This document shows positions 1 through 64,000 of a stretch of DNA of 64,000 nucleotides, in pieces. The stretch lies in the NCBI RefSeq assembly GCF_009914755.1, contig NC_060947.1. One strand, written 5' to 3'. This DNA comes from the human T2T-CHM13v2.0 reference genome, Homo sapiens. The position numbers were made by a program, and so were the translations under genes. Each line of letters begins with the position of its first letter. The first letter of the stretch is position 1. The notes below the pieces were generated by a model. It was given only the letters and a program-made list of their open reading frames with translations. It ran no database searches and had not been told where the DNA came from.

Positions 1-789
1 AGTGTGGCTAGGAGGCTCCTGTGGGGCCTGTTCTTGACTCCTGATGCTTGGAAGCAAGTGAACAGTCTGAAGCCCTTCCACTGCCGTTGGCTTCATCTTC
101 AGCCTGCCAAGGCACTTCACTCACTCATTTCCACCCTCTTATTTACAACCCCAAGATGTAGAGTTCCTTGGAGTAAACAATACAGATTTGGAGATGAAGC
201 ACTTTCCATCTCAGGATTGTGGCCTGTGGATGGAACAGTGGGGTAGTGGTGGTGGAAGGTGGAAAGTGTGGATGTATGGAGAAGGCAGGTTGCTCACCTC
301 GCACACTTAGGGGTGATGGTGGCAGTAGCTCTTAGGTTTCCTTCAGACTTTTGCTTCTGCTCCCCTGTCCCGTGACATCTGACTCTTGCCTCCCAGAAGA
401 CTCTTGTTCAGTGTTTAAATTGGCTTTATCACCAAATTAGGTATTTGCAGCTGGACTTGGTAGGGATGGAATCACATAAGACCAAGAATAGGTGTCAGAG
501 CTCGGACAAAAATAATGACAGGAAATGGATTGTGTAAAGGTGCCAGAGTTGGACTACTGGAACAAAGCGAGAGACATTTTGTGCAGGGATGGGGGGAGTA
601 TTTGCAACCTGGCTCCAATTGGATACAGGACATCCTATCTCTGGCCTCATGTGTGTGAGTCTGTTCCAACTGATGGCTCTAATGAGACCACATTTTGTAA
701 TTTTAACACATAAACCTTAGAAGCTTGAAGGTTTAGAGATAAAGCTTTCAGCTGAAACAATAATAGCTGCCTTTGGCTGCCTTCCTCCT

Positions 790-985
790 TTGTACCAGGA
801 ACTTTCTATCTGTTATCTCATTTAAGCTTCCCAGCAACACTGTTGAGACAGCCATTGTATCCCATTTTGCAGAGAGGGAAACTGAATTTCAGGGATGTTA
901 AGTAACTTGTGTAAGGCTTCACAACTTTTAAGTGCAGGCACTGGGATTGCAGGCCAGGGATGTCAAACTCCAAAGCCCATGAAAA
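790..985 (-). mobile_element. MIR SINE remnant
   Basis: cccattttgcagagagggaaactgaa...aagtaacttgtgtaagg resembles the reverse complement of the MIR core. Confidence 0.65.
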
Positions 986-1108
986 CTCTTCTTTGCTGCC
1001 TTCCAAACAAGCAGTCTAAAAGGCATTCTGCAGATAACCCAGTTCATTAGACCGATTGCAGCTTTTAGAACAATTTAGTTGTTATCTTGCCTTTATTCCT
1101 ATTATCTC

Positions 1109-1204
1109 TCTCTCTCTCTCTTTTTTTTTTTTTTGAGACGGAGTCTCCCACTGTCACCCAGGCTGGGGTGCAGTGGTGCGATCTCAGCTCACTGCAAGCT
1201 CTGC
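1109..1204 (-). mobile_element. 5'-truncated Alu (right-arm end only)
   Basis: (TC)n/poly-T followed by gagacggagtctc...ctcactgcaagctctg; flanked by cctattatctc at 1098-1108 and 1205-1215. Confidence 0.9.
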
Positions 1205-1221
1205 CCTATTATCTCATTTTT

Positions 1222-3230
<2,009 letters not shown>

Positions 3231-4139
3231 AGTGGGGAAGACAAATGTGGTCCTCATTCTAAATGGGCTCCTCTCTGTCAACCACAGCTCTATTTCCTTC
3301 TCACCACATGGGGTAGGCCATCCCCATGCACAACTCACACTTTTAAGCCTATGTGCCTTAGGCTACTTTCTCAGCCTAGAATGCTTGCCCTCACTCCTCT
3401 ACTTAACAAGATCCTATTCTACTCTACTCAGTTAAGGACTGTGTCATATGCCCCTTCTCAGAGAAATTTCTTGGTTGCTCCCCGTCCCAGGTGGAATAAA
3501 TTGCTCTTGTCTTTTTGCTTCCACCTTCATTAGTGTACCCTTTATTTTGTCTTTCTGTAGAGTTTAGCTCATTGTTTACCCGTCTTCCCTACTAGGTTCC
3601 CAGGCACTTGAGGGCAGGCACCAAATTCTATTCACTCTAGCTCCATGGTGGTTTACCCCCAATGATTTAGTGGATGATCAATACATGTTTGTGAGCAGAC
3701 CAAAGGACTGGGTGAGAGATGTCCCCAATGAACAGACAAATGCATTCATTTGTGGCTGGATCCTGGGGCAGTCACACAGGCTACCCATGTGGACTAGACT
3801 GGCTCGGACAGTCTGGAATCCCCTGGGCTCATTTTACTAGGCTGTAAACATAGGAGGCAGGTCAGGGTACAGGTGATATCTTCTCAAGGCCAACTCTAGG
3901 TCCATTCGGTGGTCTGTACTTTGAATTCATGTCAAGGGGCCAGGCTCTCCTAGATTATTTATGTTGCACCTTCCCATTCGTGGAAGAAAGGGCTTCCCTG
4001 CCTCCCTTAGGAACACAAAATGTGTTCCTACATGCCTCTTTATCTGCTTCTGGCTGTCCTGAGAGTGTCTGGAAGGAGCATGTGCTCTGTGGAGACATAG
4101 TGAGGTCCAGAAGCATCTTTTTTTTGGATATCTTTTATC

Positions 4140-4350
4140 GAGGCCACTATATTATGGATTCTCAACCACTTTATCTCATTTTATGTTACTAATCTCTGCC
4201 ACAATGTTTTGAGGTGGGTCTTAATGTCCTGGTTTTGTATCTGAAGAACCTGAGACTGAATGAAATGTCTTGCCCAAGGTCACACAATTAAGTAAGTGGC
4301 AGAGGCAGTATTCAGTCTCGGGTCTGTCTGCCCTTTCCAAAGCCTGGCAT
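4140..4350 (-). mobile_element. MIR SINE remnant
   Basis: cttgcccaaggtcacacaattaagtaagtggcagagg MIR core. Confidence 0.65.
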
Positions 4351-4716
4351 CTTAATAGAAAATACTTTGGAGAAACTTGATCTTCACTCCCATAAAATGG
4401 AAAGGATTGGATTTATACAATGGATTACATATTTAAGGTGAGATGTTTCTCAATTATTGTTCACTTTTGGTCCCCCAAAATGATTTACAAAAATGGCAGA
4501 AGGAGTTGGGGATTGAAAAGTACAATTTCTCTATCAACTACTGGCCTGAATGCCCCCATGTCAACCCCCTCTGACAGATATAGTATGGAGATGACTACAA
4601 ATTATTTTGCCCTTTCTGCTCCTTTTACAGCTCAGGTGGGTAAGGCTCCAAGATGTCATTGAATTTCTAAAGGTCACACATCAAGTTAATAACAAAACTC
4701 ACTTAGAATGCTGGTA

Positions 4717-4801
4717 TCTCATACTACCCCACTTGCTTCCTGGCCTTTCTGGGGTTGGTACAATAGTTGGGAGTCCTTGCACTGCCAAATCCTAGCCCAG
4801 T
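4717..4801 (+). repeat. About 80-bp direct repeat, copy 1 (copy 2 at 6116-6198)
   Basis: tctcatacta..cc..tgcttcctggcctttctggggt....caatagtt.ggagtccttgcactgcc occurs at both positions. Confidence 0.85.
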
Positions 4802-5330
4802 TTTCTTTCTGCTAAATCATCCTGCCTTATGGCATCAGTGAACACATGTTTATAAATGGCAGGGAGGAAGTGGAACATTATTGCGCTCTGAGGTAGAAGA
4901 GGGAACAAACATTTACCTCACTACCTGTACTTATTTAGGTGCAGGTAAGATTTGGGAAAGAAGACCTTTGGTAGGAGAGCTGAGGACTGTTGGGGGCTCC
5001 TGTGGATTTAGTGGCCTGGGTATCTGGGAGGAGTCCCCTTTGGCTCTGGAGAAATGGAAGTGGGGCTGCCAGGGGCTAGAGGTGCCCCAGAGGGATGCAA
5101 ATAGTGGGCCTCTTGAGCTTTTACTCCTGCTCAGTTCTCAGCTAAAGGGTAAGAGGCAGAGGGACCCTCCCAGTGTACTGGCCATGAGCGTTAAGGAAGC
5201 TGAGGCTTAAGGCCATCATGGAATGCGGAGGAGGGGGAGGTGGTGATGGGCTGAGTACAGGAGGCTGAGCCTCCATGTCTCTCCACCAAGAGGTGAGTGT
5301 GGCTCCAGGGGAGGGGAGTGGTGGTACAGT

Positions 5331-5595
5331 GAGACTGTGGGAAAATGGATGGAGCAGGGTGGTATGAATGAGACTGTGGGGATATGGATGGAGTGGGGTG
5401 GGGTATGAATGAGATTGTGAGGATATGGATGGAGCAGGGGGGATAGAATGAGACTGAGGGGATATGGATAGAGTGGGGGGTATGAATGAGACTGTAGGGA
5501 TATGGATGTAGTGGGGGGGATAGAATGAGATTGAGGGGATATGGATGGAGCAGGGGGGATAGGATGGGATTGTGGGGATATGGATGGAGCAGGGA
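5331..5595 (+). repeat. G-rich minisatellite, about 7 copies of a ~39-bp unit
   Basis: Unit gagactgtggggatatggatggagcaggggggatagaat recurs near 5331, 5370, 5411, 5450, 5488, 5527 and 5566. Confidence 0.9.
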
Positions 5596-6115
5596 GAAGG
5601 GGCTAGGGAAGAGCAGAGCTAATGGGAGTGATTCTGGAAGGAGTAGCACGCCAAGGCTGATTCTGGGCCTGGCAGCCCCGGGAAGGCTGCATTAGGCTTC
5701 TTGCAGTGTGTGGCTTCTACTCCTCCATGGGGACCTGATCCTGGACTCTGTGGTCCCCCATTGGCCTGCTAGCTTAATTAGAGTCCCAACCTTCATGCCC
5801 CCCATCACATAGCCCAGGGTTCGGTGGGAAACCTGTGGGTCTGCTGTTCCTGCCAGGCTTCCTGTCCCTGTCAGTGTAGATGGAAGCCCTCCAGCCTGGC
5901 CATCATGTCCCTCCCCCTCTCCCCTGTCTTCCTGCCCCACACCCACACAGCTCTGTGCTCTTTCCCTGAGGTTCCAGCTCTGGCTGCTGCACCCCCTGTC
6001 TCGTCATTCCAGGGACCCCCTCTTTCCTCCCCGGCAAACTCCCTCAGATCTGCTCTGAGCATTCATTTTTTTTCGATCCCAAAGTTCCTTCATATGTCCT
6101 GGCTTCCAAGTTGCT

Positions 6116-6198
6116 TCTCATACTAGCCATCTGCTTCCTGGCCTTTCTGGGGTAAGGAGCAATAGTTTGGAGTCCTTGCACTGCCTATTCTATCTAGT
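6116..6198 (+). repeat. About 80-bp direct repeat, copy 2
   Basis: Aligns with 4717-4801. Confidence 0.85.
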
Positions 6199-6199
6199 A

Positions 6200-6422
6200 C
6201 AGTGGTGCTGAGCTGGGAACAGTTTTGCCTCCCTGGGGACGTTTGGCAAGGTCTCAAGATATTTTTGGGTCATCATACTGGGTATGTCACCACAGGTGCT
6301 ACCAGCACGCACTCAGCCGAAGCCAGGAAGCCTCTGAATATCCTCCAATGCACAGGACAGGGACCAAGAATAAAAAATTATCCTGCCCAAAATGTCAATA
6401 GCACTGAATTTAAGAAACCCTG
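6200..6422 (+). mobile_element. MER20-like hAT DNA transposon
   Basis: Ends cagtggtgctgagc.../...aatgtcaatagcactgaatttaagaaaccctg; internal cctggggacgtttggcaa and tcctccaatgcacaggacag. Confidence 0.8.
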
Positions 6423-7130
6423 CTCTATTATATAGCTACAGGTCTACAGGGTTAGGTTTGGAAATTGCCAGGTGCTCATCCTTTAGGCACTGAACTTCCA
6501 GGAGTAGCTGCTCTTTCCCTTCCCCACTTGCTGGAGGGGGACTGGGCATAGCCATGAAACAGCTACAACTTGGGCAGGAATCTATGGAGAGAAAAGTGAG
6601 GGGAGATTCCCCTTACCCAAATTTAATACCAACTTTTAGAGAAAGCGTTGCACTTCAACTGTTAAATGCCTTTCTGCCTCTGCAAGATAGTGCCAGGTTT
6701 TTTTTTTTTTTTTTGAAACAGAATAGCAACTTATTATTCTAGTAGTTTATAGAATGCACAGTTTTATGTCGTGAAAGTTGATGCATTAAGTTTTGGAGTC
6801 TTCCCCTCCTCTATTTCATGTTCTTCAAGTAATCCTTCTTTGAATATTGGAATATTTGCTGTGTCAGCAAAATACTGTAGTGGTGGCTCTGTCCAGAAAA
6901 ACCGATTGCCTTTCTTTTAATTTAAGGTTAATGAATTCTGAATTTCTTAAGGGTGTGCTTATATATCAGAAACTGGCTCAAAGAGTTGCTTGTTTCTGTC
7001 GACCTGAGTTTCTTAGGGTTCATTTCCAATTAAGCAATGAGAATGCTTGCCAACGGAATTAATTGGTCGCTCTAATCTCTTTTTTTCCACCCTTGCCAGT
7101 TTCTTCCACCTGCACCCAGTTGTCTTCAGC

Positions 7131-8053
7131 ATGGGGGAGCAGAACCACTCTCCCAGGAAGGAGCTTCAGCACAGAACACAAGCAGAGGCTCCAGGAAAGA
7201 AAAGCTGGCACTCCCAGGCCTATGCCCTTGGGGCTGTTTCCAACTCTATGTCTACTTTTCTGACCTTTCCTATCTATAAGGTTGTGTTTCGGCAACAGAT
7301 CCATGCCATGGCAGTGTCAGAGGCTGTGAGACACTTTGGCACGAAGGTCCTCAATACTTCTACCGGGGAATCTACCCTCCTCTTCTCTCCAAGATGTTGC
7401 AAGGGACTCTTCTGTTTGGGACTTATGATAGCCTGCTGTGCTTTCTCTCTCCTGTTGGGCCACACACCCTGGGACGCCACTGGGCTGCAGGGATCATGTC
7501 TGGCCTGGTGGAGGCTGTGGCACTCAGCCCCTTTGAAAGGGTGCAAAATGTGCTCCAGGATGGTTGCAAGCAAGCTCGCTTACCCAGCACCTTCAGCATT
7601 CTTGAGGAATTCAATTCTTATGGGCTTTGGGGGCGGCTGTCACGGGGCTACTACCATGGTTTCTGGCCTGTCCTGGCCAGGAACAGCCTGGGGAGCACTC
7701 TATATTTTTCTTTCCAGGACCCCATGCAGGATGGCCTGGCAGAGCAAGGCCTGGCCCATTGGGTTCCTGCCTTGGTGTCTGGTAGTGTCAATGAAACAAT
7801 CACCTGCCTAGTTCTGTATCCTCCGATTGTGCTGGCTGCTAATATGCAGTCCCATATTGGATGGCAGAACATGCCAAGCCTGTGGGCCTCTGCCCAGGAT
7901 GTGTGGAACACTTGGGGCCAAAAGCTTCTCCTGATCTACCGTGGAGGCTCCCTGGTCATCCTAAGGTCCAGTGTGACATGGGGCCTCACTACGGCAATCC
8001 ATGACTTCCTGCAGAGGAAGTCACACTCCAGGAAAGAGCTGAAGACTGACTAG
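7131..8053 (+). pseudogene. SLC25A53P1: SLC25A53 (MCART6) mitochondrial carrier pseudogene, duplicated type, 1-bp deletion after 7333
   Basis: ATG 7131 MGEQNHSP...AVSEAVR, then the frame shifts to LWHEGPQYFYRG...KSHSRKELKTD* (TAG 8051-8053). 923 nt is one base short of 308 codons. Upstream pyrimidine tract and AG acceptor (ccttgccag, 7099); no poly(A) tail or TSD seen. Symbol assigned from recall. Confidence 0.9.
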
Positions 8054-8880
8054 CTGCAGAAAGTGTGGCCATGCCACCTTTGTTATTCTGAATCTTCCCT
8101 GGTTGGTTCTATATAGCTTACTTCTTTGGCTCGGTTGCCTAATACAGCCATCTTTTAGCATCTGTAAACTCATTGCATGGGAGAAGTTCCCAACTACCAA
8201 CCTGTTGAGCAAGGACAAAGCCCAAAAGTATTCCTTAGTCAAAAAGAAACGTTCGCCCCAGTCTCTCCACAGCTTCAGTAGCCTCAGAGCCAGGAGGCCT
8301 TTAAATAACATGTAACCCAGATTAAGTGTCATTCCTTTAAGGAATTCCTTGGCAATAAACAGAAACTTAAAAAGATAACCTTACTTAGGCACTCTGAGCT
8401 CTGGGACCCCTCTAGGTGTCCTCCAGACCAAACTGAGTGGAACTCCAATTTCAAAGAACTGTGCTTGACTCTTAGGATGGGAATTCCATAAAACTTCTCA
8501 GATGGCTACATTTTCATGATATTGTTCACTGCCTCTACCACCACCTCTCACTTCTCAAGGCTGTGGGTCCTACTTTCAGGGTAGCAGCTGTGGCTGGAAA
8601 TCCTAAATTAGGCTTGCATGAACTCGTCAGGTGCCACAAGAACTAGTGGGGCTGGAGATGGGAATGGGAAGAAGTGTGACCCATGGATGGAAATGATAAA
8701 ACTTTGAAAGAAGAGATTTAATTACATGCAAAATAGAAACATTTGCTATAGTCTGCTTGGTGTTATCTGTTAGGACATTTCTGAGAGCAAGGTGATAACA
8801 TTGCCCAGAAACGATTTGAGTTTCCCCAAGAAACCTGGAAGTGAAGTGACCATATCTCTTCACAGATAATTGCATATTTT

Positions 8881-9047
8881 TAAAAATTATTTTATTTTAT
8901 TTTATTTTATTATTATTATACTTTAAGTTTTAGGGTACATGTGCACAATGTGCAGGTTAGTTACATATGTATACATGTGCCATGCTGGTGTGCTGCACCA
9001 ATTAACTCGTCATTTAGCATTAGGTATATCTCCTAATGCTATCCCTA
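8881..9047 (-). mobile_element. Very short, young L1PA 3' end (about L1PA3)
   Basis: ctttaagttttagggtacatgtgcacaatgtgcagg...cctaatgctatccct; 15-bp TSD ataattgcatatttt at 8866-8880 and 9048-9062. Confidence 0.92.
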
Positions 9048-9758
9048 ATAATTGCATATTTTGTTGATGTGGTAAATGTAGTTAGTATGACATAAAGATC
9101 AGAAATCTTAGCCTGTCATTCAGAGCCATTCAAAATATGCTCCTTATATAACTTTCAACATATTTTCACTCCACTTACATAAACCCCAAACACTAGCCAT
9201 AATGAACCTTGTTCTCTCCCCAAACATTCCATGAACTTTCCCATGGCCATACTTTGGCCCACACTATTCTTTCCACCTGCAGTGCTCCTTCTTCACATGC
9301 CAGTCTACCAAAATCCTTCCAGCTCCTCGAAGCCCAGCTCAGAGGTCACCTTCTCTTTGGAGCCTCTTGATTTCCCCCAAGTGAATGTGACATTAGTCTC
9401 TGTGATGCCCCTTTCTAACAGCACTTCATAGATGGTACTGATTCTGTTATGTCACTAATCTCATGTGACCCTGTGTTCTTGTATTCTTCAATACCTCCCA
9501 CTAGACCGTAAAACTTATTGAAAGCAGGGATTCTTGTATGCATTTTAAAATCTTCCATTGTGCCTAGGTGCTCAATAACATTGGTCGAATTACTGAATTG
9601 ATTATCAAGCTCTGATGTGGTATAGCCTCCGGTTGCTGTCCCTTGCACATGAAGATAAAGTTATTGACTCACTGTCAGTAAGACACATGCCTTGGAGCTG
9701 TGTTTTTATTTTCTTTTAATAGTGGATTTAGTTTTGTGCTAATGATAATGATGCTGTT

Positions 9759-9759
9759 G

Positions 9760-9799
<40 letters not shown>
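9759..9799. repeat. (TAA)n microsatellite
   Basis: About 13 TAA units. Confidence 0.95.
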
Positions 9800-9801
<2 letters not shown>

Positions 9802-10672
9802 TACTTTCAACTGGAACATTTGATGGGTTTGTGTTACTGATGGCATATTTGCTATTAGCACCAGTTCAGGAACTGAAATTTCACAAACAGATTCACAATA
9901 TATAACAGTCCCATTTGTTTCAACTCTGGGATTTTGAGGATTTCCAAGATGACATGTGTTATAGTTTCCCCCTACAGATATCTCAGTAATGCCCTCCACT
10001 TGCATCTCCTTACTGAACCAAATTTGTCCTGTATTTGTCTTACCAGGTTGTAGTTCTAGCAGTGAGAACTTCTCACTGAATGCCACAGAAATTAAAGACA
10101 CAGTTGTTGGAGGTATGATGTCAGACAGCATTTGTCACCAAGGTTGGCAGAAAATGGCTAGTCCAGGAGAGTTGAAAATGAGCTTCCACATCTGCAAATC
10201 GGGATGTGTTGGAACAGTACTCAACTTGTGGATTCAAGGAAGTATGAACACAGAGTCTGCATAAGGAAAGGAAAAAGATGCATTTATCTCCTAATTACAC
10301 TGGTGATTTCCACTTATGTCACTCTGTACATCCATGTCCCTTTCTTCATTTTAACTTCTTATTTAAAAATAATTTCAAACATTTAAAAATGTTGCAAGCA
10401 TAAATAAAGCTTAAAGAACACCCATGTCCCCTTTACCCTAATTCCCCTATTATTAATGTTTCTCCCCATTTGCTTTATTATTTAAGTGTGCACTCTGTCT
10501 ATACACACACAGGATATTTTTTCCCTGAACTGTGAATTGCATACATCAATTTTCAGTATTCCTCGATTCAATGTTTGCAAATCCAAATTCTTTTAAAAAA
10601 GACTGTGTTTTATCTCTATGACAATGGAACCGTTATTGCAGAATATTATAAAATGAAAAGTCACATGGTATA

Positions 10673-11510
10673 TGTGATACTGTGAAATATATATTTGCTC
10701 TTCGATCCTGTTTCCTGGCATGCAACTCTTAAAATCCTTAGAATTTCCAAAGTGATATCTTTTTGTATGCTAATAATTGACTGATGGCTGGCAGCCTCTG
10801 GTTGCTTCAGGATGGGAACTAGTCACCAGAGAGACCAAGGCGCCATTAGAGGGTTGGGACTTAACAGCCTCATTCCCGACCTCCAGGGAGGGGAGAGGGG
10901 TGGAAGGTTAAGTCGATCACCAGTGGCCAATGATTTAATCAATCATACCTATGTAATGGAGCTTCCATAAAATCCCCAAGGAACTGGGTTTGGTTAGCTT
11001 CCAGATAGCTGAATATATGGAGGTTCCTGGAGGGTGGTGACCCAAGGAGGGCATGGAAGCTCTGAGCCCCTTCCCCAGTACCTCACCCTATGCATCTCTT
11101 CATCTCTATCCTTTGCAATATCCTTTATAATAAACTGGTCAACGTTAGGTATTTCCCTGAGTTCTGTGAGCCTTTCTGACAAATTAATCAAACCCAAAGA
11201 GGGGGTCATGTGAACCGAAACTTGAAGCCCATCTGTCAGAAGTTCTGGAGGACTGGATTTGCGACTGGTGTCTGAAGGGCCTGGGAACAGTCTTGTGAGA
11301 CCTAGTCCTCAGCTTGTGGGATATGACGCTATCTCCAGGTAGATTTGTGTCAGAATTGAATTGGAGTACACCCAGCTGGTGTTTGCTGCAGAACTGATTG
11401 CTCACTTAGTGTGTGGGAAAACCCCACACATTTGAACATGGAAATATTCTTTGTTGATTGCCGTGATGTGAAAGCAAAGGAAAAAGTTTGTGTGTTTTCC
11501 CCTCAGAGCA
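10673..11510. mobile_element. Solo LTR, MER21-like
   Basis: tgtgatactgtgaaatatatatttg...ctagtcaccagagagaccaagg...gacctccagggaggggagagggg...taatcaaacccaaagagggggtcatg resembles the MER21 family. Confidence 0.75.
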
Positions 11511-12859
11511 TATTTTAAAGCTAAGTTGCTAATAATTGCTTAAATTTACTATATTTGCCTTTATAAAAACTTTATGTATGTTTAAAGCTTGAAGCTATTC
11601 AATTATAATATAAACGTGGATTTACAACTGAAGCATGTTATAATTTAAATAATTGAGTTTTACAAATTGGTTCATATAAAATCCTAGGCAATACTGTAAA
11701 ATTATACAGACTTGTCAACTTTTTCCACTTAAATCTTCTGAGCAAAATTTAAGGGTGTAGTAGTTTTCAAGTAATTTCAAATGTCAATATTAATATTTAG
11801 TTTTGTGATGTTTATGTGGGCATATTTTCTGATATAAAAAATGACTTTTAGGAGTTGAGATCAATAAAATAAGGAGGTAATAAATACCTACATCTGTTTA
11901 AAGACATAAAATATACAATTTAACACTAAAGCTACTTGGTATAAAAAGTCAAAAGAAAAAGAATAAAAAGCCATCACAAAACACAATATATGCATGATAT
12001 ATATTTTTGTCTAAATATAAGCTACATCAGCTTTTCTAGAGCTCAAGTTGAAATAATAAATAACTAATGTTTTATGACAAATCATTATATGGTTTATTTA
12101 GACAATTTTGCTTTTACAACTTATTTTTAAACATTAAATAGCATTATAATTTTACTGGGATAATGACATATAGTGTAGTACATTAAAGTTATATATAAAA
12201 TAATGTTGCATATGAGAGAAAAAGCATAATAAATCAGAAACTATAAAAAGCTTTCATAAAATAATAGGATAAAAATACTGTATTTCTCTAGTCTGTTCAC
12301 TCTCCAATGTCTCTGGTTCTTTCATATCATCTTTCTTCCCTCAAATCTTTTAATATACCCTCCCTCATCATTTCCAACTAGTGACCTTGCTTTCTATTTC
12401 TTTAAGAAAAGAGATACGCTCAGACGAGAATTGCCAGTTTAAAGAACATTTTTAAAGCTATCACCCATGTAATAACTAGCCCGGGCAAGAAATAGAGCCC
12501 TTTAATAACCTACTCCTCTCCCCCCGCCAATGATGATATCCCTTCTTCCATCTTAGGGTTAGCCCCCATGCTGACTTTTGTGATAATCATTTCTTTGCTT
12601 TTGTTTATAGGTTTTCTTCCTTATAAGCATCCCTAACCAACAGTTTTGTTTTACAGATGTTTGAACATTATATACTTTATAAACTTGGAATTGTGACTAT
12701 CTTGTTTCACTCCACATTGCTTGTGATACTCATCGATATTGCAGATAGCTGTAGTTGATCCATTTTTATTGTTGTACAGTTTACCATTGTACCATAATTT
12801 ATTCATGATAAGTTTGAGGGTCATTCTGGTTGTTTGCAGGGTTTTCTTTTCTTTCTTTT

Positions 12860-13368
12860 TCTCTCTTTTTTTTTTTTTTACAATTCATTCGTTTTATTGA
12901 TGCATAATAATTGTATATGTTTCTGGGGTACATTTGATATTTTGATACATGCGTACAATATGTAATGGTCAAATCAAGGTAATTGGGATATCCATCAGCT
13001 CAAATTTATCATTTCTTTGTGTGGGAAACATTCCAAATCTCTTCTAGCTATTTTGAAATACACAATAAATTGAATACTATGGTCACTCTGTTGTGCTATT
13101 GAACGCAGAACTTATTCCTTCTCTCTAACTCTATTTTTGCACCCATTAACCAATCTCTCTTCATTCGCCCCTCTGCAGGACCCTTCCCAGCCTCTGTTAA
13201 CCACAGTTCTACTCTCCACCACCTTGAGATCAACTTTTTTAGCTCTCCCATATGAGTGAGGACATGTGATATTTGCCTTTCTGTGCCTGGATTATTTCAC
13301 TTCACATTTCACTTCACATAATGTCCTCTGAGCACATCTATGTTGCCAGAAATGACAGGATTGCATTA
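12860..13368 (-). mobile_element. L1MA-type 3' end, left part (continues at 20209-20600)
   Basis: Poly-T then ttttattgatgcataataattgtatatg...caaatcaaggtaattgggatatccatc; broken at aatgacaggattgcatt. Confidence 0.75.
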
Positions 13369-14872
13369 GTTTTTTTTTTTTATTATTGTACTTTAAGTTC
13401 TGGGATACATGTGCAGAACCTGCAGGTTTGTAACGTAGGTGTACATGTGCCATAGTGGTTTGCTGCACACATCAATCCGTCATCTACATTAGGTATTTCT
13501 CCTAATGCTATCCCTCCCCTTGCCCCCCGCTCCCAGACAGGCCCCAGTGTGTGATGTTCCCCTCCCTGTGCCCATATGTTCTCATTGTTCAACTCCCACT
13601 TATGAGTGAGAGCGTGCAGTGTTTGGTTTTCTGTTCCTGTATTAGTTTGCTGAGAATGATGGTTTCCAGCTTCATCCATGTCCCTGCAAAAGACATTAAC
13701 TCATTCTTTTTTATGGCTGCATATTATTCCATGGTGTATATATGCCACATTTTCTTTATCCAGTCTGTCATTGATGGGTATTTGGGTTGGTTCCGAGTCT
13801 TTGCTATTGTGAATAGTGCTGCAGTAAACATACGTGTGCATGTGTCTTTGAAGTAGAATGATGTATAATCCTTTGGGTATATACCCAGTAATGAGATTGC
13901 TGAGTCAAATGGTATTTCTAGTTCTAGATCCTTGAGGAATCACCATACTTTCTTCCACAATGGTTGAACTAATTTATACACCCACCAACAGTGTAAAAGC
14001 ATTCCTATTTCTCCACATCCTGTCCAGCATCTGTTGTTTCTTGACTTTTTAATGTTCGCCACTCTAACTGGCGTGAGATGGTGTCTCATTGTGGTTTTGA
14101 TTTGCATTTCTCTAATGACCAACGATGATGAGCTTTTTTGTGTGTGTGTTTGTTGGCCGCATAAATGTCTTCTTTTGAGAAGTGTCTGTTCATATCCTGT
14201 GCCCACTTTTTGATGGGGTTTTTGTTTTTTTCTTATACATTTGTTTAAGTTCCTTGTAGATTCTGGATATTAGCCCTTTGTCAAATGGATAGATGTCAAA
14301 AATTTCCCCCCATTCTGTAGGTTGCCTGTTCTCTTGGATGAGAGTTTCTTTTGCTGTGCGGAAGCTCTTTAGTTAGTTAGATCCCATTTGTCAATTTTGG
14401 CTTTTGTTTTAATTGCTTTTTGCATTTTAGTCATGAAGTCATTGCCCATGCCTATGTCCTGAGTGGTATTGCCTAGGTTTTCTTCTAGGGTTTTTATGGT
14501 TTTAGGTCTTACGTTTAAATCTTTAATCCAATTCGAGTTAATTTTTGTATAAGGTGTAAGGAAAGGGTCCAGTTTCAGTTTTCTGCATATGGCTAGCTTG
14601 TTTTCCCAACACCATTTATTAAATAGGGAATCCTTTCCCCATTGCTTTTGTCAGATTTGTCAAAGATCAGATGGTTGTAGGTGTGTGGTGTTATTTCTGA
14701 GGCCTCTGCTCTGTTCCATTGGTCTATATATCTGTTTTGGTACCAGTACCATGCTGTTTTGGTTACTGTGGCCTCGTAGTATATTTTGAAGTCAGATAGC
14801 ATGCCTTCAGCTTTGTTCTTTTTGCTTAGGATTGTCTTGGCAATGCGGGCTCTTTTTTGGTTACATAGGAGT

Positions 14873-15175
<303 letters not shown>

Positions 15176-16462
15176 TTCCATATGAAATTTAAAGTAGTTG
15201 TTTTCTAATTCTGTGAAGAAAGTCAATGGTAGCTTGAAGGGAATAGCATTGAACCTATAAACTACTTTGGGCAGTATGGCCATTTTCATGATATTGACTC
15301 TTCCTATCCATGAGCATGGAATGTTTTTCCATTTGTTTGTGTCCTCTCTTATTTCCTTGAGCAGTGGTTTGTAGTTCTCCTTGAAGAGGTCCTTCACATC
15401 CCTTGTAAGTTGTATTCCTAGGTATTTTATTATCTTTGTAGCAATTGTGAATGGGAGTTTGCTCATGATTTGGCTCTCTGTCTATTATTTGTGTGTAGGA
15501 ATGCTTATGATTTTTGCACATTGATTTTGTATCCTGAGACTTTGCTGAAGTTGCTTATCAGCTTAAGGAGTTTATGGGCTGAGACCATGGGGTTTCTAAA
15601 TATACCATCATGTCATCTGCAAACAGAGAGAATTTGACTTCCTCTCTTCCTATTTGAATACGCTTTATTGGTTTCTCTTGCCTGATTGTCCTGGCCAGAA
15701 CTTCCAATACTGTGTTGAATAGGAGTGGTGAGAGAGGGCATCCTTGTCTTGAGCCGGTTTTCAAAGGGAACACTTCCAGCTTTTGCCCATTCAGTATGAT
15801 ATTGACTGTGGGTTTGTCATAAATAGCTCTTATTATCTTGAGATATGTTCCATCAATTCCTTGTTTATTGAGTGTTTTTAGCATTAATGGGTGTTGAATT
15901 TTATCAAAGGCCTTTTCTGCATCTATTGACATAATCATATGGTTTTTGTCATTGGTTCTGTTTATGTGATGGTTCTGTTTATGTGATGGTTCTGTTTACG
16001 TTTATTGATTTGCGTGTGTTGAACCAGCCTTGCATCCCAGGGATGAAGCTGACTTGATTGTAGTGGATAAGCTTTTTGATGTGTTGCTGGATTCGGTTTG
16101 CCAGTATTTTATTGAGGATTTTCACATTGATGTTCACTAGGGATATTGGCCTGAAATTTTCTTTTTTTGTTGTGTCTCTGACAGGTTTTTGTATCAGGAT
16201 GATGCTGGCCTCATAAAATGAGTTAGGGAGGAGTCCATCTGTTTCTATTGTTTGGAATAGTTTCAGAAGGAATGGTATAAGCTCCTCTTTGTACCTCTGG
16301 TAGAATTCGGCTGTGAATCCATCTGGTCCTGGGCTTTTAGGTTGGTAGGCTATTAATTACTGCCTCAATTTCAGAACTTGTTATTGGTCTATTCAGGGAT
16401 TCGAGTTCTTCCTGGTTTAGACTTGGGAGGGTGTATGTGTCCAGGAATTTATCCATTTCTTA

Positions 16463-16645
<183 letters not shown>

Positions 16646-16661
16646 TCAGCTCCTGGATTCA

Positions 16662-16781
<120 letters not shown>

Positions 16782-19741
16782 TTATGATGTTAGGGTGTCG
16801 ATTTTAGATCTTTCCTGCTGTCTCCTGTGGGCATTTAGTGCTATAAAGTTCCCTCTACGCATTGCTTTAGCTGTGTCCTAGAGATTCTGGTACGTTTTGT
16901 CTTTGTTCTCATTGGTTTCAAAGAACTTATTTATGTCTGCCTTAATTTCATTATTTACCCAGTAGTCATTCAGGAGCAGGTTGTTCAGTTTCCATGTAGT
17001 TGTGCGGTTTTGAGTGAGTTTCTTATTCTTGAGTTCTAATTTGATTGCACTGTGGTCTGAGAGACGGTTTATGATTTCTGTTCTTTTGCATTTGCTGAGG
17101 AGTGTTTTACTTCCAATTATGTGGTCAATTTTAGAATAAGTGCTATGTGGTGCTGAGAAGAATGTATATTCTGTTGATTTGGGTGGAATTCTGTAGATGT
17201 CTATTAGGTCCACTAGGTCCAGAACTGAGTTCAAGTTTTGAACATTCTTGTTAATTTTCTGTCTCGTTGATCTGTCTAATATTGAAAGTGGGTTGTTAAA
17301 GTCTCCCACTATTATTGTGTGGGAGTCTAAGTGTCTTTGTAGGTCTCTAAGAACTTGTTTTACCGGGTGCTCCTGTATTCGTTGCATATATATTTAAGAT
17401 AGTTAGCCCTTCTTGTTGCATTGATCCCTTTACCATTATGTAATTCCCTTCTTTGTCTTTTTTGATCTTTGTTGGTTTAAAGTCTGTTTTATCAGAGACT
17501 AGGATTGCAACCCCTGCTTATTTTTGCTTTCCATTTGCTTGATCTTCATCCATCCCTTTATTTTGAGCCTATGTGTGTCTTTGCATGTGAGATGGGTCTC
17601 CTGAATACAGCGCACTGATGGGTCTTGGCTCTTTATCCAATTTGCCAGTCTATGCCTTTTAATTGGGGCATTTAGCCCATTTACATTTAAGGTTAATATT
17701 GTTATGTGTGAATTTGATCCTGTCATTAGGATGCTAGCTGGTTATTCTGCCCATTACTTAATGCAGTTTCTCATAGTGTCGATGGTCTTTACATTTTGGT
17801 TTGTTTTTGCAGTGGCTGGTACCAGTTTTTTCTTTCTGTATTTAGTTCTTCCTTCAGGAGGTGTTGTAAGGCAGGCCTGATGGTGACAAAATTCCTTAGC
17901 ATTTGCTTGTCTATAAAGGATTTTATTTCTCCTTTGCTTATGAAGCTTAATTTGGCTGGATATGAAATTCTGGTTTGAAAATTATTTTCTTTAAGAATGT
18001 TGAATATTGGCCCTCACTCTCTTCTGGCTTGAAGGGTTTATGCTGAGAGATTTGTTGTTAGTCTAATGGGCTTCCCTTTGTGGGTAACTTGACCTTTCTC
18101 TCTGGCTTCCCTTAACATTTTTTCCTTCATTTCAACCTTGGTGAATCTGACAATTATGTGTCTTGGGATTGTTCTTCTCGAGGAGTATCTTTGTGGTGTT
18201 CTTTCTATTTCCTGAATTTGAATGTTGGCCTATCTTGCTATGTTGGGGAAGTTCTCCTGGATATTATCGTGAAGTGTGTTTTCCAACTTGGTTCCACTCT
18301 CCCCATCACTTTCAGGTCCACCGATCAAACATAGGTTTGTTCTTTTCACATAGTCCCATATTTCTTGGAGGCTTTTTTTTGTTCCTTTCATTCTTTTTTC
18401 TCTAATCTCATCTTCATGCTTCATTTCATTAAGCTGATCTTCAATCTCTGATATCCTTTCTTCCGCTTGATCGATTTGACTATTGATACTTGTATATAAT
18501 TCATGAAGTTCTCATGCTGTGTTTTTAAGCTCCATCAGGTCATTTATGCTCTTCTCTAAAGTGGTTTATTCTAGTTGGCAATTCCTCAACCTTTTATCAA
18601 GGTTCTTAGCTTCCTTGGATTGGGTTAGAACATGCTCCTTTAGCTTGGAGGAATCTGTTATTACCGACCTTCTGAAGCCTACTTCTGTCAATTCGTCAAA
18701 CTCATTCTCCATCCAGTTTTGTTCCCTTGCTGGGGAGAAGTTGTAATCCTTTGGAGGAGAAGAGGCATTCTGGTTTTTGGACTTTTTAGCCTTTTTGCGT
18801 TGTTTTTTCCTCATCTTCGTGGGTTTATCTACCTTTCGTCTTTGCTGTTGGTGACCTTCGAATTGAGTTTTTGCGTGTTCGTCCTTTTTGTTGCTGTTGA
18901 TGGTATTGCTTTCTGTTTGTTGGTTTTCCTTCTATCAGGCCACTCTTCTACAGGTCTGCTGCAGTTTGCTGGGGGTCCACTCCAGACCCCGTTCATCTGG
19001 GTATCACTAGTGGAGGCTGTAGAACCACAAAGATTGCTTCCTGCTCCTTCCTCTGGAAGCTTTGTCCCAGAGGGGCACCAGCCAGATGCCAGCTGGAGCT
19101 GTCCTGTATGAGGTGTCTGTCGACCCCTGCTGGGAGGTGTCTCCATGTCAGGAGGCACGAGTGTCAGGGACCCACATGAGGAGGCAATCTGTCCCTTAGC
19201 AGAGCTAGAGCACTGTGCTGGGAGATCCACTGCTCTCTTCAGATCCAGCAGGCAGGAATGTTAAAGTCTGCTGAAACTGCGCCCACAGCCGCCCCTTCTC
19301 CCAGGTGCTCTGTCCCAAGGAGATGGGGGTTTTATCTATAAGTCCCTGACTGGGGCTGCTGCCTTTCTTTCAGAGATGCCCTGCCCAGAGAGGAGGAATC
19401 TAGAGAGGCAATCTGGCTACAGTGGCTTTGTGGCACTGCAGTGGGCTCCGCCCAGTTAGAACTTCCCAGAGGCTTTGTTTACACTGTGAGGGGAAAACCC
19501 GTCTACTCAAGCCTCAGTAATGGCAGATCCCCTCTCCCCCCACCAAGATCGAGCATCTCAGGTCAACTTCAGACTTTCGTGCTGGCAGCAAGAACTTCAA
19601 GCCAGTGGATGTTAGCTTGCTGGGCTCCATGAGGCTGGGATCCGCTGAGCAAGACCACTTGGCCCCCTGGCTTCAGTCCCCTTTCCAGAAGAATGAATGG
19701 TTCTGTCTCACTGGTGTTCCAGGCTTCGCTGGGGTATGAAA

Positions 19742-19790
19742 AACAACAACAACAACAACAACAGCAACAACAACAACAACAGCAACAAAA
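19742..19790. repeat. (CAA)n microsatellite within the L1 5' UTR
   Basis: aacaacaac run with two agc interruptions. Confidence 0.9.
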
Positions 19791-20208
19791 ACCCAAAACT
19801 CCTACGGCTAGCTTGGTGTCTGCCCAAACAGCCGCCCAGATTTGTGCTTGAAACCCAGGGCCCGTGTGGTGTAGGCACCTGAAGGAATTTCCTGGTCTTT
19901 GGGTTGCAAAGACCTTGGGAAAAGCTTAGTATCTGGGCCAGATAGCACAGTCCCTCATGGCACAGTCCTTCACGGCTTCCCTTGGCTAGGGGAGGTAGTT
20001 CCCCCACCCCTTGAGCTTCCTGGGTGAGGCGACACCCCACCCTGCTTCTGCTCGCCCTCCGTGGGCTGCACCCACTGTCTAACCAGTCCCAATGAGATGA
20101 ACCTGGCACCTCAGTTGGAAATGCAGAAATCACCCACCTTCTGCATTGGTCTTGCTGAGAGCTGCACACTGGAGCTGTTCCTATTCAGCCATCTTGCCCA
20201 GGAGTCTC

Positions 20209-21660
20209 GCATTCCTTTGTTATAGCTCAATGCTATTAAAATGTGTACATATACAACATTTTCTTTATCCATTTATTGATTGATGGACACTTAGGTTGAT
20301 TCCATAACTTGGATCTTGTGAATAGTGCTGCAATAAACATAGGAGTGCAGACATCTCTTCAATATACGGTTTAAAACATTTTTTTTTTGGAAACATACAC
20401 AGCAGCAAGATTGCTGAATCATAATGACAGTGCTATTTTTAGTTTTTTGAAGAACACCCATACCGTTTTCCATAATGTCTGTACCAACTTACATTCTCAC
20501 TAACAGTGTATGAGTGTTCCCCTTTCTCCACATCCTTGCCATCATCTGTCATTTTTTTGTCTTTTTGATAATGGTCATTTTAACTGGGGTGAGATGAAAT
20601 CCAATTTTTGACTGTTACAAAACAGTGCTACCATGATTTTTCTTGGTAATGTACATAAACACAGATATCTCTAGGGGATTTATGTAGAATTTCTGGTTTA
20701 TGGAATATGAGCACCTTCAATTTAATTGGATGATGCCTAACTTTTCCTAATGGCATGTACCAGTTCACACCCTTACTAGCCAGGTTTAACAGTTCCCATT
20801 TCTCCACCTGCTGGCCAACACTTGGTATTATCAGACTTCTTAATTTTTGCCTATCTAATGGGTGTAAATGGCATCTTATAATTTGATTTTCCTGATTACT
20901 AATAATGTTGAGCATCTTTTCACATGCCTATTGAACGTTAGTATTTCCTCTTTTGTGAAGCATTTATTCAAGACATTTGCCATTTTTTCCTGTTGAGTTG
21001 TGTAACTTTTTCAAATTAATTTGTAGAAGCTGTTTTAATTTTAGTTCTTTCTCCTTTATATGTGTTCCATATATCTCTCCCCACTTTGTCACTTATTTTT
21101 CCATTTTAATGATTTCTTTTGATAAACATAAATTCTAATTATAAGATAGATACCGAAGTTATCAATCCTTTTTTATGGTAAGTGCTTTTTGTGTCTTTTC
21201 AATGAAATCGTTCTATACCCCAATATCATGAAGATATTCCTTTATACTATAATAACATTTAAAATTTTTATGGTTTTGACTTTCACATCTATGTTTTTAA
21301 TATACTTGGAATTGATTTTCATGTAGAATATGAGAATAGAGGTCCAATGTTTTCTTTATGAATATCCAATTGCCCCAATATCATTTGCTGAAAAGCCTTT
21401 TCTTCTCCCATTCAGTTACAATGCCAACTCTGTCAAATATCAAGTGTTCATATATTTTTGGGAAGATTTCTGACCTGTCTGTTCTATTCTACCAGTTTAT
21501 TTATCTAATCATGTGCCAATACAGCATTGCCTTATTACCTGTAACAGTAATACTAATAAATGTCTTGATATCTGATAGGGGAAGTCTTCCCACCTCATTC
21601 TTATTCCTCAAGAGTTTCTTAACTATTCTTATCAATATGCACAGAAATAGATGCTGAAAT
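20209..21660 (-). mobile_element. Older L1M fragments (L1MA continuation, then L1ME-like)
   Basis: ttgatggacacttaggttgattccat...gtgaatagtgctgcaataaacat; later aatatccaattgccccaatatcatttgctgaaaag. Confidence 0.7.
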
Positions 21661-23819
21661 TTTCTTTTCACAAAATTACTGTTGAGATTTTAATTTCAGC
21701 AAAACTTAACTGTTGAGTTTTAGTGTAAACAAAAATAATGGTTGAAATTCTAATTTTAACATTTCTCCAAGTTTCATAATATTCTTCATAGTGTTCAACA
21801 TATCTTTTTTTGGGATTTTTATTTGTTGCTTAATTTTTAAACAATTACTAATAGTAAAGCAGATTATCATAAATGGGATTATAATGAGTTTCTTACATAT
21901 AATGTCCTATTTTAAAAGAAAAACATATATCTCTTAAGAAATCAGTTTATATGTGTTGATGCCTCATGTTGACATATTCAGTATAACATATGTTGATTAA
22001 TATAATATACTATGTTATTATCTATAAAGATGCTACTAATTCATTAGGTTTTCAGAAAGTAAACAGCAAACCTTAAAAAATTTATTATGATAATGGAGAT
22101 GGAGTACAAATGGGACAACTCTGAGATAGAGTACATGAAAGCTCAAGACACCTGTATCCAACTGCCTACTTGATGTTTTCACTGACATATAGGCATTCCA
22201 AACTTAATATGTCAAAGATTAAACTATTTATTCTCCTTACCAATCTGTCCCTAGTCTTTCCACTTCCAATGGTATCATCATTTTCTGGTACTTTCAACAC
22301 AAAGGATACTATCATATAGGGAACGTGACTCTCTCACTCATTACTCTATTTCCAGTGCCCAGATTGTCATGCACATAGTAAGTGCTCAATAGATATTTGT
22401 AGAATGAATGGATGAATTGGCCCTGCCCTCCAAACATGTTCGATTAAAAATCATTCAAGAATATACACAAAGTAGTATATGAAAAAATGACAGACTTCTG
22501 TCCTTTCTTTTCAATTATTAGACCCACAGCCTTAGTTCAGTCTTTCCTGATTTTATACCTGAAGAACTGCCACAACTCTTTTTATTGGCTCTTCTTGTCA
22601 CCTTCCAATGTTAATAGCTTACAAGATAAAATCCAAACCACTTGGCGTGACATTCAAGGTCCTCCATAATCTGACACCAGCCTACCTTTTTCACCTCTTT
22701 TTCCTCTACTTAAATATTATGAATCTCGATGTCCCAACTACACAAGACTACTGGATGTTTCCCAAATGTGCCCTACATTTCTCTTTGTTCTTCTTTTCTC
22801 CTCTTCCTGGAATTCCATTGCCCCCATTTCTTCCTTCAACAAATGCTATCCATTTTTAAAGGCCCAATTCAAATGTCATTTCCTCTATGCAGGCTTCTTG
22901 GACTCTCTCAGATAGAATTAGGCTTCCCTCTTTTCCACTTTCCCCTGGTACTTATCAACCTTGATGTAACATTTAAAATCATAGATGTCTCAGAATTATA
23001 ATATTAGATTTAGAAGTGGTCTTGTTGATCATGTGATCTGACTTCTTCATGTTATCGAGGGCAAGAGCTAGAAGAATCCAGGTCTTTTAATTTGCCTTGA
23101 CTTGTGATTATGTATGTATGTATTTTTTATCCTCTACCTGACATCACTGGGCAGAAATAGGGTGTTATTCATCTTTGTGTTCTTATTCATGATACTTAAT
23201 AAAATCTATTGCACATAGTGGATATACAATAAGTATGTTTCAATTGACTTAAGATCAGAGGGATGGATAAAATAGAGGTACCATTCATAGTATTGTACTC
23301 TGTACCAGGTACTATGCCAAAGTTTTACAAGAATTACCTGATTGATCAAACAATCCTATGAGATAAGCACCATTTGTAGCTTTATTTGCCCAAGACTTCA
23401 TAGCCAGTAAGTTGTAGAATCTGGACAAAAATAAAATTCCTGTGGCTCCAGATTCTTTGTTCTTAGTCATTGTGCTATAGTGCAAAACAACAAGGTGGGA
23501 ACTCAAACATTTTGGGTTTAGAATACGACTGATGGATGAATTTGGCATGAAAGACTAACTTTTATTTCCTGGAGGACATAGTAGCTGGGTTTGGGAAGAT
23601 AGTTTGGGACAATATTGTAGAAGGCTCTGAATGCCAAGCATGGTATGAGAAGTTACCTCCCTTCCCTAGCTCTCCATCTGCACCAGTCTAGATCACCGTA
23701 TGAGGCGCAACTCAAACAGTACTTATTGTTTGAAGACTTCCAGAATCTTCCAAGTCACAATGAATTTCCCCTTCTCCCACAGCACTTTGTTCATACCTTT
23801 GTTATAATACATAATATTA

Positions 23820-24108
<289 letters not shown>

Positions 24109-24242
24109 AATATGACTTTCTTAACAGAAATATTTTGTGGCTGTATCTGTTTTCTTCACATTTTGTAAATTCCTTGAGAGCAGGCACTTTATTTACAATT
24201 GTATACCTCTTTTTATTTCACAACTGATGCATAGTAGATGCT

Positions 24243-24687
24243 TGTCTTCGTCCATTTTGTGTTGCTATAAGTGAATACCTGAAACTGGGCAATTTACAAA
24301 GAAAAGAGGTTTATTTAGCTCATGGTTCTGCAGGCTGGGAAGTTTAAGATTGGGCAGCTGCATCTGGTAGCTTCTGATGAGGGCCTTGTACTGTGGCAAA
24401 ACATGGCAGAGAAATGGAAGGGGAACCAGGTCCCTGCAAAGAGAGTAAAACACCAAACACGAGATGCAACCTCACTTTACAACAACTTGCACTTGCATAA
24501 CCAATTCAGTCCCACAAAGAGTAAGAACTGACTCACTCCCACCAGACTGCTTTAATCCCTTCATGAGAGTGAATCCTTAATGACCCAGAAGCCTGTTAAA
24601 TATTCCACCCCCTCTCAACACTGTTACACTGGGGACCAAGTCTCAATATGAGTTTTGGTGGGCACAAACCATATTCAAATCATAACA
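24243..24687. mobile_element. MaLR solo LTR (MST-like)
   Basis: TG...CA ends, 5-bp TSD atgct (24238-24242 and 24688-24692), aagaaaagaggtttatttagctcatggttctgcaggctgggaag. Confidence 0.85.
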
Positions 24688-25019
24688 ATGCTCAATAAAT
24701 ATTAGTTGAATTAAATGTTTCCTTGGGAGAATATAGACATAAATAAGGCATGGTTTCTGCTCTCAAGAGAAGCCAACATTCTATCAAGGGAAACAGTACA
24801 TTATTCCATATGAGAAGCTATACTAGTGACATGTATAAAGCACGAGGAATTCAGCGATCAATTAGAAAATGCAATAGGAAAAATAACCCATTCATGATTT
24901 TCCCAAAATCTATAAGGCAGCTAGGAAGATAGCTAACAGATGTATAAACCATTATACAGAAAAGTATGAGATTGTACTAAAGGAAATTTTATAAAAATCA
25001 GAAAGTGGAGGAATATTCT

Positions 25020-25485
25020 TGTCAAGAACTACAAAAGGTCTAGAATTTGACCCTATTTACAAACTTACAAATTAGCCTGACACACACAGTTTCATGTATT
25101 CTGTCAGAAGACATGAGAATCTTGGGTGAGAGGCAAAGGACTTTATTACTCAGAAAAAGCAGTAGCTAGAACTTCCTGTTGGCTTGTGTTCGTTCCCAAT
25201 GCCCCCCAAATCCCACAAGGGCAATGCAAAGGACCAATGATGGATGGCTGCACAGTGGGTTGCATTACAGGAAAGAAACAATACATTTGGAGGATCCACT
25301 GCTTTTATAGAACATGGAAATAAACCTGCTGTTTGTGATGTTTTCCCATCCTTCAGGGTTTCTCACTGAAAACATGGTCCTGAGAATGGCCAAGGTGAAG
25401 AGTCATCAGTGCCTTACCTTTTTGGCATACTCAGCAAGAGTACGCATAAATGCTTAGGGACCATGATGGGTTGTCTTTCCCAACA
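25020..25485. mobile_element. Probable ERV solo LTR, family not assigned
   Basis: tgtcaagaac...tcccaaca ends, interrupting L1M-like sequence. Confidence 0.5.
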
Positions 25486-25489
25486 ATAT

Positions 25490-27780
25490 TCCATTTGTAT
25501 GTGTGGAAACTTTAAGTCAGCAAATTGGTAATTCTTCTCAAATTAGTCCATAAATCCAATATTATTCCAATCAAAATATTAACAGGCCAATTTTTTGTGG
25601 AATTTGAAACACTGATTACAAAACTGGAAAAGGCACATATAGTACATACAGTAAATTGTTATATGAAAGAAGTGACATTACATAGGAGTGAAAAATGGAT
25701 GAATAATTTAATAAATGTGATTGGACAGTTGTTTCCCTTCTCGGAGAAAAATCTAGATCCATGCCTTATACAAAATAAAATCCAGATATATAAAAGACCA
25801 AAGTACACAACCAAAATCTTAAAACTAATAAAAAATCATGTCCTCAGAGTAGATAATTTCCTAAACAAAATCCAAAAACACAAGTTTTAAAGGAAAAGAT
25901 TGATATATTTGATTCGACAAACATTGTATAATAAAAGACGTGAGAAGTAACCTTAGTGAGAAAAGACGAGCAAAGATTGGTACAGGCTTTTTGGAAAACT
26001 AGTTGGCTCTATCTACTGAAGCTGAACCTATGCATTCCCTATGACCAGCAACTCCACTTCTTGGTATATACCCAAGAAAAGTGCATATGTATATTCACTA
26101 AGGACATTATGAAAAGCATTATTTGTAATAGCCCCACACTGAAAAAAAAAACCAAGAGCCCACAAGCAGTAGAATGAATAAATAAATTGTAGTATATTCA
26201 TACATTAAAATGTAGCACATAAAGGAGAATTAACTACAAATTCACGACAACATGGATGAATCTCACAAACCTAATGTTGAGCAAAAGAATCCAGACACAG
26301 AGGAGTATATACTGAAAGATCCCACTTATTTAAAGCAGAAAAGAGGCAAAACTAATAATCAGGAGAGTGGTTATCATCCTTGGGCATAGTGACTGGAAAG
26401 GAGCACAAAAGAAGCTTATGGCAGGGAGGGGAGAGGTTGATAATGTACTGTGTCTTGATCTGAGAGCTGGTTATATGGGTGTCTTTACTTTGTGAACATT
26501 TATCAAGATATACACCTAAGATATGTATGTATGTATATTGTACTAAAATAAAACATTTTGAAAATCTGCCTAACAGGATACCTTCTTATATATGGCTCTC
26601 ACCAGTAGAGTTGCACGCATACTAAAAGTCATGTGTTTCCTCAAACAGGTTTAATTCAGTTACATTTGCTGTAAATGAACATAATATGTATGCAAAAAAG
26701 AAGACCAGCAACAGATTTAGAGAAACTTTTTGCAAAATATATTGCTGACCAATAATTAGATACAACATATGCAAAGAACCCCTAAGAAGCAATATTTGAA
26801 AAACAAACAACTTAAAGGATGAATAGGTAAATGACCTGAAAAGGTACTTCACAGAAAAGGAAATGTGTATAACCAGGAAACCTATAAAAAAATGCTTATC
26901 CTCGTTCATGTCCTTTGCAGGGACATGGATGAAGCTGGAAGCCATCATTCTCAGCAAACTAATACAGGAACAGAAAACCAAACACCGCATGTTCTCACCC
27001 ATAAGTGAGAGTTGAACAATGAGAACATTTGGGGACAGGGAGGGGAACATCACACACTGGAGCCTGTCGGGGAGCGGGGGGCAAGGGGAGGGATAGCATT
27101 AGGAGAAATACCTAATGTAGATGACGGGTTGATGGGTGAAGCAAACCACCATGGCACATGTATACCTATGTAACAAACCTGCATGTTCTGCACATGTATC
27201 CCAGAACTTAAAGTCAATTTAAAAAAAGATGTTCATCCTCATGAAATAATCTGGGACATACAGATTCAAACACTAGGGAGATACTCACTTTCACCCATTA
27301 GATTGGCTAAACACGTCTGAAAATACTAAATATTGGCAAGAATGTGGGAAAATGGGACTCATACACTGCTGGTATGAATGTAAATTGATGCAATTACTGT
27401 GGAAACTTATTTGGCAGTGTGTAGTCAGGTTGAAGATGCATGTACTATGTCATCTAGTAATTTCAATTCCAGGAGACATGTTTATAGACTAAGAGGAGGC
27501 TATTGCAAGAACATGAACTGCCGCATTGCTTGTAATAGAAAAAATGGAAGCAACTTAAATGTCTATGAGGATGGAAATGCATTAGTGAGCTATGGAATAT
27601 TCATATAACAGAATATTATACATCATTTAAATGCACCTCTATCAGTTACAGTATAAGCATAGGTAAAATGTTTAGAAATTCATAATGTTGGGTGAAAATT
27701 CACAATGTTGTGTAAAAGAAGAAGTTGTAGAAGATTACACACAGATGTGATCTAACTTGTCATAATGCAAAAAATCACCA
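25490..27780 (+). mobile_element. Old L1ME-like fragments
   Basis: Degenerate ORF2-like translation (25525-25890) and 3' UTR motifs acatggatgaatctcacaaac. Confidence 0.65.
26901..27228 (+). mobile_element. Short L1PA 3' end
   Basis: gttcatgtcctttgcagggacatggatgaagctggaa...cccagaacttaaagt followed by an A-run. Confidence 0.92.
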
Positions 27781-29969
27781 GAAAATGATTCATTTAACAA
27801 ATCTTTATTGTAGGCACAATTCTAGGTACTTGGGATCAGTGAACAAAGCAGAGATCCCTTCCCTTGTAGACATTACATTTCCATGTGGGAAGACTGAAAT
27901 AAGATAATTAGCATAAGTAAATAAATTATATAGTGTGTTAGATGGCGATGAAGCAAAAGCAGAGGATGTTAAGGGGATAGAGAAAACAGGGTGGGCAGTT
28001 TGCAGCATTAAGTAGGATGGTTCAGGTAGGTCTCATTGATACAGTGAGATTTGAGCCTTGAAAATGTGAGAGAATTTAAACGAGTAGCTCTATTGGAAAA
28101 GAGCCCTCCTTCCTGGAGGAACAGACATTGCTATGGTCCTATGGCAAGAGTGAGCCCGGGCTGTTTGTAGAATAGCAAGAAGGCCACAGCTGTGGCAGAA
28201 TGAGGAGAGCAGATCAGAGATCAGAGATACAATGGAGAACCAGAAAATGTCAGGCTTCTGCAGGGACTTTGACTCTGACTCCAAGTGGAATACGGTGTCT
28301 TTGCAGGATTTTGAGCAGAGAAATGTCATGATTTGATTTATATTTTAAAATGATCTCTTTAATTTTTGTGTTGAGAATGTACCACTGTAGGCGAATGAGA
28401 GTGGAAGCAGAGAGGCATGTTAGAAAGCTGTTGTAGTTATCCAGATGAGAGATGATGGTGGATTCAACCTTACGTGTACCAATGGAGATGGTGAGAAGTG
28501 GTTGGATTTTGGATGCATTTTGAAGTAGAGCCAAAACGATTTCCTGATGGATTGGAGAGAAAGAAAGAAATTGAAGGTGATGTTAAGGTTTTTGACTCAA
28601 GCCAATGTACAGCTGGAGTTGCCATCAATTGAAGTGAGGAAGGCAGTAGGAGCAATAGGTTTTAAAGAACAGATCAGGAGTTCTGCCTATGACATTTTGA
28701 GTTTGAAATGCCCAATAGACATCTGAGTGGAAGTGCTGAGTAGGCAGTTGTATATATCAGACAGGAGTTTAGGATGAAGATCTGGCCTGCAGACATGAAG
28801 TTGGAAGTTAACCTAGAAATATTTTGTATTAGCTATTGGACTGGAAGAGATCACCAAGGGAGTATACATAGAAATGCAAAGGACAGGGATGGAGCCCTGG
28901 GGCATTCTCATTTTAAGAGGTTTGGAAGAAGAGGGGCCAGTAAAGGAAACTGAGAAGAAGCAGTCAGTGAGATGAGAGAGTGTGGTGTCCTGGGAGCCAA
29001 GGGAAGAAAGTGAACCAAAGAGGAGTGACTCATTAGCCGTGCCCAATGCTGCTGATAGGTTAAGTAAGGTGAGAACTTAGAATTGATCATTGTATTGAAC
29101 AATGTGAAGTCACTCATGACCATAACCATGACAGGAGCAATTTCAACTGATTTGTGGAGGTGGACCCACAAATCAGGTGGACCCTGATTAGAATGTGTCC
29201 AAGAGAGAATGGGAGGAGGAAAATTGAGGACATTGAATAGAGACCACTATTACAAAGGGATGAGAGAGTAGTCAAAATAGGTATCTGGAGGAAGAACTTT
29301 CCTGATAGATGAAACAGACATTCCAAAGGCTCTAAGACAATAGTGAGTATGGCTTGTTTGAGGAACAGCAGGGAGGCTACAGCTGGGGCAGAGTGAGTGA
29401 GGAACAGAACAGGCAGAGCTAGTGGGAGATAGGAAAGGATGATCATCTGGGGCTCCCTCTTGGCCCCAAACTAATGTAGGTAGAAGGCCTAAGGGAATGT
29501 AGTCTTAGACAGGAACACTGGTTCCAACGAAGCCTTATATTGTGTATAGAAACATATTTCATATGTATCTGTAAAAGAGATTTGCATCAAAGGGGAGCAA
29601 AGAAATTGGGTCATGGCAGGTGGGAAAGTGGAGCCAAGAGAAAAATATATATATATATATATAAAACAATTTACTATATATGCTTTTTCCAATTTTGTAA
29701 TCAATGCTTCAAATTCCACAAAAAATTGGCCTGTTTTTATATATATGTATACAGTGTACATATGATGAATATTTGTGTGTGTTATATAATAAAGATGAGA
29801 AATAACAGTATAATCGAATCCTGATTGAAATGACCCAATAGAGAGCACAACATTGATAATGCTGGAGTTGGGGGAGAGAAAGAAGGTAGTGATATCATTC
29901 AGTTGATGGGAGAAGAAGATATCTAGTGGGAAAGGAGAGTGGCTGGCTTTAGAGTGCAGTCTGGAAATA

Positions 29970-30305
29970 TCATTATATTAATTTGCTAAGATTGCTATAA
30001 CAAAATACCACACACTGAGTGGCTTAAACAACAGACATTTATTGTCTCACAGGGCTGGTTTCTTCCGAGGCTTCTCTCCTTAGCTTGCAGATGGCCATCT
30101 TCTCCCTGTGTCTTCACATGGCCAGCCCTCAGTCTGTATTATCTGTGTCCTTATCTCTTCTTATAAAGGCACCAGTAGTATTGGGTTAGGACCCATCTTA
30201 ATGACCTCGCTTTGACTTAAGAGGTAATTATGTCACATTATGAGGTACTGGGTGTTAGGACTCCAACATATGAATTTTGGAGGGACACAATTCAGCCCAC
30301 AATAA
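29970..30305. mobile_element. MLT1-type MaLR LTR
   Basis: gctataacaaaataccacacactgagtggcttaaacaacagacatttattgtctcacag...gggacacaattcagcccacaa. Confidence 0.8.
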
Positions 30306-31091
30306 TCATATATGATATCAACAGGAAGACCATGTGTATGGATGCGGGTGCAGATAGGTGAAATGATGTGGTGGTAGGAGTCTGTAGAAGTTCTCTTCTG
30401 ATGGCTTCAATTTTCTAGTGAAACAGGAAGCAGTGGAAGAATTAGTTAGGATATGGAGGCAGTATTAGGAGTTTGAGGAGAAAGAAGTTGCAAAATAATA
30501 ACTTGGAAAAGTCAGAAAGTTAAGGGACAGGAGACCTGTAGCATGATTGCCCAGCAGCATTAAAGTCTGGTTGGAGTTCATGGTCATGAAGTTAAATTAA
30601 GATTAGTCATGTGGTTGTGAATTTTCCCCTAGCCAGCTTTAGCTGTATGGGTGCAGGCTCATGGGGATGTAGCTGGATTTAGCCAGGGGTCGTGCTTTTG
30701 CCAAGCAACACAAAGTGCGAGAGGGGCAGGATAGTGGAGGGTATATGTAGACGAGTGGTTGTAAAGACTGAGCATGACATCTGAGCTAAGAAAGGAGAAG
30801 AGAGAGGACAATAAAGGGAAGAAGAGATAGTAAAAATCTGGTAAGATCAATGGATTGGAGATTCTGGTGAGGTTGAAAGAAAATAGGGTCCAAAGTGAGT
30901 GGGCTGAAAAGAGAGGAGCGTATGGTCAGAAAGAGGGATGTTTGAAATTGAGATCACAGAGGGGTCCCCAAAATTACAGTGACAAGAGCTAAGGTATGGC
31001 TACATGAGTGAGTACATGAGTGAGTAACTGAAGTGGAGTTGAGGACAATGTCATGGAGGAGAAATGTTCAAGGAACAGAAGGGGCTAGTTT

Positions 31092-31228
31092 GTCAGATTA
31101 TCAGAATGATTTTGTTTTGAGATGGGGGTTTTGCTAGGTTGCCCAGGCTGACTCAAACTCCTGGGTAACCTTCCCAACTTAGTCTTCTGAGTAGGTAGGA
31201 CTATGGTGAGTGCCACCATGCCTAGCTT
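31092..31228 (-). mobile_element. Alu monomer (FLAM-like)
   Basis: ttttgagatgggggttttgctaggttgcccaggctg...gccaccatgcctagc. Confidence 0.7.
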
Positions 31229-31951
31229 TAGAATGATCGATATTGAACTCACTAACAATTAAGACAGGACAACTACCATTGAGAATGACCATGTTCTCAG
31301 AGACAAAATGCCTGAGAAATGAGGGGAGAATATTTCTGACAACAGCAATAAGAGCTGGTTGGTGACACTAGCTGTCAAAAGCTGGAAGTTTTTAGGGAGG
31401 TGGGAGAGGGATTGCTATCTAAAGGCAGCAATGAGGAGCAGTAAAGTCACTTACACAACTTTTAGGATCTGTGGTACAGTGGTGGTAGGAGAGAAAAATC
31501 ATCTGCTCCTTGTGAGTGGGCTTCAGGGGATCCAGAGTCCTAAGGGAAGGGGGCATTCAGAGAAGAAGCTTAGACTATGGAGGATTAGCAAGGGTGCATT
31601 GTGTTTTATTAGTAGCGGAGGGGTGAGATACTGACCTAAAGAGGGGACGTGGACACAACCTTATGGAGGTTAGAATGTAGCAGTTGAGAGGTATCTTAGG
31701 ATACTTGTGGTGACTGGCACAAATGGAGATAAATGTTATCATTAGTCGAGTTCTAATAGATTCAAAGGAGATCAGTGTGGGAGAATTTTGAGGTTTGGTC
31801 TATGGAGAGGTGGGTATCTGGAGCTTCTTGTCAACCCCAAGGGATGTGGGGGGTGTGGTCTTAGACTTGGATCACTGGTTCAAACAAGGCTTCATTTTGC
31901 TCCTTCGCTGTGCTCAGAAGTCACATTAATCTGTAATGACAGAAAAACAGG

Positions 31952-34900
31952 CCAGAGGGCCAAGATGGCCAACTAGAAGCAGCTAGTGTGCACGGCTGTC
32001 ATGGAGTGGAATGGAAGGGGAGAGTAAATATAGCACTTTCAATGGAAGCATCCAGGTTCTCGCATTGAGATTAATCAAGGAAATAACTTGACCCATGGAG
32101 AATGGAGAAAAGCAAGGCAGGACGACGGCACACCCAGGTGCAACACAAAGCCAACGGAAGCTCCCCACCGAAAGAAGTGGTGAGTGAATGTGTGGTCCTG
32201 GGAACCCATGCTTCTTCCATGGATTTTTGCAACCCACAGGTCAGGAGATCCCGTCATGAGCCCACTCCATCAGGGCCTTCAGTCTCACACACAGAGCTAT
32301 GTGGAGTGCCGGCAGGAGAGCGGACATGCATGGAGAACCAGGAACTTTAGAAACTCTGGCTATCCGGGCATCCTAGCAAAAGTAGCTGCAACTCCAGCAA
32401 AGCAGGATGTTAGACCCCTGTACCTACCCCAGGAAAGAGACTGAATCCAGTGGGCCAAGCAGCCATGGTCTGTGGGCCCCACTTCCACAACACCTCACAG
32501 GATAAGACCTACTGGCCTGGAATTACAGCTAGCCACCAGTAGCAGTGCTGCACCTACTTGGGACAGAGCTCCAAGGGGGAGGGGCGGGCCGCCATGTTTA
32601 CTGTTTGGGTGACTTAGCCCTTCCAGCCTTTGGGATTTGGAAAGTCCAAACCAACTCGGGGCAGAAGGGATCCCCCAGCACAGCACAGCTGCTCTACCAA
32701 AACATGGCCAGACTGCTTCTCTAAGTGGGTCCTGATCCTATTCTTCCTTACTGGGAGGGACCTCCCAACCGGGGCCTCCAGCCACCCCTGTTGGTGATCT
32801 CTGGCTGACAGAGATTTGAAAATTCCCTGGGACAGATGTCCCAGAGAAAGGGCAGGCCACCATCTTTGCTTCTGCAGTGGAGCCGTCCTTGCTAACTTCG
32901 GGCTAACAAAGAAGCAGAGACCCTAAGTGCCTTCTCCACACCTCCAACAAACTACAGCCAACCCAAGGAGAAGATGCCAGTTTGTCTCTGAGGGGTCCGA
33001 CACACCCTCCATTGCTTGTCACCACACAGGAAACCCCTGGATTGGGCTTACAGCACAAAAACTCTATCCTGGGCTAACTGTACTGAGCTATTGCTGACTC
33101 ACATTTCTCTGGTGTGGAGCCCCCAGGAGACAAGCAAAGTGGTGAATTGGCAAGATAGCTGATGTGGAGCCTAGAGGTTTTGTTGCAGGAGTATCTGTAG
33201 TAGAGCATGGCCAGGCATGGCCACCCCTTTAAGCTCAACATGCCCCATAAGAGACTTTAGCACTATGGGAACTATCAGACCTGATCACTGCAGGGCAGTC
33301 TTGCACATCAGACGGGGCTGGTCAGACCTGAGCACTCCTTGGTCTGCTGTCCTCTCCCAGGGCCCCAGCCTGGCCACACCTGCTTACAGGGCAGTCTTGC
33401 GTGCTCTGGGGCCCACACCATAGCTTCTGTGCTGGTGGATCATGACTGACTTGTGGAGAGCTCCAGTGAGGCGGATCCTATGGCCGTGCACCAGCCTGCA
33501 TGTTAACTCCCCATAATATAGCTTCCCTCAAGCCCACAGCAACTCCCCACATCACTCTGCGGGCACCTGTCTACATGGGTGGGTTTTGCTTTACTTGCCC
33601 TGCCAGCATGTGGGAGTGCAATAGGCCCCCAACCCCTGCCGATTACTGTTGGAGATGGAGCCTTGGTGGCCACAGAGCCAGCAAGTCTTGCCTCACCAGC
33701 GAACAGTGAACAGGGGATCTGCCCATACCGTGAGTGATCACTCCTGCTTGTGGGGCACAGAGAAGGCACCCAGATCTGAGCCAGCCAGCACTCTGCCCCA
33801 AGCCAACATTACCTCCGAAGTAACAGCCTACACAGTCTCCAGCAGTGGCCCCCTGCTCCCTGCTCCCCACAGCTGCTTTGCCTCTGCTGCAGTGGTGAAT
33901 GCCCACAGGGAGGCAGGCACCTCTGCATCCACTAGCACTTGGCTGTAGCTGCTGCACCTTGATCCCCCCAGTACAGTAGACTCCAAACATCAAGGAGCCA
34001 GAGAACAAAGTTGGGGCCCAATACAAGTCCCCCAGAGATACAGCATGCAGTCCAGGGGTTGGGAGCTGAACATTGGCCCCCTAGTATCTTCCAGAAACGA
34101 AGCCAGATGGATGAATCCACCTTATACCACAATCAAACCCCCAAGGTCATCAAATAGGATAAAAGAAAAAAAACATCCAAAGGTCAGCAACCTCAAAAGT
34201 TGAAGGTAGGTAAGCCCACAAAGATGAGAAAGAATCAGTGCAAGAATGCTGAAAACTCAAAAAACCAGAGTACCTTCTTTCTTCCAAATGACTGCATCAC
34301 CTGTCCAGCAAGGGTTTGGAACCAGGCTGAGGCTAAGATGGCTGAAATGACAGATGTATAGGAAAGAAGTTCACTGAGCTACAGGGGTACATTGTAACCC
34401 AATGCAAGGAAGTTAGAAATCATGATAAAATATCATAGGAGCTGACAGACAAAATAGCCAGTATAGAGAAGAATGTAACTGACCTGATAGAGCTGCAAAA
34501 CACACTACAAGAATTTCATAATGCAATCACAAGTATTAATTGCAGAATAGACCAAGCAGAAGAAAGAATCTCAGAGCTTGAGGACTGCCTTTCTGAAGTA
34601 AGACGAGCAGATAAGAATATAGAAAAAAAGAATGAAAACGAATGAACAAAAACCTCCAAGAAATATGGGATTATGTAAAGAGACTGAATCTACGACTGCT
34701 TGGTGTACCTGAAAGAGATGGGAAGAATGGAATCAAATTGGAAAACATATTTCAGGATGTACTCCATGAGAAATTCCCCAACCTAACTACAGAGGCCAAC
34801 ATTCAAATTCAGCAAGTGCAGACCACCCCAGTAAGATACTCCACGAGAAGTTCATCCCTAACACACATAATCTTCAGCTTCTCTATAGTCAAAATGAAAG

Positions 34901-37900
34901 AAAAAATGTTAAAGGCAGCTGGAGAGAAAGGCCAGGTCACCTGCAAAGTGAAGCCCATCAGACTAACAGCAAAGGTCTCAGCAGAAACCCTAGAAGCCAG
35001 AAGAGATTAGGGGCCAATATTCAACATTCTTAAAGAAAAGAAATTCCAACACAGAATTTCACATCCATGCAAACTAAGCTTCATAAGCAAAGGAAAAATA
35101 AGATCCCTTTCAGACAAGCAAATGCTGAGGGAATTTGTTACCACCAGATCTGCCTTACAAGAGCTCCTGAAGGAAGCCCTAAATATGGAAATGAAAGACT
35201 GTTACTAGCCACTACAACAGCACATTAAAGTACACAGACCAGTGACACTATAAAGCAATCACATAACCAAGCCTACAAAATAACCAGCTAACATCATGAT
35301 GACAGGATCAAATCCACACAAATCAATACTAACCTTAAATGTAAATGGGCTAAGTGCCCCAATTAAAAGACACAGAGTGGCAAGTCAGATAAAGAACCAA
35401 GACCCATTGGTATGCTATCTTCAAGACACCCATCACACATGCAATGACAGACATAGACTCAACATAAGGGGATGGAGAAAAATCTACCAAGCAAATGGAA
35501 GACAGAAAAAAGCAGGTGATGCAATCCTAGTTTCTGACAAAACAGACTTTAAACCAACAGAGATAATAAAAGACAAAGAAGGACATTACTTAATGGTAAA
35601 GGGTTCAATTCAACAAGAAGATCTAACTATCCTAAACGTATATGCACCCAACACAGGAGCACCCAGATTCACAAAGCAAGCTCTTAGAGGCCTTCAAAGA
35701 CACGTAGACTTCCACACAATAATAGTAGGAGACTTACTGACAGTATTAGACAGATCATCGAAGCAGAAAATTAACAAAGATATTTAGGACCTGAACTCTG
35801 CATTGGATCAAATGGACCTGATAGACATCTACAGAACTCTCTACTGCAAACAAAAGAATATACATTCTTCTCATCATCACATGGCACATACTCTAAAATT
35901 GATCACACAATTGGAAGTAAAACACTCCTCAGCAAATGCAGAACAACTGAAATAATAAACAGTCTCTTGGACCACAGTGCAATCAACTTAGAAATCAAGA
36001 CTAAGAAATTCACTCAAAACGATACAATTACATGGAAATGGTAATTGTATTACAGTTCCATGAAAGACTCTCCTGAAAGATTTTAGGTTAAATAATGAAA
36101 TTGAGGCAGAAATCAAGAAGTTCTTTGAAACTAATTAAAACAAAGATATAACATACCAGAATTTCTGAGACACAGCTAAAGTAGCGTTAAGGGAGAAATT
36201 TATAGCACTAAATGCCCACATCAAAAAATTAGAAAGATCTTGAGTTAACAACCTAACATCACAACCAAAAGAACTAGAGAATCAAGAGCAAACAAATCCC
36301 AAAGCTAGAAGAAGACAAGAAATAACCAAAATCAGAGCTGAACTGAAGGAGATAGAGACACGAAAAACCATTCAAAAGATCACTGAATCCAGGAGCTGAT
36401 TTTTTGAAAAAAATTAATAAAATCAATAGACCACCAGCCAGACTAATGAAGAAGAAAAGAGAGAAGATTCAAATAAATACAACCAGAAACGGCAAGGGGG
36501 ATATTACCACTGACCCCCCACGGAAATACAAAAAACTATCAGAGAATATTATGAACAACTGTATGCACATAAACTAGAAACCCTAGAAGAAATGGATACA
36601 TTCCTGACACATACACACTCCTAGGACTGAACCAGGAAGAAATTGAATTCCTGAACGGACCAATAGTGAGCTCTGAAATGCAGGCAGTAATAGCCTAGCA
36701 ACCGAAAAAAGCCCAGGACCAGGGGATTCACAGCTGAATTCTATCAGATGTACAAAGAAGAGTTGGTACCATTCTTACTGAAACTATTCCAAAAATTGAG
36801 GAGGAGGTACTCTGCCCTAACTCATTCTATGAGGCCAGCATCATCCTGACACCAAAATCTGGCAGAGATACAACAACAACAACAACAACAACAAAATCTT
36901 CAGGCCAATATCCTTGATGAACATCGATGCAAAAATCCTCAACAAAATACTGGCAAACTGAGTCCAACAGCACATCAAAAGGCTTATGCAAGACAATAAA
37001 GTAGGCTTTATACCTGGGATGCAAGGTTGGTTCAACATATGCAGATCAATAAATTTGATTAATCACATAAACAGAACTCAAGACAAAACCACATGATTAT
37101 CTCAATAGATGCAGAAAAGGCTTTCAATAAAATTCGACATCCATTCATGTTAAAAATTCTCAATAAACTAGGTGTTGAAGGAACATACCTCAAAATAATA
37201 AGACCCATATATGACAAACCCACAGCCAGGATCATACTGAATGGGCAAAAGCTGGAAGCACTCCCCTTGAAAACAGGCACAAGACAAGGATGACCTCTCT
37301 CACTACTCCTATTCAGTATAGTATTGTAAGTTCTAGCCAGGGCAATCAGGCAAGAGAAAGAAATAAAGGGCATCCAAATAGGAAGAGAGGAAGTCAACCT
37401 ATTCCTATTTGCAGATAACATGCTCCCATATCTAGAAAAGGCCATCGTCTCAGCCCAAAAGCTTCTTAAGCTGATAAGCAACTTTTGCAAAGTCTCGGGA
37501 TACAAAATCAATGTGCAAAAATCACTAGCATTCCTATACACCAACAACAGTCAAGCCAAGAGCCAAATCAGGAATGAACTCCCATTCACAATTGCACACA
37601 AAGAATAAAGTATCTAGGAATACAGCTAACTAGGGAAGTGAAAGAAAAAAAAAAGAACTACAAATAAAAAAGGAGAACTGCTCAAATAAATCAGAGATAA
37701 CACAACCGTTCCACGCTCATGGCTAGGAAGCATCAATATCATTAAAATGATCATACTGCCCAAAGCAAATTATATTAATAGATTCAATGCTATACCTATT
37801 AAACTAACACTGACATTCCTCACAGAACTAGAAAAAATATTTTAGAATTCACATGGAACCAAAAAATAGCCAAGGCAATCCTAAGCAGAATGAACAAAGT

Positions 37901-39270
37901 TGGAGGCAAACCATGCTACAGGGCTACAGTAACCAAAACCTCATGGTACTGATACAAAAACAGGGACATAGACCAATAGAGCAGACTAGAGAAGCCAGAA
38001 ATAAGAACATATATCTACAATTATATGATCTTTGACAAACGTGACAAAAACAAGCAATGGAGGAAAGGATCCCTGTTCAACAAATTATGCTGGCATAACT
38101 GGCTAGCCATATGCAGAAGGTTAAATCTTGACTCTTTCCTTACATCATATAGAAAAATTAACTCAAGATAGATTGAAGACTTAAATGTAAAACCCAAAAC
38201 TATAAAACCTTGGAAGACAACCTAGGCAATACCATTCAGGTACGAGCAAATATTTCATGAAAAAGATGCCAAAAGCAATTGCAACAAAAGCTTCTGCACA
38301 ACAAAAGAAACTTGGTAGAGTAGACAGACAACCTACGGAATAGGAGAAAAGTTTTGCAAACCATGCATCTGAGAAAAGTCTAGTATCCAGCATCTATAAG
38401 GAACTTAAATAAATGTATAAAAGAAAAACAAACCCCATTAAAAAGTGGACAAAGGATGTTAACAGACACTTTTCAATAGAAGACATACATGTAGCCAATA
38501 ATCATATAAAAAAAGCTCAACATCACTGATCATTAGAGAAATGCAAATCAAAATGATAAGGAGATACCATCTCACGTCAGACAGAATGGCTATTATTAAA
38601 ATGTCAAAAAATAACAGATGCTGTCAAGGGTGTGGAGAAAAAGTATGCTTGTACACTGTTGGTGGAAGTATAAATTAGTTCAGCCATTGTGGAAGACAGT
38701 GTGGCGATTCCTCAAAGCCCTAAAGACAGAAATACCATTTGACTCAGCAATCCCATTACTGGGTATATACCCGAAGGAATAGAAATTGTTCAATTATAAA
38801 GACACATGCACAGGTATGTTCATTGCAACACTATTCACAATAGTAAAGACATGGAATCAACCTAAATGCCCATCAATTATAGACTGGATAAAAGAAAATA
38901 TGGTATATATATGCAGCATGGAATAATATGCAGCCATAAAAAAGAAAAAGGTCATGTCCTTTGCAGGGACATGGATGGAGCTGGAGGCCATTATCCTTAG
39001 CAAACTAATGCAGGGACAGAAAACCAAATACTGCATGTTCTCACTTGTAAGTGGGGGCTAAATGATGAGAACACATGGATACAGAGAGGAACAACACACA
39101 TTGGGACCTCTCAGGGGGTGGAGGGTGGGTGGATGGAGAGGATCAGGAAAAATATCTAATGGGTGTTAGGCTCAATATCTGGGTGATGAAATAATCTGTA
39201 GAAAATACCCATGACACAGTTTACCTATGTAACAAACCTGCACATGTACCCCCGAACTTAAAAAAAAATA
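31952..39270 (+). mobile_element. Near full-length older L1 (L1PA13-15/L1PREC2-like), ORFs disrupted
   Basis: 5' ccaagatggccaactagaagcagctagtgtg; ORF1 piece 34642-35010; ORF2 start MTGSNPHKSILTLNVNGL at 35299; RT pieces 37093-37608; 3' UTR and A-run 39260-39270. Confidence 0.93.
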
Positions 39271-40343
39271 CGCTGGAAGCTACACATCACATTCAGGATA
39301 GGACTACCCCTAGGGAAGTGGGAAGGTGAATGGAAGTGGAGGGAAGGTCAAGGAAACCTCAATTATTTTTTCGGTAAAGTTTTCATTCCTTAAAAGAAAG
39401 ACAAAGTAAATATACCTAATGTTAACAACATTGAAATCTGAGTAGTGGAAACACTGGTGTTTATTATATTTAATGCCAGGGACATTGTAGGTACTCAATT
39501 AATATTATTTGTTGAATGAGTATGCTTTTCTGTTTTGAAAGTTTCTCCAACAAACATACACAATTCTCAAATTAACAGAAAGTGCTACAAGAGCAAAGAA
39601 AAGGGAATGAAGTGAGGTGGGGAAGGCTTGAGAAATCCTTGTGGAAAGAATGATTTCTGATCTATATAGATCTATACCACCATACATGGGGTGCAAGTAA
39701 AAGACATAGTTCTACCTCCATCTTACCTTAAAGCGCTAAGGTTCTGGGTGAGTATCCAGAAAATGATCTTGAACGTTTAGTCCTTTTAAGTAACTACCGG
39801 ATCCTCAATTTTCTCTTCCAACAGACACTGGGTGGTGCTAGTGTCCAAAAATTCCTCCCTATCACGGATTTATTACTTCAATCCACATACATCTCCACAA
39901 CCAATGTGTCTTGTGGGCCAAAGTGCTAGGGATTGGGGATATAAAGGTGAATAGCAATAGCCTCAGTTGTTCTGTGATTATAAACTGACTGCTATCGTGT
40001 TCTGTGGCCGAGAAAGCTGCAAATGTGACTTTTACATTTCACAGGAGAGCACTACTGTCACAGAAATGTCCAGTTGTAGGGGTGAATGGCCCTGAACTAC
40101 CCACCCTCACCATGAGCACTCGTACTCCACGACGTGGCCAAGGATTAGAGCAGACAACACCGAGCCCCACTTCCAACCTACTGTTAGGTTGTCCTTAGGC
40201 CCCAATGGCTATAAAAAGCCTAGAGAGCCTATATACCGGTCATTCAGCTTGGACCTCTGTGTTACAGATGTTCTAAGCTCACTGGGCAAAATGTGTCTGC
40301 TTATTGCAGAGGCTTCTGTTATTGTGAAAGAGTGAGTGTACTT

Positions 40344-41420
40344 TGTTTTTTTTTTTTAAAGGTACTCAAATGTCAACTTTATTGTTTCTATATAAACACC
40401 TTTTTGTACTGAAAACTGTAAAAATAACAAAGTTTGCTGTGATTGCAGTTCAAATTTTTGAAAGCCAGAAAATCTAATTATGCTATAGCCAAACTACCTA
40501 ATGCTTTCTTTATCCACAAGTAACTTTGCTTCAATTTCTTGATGTTGGGTTTCATCTCACTGACTTTGGGCTTCTAAGACACATGGGAATACTTATATCG
40601 TCTTGGATTCTTTGGGTCAAATCAAACAGTAGAGCTAAAGTTATTCAAATACATTCAGATTACACAGATCCCTTATGAATTACTAGTATCATAGTAGGAA
40701 GAAAAAGATACAAGAAGAAAAATACATCCTAGAACTCATTATCAAAATTATTGGTGTATAGTCTGTTCTAGCATAGATTAGCTTTCTCAACCTGCTATAT
40801 AAAATTACCAGCAAGAAAAAAAGGTGCAAGAATAAGATTTATGGCTGAAGTGGCTTGGTGTCTTGATTCTCTATTCTAGCATTCTCAGAAGGATCCCATC
40901 CGTTAGACACGCAGAAACTGCAGGGACATTTGAATGGTCTTGATTCCTTCTTAACTCCCTTAGGCTCCTCGTTTGTTGGTCTTCTTTCATGCATACGAAC
41001 TCTGCCGAGTAACATGTATCTCGATCTTGCCATCTTTTCTCTCTGCACAGACAGCAATGTTCTTACTCCTCTCCTGCTGTAAAGCCACTCATCTTCGATT
41101 TCCCTGAGGACTTCTGCTCCTACAGACTCTCGACGGAGTAAAGCTTCCGATAGAGGGGAAACAGATTCGCTACTAGTGTTGATAGTCAAGTTACTAAGGT
41201 TCTTTATCAACGTCTCGGAGCAGATTTGAGAGGCCCCTGAATCGTCCCGGGAATTTTCTTCGGTGAGCATTTGTGGAGACTCTGGGATGTAGGTTGGATT
41301 AAACTTCTGTGATGGGTCCATCGGCGTCTTGACACAACACTAAGCTTCTCCTGGATCTTTGAAACGTAGCAGAAACTGATGACGGAGCCTCAAATTGCTA
41401 CAAGGTAGCCCGGAAAGAGC
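40344..41420 (-). pseudogene. DPPA3P1: Processed DPPA3 (STELLA/PGC7) retrocopy, whole insertion
   Basis: Intronless; poly-T at 40346-40357; AATAAA on minus strand at 40378-40383; perfect 16-bp TSD aagagtgagtgtactt at 40328-40343 and 41421-41436. Symbol assigned from recall. Confidence 0.93.
40839..41321 (-). CDS. Intact DPPA3-like ORF, 160 aa (expression unproven)
   Basis: MDPSQKFNPTYIP...YSRRGVRTLLSVQREKMAR...FKCPCSFCVSNGWDPSENARIENQDTKPLQP* is collinear with full-length DPPA3, no stop or frameshift; gacgccgATGg start context. Confidence 0.6.
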   Translation of the reverse strand: MDPSQKFNPTYIPESPQMLTEENSRDDSGASQICSETLIKNLSNLTINTSSESVSPLSEALLRRESVGAEVLREIEDEWLYSRRGVRTLLSVQREKMARSRYMLLGRVRMHERRPTNEEPKGVKKESRPFKCPCSFCVSNGWDPSENARIENQDTKPLQP

Positions 41421-41559
41421 AAGAGTGAGTGTACTTCGGATGAAGGGAATGTGGACCCTCAGGACTAAAGCAGTGGGAGAGGCCTGGGAGGTGGGGCCTG
41501 GGGAGGGCGAGGTCTGCTCTGAAGTCACCAAGCTCCTGATCTTAGAAGAGATGGTGGGC

Positions 41560-42300
41560 GCAGGCTCTGGAGGCTCAAGCGGAGGAGGGGAAGGAGGCGA
41601 GTCCGGAAACCCTCGGCCAATCAGAGAGGGCTGGGGCGGCGCCTGCTAGAAGGCTTAGCACTGCAGGGCTCTGGGCGGGAAGGCTAACCTGGTGCGGAGC
41701 CAGCCTGGGTCTCAGCCCCGCGTACGGCCTTTCACGAGTCTTCAAGCCTTCAGGTGAGTACCTGCGGCCTCGCAGGAGCCAGAGGACCATGGGGACGGGA
41801 AGGCGTGGGGGTCGCGAGGCGGGGGATGCCGCGCCTTCGGGAGCCAGAGGGGCTGGGGTTGGGGCTGGTGCTTGGTGTCTGCGCCGCCGCCAGGCCCGGC
41901 GAGTCCGAGCCTTTGTCTTTCTGGGGCGCCGCCTTCTGCGAGCGATGCCGAGCCCTCCCGGGGGCCGGTCCCTGGAAAGAAGGCCCCGGGGAGTCGGGGT
42001 GGGAGGCGGTGGTTGGAGGGGTAGGGGACCCTTAAAGCGGCCAGTCCGCGGTAGCTGCAGGTCAGAGGCTTCGAGGATGAAGAGTTTGGGGGCCGCCCGG
42101 AATGGGCCTTGTGGGGCTGGGCCCTGGTTCCTTTCCCTCCCGTGGCCGTTAGACTGGGCGTCTAACAACGCTAATAGTTATTTGAAAAAGTATGCAAACT
42201 GCTCCTGACAGACTGGCCTATGCGCCCGGCCCTGCTATTATTTATTGGTTAGTTCCAATTTCCCAGCTCCGAGCTTGGCGTCTGATCGCTTGGCAGAGGA
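41560..42300. promoter_or_regulatory. CpG island promoter of the thymosin beta-15 gene
   Basis: GC- and CpG-dense; ETS-like ccggaa 41603-41608, CCAAT 41617-41621, GC box ggggcgg 41633-41639. Confidence 0.85.
41690..41753 (+). other. TMSB15B: Non-coding exon 1 of thymosin beta-15 (start approximate)
   Basis: Strong donor CAG|GTGAGT at 41753/41754 downstream of CCAAT and GC boxes. Confidence 0.7.
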
Positions 42301-43186
42301 GGGTCTTAGGGTAACCTCGACAGAATGCAGGCATGTTCGACACTTCTGACTGCTTGGGGGCCTCTGCATTCTACGCCAGGGACTAGACGAAGTGTCTTAC
42401 TCCACCAGGGTGGGGCCGGGCTTGCTCATGAAAGCTCTACCTGGTATATCCTATTGTCTCTTCTGAACAAACTCGAGACTTTCACAGGGCACCAGGCATT
42501 TCGTCAGGTCCACAGCTACGCACGTCTGAGCCTCATCTCCTCCCTCTCTGCAGTGAAAACGTGAAAGAAGACCCACTTCTATTTGGTTTATTCCGTTCTG
42601 CTGAAGTCCTGGGTCTGATCCTAGTTAGCTGTCCCTTCTTACAGCGTTTACAAACCAGTGCCACAAGGAGCTATTATGAGACGTGTATTGTAGTGCCTTA
42701 ATGTACTGTCGTCTTTGGGGATTTAAAATAGATAGAAATTAATACAACTTATCTCATTCTTTTTTTGTGTGCTGCTCCCCATCTCCCAAGAAAAATGGCA
42801 AAACCAAAAGTAAATAGAAAGTGAAGATGCTCAAATGGTGCTATGTTCTGTTTCAAAATAATTACCTGGTTAAAACCAGTCTTTATTTTTTCTTCTATCC
42901 CTGTCTGGTCTTGTGCTTCTATCACCTCCATTTTATCCTTGCTGTGATTTTAAGAGTCAGACAAATGGCTCTGTGTTTCTAGAGCATCTTGGTTTCTGGT
43001 GCGTTATGATCCAATGACATTTACTGCCTATCAGAAACGGCAAATGATGTGGAGTTGAAATTATTCTAACAAAAATATAACTTTTCTAATATCTGTTGCT
43101 GTTTTTCTGTTGAAAATGAGCAGGTAGAATATACATTGATAGGAAATGTGAAAATTTTTGCTTGTGATCCCTTAGTCCGAAGATAG

Positions 43187-43696
<510 letters not shown>

Positions 43697-44568
43697 TAAT
43701 AGGTTCAGTAAATAAACCTATCTTCTAGTAATTTTTTTTACACAAAGTAAGCAATAATTAGAGTACCATGGTATTTAATGCAACAGTTAAAACTATCAAA
43801 TAGTTTTCTTCTGGTTCTCACATGATGGGCCCAGTAGTGATGGGGGAATAAAAAACTAGTTTTTTGTTGGAAAATTATTAAAAACCACATTAAAACCAAT
43901 CTTGGAATATTGGATGTAGCACTAAAAAACACTTAGTTTTTGTCTACTTTTGGGTATTTGGCATTTTTCTACATTTAAAAATTTGAGTCCATAATATTAT
44001 CCCTAACGAACCCTGTAGACTCTGCAGTTTTGACCTTCTATATCTGATGAAAAGATAAAGTGAGAACAAATTTAGATCTTAGTATGCTTAAAGCTCTCAG
44101 ATTCAAGGGATTGATTGGTTCTGCCCTCTGGAGTTATAGCCTGCTGGAGAAACTCTAAGCATATTCACAAAAGCCAAGGGGCACCTTTTGTTATGTCAGT
44201 TTTATTTGAGAGTTGCAATATTAGTTAAAATTATCTGAAAGTGTATAATTTTCTAACTGTATAGTGATAGACAAATCTGAAGAAAGTACTTCACTTACTC
44301 CTCAGTCTTGAATAATCTGAAAAAATGACAACAGCATTTGGAAAAACAAACCCTACAGTTGATGTAGTTTCTAATTGGTAGTTCAGGTACTTAATGTGTG
44401 CACACATGCAGGCACACACCCCACTCTGAGTTTTGTGTTTAATGCCTTGGCATTCTAAATTTAAAGCATGTATGGCAGCCTTCAATGACTTACAAAGAGC
44501 TCTTTTGGAAGAAGCTGAACTTAGTCTTAGGAAAATACTTTTGTAATTTTTGGTTTCTTTTTCCCCAG

Positions 44569-44606
44569 CTATCCAGCAGGAGAAAGAGTGTGTTCAAACA
44601 TCATAA
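44569..44606 (+). CDS. TMSB15B: Thymosin beta-15, last coding exon
   Basis: Acceptor tttttccccag at 44568; (A)CT ATC CAG CAG GAG AAA GAG TGT GTT CAA ACA TCA TAA = TIQQEKECVQTS*, total 45 aa. Confidence 0.96.
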
Positions 44607-44987
44607 AATGGGGATCTCCTCCAAAGAGCAGATTTCAGCATTGCCTGACAGTCTTGGTTTTAGGCTTGTTTTTTTGTAAACCTGTGTGTTTGTAGAGATT
44701 TCAGACATCTTCTGATTTCTTCTCACCTATATTCCCTGGTTAAGAGGTCAGGGGTAGTGAATGTTTCCTTAAGTTCCTTTTTAAACTTCCCATTGGTATG
44801 TAAATTCCAAATGGCAGATGCTGTCAATAACCTTGCCATGGATGACCTTTGTGTAGGTAGTCCTTGCACCTCATGCAGGATAAGCCAATTTTAACTTTCT
44901 ACAATGGGTGCCTCAATAGTTTCATAATCTTCATGAAGTTGCATCCTTTGGCAGCTTCTTACAGTTTATTTTCACTTCCAATGTAGC

Positions 44988-45001
44988 AATAAAATAATAA
45001 A
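44988..45001 (+). terminator. Polyadenylation signals of the thymosin beta-15 gene
   Basis: AATAAA at 44988 and 44996 followed by GT-rich gttgttgtctg. Confidence 0.8.
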
Positions 45002-45555
45002 TATAATCGTTGTTGTCTGACTCTGTGGTTCATTCTGGTGGTATTCTAAGGAATGAAAAGTACACAAAGGTACCTTTTACACTCAAACAAAATGGTTGAA
45101 GGAAAACTTTTAGCAGATTAGTCCTGGGGGAAAATACTAAATTCTGTCCAAGTCCAGTGGTTCCTGACTTGGGGATGGTAGGTGCTTTTTCTTTATAGTT
45201 GGAATCACAGAGTTAGAGAACCTTGGGAGAGAAGGTCATGTGGACTAACCTCCTTATCTCAGAATGAGGAAATGAAAACACAGGGTCTGAAGTAATCTGC
45301 TCAATTTGAATAAGGGTTGGAATTCAAGCTGGGTTCTCTTGCCTTCTGAAAGTCTTTTTCAGCTTAGTGGGAGTTAACATCCAAGACTGAAGTTGGATGG
45401 AGAAAGGGGCAGGAGGCACTTGCTACCAAACACCATATTAAGCACATCACATCTTCTAATGACCTGTAGCACTGAACTTCTGGTACGGTTTTTCTACTGA
45501 ACAGAATTTGCTGTTTTATGAACTAAACATTTCTGGTGTTCATGGTGAGCATAAA

Positions 45556-45918
45556 TGTTATGGTCTGAATTTTGTCACCTGTGACCTCCTGATTAATATG
45601 TTGAAGCCCTAATCCCTAGCATGATTGTATCTGGAGATAGGTTGTTTCAGAAGTAATTTACGTTATGAAGTGATAACAGTCAGGGCCTAATCTAATAGGA
45701 CTGTGGCCTTATAAGGAGAGAGAGACCAGTCTCTAACATGCGAGGACACAGCAAGAAGGTGCCTGTCTACAAGCCAGGAAGAGAGCCCCCACCAGAATCT
45801 GACCCTGCTGGACGTCGACTTGAGATTTCTTGAATCTAGAACTGTGAGCAAGTAAATTTATGTTGTTTAAGTCATTCAGTCTACAGTATTTTGTTACAGC
45901 AGCCTGAGCTAATACAGT
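45556..45918. mobile_element. MLT1-type MaLR LTR
   Basis: tgttatggtctgaattttgtc...tatgttgaagccctaatccc...gttacagcagcctgagctaataca. Confidence 0.8.
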
Positions 45919-45989
45919 AAGGAATATGTATAATTGCATGCATTTTAATTCCTGCCTTTAAACAATACTTTTATCTCTTTTTAAAAATT

Positions 45990-46289
45990 ATTATTTTATT
46001 TTTATGAGACAGGGTCTTGCTCTGTTGCCCACGCTGGAGTGCAGTGGTACAATCATGGCTCACTGCAGCCTTGACCTCCTGTGCTCAAGCAATCCTCCCA
46101 CCTCAGCCTCCCTAGCACCTGGGACTACAGGCACGTGCCACCACAGCCAGCTAATATTTTTGATTATTAGTAGAGATCAGGTCTCGCTATGTTGTCCAGG
46201 CTGGTCTTGAACTCTTGGGCTCAAGCAATCTGTCTGCCTCAGCCTCCCAAAGTGCTGGGATTACAGGCATGAGCTACCATGCTAAGCCT
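45990..46289 (-). mobile_element. AluJ-like
   Basis: gagacagggtcttgctctgttgccc...ctcactgcagccttgacctcc. Confidence 0.92.
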
Positions 46290-46435
46290 ACTTTAATCAT
46301 GTGTATAAAAACAAATAACCTATAATCCCACCAATTAGAAGTATTAGCCATCCAGACTTGTGATCTATTAATGTACATATCTTCCTACAAAGACGGATTA
46401 TACCATTCATACCTATTTTCAACCTCAAGTATTAA

Positions 46436-46843
<408 letters not shown>

Positions 46844-48274
46844 TTACCTCACCCTTTCTAAGGGCTCACATTCTTAAATAATCAGTGGGATTACATGAAG
46901 TGAAAGCTGTTTTCTCTGCTGCAGCTTAAAGTTTCAAAAGCAAAACAGTAGGTAGGTCAACTTCAATCAAGTGCCAATGAGGTGACACAGTCACGGGGCT
47001 TAGTGTGTAGCCAGAGGATTTGAGCCTTGGAAGTAACCATGTTAGTCACCAGTACCTTATCTCCTGCCTGAGGCAATTGTCCAGTAAAGTCACTCAGCTC
47101 CTTGCAGTGATATGCTTCTTACATTGTGCCCAAACGTGCCTCCCTGTAGCTTCTATTCAATAGTCCTGGGATTATGTGCTGGAGGCCTAGAGACAGTAGT
47201 TAATCCATCCTCCAGAATTTGAAGTCAGCTGTTGTGTCCTGTCCCTCTACCTCCAAGTCTTCTGCAACTGACACTTCTCAGATCCTTCAGACCCAAGTTA
47301 CACAGATGGGAAACCATCCTGGTTGCAGATATGCTCAGATTTGCTCATTACCGGGTCTGTGAATCCTGGTTCAATCATCCAACACAGTTGCTCCCCTTTC
47401 TGTGTTGTCATTTGCAAATTTGATAAAGATGCTATTCATCTATGATAGATTCAGCAACCTCTTCATTTGTACATTAATGCAGCTCAAAGGAAAGCATGAA
47501 TGTTGTCAGGTGACCTAGGATTGAACAATAACTCCTAGTTAGTTGCATCTGGTAGCCATCCTTTTCATTAAAGTCTTGATTTGTACCCTGGGTAGTGTAA
47601 GTGTTAAACTGAGTGGGAGCAGATTAGAAGTGCATGGCGGGAGGTGAAAGACATGTAATTACTAAGTGAATACTCATACAGGAATGAGATGGGAAAAACT
47701 GCAGTTGCTCATCTGCAGTAGTTTTGCCCCACGTTTCTCAAGTATTTAATGTTGGGCTACTCTTTTAGTCACTAGCTTTACTTGTTTTTTGAATCAGGGG
47801 TATATATTTTTTTTTTCCAAATAAGCAAGGATTGAGATTTATGTCCCTGAATCCATCTATTATCTGCAAAACTGGCAGTACCAGGGCTTTGTTATAGCAG
47901 TTGTATTTATAGGGAAAGGAAAAGGCTGGAGTTAAATGATTGTCTTCTTTTATGCATTAACATCCCTTGAAAATCACTGGTCAGTGGCTTTACACTTTTA
48001 TTCTGTCAGTGTACATAGGCAGAGATGACTTTAATTACTAAGAACAGAAAATGAAATATCAGAAAGAAAAAATATACTGAAAGTTAAAAGAGAAAAATCA
48101 GCCAAATAAAATTTCATGCCTAATTCATCTCTGCAAAGAATAAAAAAAGTCTCATTTAGTATTACGACTTACAATTCCCATGAAACTCTGCAGGCCAGTG
48201 AGTTTTATAAACACTCCTAGAATTTAACCAATGCATGTTCATACCTAATGAGAATGCCTTGCCTTTGGAGTCTT

Positions 48275-49287
48275 TTTAAATTTTTTTTTTAAATTTACAT
48301 TAAGTTCTGGGATACATGTGCTGAACATGCAGGTGTGTTATACAGGTATTCATGTGCTATGGTGGTTTGCTGCACATATCAACCCATCATCTAGGTTTTA
48401 AGCTCTGCATGCATTCAGTATTTATTGTAATGCTCTCCCTCCCCTTTGCCCCTAACCCCTGACAGGCCCAGGTGGGTGATGTTCCCCTCCCTGTGTCCAC
48501 GTGTTCTCATTGTTCAGTTCCCACTTATGAATGAGAACATGTGGCATTCGGTTTTTTGTTCCTGTGTTAGTTTGCTGAAGATAATGGTTTTCAGCTTCAT
48601 CCATGTCCCTGCAAAGGACATGAACTCATTCTTTTTATATGGCTGCATAGTATTCCATGGTGTATATGTGGCACATTATCTTTATCCAGTCTATCATTGA
48701 TGGGCATTTGCATTGGATCCAAGTCTTTGCTATTGTAAATAATGCTGCAATAAACATACGTATGCATGTGTCTTTACAGTAGAATGATTTATAATCCTTT
48801 AGGTATATATCCAGTAATGGGATTGCTGGGTCAAATGGTATTTCTGGTTCTATATCGTTGAGGAATGGCCACACTGTCTTCCACAATGGTCGAATTAATT
48901 TACACTCCAACCAACAGTGTAAATGTGTTCCTATTTCTCTGCATCCTCTCCAGCATCTGTTGTTTCCAGACTTTTAGTGATCACCATTCTAACAGGCGTG
49001 AGATGGTATCACATTGTGGTTTTGATTTGCATTTCTCTAATGAGCAGTCATGATGAGCTTTTATTTTCATATGTTTGTTGGCCACATAAATGTCTTCTTT
49101 TGAGAAGTGTCTGTTCATATCCTTTGCCCACTTTTTGATTTTGTATTTTTTTCTTGTAAATTTGTTTAAGTTTCTTGTAGATTCTGGATATTAGCCCTTT
49201 GTCAGATGGAAAGATTGCAAAAATTTTCTCCCATTCTGTAGGTTGCCTGTTCACTCTGATGATATTTTCTTTTCTGGGCAGAAGCTT
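48275..49287 (-). mobile_element. 5'-truncated L1PA (about L1PA7-8) 3' end
   Basis: taagttctgggatacatgtg; ORF2 C-terminal translation 48635-48910. Confidence 0.93.
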
Positions 49288-49932
49288 AAATGTGTAGAAA
49301 TATGTTTGATTCTTGCCTTGGTAATCTTCTACCTGTTTGATCTTGGGCAAGTGACAATCTTTTGTGGTTCAGTTTCTTCATCCACAAAACGGAGGAAATA
49401 ACACTACTTCACAGAGATCTTGTGAAAGGCAATTAAAGTGTTCCCTGTAAAGCACTTAGAACAATGCCTGGAATAGTCGCCACTCAGTCCGTGGTGACTC
49501 TTTTTATTACTATAGCAATGCCTAGTTTAATTGACACCAACCAAAATGAGTGTCGGTTATATGGGTGGTAATGAAAGGGAGTGCAATTAACTGGCAAGGT
49601 CAGAAGTAGGGTAAGTTAATTCAATCTTCTGGTTAATAGGTGCCATGTGGAATCTACCTATGTTCTAGGGATTGTTATTTTCAGTAATAATAATTGCAAT
49701 TAAGTCCTCAACTTTACCATTGAACTGAATATGTTGTTGTCCCCAGTCATATCAAATGGTGAAGAAACATCTCTAAAGAGCCAGGAAAAACTACTGACAT
49801 AACTGTGTGGTCACTAATTAAAGGCAAAGATATTGATTAATGGAATAATGAAAATGTCTGATATATAACTGGATACTTTATGTGTGGAAACAACACTGAG
49901 ATCTCTGCAGCAAAGTTTTGGTGCAGAAAGCT

Positions 49933-49969
49933 TGTATTAGGGATTTCCAGAGTTATAAAACCAATAGGA

Positions 49970-50017
<48 letters not shown>

Positions 50018-50497
50018 ATCTATCTATCTATCTAGATAGATAGACAGATAGATTTATTTTAAGAAATTGATTCATGTGATTATGGAGGCTGGCAAGTCCA
50101 AAATCTGCAGGATGGGCTGGCAGCCTGGAGTCCCAGGTAAAAGCTGAGATTACAGTTTAAGTCTAAAGACCATGAGGCTGAAGACCCACGGGAGAGCCGA
50201 TATTGCAGTTCAAGTGTGAAGGCTGTTTGCTGCAGAATTTACTCTTGCTTGGGGGAAGTCAGTCTTTTTGTTCTATTCAGGCCATTATGGAGGGCAGTCT
50301 GTTGTACTCAGGTCCATTGATTTAAATGTTAATCCCAAACACACCTTCACAGAAACATTCAGAATAAAATTTGACCACATATCTAGATACTGTAACCCAA
50401 CCAAGTCGGGTTACCTAAATCTCTATCCTTGTTTATTTGGGAAAAAAATCTCCCCCTGGTTGGAAAGACAAGACAAGGCATAAAATTGGCCATCACA
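49933..50497. mobile_element. MLT2-like ERVL LTR containing a (TATC)n tetranucleotide repeat (49970-50033)
   Basis: tgtattagggatttccagag...ggctggcaagtccaaaatctgcagg...cataaaattggccatcaca. Confidence 0.8.
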
Positions 50498-50602
50498 GGG
50501 CTAAATGTGGGTTATCAAGTAATGACTGTATAATCCTAACCTGAAAACATTTCTCACTCCCTGATTCCCACCCTTTCTCTCACCAATTTGCAGCAGAATA
50601 AA

Positions 50603-50699
50603 CATATGCTCCTCAACTTACAATGGAGTTCAGTCCGGTTAAACCTATCGTAAAGTCAAATAATTTTAAGTCGAACCATCCTAAGTTGGAGTCCGTCTG
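50603..50699. mobile_element. Tigger-family MITE (MER47-like)
   Basis: 97 bp with inverted ends catatgctcctcaactta.../...taagttggagtccgtctg followed by TA. Confidence 0.75.
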
Positions 50700-51487
50700 T
50701 ATTGGACACAATTATGCAACGTGGAATGGCTACGCATGTGGTTTAGACATGTATTGAAACACAGAATTGAGCACGGGAATGGTTAAATTTCCTAACTGCT
50801 GCTTGAAAAAACTCCCGTGGTTTCAGGAGAAAATCAGGTTCCTTGTATACCTTTGCATGAAACCTAACTTGATGCTTTTGCTTTTATACCTCTGAACTGA
50901 TCACATTGCCCTCAAGGAAAAATCAAGCTATGAAAAGACTTGCTCTAAAGGTGAGGCTCACCTCATCCTGTCTACCTAAGGTATCCATGCCTTGAAGGTG
51001 CCATCACTACAATATGAGATAGGATGGCAGAGGACAACGTTCAAGTGCTTGGGTTCTGGACTCAGACTGACGTGGATTTGAATCCCTGCTCTTCCATTTA
51101 TCAGCTGTGTGATCATTGGACACATTACTTAGTTACTCTGTGTTTTGTCTGCAAAAAATTGAGGCTAAAATATGTACACCACAAAGGGCTATTAGGAGGA
51201 GTAAAGCTGATAAGCAAACCATGGAGGAAACACAATCTGACATTCACATGGGTTTAACACTGGGACTCAGACAGCTTTGTAGAGAAAGAATTTTTTTTAA
51301 AGTGCAGTACAGGAAAGGGGTCTGTGTCCAAGAGGTCCAGAAGGGTCGTGTGGACTAGCCACAGAATTCAGCAATGGTCTCATACGTTGTCAGGGGCCAG
51401 TCTCTTATCTAATGTAGGTTCATTCATTTATCTGTTCATTTAACAAAGATCTGAGAGCTACTACACTCACAACTTCCTGCATGATCT

Positions 51488-51602
51488 AGTTACCCTGGGA
51501 AGTACAGAGTCGTAAATTTGGACATATTTCAGAGTGAAAGGGATGCTATTAAGAATTACTAAGGGACAACAGGCGAAATCAGGACATATGGTCACTATGC
51601 TA
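51488..51602 (+). mobile_element. MER81-like hAT MITE, copy 1
   Basis: ttcagagtgaaagggatgctattaagaattac...gggacaacaggcgaaatcaggacatatggtcac. Confidence 0.65.
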
Positions 51603-51920
51603 GGGAAAATGTCTGGGATAAGGAAAAAAAGTAAATAGTCACCCTTTAAAGCTTTTTCTGTGCCCCCACTCATGTCCACACTCATTCCCCCCTATTCCAG
51701 AGTGTCAGTCTATGATGAAATAAGAAGAGTATTATATTCCGTCAAGAATTAGGACCAATCACATTTTGGAGAAGGCATTGTACTGAAGTAAATGTTTTTA
51801 TTGTCTCATATTACCATAGTGGGTTAATTTTGTCAGACACATGTGGTTGAAAGTGAAAAAGCCCCACAACAATCAAATTGAAAAAAAAAAAAAAAGGAAG
51901 AGTCATCCTACTTTTTCTTT

Positions 51921-52211
<291 letters not shown>

Positions 52212-52260
52212 CCTAGTTTTCTTAATTGGTCACTGTCATTTTCTTAAACTTGTGAACAAA

Positions 52261-52717
52261 TGAGAACCTAAAAGAGCCAATCTTTCAAGATGGATCCCAG
52301 TGGCTAACTGAGCTTAAATTTAAAATAGAGCCAAGCTGCCACGTGTTGACTAGAGCTAACACGTGTACTACAAATTCCCCGAAAACCCACACCTCTATCT
52401 AACTTTGGAACTTTCAGAGCTCACCTGAAGCAACCAACCAGAGCTCACCTGTCGCTGCCAATAAGGGCTCAGCTGTATTGACCAACCAGAGCTCAACTGA
52501 GTCAACCAATCAGAACTAAGTTTGAATTGTTTATTTGCATAAATTGACTGTACTGGGAACCTCGATAGGAACTTTCTCTATAAAAGCCATATCCTCTCTT
52601 TGTTCTCTGGAACTGCACTTTTGTTTTACACTGAAGTCTGCACCTCCCTGGTTTGCAAACTGTACACAGGAATAGCCTCTTTCCTCCAAATTCCTTTACA
52701 AAGAATTTTTCTTCACA
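52261..52717 (+). mobile_element. ERV1 (MER4-group-like) solo LTR
   Basis: TG...CA ends; ccaatcag, atttgcat and ctataaaa promoter motifs; internal agagctcacctg repeats. Confidence 0.7.
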
Positions 52718-53313
52718 ATATGATGCGAGAGGTAGAAGACATGCTTACAGCTGTGGATTCATATCCTGAAATCACCACGATTACAATAAAACGAAAAATC
52801 AAACAAAGAAATAAAAAGTAGACAAAAACCTCAAACTAATTTTCTCTTCAATTTACAAGGCTGAACAGCTAGGAGGAGACTTATTGATTCAGGACAGTTC
52901 ACCTGCTCACATTTTGAGCCAATGGCTGAGGCCCAGGACTGGAGATACTTCATTAGTTTAGCCAGTGGAGAGTGGGGTTTGGATGCTCTCATTGGATACT
53001 TCTATCATAAGTGATGCATACTCATAGGGGTTAAGCTTTGCATTAAAAAAGATTGTAGACTGGGAAATAATATAATTAGACAAATGTGAATGACTTAGAG
53101 CAGTTATTTCAGTTTCTAGGAAGCTTAAAAAGGGTTCATTGATTTATTTGACTCAGCTATTTCTGCACTGTGGGTTTTTGTTATGTGTTTAAATGAATTC
53201 TATAACAGAGGTAATGTTGAAAAAAGATTGTATGAGGTCTGCTTGTTCCATTAGTAATGTTTGTCCCAGTTCGATCCTTCTGAATTTTTATTTATAGCAG
53301 TAAACTGTTTCCC

Positions 53314-53435
53314 TGTGTGTGCGTGTGTGTGTGTGTGTGTGGGTGGGTGTGTGTAATGTAATTTAATTACTAGTATTTCAGGTATGAGTTTTGTAACCAC
53401 ATTTATAAATGAGCTGCTCATATATATACATATAC

Positions 53436-53466
<31 letters not shown>

Positions 53467-53468
53467 TT
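53314..53468. repeat. (TG)n and (TA)n microsatellites
   Basis: TG run 53314-53354, TA-rich run 53419-53468. Confidence 0.9.
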
Positions 53469-53529
53469 TAGTATGCTTCCTTCAATGGGTATCAACATCA
53501 TATTATATTTTCTTGAAATAAGTTTTGTC

Positions 53530-53857
<328 letters not shown>

Positions 53858-54947
53858 TTACTAGCAATAAATGACCTGATCTTAAAAGTCTGACAGGAAA
53901 CAGCATTGGAATTTGGGATGGTACCTTCTTGGTGATTGCTATTTCTTTAATTCTTCTTAATCGCTAAATCCTTGTTTGGTTCAGTTTCTGGGATTTATGT
54001 TTTACATTCATATATTTAATAAATGTTTCTGAATGTATTATCATAGATTCTTGAAGGGTATTTTTTAACTTCAAAATATTTCCAATTTCATGGATTCAAT
54101 TTTTCTCCATAAGGAGGTTTCTTAGAGAATTGGGGTAACATTTTTTCACCCAACATCACTTATTCACCAACACTAACATTCAGAGTATTTTGGGGATCAA
54201 AATACTGTTAAGAAAACAATTTTAAATTTCGCACATGTTTAAGGATTTGTAATATTTTTACAAGCATCTCAATTTCTGTTTGTGTTGTGTGCTTGGAGAC
54301 TGTGGTTTGGCCATCGTTCCTTATCCACATTCACTGAAGGTGTCGATCATAACTGAGGACAGGAGCCGAACAGCCAGGTCCCTTTAATGCCCAGGACCCT
54401 TCGGCAGCCATGTCAGGGTGTTCCTGCTCAAGCCGGGGTGGCTTAGCCCTTGATAACAGAAGATTCTGAGATGGGTGAGAAGTGGTCCACACGTGGCCAC
54501 TGTCATTCCTCTGGCATAATGGACTTGGGCTCAGGAGGTCAAGCCCTCTTCAAGGAGCATGAGCTGAAATTGCTAAACTTTGGGAGTTTTCCGTGACACC
54601 CTTCAAAGTGCTCACGGTGTGGCATGGATCAGCTGGGGAGGGTTGATGTGGTTTTGCCCTGTGGGGTATCTATCTGTGTACTTTTGTCTGAGGGAGGCAA
54701 CTGGGGCCACTTAGGCCGGCAGGTGCCCACTGTGATTGGTTGACATGATACCAAGCAACAGGATCATCCAGTCACCTTCAATGCAGGGAGGATGGCTGAC
54801 AGGCTCCCTGGGTGACACTTCATGCAATCAGATGTCGAGTTGGACTGTGACATAGAGCCATGTGGCCACACTAAATTCCCCCCCACCCTTCCCCTGTCCA
54901 CAACCGTCATTGTCTGTTCTTGCCATCCAGTGGCCACTGCCTCCACC

Positions 54948-55817
54948 ATGGCTGAGGCTTTCTCTAAGACAACCTCTGAGGAAGACCAGAGCATCCAGGA
55001 GCCCAAAGAGGCCAACTCCATGACGGCCCAGAAGCAGAAGAAGTGAGGGCTTCGAGGCTCCCGTAGGCGCCATGCCAACAGCGGCGGAGATATCTTCGGG
55101 GACAGCTTTGCCGCCTATTTCCCCCGGGTGCTGAAGCAGGTTCACCAGGCCCTCAGCCTTTCCCAGGAGGCCGTGAGTGTCATGGATTCTATGGTTCGTG
55201 ACATACTGGACCGCATCGCCACCGAGGCTGGTCACCTGGCCCACTACTCCAAGTGCGTGACCATCACCTCCCGGGACATTCGGATGGCCGTGTGCCTGCT
55301 GCTGCCGGGGAAGATGGGCAAGCTCGCTGAGTCTCAGGGCACGAATGCCACCCTCAGGTACACCAAAAGCAAGTGAGCTATCTCAGGAGCGCCCGAGCAC
55401 CCGGGAAAGCCAAATGCTCTGTTCAGAACCACCACACGTGGCCCTAAAGACCAGTGGCCTGCCAAGGAGGGGACCCCACTGGAGATTGGGGTGGGTGGCA
55501 CCGTTCTGGCTTGGGGAGCATGTGGCGTGTGGCCTTCTGCGGTTTTTCAAGCATTTTTCCCACAGTGCAAAACACTGTCAACTCCAATACATCTGTAGTG
55601 CAATATGCTCCAAGGAAAAGTAGGGGGTGTTTCCGTAATCGTGTTTCATGTCCTCAGTTTCCTAAATGGCCGTTTTTATCAGTTATCTTTCTAGGTTATC
55701 TTTGTGGTGATATTATCAATGTACTGATGTTTACCCTTTTCACTCTCATTCTCCTACAACTGGATGGTGGAATTTTCCAGAACTTCATTATGTGCGATAT
55801 GGCAAGAGAGAAAGTGA
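54948..55817 (+). pseudogene. H2BW4P: H2B.W-family testis histone variant pseudogene (H2BFM-like); coding exon 1 54948-55357, exon 2 55781-55817
   Basis: ccaccATGg; MAEAFSKTTSEEDQSIQEPKEANS...KQKK*GLRGSRRRH...SFAAYFPRVLKQVHQALSLSQEAVSVMDSMVRDILDRIATEAGHLAHY...LLLPGKMGKLAESQGT (H2B fold); one in-frame TGA 55044-55046; AG|GTAC donor and ttccag acceptor give RTSLCAIWQERK*. Exact paralog symbol is tentative. Confidence 0.88.
55410..55455 (+). promoter_or_regulatory. Degenerate histone mRNA 3' stem-loop and histone downstream element
   Basis: ccaaatgctctgttcagaaccaccac versus consensus CCAAAGGCTCTTTTCAGAGCCACCCA; aaagaccagt (55446-55455) versus AAAGAGCTGT. Confidence 0.75.
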
Positions 55818-58304
55818 ATACGCTGATATAAGAAGCAAGGTAACCCTGCTAAAAGTGTTCAGCATCTTTCTCCCCATGAATCCATGTAAATAAGCAAACG
55901 AGGCACAGTTACAGTGTACATATAGCTAAATAAATTTTCAAGAATCCATTCGTTTTCCAGCTTCCCTGACTCTGAGATCACTATTGCAATTCATTCTCTT
56001 TTTGCACTGACAATAATCATTTCGTTTCTTTTTGAACAGAAACCTTCCTTCCTTCCAGATGTGTGTCAGTAGAATTACAGAGTGTCCACGGAAACAGCTC
56101 ATGCCCTAGTGTACAGTGGTGCAGCCAATGAGTGACCTGAAGTCTATGAGCAACACTCATTGTCCCAATGTGGGACGAGTGACCGAAGCTGAACCCACAA
56201 CAGCCTTCCTGTGATATTCCACGTGGTGGTTAAAGGCATGGCGATGTGATTCTTTACCTGATGTTTTTGTTTGCAGTGTTTGTAATCATGGTCTTTTAGG
56301 GATATGAATCCAAAGCTAAGATTAATATACGTTCCTTGACCCTAACATCAAGTTATACAGAGCATTGTCAGCCATTAGAAGAAGTCAGATAACGCTTATT
56401 TCCTCAAAAGATTGGCATATTAATATTCACGTTAATATTAATACAGGCTACCTTTCATTGTGCTCTCTTCTGGGTCCCAAGTCTTGGTATTTTTAGAATT
56501 TTTTTTTTCTATAAGTGTATTGCTGAATTTCAGAGCAGGTGCTGACTTACCCATTGCTTTCCTTTTCCATTGATTTCCAGTCGCCCGAGTATGTGGACAA
56601 GAGAACATACTCTGGGATTGCAACCCACAGGAATTTATTATGTTGTGCCTTGAAGCTCAATATGTGGCCATTTTTGTTAAATGTTTCCCGTAAATTTTGA
56701 AACATCTCATAAACAACCCTTCTCCTTCATATGTAGAAACCAGTAAAGGATGGCACTCTCAGTCAAACCACGAAGCAAAAGCTGGATAAATGACAAAAAT
56801 CAAAATTTTCTTGAGCCCGTCAGAAGTGGGAAAGAACCACCCCAGAGGGACCCAACACATAGCCACATAGATTATTTCACCATTTAAAGAGGACCCCTTG
56901 GTCAAGAGGGAAAAGGGTTCGGGGCAGGATAGTAGCCAGAGCTTCCCTGAGTAGTGCAGATGGGAAGAGGGGAAGGTCACCTCCAGAGCTCCACTTGGGA
57001 TCCATAGAGAAATGATATAGAACCAAGAAGTCCACTCACTGGGATTTGTTACTTTCTGTTTTTCCAGAATATTAGAAAAATATTATGAAAATAGTTGAAG
57101 AGAAATGTTATGAAAATAGTTGAAGCTGTACTTACTGCACAAGGAGACCAAGAAAAACTCCCACAAAATCAGCTGCAAGTAAATCCCTCTGGATGGTGCC
57201 GCCACATGTTCCTACAAGTCCAGAACAACCCTTGCCAAACCAAAGACACTTGGCAGAACCCTGTTCCTTTCTAGAGACAGAGCTGTATACCTGTTCCAAA
57301 ACACCACATCTCACTCAGTGACTTATTTCTCATTATGCTAATTGTTTTGCTGTAAAGTGCCAATGTTTCTGTGAATTAAGACATACGAATAAATTTCTGA
57401 AGTTACCCTTGCATATGTGTGTAATTAGACAAGTCCTTTTGAGAAACCAGATCCATTGGGATATTTTACCCTGGAATATGTGTTTTCCCTTTGTAAATTC
57501 AGAAATCAAAGAGGAGGATTAGTAAAACAGGGTTAACAATGAAATCTGATTTGTTTGTGGGGAGTGAAGAATGAGGTGGCAAGGGGACTGATGTTGGTGA
57601 ATTATAGGAAGAAAGAGGAAGGGGGTGGATTGATGCGAAGATCGGAAGAGGAAGCTCGCACATTTGATATAGCATTTCAGTGAGTGATTGAGCAGAAGGG
57701 AAACGTAGCGAGCAATCATGATGTCATGTTGCGACTTATAGGAAACACAAACTAAGGGAAAGAGCTTTGCTACCTAAACAACAAATAAGAAGTATCAATG
57801 TAGGGAAAATAGCATGAGTGGGATAAACATAGTCCAGTCAAACATTTTATCAGCTTTCCCTGTAAGCTGGAGTCCATTTGAAAACATAAGCAAGGACCCG
57901 AACGCAGCACAGAGAAAACTACATCAAAAAGTTTAAGGAACAATACCTATTCTAGGCTCCCTCGTAATGAAATCTCACTTGTTTAGATTTATCTGATTCT
58001 GCTCTTCTTCAGGATAGAATCTTTTGTTTTTGAAAATCTTCATGACTGGCCTCTACGTGTCATGGGGATCATGGAATGCTGTCCGATGGCGCAGCACAAG
58101 CTCCACTCGGATCCATGTCAGCCAGTGAGGCAACTGCAGCCGAGGGGCCACAGCCCAAAGTGTGATCAGGTCTCCCGGTCTGAACTAGGAAGAGTTAGTT
58201 GTCCAGGGATGTTCAATGGGAGTTGAAGGGGAAACCTGTGATTAGAGGGGTGTACTTCTTTGATTCCTCGATGGGTTGTATGATTTTAATGCTGTTGATG
58301 GAGG

Positions 58305-61210
58305 TGTATTCTATTAGTTTTCGAGGGCCGCTTCAAAAACATTCCAGGGACTGGCTAACTTAAACACTATTTATTTTTAATCTCACAGTTCTGGATACCA
58401 ATTTTCACCTTTTGGTAAGGAGACCAATCCTGTTGGGTAGGGTCAAACCTCACAACTTCACCTTAACCAGATGGCCTGTGTAGAGACTCTCTCCGAATAA
58501 GGTCACATTCTAAAACACTAGGGGCCAGGACTTCTACCTGTGACTTTTAGGGAGACAGAACTCCATACATACTAGTACATATTCTGCATCCATTCCGCGG
58601 CACAAATTAACGTCCACACATAGAAAATATATTCATTTCATCACAACATCCCCAAAGTCTTAACTCACTCCAAAATCAGTTCTCCAGTATCTCACCTGAT
58701 AATCTTCTATGTCTGGAATGGGTGAGTCTCCAGGTGTGACTCATGCTGAGGTGGGAATTCTCTCCACCACTGCACCTGCGAAGCTAGACGAGTTATCTGT
58801 TTCTGAAAGACAGTGTGGGACTGGTACCAGATAGGGCTTATCATACCAAAAGTAGGAAATCTGAAAAACTACTGGAGTTCGTGGACCTTAAGCACCTTTG
58901 AAACCTAGTGGGGGCAAATTCCATTAGATTCTAAGGATGGAAAAGATTCTACTTGGCCTCAATGCTCTGTCCTTCAGGCCCAGTGGGGTAACAGCTTTAC
59001 ACCCTAAGCCCTGGGCAGCGGGGTGGGGGATCTCCCCCCAGCCTGGGCTGCTGCAGCCCATCCCTCTGAAACCGAGGAAGTGGGACAAATGCCTGGAACT
59101 TGGGAGGTGACCTCTGTTTCTGGGACGAAGAGAGAGATGGCCCAGTCCCCTAGTAATGTGCCCCTGGTTCTTGGAGGCAGTGACGGCCATGCCAACCTCT
59201 GACCCAACTTTCTAGTCCTTCTTCACTGTCTCAAAAATGAAGAAACGGTCACAGCTGGGTACCTCAGTCAGTCCCTTTCTTGCCGGTACAGTCCAGGAAC
59301 TCTAACAGCCTCCTTGCATTTCATCCCATCTTTTTCTGGTTCAGTCCATTCCGGCAACATTTTTTTGGTATAAAATTCTCAAAAATTTTTTGGCTTCCCA
59401 TGGAATTCACATGAGTCCAGGCCATCAGGCAAGAAGTTGTCTAAAGATCTTTCTTGAATACCCATATCTCCCTTATCTCAATTCCTAACTTCTGCAGAGA
59501 TGGTTGATTGGATCTGAGCCACATGTCTCTCCTCTTAGGCTAATGGTTTTCCGGGCACACCCTTGCACCTATTTCCAGAGCAAGGTGTCTGCATACTTTG
59601 AGTACCTTCTGAACCATCCAATGCTGGCTTCCTTTTCCTTAGTGCTTCCTTGGCTAATTTCTCTCTCTTCTCTCCCATTTAATATACAGATCTAGGAGAA
59701 ACCAGATTAAATCCTAAAAACTTTTCTCAGTTTGCCAGTGTAGTGACCAAGGTTCCCCCTGCTCCTCTTAAGTTTCGCTGAAAACTGAAGTCACAAAAGG
59801 CAGATCCATAGGACATAAGGCATACCAACTTATACAACGTGTATCCCCGGGAGCCTTTAGTGTTAATAGCCAAAGACACATGGGAAATTATCTGTTTTTA
59901 TGCCTTGGCTCAAAGGAATACAGACAGCCGTGTAGAAATATGATGGGACAAAAAGGCTATGATCTAATGCCAATAGACAGAGTGGGGGAAACCCGACAAG
60001 GCCTGTGTGTCTAGACTCCGCTTGGCCTGTCTGAGCACACAGTACTTCCTCCCGGATACGGGGCAGGACCCTCTCTGGAATGGCGATCTTGTGACTTCCT
60101 TTCAAACGAGATAGGTTAGATGATTTTTTCACAGACAGTTTTTACATGAAAATGTGGAAAATGTTACAATACATTTCTAGGTTTTGTGACTACCTTTAGA
60201 AAAAAGAGCTTCTGATTTCTTGGACCCACCTTCGGGAAGAGGGATTCTGGTCTTTATGTTTAGCCCCTGGGGTAGAATGGGACTGACAGACAGGAGGACC
60301 AAGAATGTCAGAGAAAATCTTTTTCATCTGAGACTACTTCTGAAGCCCTCATTTTGGGGTATTGTGCCCTGAGCTCCAACAATAGAAATCAGCTACATGT
60401 GCATGTTCATCACTTACAATTTCTACTTTCCTCAAAGACACTAGGAACACAATACAGCCCAAGCCTTTGCCACTGTAAAACTAGGATGGCCTTTCCTCAT
60501 GCTTCCAATAACCTCTTCCTAGTCTCCATCTGAAAACACACCAGAAGCACCTTTAATACACATAGTTCTAGCAACATTTCGGTGGTCATGATATATGTAT
60601 TCTCTAAGTCAGAGATCCTTTCTCTACAGCAAAGAACTCTTTCTTAACCCTCGTTTCAATGTCATTTGGTGTTCATATTTTCCCCCGCCATTTCCTAAAG
60701 GCACTCTAGGCTTCTTGTGTCGTGCATATCAAAACACTTCTGGCCTGTATGCATTACTTACTTCCAAGGCCTCTTCCAGTCTTTCGGATGTTCCTTATCA
60801 CATCATCCCACTGCTTGGCAACAGAACCTCTAGTAGTTTGCTAGGGTCATTCTGACAAAGTACCACAAACCTGGTGGGATAAACAGCAGAAATTTATTGT
60901 CGTGGTTCGGCAGGCTGGAAGTCCAAATCAAAGCGTCAGCTGGGTTGGTTACTTCTGAGTAGTAAGAGGGAAGGATCTCTTCCAGGGATCTTTCCTTGGC
61001 TTGTAGGTGGCCCAGTTCTCGCCATGCCACTTCACATTTTCTTCCCTGAACACATGTCTCTGTGTCTGAATTTCCCCTTTTGGTATGCAAAATGCATACT
61101 AGTCATTTTGGATAGAGCGCACCCTAATGAATGTAATTTAACTTGAGTACCCCAGTAAAGGTCCTACCTGCAAGTAGGAGAGAGATGAGGGGTCAGGAGT
61201 CTAATAGTTA
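58305..61210. mobile_element. MaLR (MLT1) element: two LTR-like ends (about 58305-58575 and 60830-61210) with internal sequence
   Basis: tctcacagttctgg...ataaggtcacattct; acaaagtaccacaaacctggtgg...agaaatttattgtc; MLT-int-like middle. Confidence 0.6.
59739..60381 (-). mobile_element. ERV1 solo LTR, MER39/MER34-like
   Basis: Reverse complement begins tgttggagctcagggcacaataccccaaaatgagggcttcagaag. Confidence 0.7.
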
Positions 61211-61214
61211 CATT

Positions 61215-61529
61215 GGAGATAGAGGGATCTTAGCTTGCACACTCCTTATGGGAACCTAATGAACGACGATCTGTCACTGTCCCCATCACCCCCATATGGG
61301 AACATCTAGTTGCAGGAAAACAAGTTCAGGGCTCCCACTGATTCTACATTATGGTGAGTCGTAATATTATTTCATTACACATTACAATATAATAATAATA
61401 ATAGAGATAAAGTGCACAATAAGTGTAATGCACTTGAGTCATCCCAAAACCATCCCCTCAATGACGTTCTGTGGAAAAATTGTCTTCCCTGAAACCGGTT
61501 ATTGGTGCCAGAAAGGTTGGGGACCGCTG
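61215..61529 (+). mobile_element. MER1-like hAT (Charlie) 3' part
   Basis: ctagttgcaggaaaacaagttcagggctcccactgattctacattatggtgag...aaaggttggggaccgctg. Confidence 0.8.
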
Positions 61530-61534
61530 GTCTA

Positions 61535-62410
61535 GCTATCTCATGTTGGCAAACTGCAATCCCACGAATCATTTCTTATCTTAGCCTATGTCTGGGAATA
61601 GGGGCAATCTTTGGAATTACTTCTTCTCTGAAGAGGGTATGGCATCCAGTCGCTATTGAACTTCAGTACACTATTGAGAAGTCTAATTGTCAATGGCCAA
61701 TAGATTGATCCTCTAAATTAACCCACTAAATTATGTTAAAAGGATTTTAGAGATTTGTCATTCTAACCGATTGATAAAAATGTTAAATATATAAAAAGAT
61801 ACATCATGGTGTGGCAGCTAGCCTTAAAACTTGGCTTGACAAAAGTGAAGAGCAAAAATCAGACCAAAACAAAGATAACCTCCTGTGTCTGCTCAAACTG
61901 CCCCATGTGGGAATAACAACAAAGGCCACTCCACCTTGTGACCTTCGAGTCCAAATTCTGCACTTTCGCCTCAACGCCGTGGGTTGCATTGCTAGTCAGG
62001 AAACCCGCCCTTCTTGGTTGGATATTGGTGTGACTTTTGGGGAGTATCTATTTCTTATTGACCCTTTTCCCTTCCTTGGATTGCTTTTGATTTCCTGTCT
62101 TCCTTCACCTGCGATGCGGGCACATGAGGCCCTTTGGCCTTCTTGTGGAGATAGCTGAGAATCTAAGATCCTAGAAAATTTGGTAGGACAAATATGTGGG
62201 TTGTATCCTGTGAAAGGCTAGCAAAACTTTCTTTTCTCTTTGAGCCGTCTGGGGTTTGGGGCAATTCTGGACCTTGTGAAATCTACTTTCCGCCCCTTTG
62301 AAGACACCTCAGGCATCCTTGGTTGTGTCATAATCTTGGTGAAACTTACTGGAACGATACCTTTACTTTACAGAAAACAAAACAAACAAGAAAAGGTCAA
62401 AACCCAGAAA
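61535..62410. mobile_element. Possible ERV1 internal (MER4-group) fragment
   Basis: General resemblance only; replaces the expected continuation of the H2B.W fragment. Confidence 0.35.
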
Positions 62411-62412
62411 TA

Positions 62413-62523
62413 TCAGCTGCTTGTCTTCTGCTGCTGCTTGTGGGCCATAGTGGCATCGGCCGCTTTCCGCTCCTTCGTGCTCAGGCCTTTGTCAGAGGTC
62501 GTCTCAGAGGAAGGCTTAACCAT
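62413..62523 (-). pseudogene. Truncated H2B.W-family gene fragment (N-terminal tail only, 36 aa)
   Basis: MVKPSSETTSDKGLSTKERKAADATMAHKQQQKTSS* aligns with MAEAFSKTTSEEDQSIQEPKEANSMTAQKQKK at 54948; upstream 62524-62735 aligns with 54725-54947. Confidence 0.8.
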
Positions 62524-62588
62524 CTCAGAGGCAACTGCCAGTGGATGTGAGGAACAGACAATGATGGTTGACCACAGGCGGGAGGGCC

Positions 62589-62735
62589 TTTTATAGTCAC
62601 CACATGGTTACGTCACAGGCCACCAACTCCACATCTGACTGAATGAAGTGCCAAGCAGGGAGCCTACCAGCAATCCTCCCGGCCTCAGAGGCAACTCGAT
62701 GGTCCTGTTGCTTGGCAATCACAGTGGGTGTCTGT
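62589..62735 (-). promoter_or_regulatory. H2B.W-type promoter with TATA and CRE-like motif
   Basis: Minus strand TATAAAA 62589-62595 and TGACGTAA 62608-62615; homologous to 54725-54877. Confidence 0.6.
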
Positions 62736-63031
62736 CGACATGCTCCCCGCCTCTCACCTGCCACGGAGCAGGTGCTCAACCCCGCCCACTCTCAACTAGG
62801 GCGAGCTCTGCATTCCACGCATTCTTCCACTCCTGTTCTGCGACCACTCCAGTTCCAAAAAAGCTCGGTGGTACTACGAATCCTCTCTAAATCATACTCC
62901 TCATCTGTTTATTCCTTATTTCTTCCTCCAGGAGCCCACTTTCTCTTGAGAAAGCTGCAGATCCTCGTTCAGCATGGTGCACCAGGGTTCCCAAAGACCT
63001 GATGTGTGAGGCTTCTTTGCCTTTTCATAGG

Positions 63032-63152
63032 TAAGGTGAGCACATAATTTCTTGTTGAATACATATGGGGGCAGCTTTCAGAGTAAATGCAGCACTATGA
63101 ATCATCGGGCTGGGACAACAGGCAAAATCAGGACGCGTGGCCACCCTTCTAG
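63032..63152 (+). mobile_element. MER81-like hAT MITE, copy 2
   Basis: taaggtgagcacataattt...gggacaacaggcaaaatcaggacgcgtggccaccct. Confidence 0.65.
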
Positions 63153-63409
63153 GGGAAAGATCTGGGGATAGAATAAGGGCATCCTTTGGGGTTTGAAACA
63201 CTAAAGTTCTTGGGTAATGAGACCAATTTACTTTTAATAGCTTTTTTTTTGTCTTCTCTTTGAAGTTCTGGTGACTTTATTTCCTGGAGGCAACTAGTGT
63301 GGCTAGGCTGCATTAACATGGGAAAATGACACAACATCGTGAGAACGTCTGTTTGGGTCTTAGGACTCATGTGAGCTAGTGGGACCAGACTCGACTGCAA
63401 GAGTGATTG

Positions 63410-63545
63410 AGGGCACGGGTTTGGGAGTCAGAGGAGATCTGGGTTCAGACCTCAGCTGTGCCTCTTACTGGCTGTATTGCCTTGCGCAAGTGGCTTGACT
63501 TCTCTGAATCTCAGTTTCCTCCTCTGTGGAATACAGATCTAGAAG
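63410..63545 (+). mobile_element. MIR SINE remnant
   Basis: ctgggttcagacctcagctgtgcctcttactggctgt...tctgaatctcagtttcctcctctgt. Confidence 0.7.
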
Positions 63546-64000
63546 GTGGTTGTCAAGATCCAGGGTGATGATGCAGATGGGGTGCCAGATACATAGTCTG
63601 CAACCAATGAATGTCGGCTGTACGTGGTTCCAATACCGAGATTCGTGTCCTCGGGCAATCACAGGTGGTGGGGGTGGGATCCAGTGCCAGACAGCTGTAT
63701 GAACACGCTCTCCTGGCTACCTGGGCCCCATCTGTTTGCTTCGGGCTGACAGTGAGATAAGGGACAATGACTTTTCCCTCCTGAGCCACATGTTAGTGAA
63801 GCGGTGGAGATAATTCTGCTCTGAGTCCTGACGGGAAGTTGCTGGGGAGCAACTTTACAGTGCTCCTGGCTTGGGGCACTACCCACTCGGGGCTTTGTGG
63901 CAAGCTATTCCCCCTCACGGCCAAGGAACCTGGCTTCCCATACCACCTCCTTTCCTCCACCCACCGTCTCCCTATCTGAATCCTATTCACTTTTCAGGTC

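What the first reader, a model, noticed from the sequence alone, without database searches (positions are those of the whole stretch)
55341..55840. Fossil canonical-histone 3' end hidden in the H2B.W intron: two alternative C-termini
Seen: without splicing the frame ends ...GTNATLRYTKSK* (TGA 55374-55376), like canonical H2B ...GTKAVTKYTSSK*. 34 nt later is ccaaatgctctgttcagaaccaccac, a decayed histone stem-loop (two stem pairs broken), then aaagaccagt, an 8/10 match to the U7-pairing AAAGAGCTGT at plausible spacing. A donor inside the Arg codon (AG|GTACAC, 55357) can instead join exon 55781 to give RTSLCAIWQERK*, the H2B.W-type tail. Inference: the gene descends from an intronless replication-dependent H2B and gained its intron by using a cryptic donor that skips the old stop and processing signals. 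Functional paralogs may switch between a non-polyadenylated short isoform and a spliced long one. Parts of this may already be published.
Basis: partly seen in the sequence, partly recalled or inferred. Interest (0 to 1): 0.72.

Follow-up and report, generated by a model that had tools for sequence, protein, structure and literature searches.

The report
Fossil histone mRNA end inside intron
A dead copy of a testis histone gene still carries, inside its first intron, the old stop codon and the decayed RNA hairpin of the intronless histone gene it came from, which shows how such a gene switched to ordinary spliced, polyadenylated messages.

Summary
Read without splicing, H2BW4P ends like a canonical H2B (…LRYTKSK, TGA 55374-55376). 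Thirty-three bases later lies a 24-base stretch matching the human histone stem-loop consensus at 21 of 24 places. It is unique in the window, and 0 of 100 shuffles gave a match. The same relic sits at the same place in H2BW1, H2BW2, H2BW3P and H2BP9, each with different lesions, so their common ancestor had an intact stem-loop.

In this copy the relic is dead. Three columns invariant in 30 working human stem-loops are hit, it does not fold, and neither Rfam Histone3 nor my own model finds it. The U7-pairing box is no better than background.

Two additions. The donor differs from canonical H2B by a single base (CAA|GT to CAG|GT, Lys to Arg). The acceptor, new tail and new stop of exon 2 lie inside an old interspersed repeat (nhmmer E 1.5e-17).

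Much is already in print. Raman 2022 found Histone3 hits near H2B.W genes and canonical-length tails in 19 of 23 H2B.W proteins. Lyons 2016 showed H2B genes splicing out their stem-loop.

The proposed isoform switch in human paralogs is unlikely: H2BW1 has lost the old stop, and the stem-loops drift neutrally.

The parts
54980..55357 (+). Exon 1 of H2BW4P (RefSeq NR_003238.2). The reading frame starts at ATG 54948 and encodes the histone fold.
   Evidence: Hub annotation; translation; 91% identical to H2BW2 and 82% to H2BW1 over 1 kb.
55044..55046 (+). Nonsense codon TGA at codon 33, the only in-frame defect of this copy. H2BW1 and H2BW2 have CGA here.
55355..55363 (+). 5' splice site CAG|GTACAC. 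The exon ends at 55357, inside the Arg codon AGG 55356-55358.
   Evidence: H2BW1, H2BW2 and H2BW4P have CAG|GTACAC; 4 of 4 canonical H2B genes have CAA|GTACAC (Lys AAG); H2BP9 has CCA|CTACAC with no GT.
55359..55376 (+). Old C-terminal codons Y T K S K and the old stop TGA (55374-55376), now the first bases of intron 1.
   Evidence: TGA is kept in H2BW2 and H2BP9 and changed to TGC in H2BW1.
55410..55435 (+). Decayed histone 3' stem-loop: 5' flank 55410-55414, 5' stem arm 55415-55420, loop 55421-55424, 3' stem arm 55425-55430, 3' flank 55431-55435.
   Evidence: 3 mismatches in 24, unique in the window, 0 of 100 shuffles. All 3 mismatches hit columns invariant in 30 of 30 human stem-loops. The 16-mer has a minimum free energy of 0.0 against -7.8 kcal/mol for canonical ones. 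No covariance-model match. Orthologous elements in the paralogs score 15-28 bits.
55446..55455 (+). Possible relic of the histone downstream element (U7 pairing box), 15 bases after the stem.
   Evidence: 8 of 10 bases complementary to the U7 5' end from L023. Duplex energy -11.5 kcal/mol, reached by 16% of background windows. Identical in H2BW1, two changes in H2BW2. Weak on its own.
55724..55838 (+). Piece of an old interspersed repeat (family not named) that supplies the pyrimidine tract, the acceptor AG and nearly all of exon 2 (through 55838 of 55839).
   Evidence: nhmmer with a profile of 21 dispersed copies: E 1.5e-17, 55.1 bits here; also H2BW2 9e-18, H2BW1 1.5e-12, H2BP9 1.8e-7, L006 2.1e-29. 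The family has 772 first-look candidates, and 40 of 40 scored places match, the query's own place among them, the others on many chromosomes. 4 of 6 dispersed copies carry TTTTCCAG at the acceptor place.
55781..55839 (+). Exon 2: new tail T S L C A I W Q E R K and new stop TGA 55815-55817.
   Evidence: Hub annotation. The tails of H2BW1 and H2BW2 equal the published proteins. Database protein P0076 carries this exact tail.
57388..57393 (+). AATAAA poly(A) signal, 20 bases before the end of the last exon (57413).
   Evidence: There is no AATAAA or ATTAAA inside intron 1.

Best explanation
55359-55455 is the dead 3' end of an intronless, replication-type H2B gene: its last five codons, its stop, its stem-loop and perhaps its U7 box. 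It is preserved because it now lies in intron 1 of an H2B.W gene.

Proposed mechanism:
1. The ancestor of the X-linked H2B.W family ended like canonical H2B and was cut after the stem-loop.
2. The GT of the Lys-Tyr codon pair (AAG TAC) was already present. A Lys-to-Arg change (AAG to AGG) put a G at position -1 and made CAG|GTACAC.
3. About 350 bases downstream, an old interspersed repeat offered a pyrimidine tract, an AG, 11 more codons and a stop.
4. Splicing from this donor to this acceptor removes the old stop, the stem-loop and the U7 box. It gives the ...LRTSLxAIxQxRK tail and leads to downstream exons with an AATAAA signal. The gene thereby became a spliced, polyadenylated variant gene.
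5. Once skipped, the stem-loop drifted neutrally and independently in each paralog.

In H2BW4P, and in its identical twin H2BW3P, the relic has no function, and the gene itself is dead through a nonsense codon at codon 33.

Shown: the relic, its homology across paralogs, its decay, the one-base donor difference, and the repeat origin of exon 2. Inferred: the order of events and the mode of processing in the ancestor.
For: Relic and homology.
- The match is unique in the window: 3 mismatches in 24, 0 of 100 shuffles.
- It lies 33 bases after the old stop, inside the canonical range of 21-42.
- The alignment of the 3' regions of H2BW4P, W3P, W2, W1, H2BP9 and four canonical H2B genes puts all stem-loops in one column block.

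Graded decay.
- Rfam Histone3 scores: canonical 38.1-38.8 bits, H2BP9 25.6, H2BW1 22.2, H2BW2 16.7, H2BW3P (identical to this copy) none.
- My own model gives 28.1, 25.1, 15.1 and none.
- Hairpin energies: canonical -7.8, H2BP9 -5.5, H2BW1 -3.7, H2BW2 -1.3, H2BW4P 0.0 kcal/mol.
- The lesions differ by lineage. W4P breaks consensus columns 6, 12 and 19; W2 breaks 12 and 19; W1 breaks 8; P9 breaks 6. Their consensus is therefore the intact element.

No constraint on the stem-loop.
- Identity over its 26 bases: W2-W1 21/26, W4P-W1 19/26.
- Identity over the rest of intron 1: 272/318 and 270/318.

Donor. The only difference from canonical H2B is A to G at position -1.

Repeat origin of exon 2. The repeat is also present behind H2BP9, so it is older than the split of H2BP9 from the H2B.W genes.

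Orthologues, from proteins only.
- 19 of 23 published H2B.W proteins end at canonical length.
- Of the 120 database relatives listed (out of 607 with E<=1e-10), 54 are H2B.W-like with a canonical-length end. These include gorilla P0003 (...LRYTKSK), macaque P0045 (...LRYTRSK) and lemurs.
- 22, plus 3 more seen only, have the exon-2-type tail.
- 4 read-through models carry QRLFSEP, which is the frame-1 translation of the intact stem-loop consensus, 11-14 residues after the old end.

Known precedent for the mechanism. HIST1H2BC, HIST1H2BD and HIST1H2BK use a 5' splice site before the stem-loop and yield polyadenylated mRNA without it (Lyons 2016, PMC5100578, passages read).
Against: - Neither Rfam Histone3 nor my own covariance model detects the element in this copy. 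By structure-aware scoring it cannot be told from background.
- The U7 box is not significant on its own.
- The order of events rests on human paralogs and on database protein models. No DNA of other mammals could be fetched, so three things are untested: whether the Arg codon is AGG outside this family, whether the repeat is present there, and whether the stem-loop is intact there. QRLFSEP fixes only about two thirds of the bases.
- H2BP9 has no GT at the donor place. It either lost it after dying or never had it.
- Many of the protein models are automatic predictions that may be guided by human proteins. Raman 2022 itself warns that non-primate H2B.W ends may need revision.
- The repeat family could not be named, because no repeat library was at hand.
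Confidence: 0.8

Rival explanations
1. The stem-loop in the intron of the intact human paralogs (H2BW2, perhaps H2BW1) still works. The genes would then make both a non-polyadenylated short mRNA encoding the canonical-type tail and a spliced long one. The pseudogene copy would be a decayed version of a live switch.
For: - Raman 2022 detected Histone3 matches near H2B.W genes. They proposed alternate processing to explain the poor detection of H2B.W in poly(A) RNA-seq.
- H2BW2 keeps the old TGA.
- Database models with the short end exist for gorilla and macaque.
- H2A.X is a known dual-mode histone gene (Griesbach 2021, PMC7807067, search listing only).
Against: - H2BW1 has TGC at the old stop, and its unspliced frame stays open for 133 codons counted from the tyrosine codon, so a stem-loop-ended mRNA would have no stop.
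- H2BW1 scores 22.2 and H2BW2 16.7 bits against a threshold of 34.
- Each breaks columns invariant in 30 of 30 human stem-loops: W1 a stem pair; W2 a stem pair and the first loop base.
- The element is not conserved above the intron background.
- The U7 duplex of H2BW2 is -7.5 kcal/mol, worse than the background mean of -8.6.
- H2B.W1 and H2B.W2 transcripts are seen in single-cell RNA-seq of human testis (PMC12392092, passages). That the method is oligo-dT based is my recollection, not something I checked.
- Solved structures use the long-tail proteins.
Confidence: 0.1
2. The resemblance to a histone stem-loop is a chance match in an ordinary intron.
For: No covariance-model match for this copy. 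The U7 box is within background.
Against: - 0 of 100 shuffles give a match with 3 or fewer mismatches.
- The match is on the right strand and at the right distance after an in-frame canonical-type stop.
- The same element, better preserved, is at the aligned place in four paralogs.
Confidence: 0.01
3. The intron and the long tail are ancestral to all H2B.W genes. On this view the canonical-type ends seen in most mammals are annotation artefacts (models stopped at the first in-frame stop), and the stem-loop was never used by an H2B.W gene but was merely carried along from the founding duplication.
For: - Exon-2-type tails occur in haplorrhine primates, a squirrel and two horseshoe bats. The spliced structure may therefore date back to the common ancestor of primates and bats.
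- The repeat predates the split of H2BP9 from the H2B.W genes.
- Raman 2022 warns that non-primate ends are uncertain.
Against: - The common ancestor of H2BW1, H2BW2 and H2BP9 still had an intact stem-loop and the old stop.
- Pinniped read-through models translate an apparently intact stem-loop.
- 19 of 23 published proteins and 54 of 120 database proteins have exactly five residues after the Arg, which suggests that the old stop is widely kept.
- This rival differs from the best explanation only in timing, not in what the relic is.
Confidence: 0.09

Closest known systems
Spliced, polyadenylated mRNAs of replication-dependent H2B genes HIST1H2BC, HIST1H2BD and HIST1H2BK (Lyons et al. 2016, PMC5100578, passages read; Kari et al. 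2013, PMC3661734, passages read)
   Same: An H2B gene uses a 5' splice site upstream of its stem-loop and a downstream exon. The mature mRNA therefore lacks the stem-loop and is polyadenylated.
   Different: - In those genes the donor lies between the stop codon and the stem-loop, so the protein is unchanged. The stem-loop is intact and is used in S phase.
- Here the donor lies 17 bases before the stop, inside the coding sequence, so the protein gets a new tail.
- Here the acceptor exon is repeat-derived and the stem-loop has decayed. The switch is fixed rather than regulated.
Stem-loop and poly(A) signals reported near H2B.W and H2B.1 genes (Raman et al. 2022, PMC8857922; sections 10 and 18 and Data S1, S8 and Table S1 read)
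   Same: - They scanned with the same Rfam model (RF00032) within 600 bases of the stop codons.
[quoted passage not shown]
   Different: - In the text I read, the stem-loop is described as lying in the 3' UTR and is offered as a reason for poor poly(A) detection.
- In that text I found no statement that, in the human genes, it lies in intron 1 behind a retained old stop.
- I also found no statement that it is degenerate, that H2BW1 lost the old stop, that the donor differs from canonical H2B by one base, or that exon 2 is repeat-derived.
- Their Figure S15 could not be read here (PDF), so it may show more than the text says.
H2BFWT described as an 'interrupted gene' with 2 introns and poly(A)+ mRNA (Churikov et al. 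2004, PMID 15475252; not held; known here only through the table of PMC4584325, and through reference lists)
   Same: The intron-bearing, polyadenylated nature of the human H2B.W1 gene.
   Different: I could not read the paper, so I cannot say whether it noticed the stem-loop relic in the intron.
Exonization of transposable elements (general phenomenon, for example PMC2879366, search listing only)
   Same: A repeat copy supplies the 3' splice site and the coding sequence of a new exon.
   Different: Here the new exon replaces the C-terminus and the 3' end processing mode of a histone gene. The usual case adds a cassette exon.

Membership tests
Histone 3' UTR stem-loop (Rfam RF00032) | Score at or above the family's gathering threshold (34 bits) | tested here: not met
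   No match at E<=10 for this copy or for its identical twin L001. The paralogs score 25.6, 22.2 and 16.7 bits, all below 34. Canonical controls score 38.1-38.8.
Histone 3' UTR stem-loop (Rfam RF00032) | Six-pair stem with a four-base loop that forms a stable hairpin | tested here: not met
   4 of 6 pairs remain. The minimum free energy of the 16-mer is 0.0 kcal/mol (unfolded), against -7.8 for canonical ones.
Histone 3' UTR stem-loop (Rfam RF00032) | Bases that are invariant in working human stem-loops | tested here: not met
   17 columns are invariant in 30 of 30 human elements. This copy breaks 3 of them (columns 6, 12 and 19).
Histone 3' UTR stem-loop (Rfam RF00032) | Position a few tens of bases after the stop codon of a histone reading frame, on the same strand | tested here: met
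   33 bases after TGA 55374-55376. The canonical range is 21-42.
Histone 3' UTR stem-loop (Rfam RF00032) | Purine-rich downstream element able to pair with the 5' end of U7 snRNA | tested here: inconclusive
   8 of 10 bases match and the spacing is right, but the duplex energy of -11.5 kcal/mol is reached by 16% of background windows. Canonical values are -13.9 to -24.5.
Histone 3' UTR stem-loop (Rfam RF00032) | Binding of SLBP and cleavage by the U7 snRNP | not testable with these tools
   This needs a binding or processing assay.
H2B.W histone gene family (X-linked) | Sequence and gene structure shared with H2BW1 and H2BW2 (exon 1, donor in the Arg codon, exon 2 tail) | tested here: met
   91% (W2) and 82% (W1) identity over 1 kb. 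Same donor, and same acceptor and tail.
H2B.W histone gene family (X-linked) | Intact reading frame | tested here: not met
   Nonsense TGA at 55044-55046, where H2BW1 and H2BW2 have CGA. It is a pseudogene member, as annotated.
Stem-loop-skipping spliced H2B genes (Lyons type) | 5' splice site upstream of the stem-loop, so that the mature polyadenylated mRNA lacks it | tested here: met
   The donor at 55357/55358 lies 52 bases before the element. The exons are those of RefSeq NR_003238.2 (hub annotation). AATAAA at 57388.
Stem-loop-skipping spliced H2B genes (Lyons type) | Donor between stop codon and stem-loop, protein unchanged, stem-loop still used in S phase | tested here: not met
   The donor is 17 bases before the stop and changes the tail. 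The stem-loop is degenerate.
Repeat-derived (exonized) exon | The exon and its acceptor lie within a copy of an interspersed repeat family | tested here: met
   nhmmer E 1.5e-17 over 55724-55838 with a profile of 21 dispersed copies. The family is widespread. The family name was not determined.

The most novel reading that the evidence does not exclude
In some living mammals, H2B.W may be a truly bimodal histone gene. The stem-loop still looks intact in pinniped gene models, while the donor and the repeat-derived exon 2 appear to date back at least to the common ancestor of primates and bats. In such a gene, cleavage by U7 and SLBP would compete with recognition of a donor 17 bases before the stop. 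The same gene would then yield either a stem-loop-ended mRNA for a canonical-tailed H2B or a spliced poly(A) mRNA for a long-tailed one. The mode of 3' end processing would choose the protein's C-terminus.
Probability: 0.15. Interest if true: 0.7.

Novelty: new variant of a known kind. Interest (0 to 1): 0.42.

Why it matters
How replication-independent, polyadenylated histone variants arise from stem-loop-type histone genes is usually inferred from end states. Here the intermediate steps are still readable in one locus:
- a one-base change that strengthens a donor already latent in the Lys-Tyr codons of every H2B gene;
- a repeat that donates an acceptor, a new tail and a stop;
- the abandoned stop, stem-loop and U7 box left to decay at the neutral rate, differently in each paralog.

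The finding also bears on a published suggestion that H2B.W mRNAs are missed in poly(A) data because they carry stem-loops. In the human genes the element lies in an intron and is degenerate, and in H2BW1 it is not preceded by a stop. That explanation is therefore unlikely for human.

The copy in this window is itself a dead gene, so nothing here has a present function.

Tried and rejected
- Rfam scans of the window and of the 104-base core gave only chance matches to unrelated families: IS009, TP53TG1_1, sR1, CLRN1-AS1 and IRES_HepA, all far below their thresholds.
- I built a covariance model from 30 human stem-loops to get a score for this copy. The site did not reach the listing, so its score is under 9.6 bits.
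- I tested the U7 box by duplex energy against 2778 background windows. It is not significant for this copy (0.16), borderline for H2BW1 (0.054), and worse than average for H2BW2. I therefore do not count it as independent evidence.
- A genome-wide Histone3 search listed 65 matches at E<=0.001, none of them in the H2B.W cluster.
- Churikov 2004 is not held.
- Raman 2022 Figure S15, which shows which species have stem-loops, is not readable here. Only its legend title was seen.
- The MS_HistoneDB supplement names a second 'short' H2BFM isoform (A9UJN3) but gives no sequence, so I could not tell whether it is the unspliced form.
- The 2025 H2B.W2 paper (PMC12392092) contains none of the words intron, stem-loop, polyadenyl, isoform or C-terminal in its text, and has 'splic' only in a reference title.
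- A search for H2B.W names together with 'exonization' or 'transposable element' listed no paper on a repeat origin of the H2B.W tail among the 15 shown of 724. The stem-loop and intron searches are.
- I could not name the repeat family. From memory its ends resemble a hAT-type DNA transposon, but that was not tested.
- No DNA of other mammals can be reached with these tools, so the orthologue evidence comes from proteins only.
Full report
WHAT IS THERE. The window's H2BW4P gene, a transcribed pseudogene in RefSeq according to the hub annotation, has a reading frame that starts at ATG 54948. The frame is open to TGA 55374-55376 except for one nonsense codon, TGA 55044-55046. H2BW1 and H2BW2 have CGA at that place. 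Read without splicing, the frame ends ...G T N A T L R Y T K S K stop. This aligns codon for codon with the ...G T K A V T K Y T S S K stop of four canonical H2B genes taken from the same genome.

Thirty-three bases after the stop lies a 24-base stretch (55410-55433). It differs at three places from the consensus of the 30 best histone stem-loops of this genome. It is the only such match in the 64 kb on either strand, and none of 100 dinucleotide-preserving shuffles produced one. In the four canonical genes the gap between stop and stem-loop is 21-42 bases, so 33 is ordinary. Fifteen bases after the stem lies AAAGACCAGT (55446-55455). It matches 8 of 10 bases of the complement of the U7 5' end, which I took from the U7 gene on contig 12. 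The donor AG|GT at 55357/55358 and the acceptor ending at 55780 join to give R T S L C A I W Q E R K stop (TGA 55815-55817).

IT IS HOMOLOGOUS, NOT CHANCE. The window's genome could be searched. The 3' regions of five copies align throughout with the window copy:
- H2BW3P, identical at 3801 of 3801 bases in inverted orientation;
- H2BW2, 91% identical;
- H2BW1, 82% identical;
- H2BP9, 72% identical over 689 bases.

All of them carry the stem-loop in the same columns. The lesions differ:
- H2BW4P and H2BW3P change consensus columns 6, 12 and 19;
- H2BW2 changes columns 12 and 19;
- H2BW1 changes column 8;
- H2BP9 changes column 6.

All of these columns are invariant in 30 of 30 working human stem-loops. 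The consensus of the paralogs is the intact element, so their common ancestor had one.

Three scores show the graded decay:

| Copy | Rfam Histone3 (bits) | Own model, filters off (bits) | Hairpin energy (kcal/mol) |
|---|---|---|---|
| Canonical H2B | 38.1-38.8 | not searched | -7.8 |
| H2BP9 | 25.6 | 28.1 | -5.5 |
| H2BW1 | 22.2 | 25.1 | -3.7 |
| H2BW2 | 16.7 | 15.1 | -1.3 |
| H2BW4P / H2BW3P | none at E<=10 | none among 29 matches at E<=10 | 0.0 |

The paralogs give sub-threshold matches at the expected place, and this copy gives none.

IT IS DEAD. Between H2BW1 and H2BW2, the 26 bases of the element are 21/26 identical, against 272/318 for the rest of intron 1. Between H2BW4P and H2BW1 the figures are 19/26 and 270/318. 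There is no sign of constraint. The U7 box is not independently significant:
- the duplex energy is -11.5 kcal/mol for this copy;
- 16% of 2778 background 45-mers are as good or better;
- H2BW1 has -13.7 (5% of background as good or better), and H2BW2 has -7.5, worse than the background mean;
- canonical genes range from -13.9 to -24.5.

H2BW1 has TGC at the place of the old TGA. Its unspliced frame runs on for 133 codons, counted from the tyrosine codon, and passes through the stem-loop. A transcript cut there would have no stop codon. H2BW2, which keeps the stop, remains the only candidate, and a poor one.

HOW THE INTRON AROSE. The GT of the donor is not new. It is the last base of the Lys codon and the first base of the Tyr codon in every canonical H2B examined (CAA|GTACAC, 4 of 4). 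H2BW1, H2BW2 and H2BW4P have CAG|GTACAC. The only change is A to G at position -1, which is also the Lys-to-Arg replacement. From general knowledge of U1 pairing, a G at -1 is the most conserved exonic position of a donor. H2BP9 has no GT there.

The acceptor side is repeat-derived. Window 55686-55842 has dispersed matches on five other chromosomes. One of those copies has 772 first-look candidates in the genome, and all 40 scored places match, the query's own place among them. The other 39 have E of 6.3e-23 or better and 68-79% identity. An nhmmer profile built from 21 copies hits as follows:
- window 55724-55838, E 1.5e-17;
- H2BW2, E 9e-18;
- H2BW1, E 1.5e-12;
- H2BP9, E 1.8e-7;
- an orphan fragment, L006, E 2.1e-29.

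Nearly all of exon 2 (55781-55839; the profile match ends at 55838), its pyrimidine tract and its AG thus lie inside a repeat copy. Four of six dispersed copies carry TTTTCCAG at the acceptor place. Because H2BP9 has the repeat at the same distance behind its stem-loop, the insertion predates the split of H2BP9 from the H2B.W genes. The last exon carries AATAAA at 57388, and intron 1 has no AATAAA or ATTAAA.

ORTHOLOGUES (PROTEINS ONLY). No DNA of other mammals is reachable with these tools. Raman 2022 Data S8 lists 23 H2B.W proteins. Nineteen end exactly five residues after the Arg or its equivalent: armadillo ...RYTSHK, elephant ...RYKSRK, mouse ...RYISNK, horse, cow, sheep, rabbit, panda, and dog W.1 and W.3. 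Four are longer and diverge right after that residue: human W.1 and W.2, dog W.2 and horse W.3.

A database search with the unspliced H2BW2 protein (P0001) found 607 relatives at E<=1e-10, of which 120 were listed. My script classed the 120 as follows:
- 25 canonical replication-type;
- 54 H2B.W-like with a canonical-length end, including gorilla P0003 ...LRYTKSK, macaque P0045 ...LRYTRSK and lemur proteins;
- 22 with the exon-2-type tail;
- 7 longer in other ways;
- 1 partial;
- 11 not placed by the script.

The plainer listing resolves those 11: 3 have exon-2-type tails, 3 are of canonical length, 2 are read-throughs, 1 is another splice form, and 2 remain unplaced.

The exon-2-type tails are not confined to primates. 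A squirrel (P0061) and two horseshoe bats (P0062, P0074) have clearly homologous ones. The spliced structure may therefore go back to the common ancestor of primates and bats. This is an inference, and these are automatic gene models.

Four read-through models contain QRLFSEP 11-14 residues after the old end: monk seal P0105, sea lion P0108, grey seal P0109 and the unnamed P0098. QRLFSEP is the frame-1 translation of the intact stem-loop consensus. A tamarin model (P0014) has a decayed version of it.

WHAT IS ALREADY KNOWN.
- Raman et al. [quoted passage not shown] - H2BFWT is tabulated as having 2 introns and poly(A)+ mRNA (PMC4584325, citing Churikov 2004, which I could not read).
- Lyons et al. 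2016 showed that HIST1H2BC, HIST1H2BD and HIST1H2BK use a conserved 5' splice site between stop codon and stem-loop to make polyadenylated mRNAs without the stem-loop. Kari et al. 2013 showed spliced polyadenylated HIST1H2BD mRNA on polysomes.

I did not find the following in the text I could read (searches; papers):
- that in the human H2B.W genes the stem-loop lies in intron 1 behind a retained old stop and old tail codons;
- that it is degenerate and drifting;
- that H2BW1 lost the old stop;
- that the donor differs from canonical H2B by one base;
- that exon 2 is repeat-derived.

Raman's Figure S15 and Churikov 2004 may contain part of this, and I could not see either.

VERDICT. The finding is a real and rather pretty molecular fossil. 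It lies in a dead gene, and the element itself is dead. Its functional speculation for the human paralogs is unlikely. It is a new variant of a known kind (stem-loop-skipping spliced H2B genes), partly anticipated in print. My confidence in the fossil identity is about 0.95. My confidence in the whole model, including the order of events, is about 0.8.

Noticed in passing
window 53600-57400 (= L002) and L001 (own genome contig 23, 102501583-102505383, minus strand): H2BW4P and H2BW3P are identical at 3801 of 3801 bases in inverted orientation, about 86 kb apart. This fits arms of a large inverted duplication kept identical by gene conversion, or a very recent duplication. The extent of the arms was not measured.
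   Followed up: partly
L006/L015, own genome contig 23, 102353141-102353427, plus strand (about 8.6-8.9 kb before the window start): An orphan fragment homologous to the 3' part of H2B.W intron 1 plus the repeat. It matches window 55524-55809 at 74-75% identity, and its repeat match is longer and better than in the genes (E 2.1e-29). No H2B coding part or stem-loop lies upstream of it. It is on the opposite strand to H2BP9, 7 kb away, and may be the remnant of a sixth family member.
   Followed up: partly
L005, own genome contig 23, about 102345456-102346113, minus strand (H2BP9, outside the window): H2BP9 is a DNA-level relative of the H2B.W genes, not a copy of a canonical H2B: its 3' flank aligns with theirs. 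It keeps the best-preserved stem-loop of the cluster (25.6 bits Rfam, 28.1 bits own model) and the old TGA, but it has no GT at the donor place.
   Followed up: partly
own genome contig 23 at 94007387, 89244493 and 100438054; contig 24 at 4053165: Sub-threshold Histone3 matches (31.2-33.2 bits) on the X and Y chromosomes, outside any histone cluster I looked at. They may be further relics of histone-derived genes or pseudogenes.
   Followed up: no
proteins P0105, P0108, P0109, P0098, P0014, P0028, P0056: Several automatic gene models of H2B.W-like genes in pinnipeds, tamarin and mouse lemur read through the old stop into the former 3' UTR. Some translate the stem-loop itself (QRLFSEP). Such models are probably annotation artefacts, but they are useful as indirect views of the orthologous DNA.
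   Followed up: partly
Raman 2022 (PMC8857922), sections 5 and 13 and Table S1: The text says that all H2B variants other than H2B.K and H2B.N lack introns, while the methods say that exons and introns of H2B.W were annotated. The Table S1 spans for human H2B.W.1 (492 bases) and H2B.W.2 (429 bases) are shorter than the full spliced coding length would need. The intron of the human genes is thus easy to overlook in that data set.
   Followed up: no
MS_HistoneDB (PMC5223428), Table 3 and supplement file 2: A second, 'short' putative isoform of human H2BFM (UniProt A9UJN3, ENST00000417637) is listed without a sequence. Whether it is the unspliced ...LRYTKSK form was not determined.
   Followed up: partly
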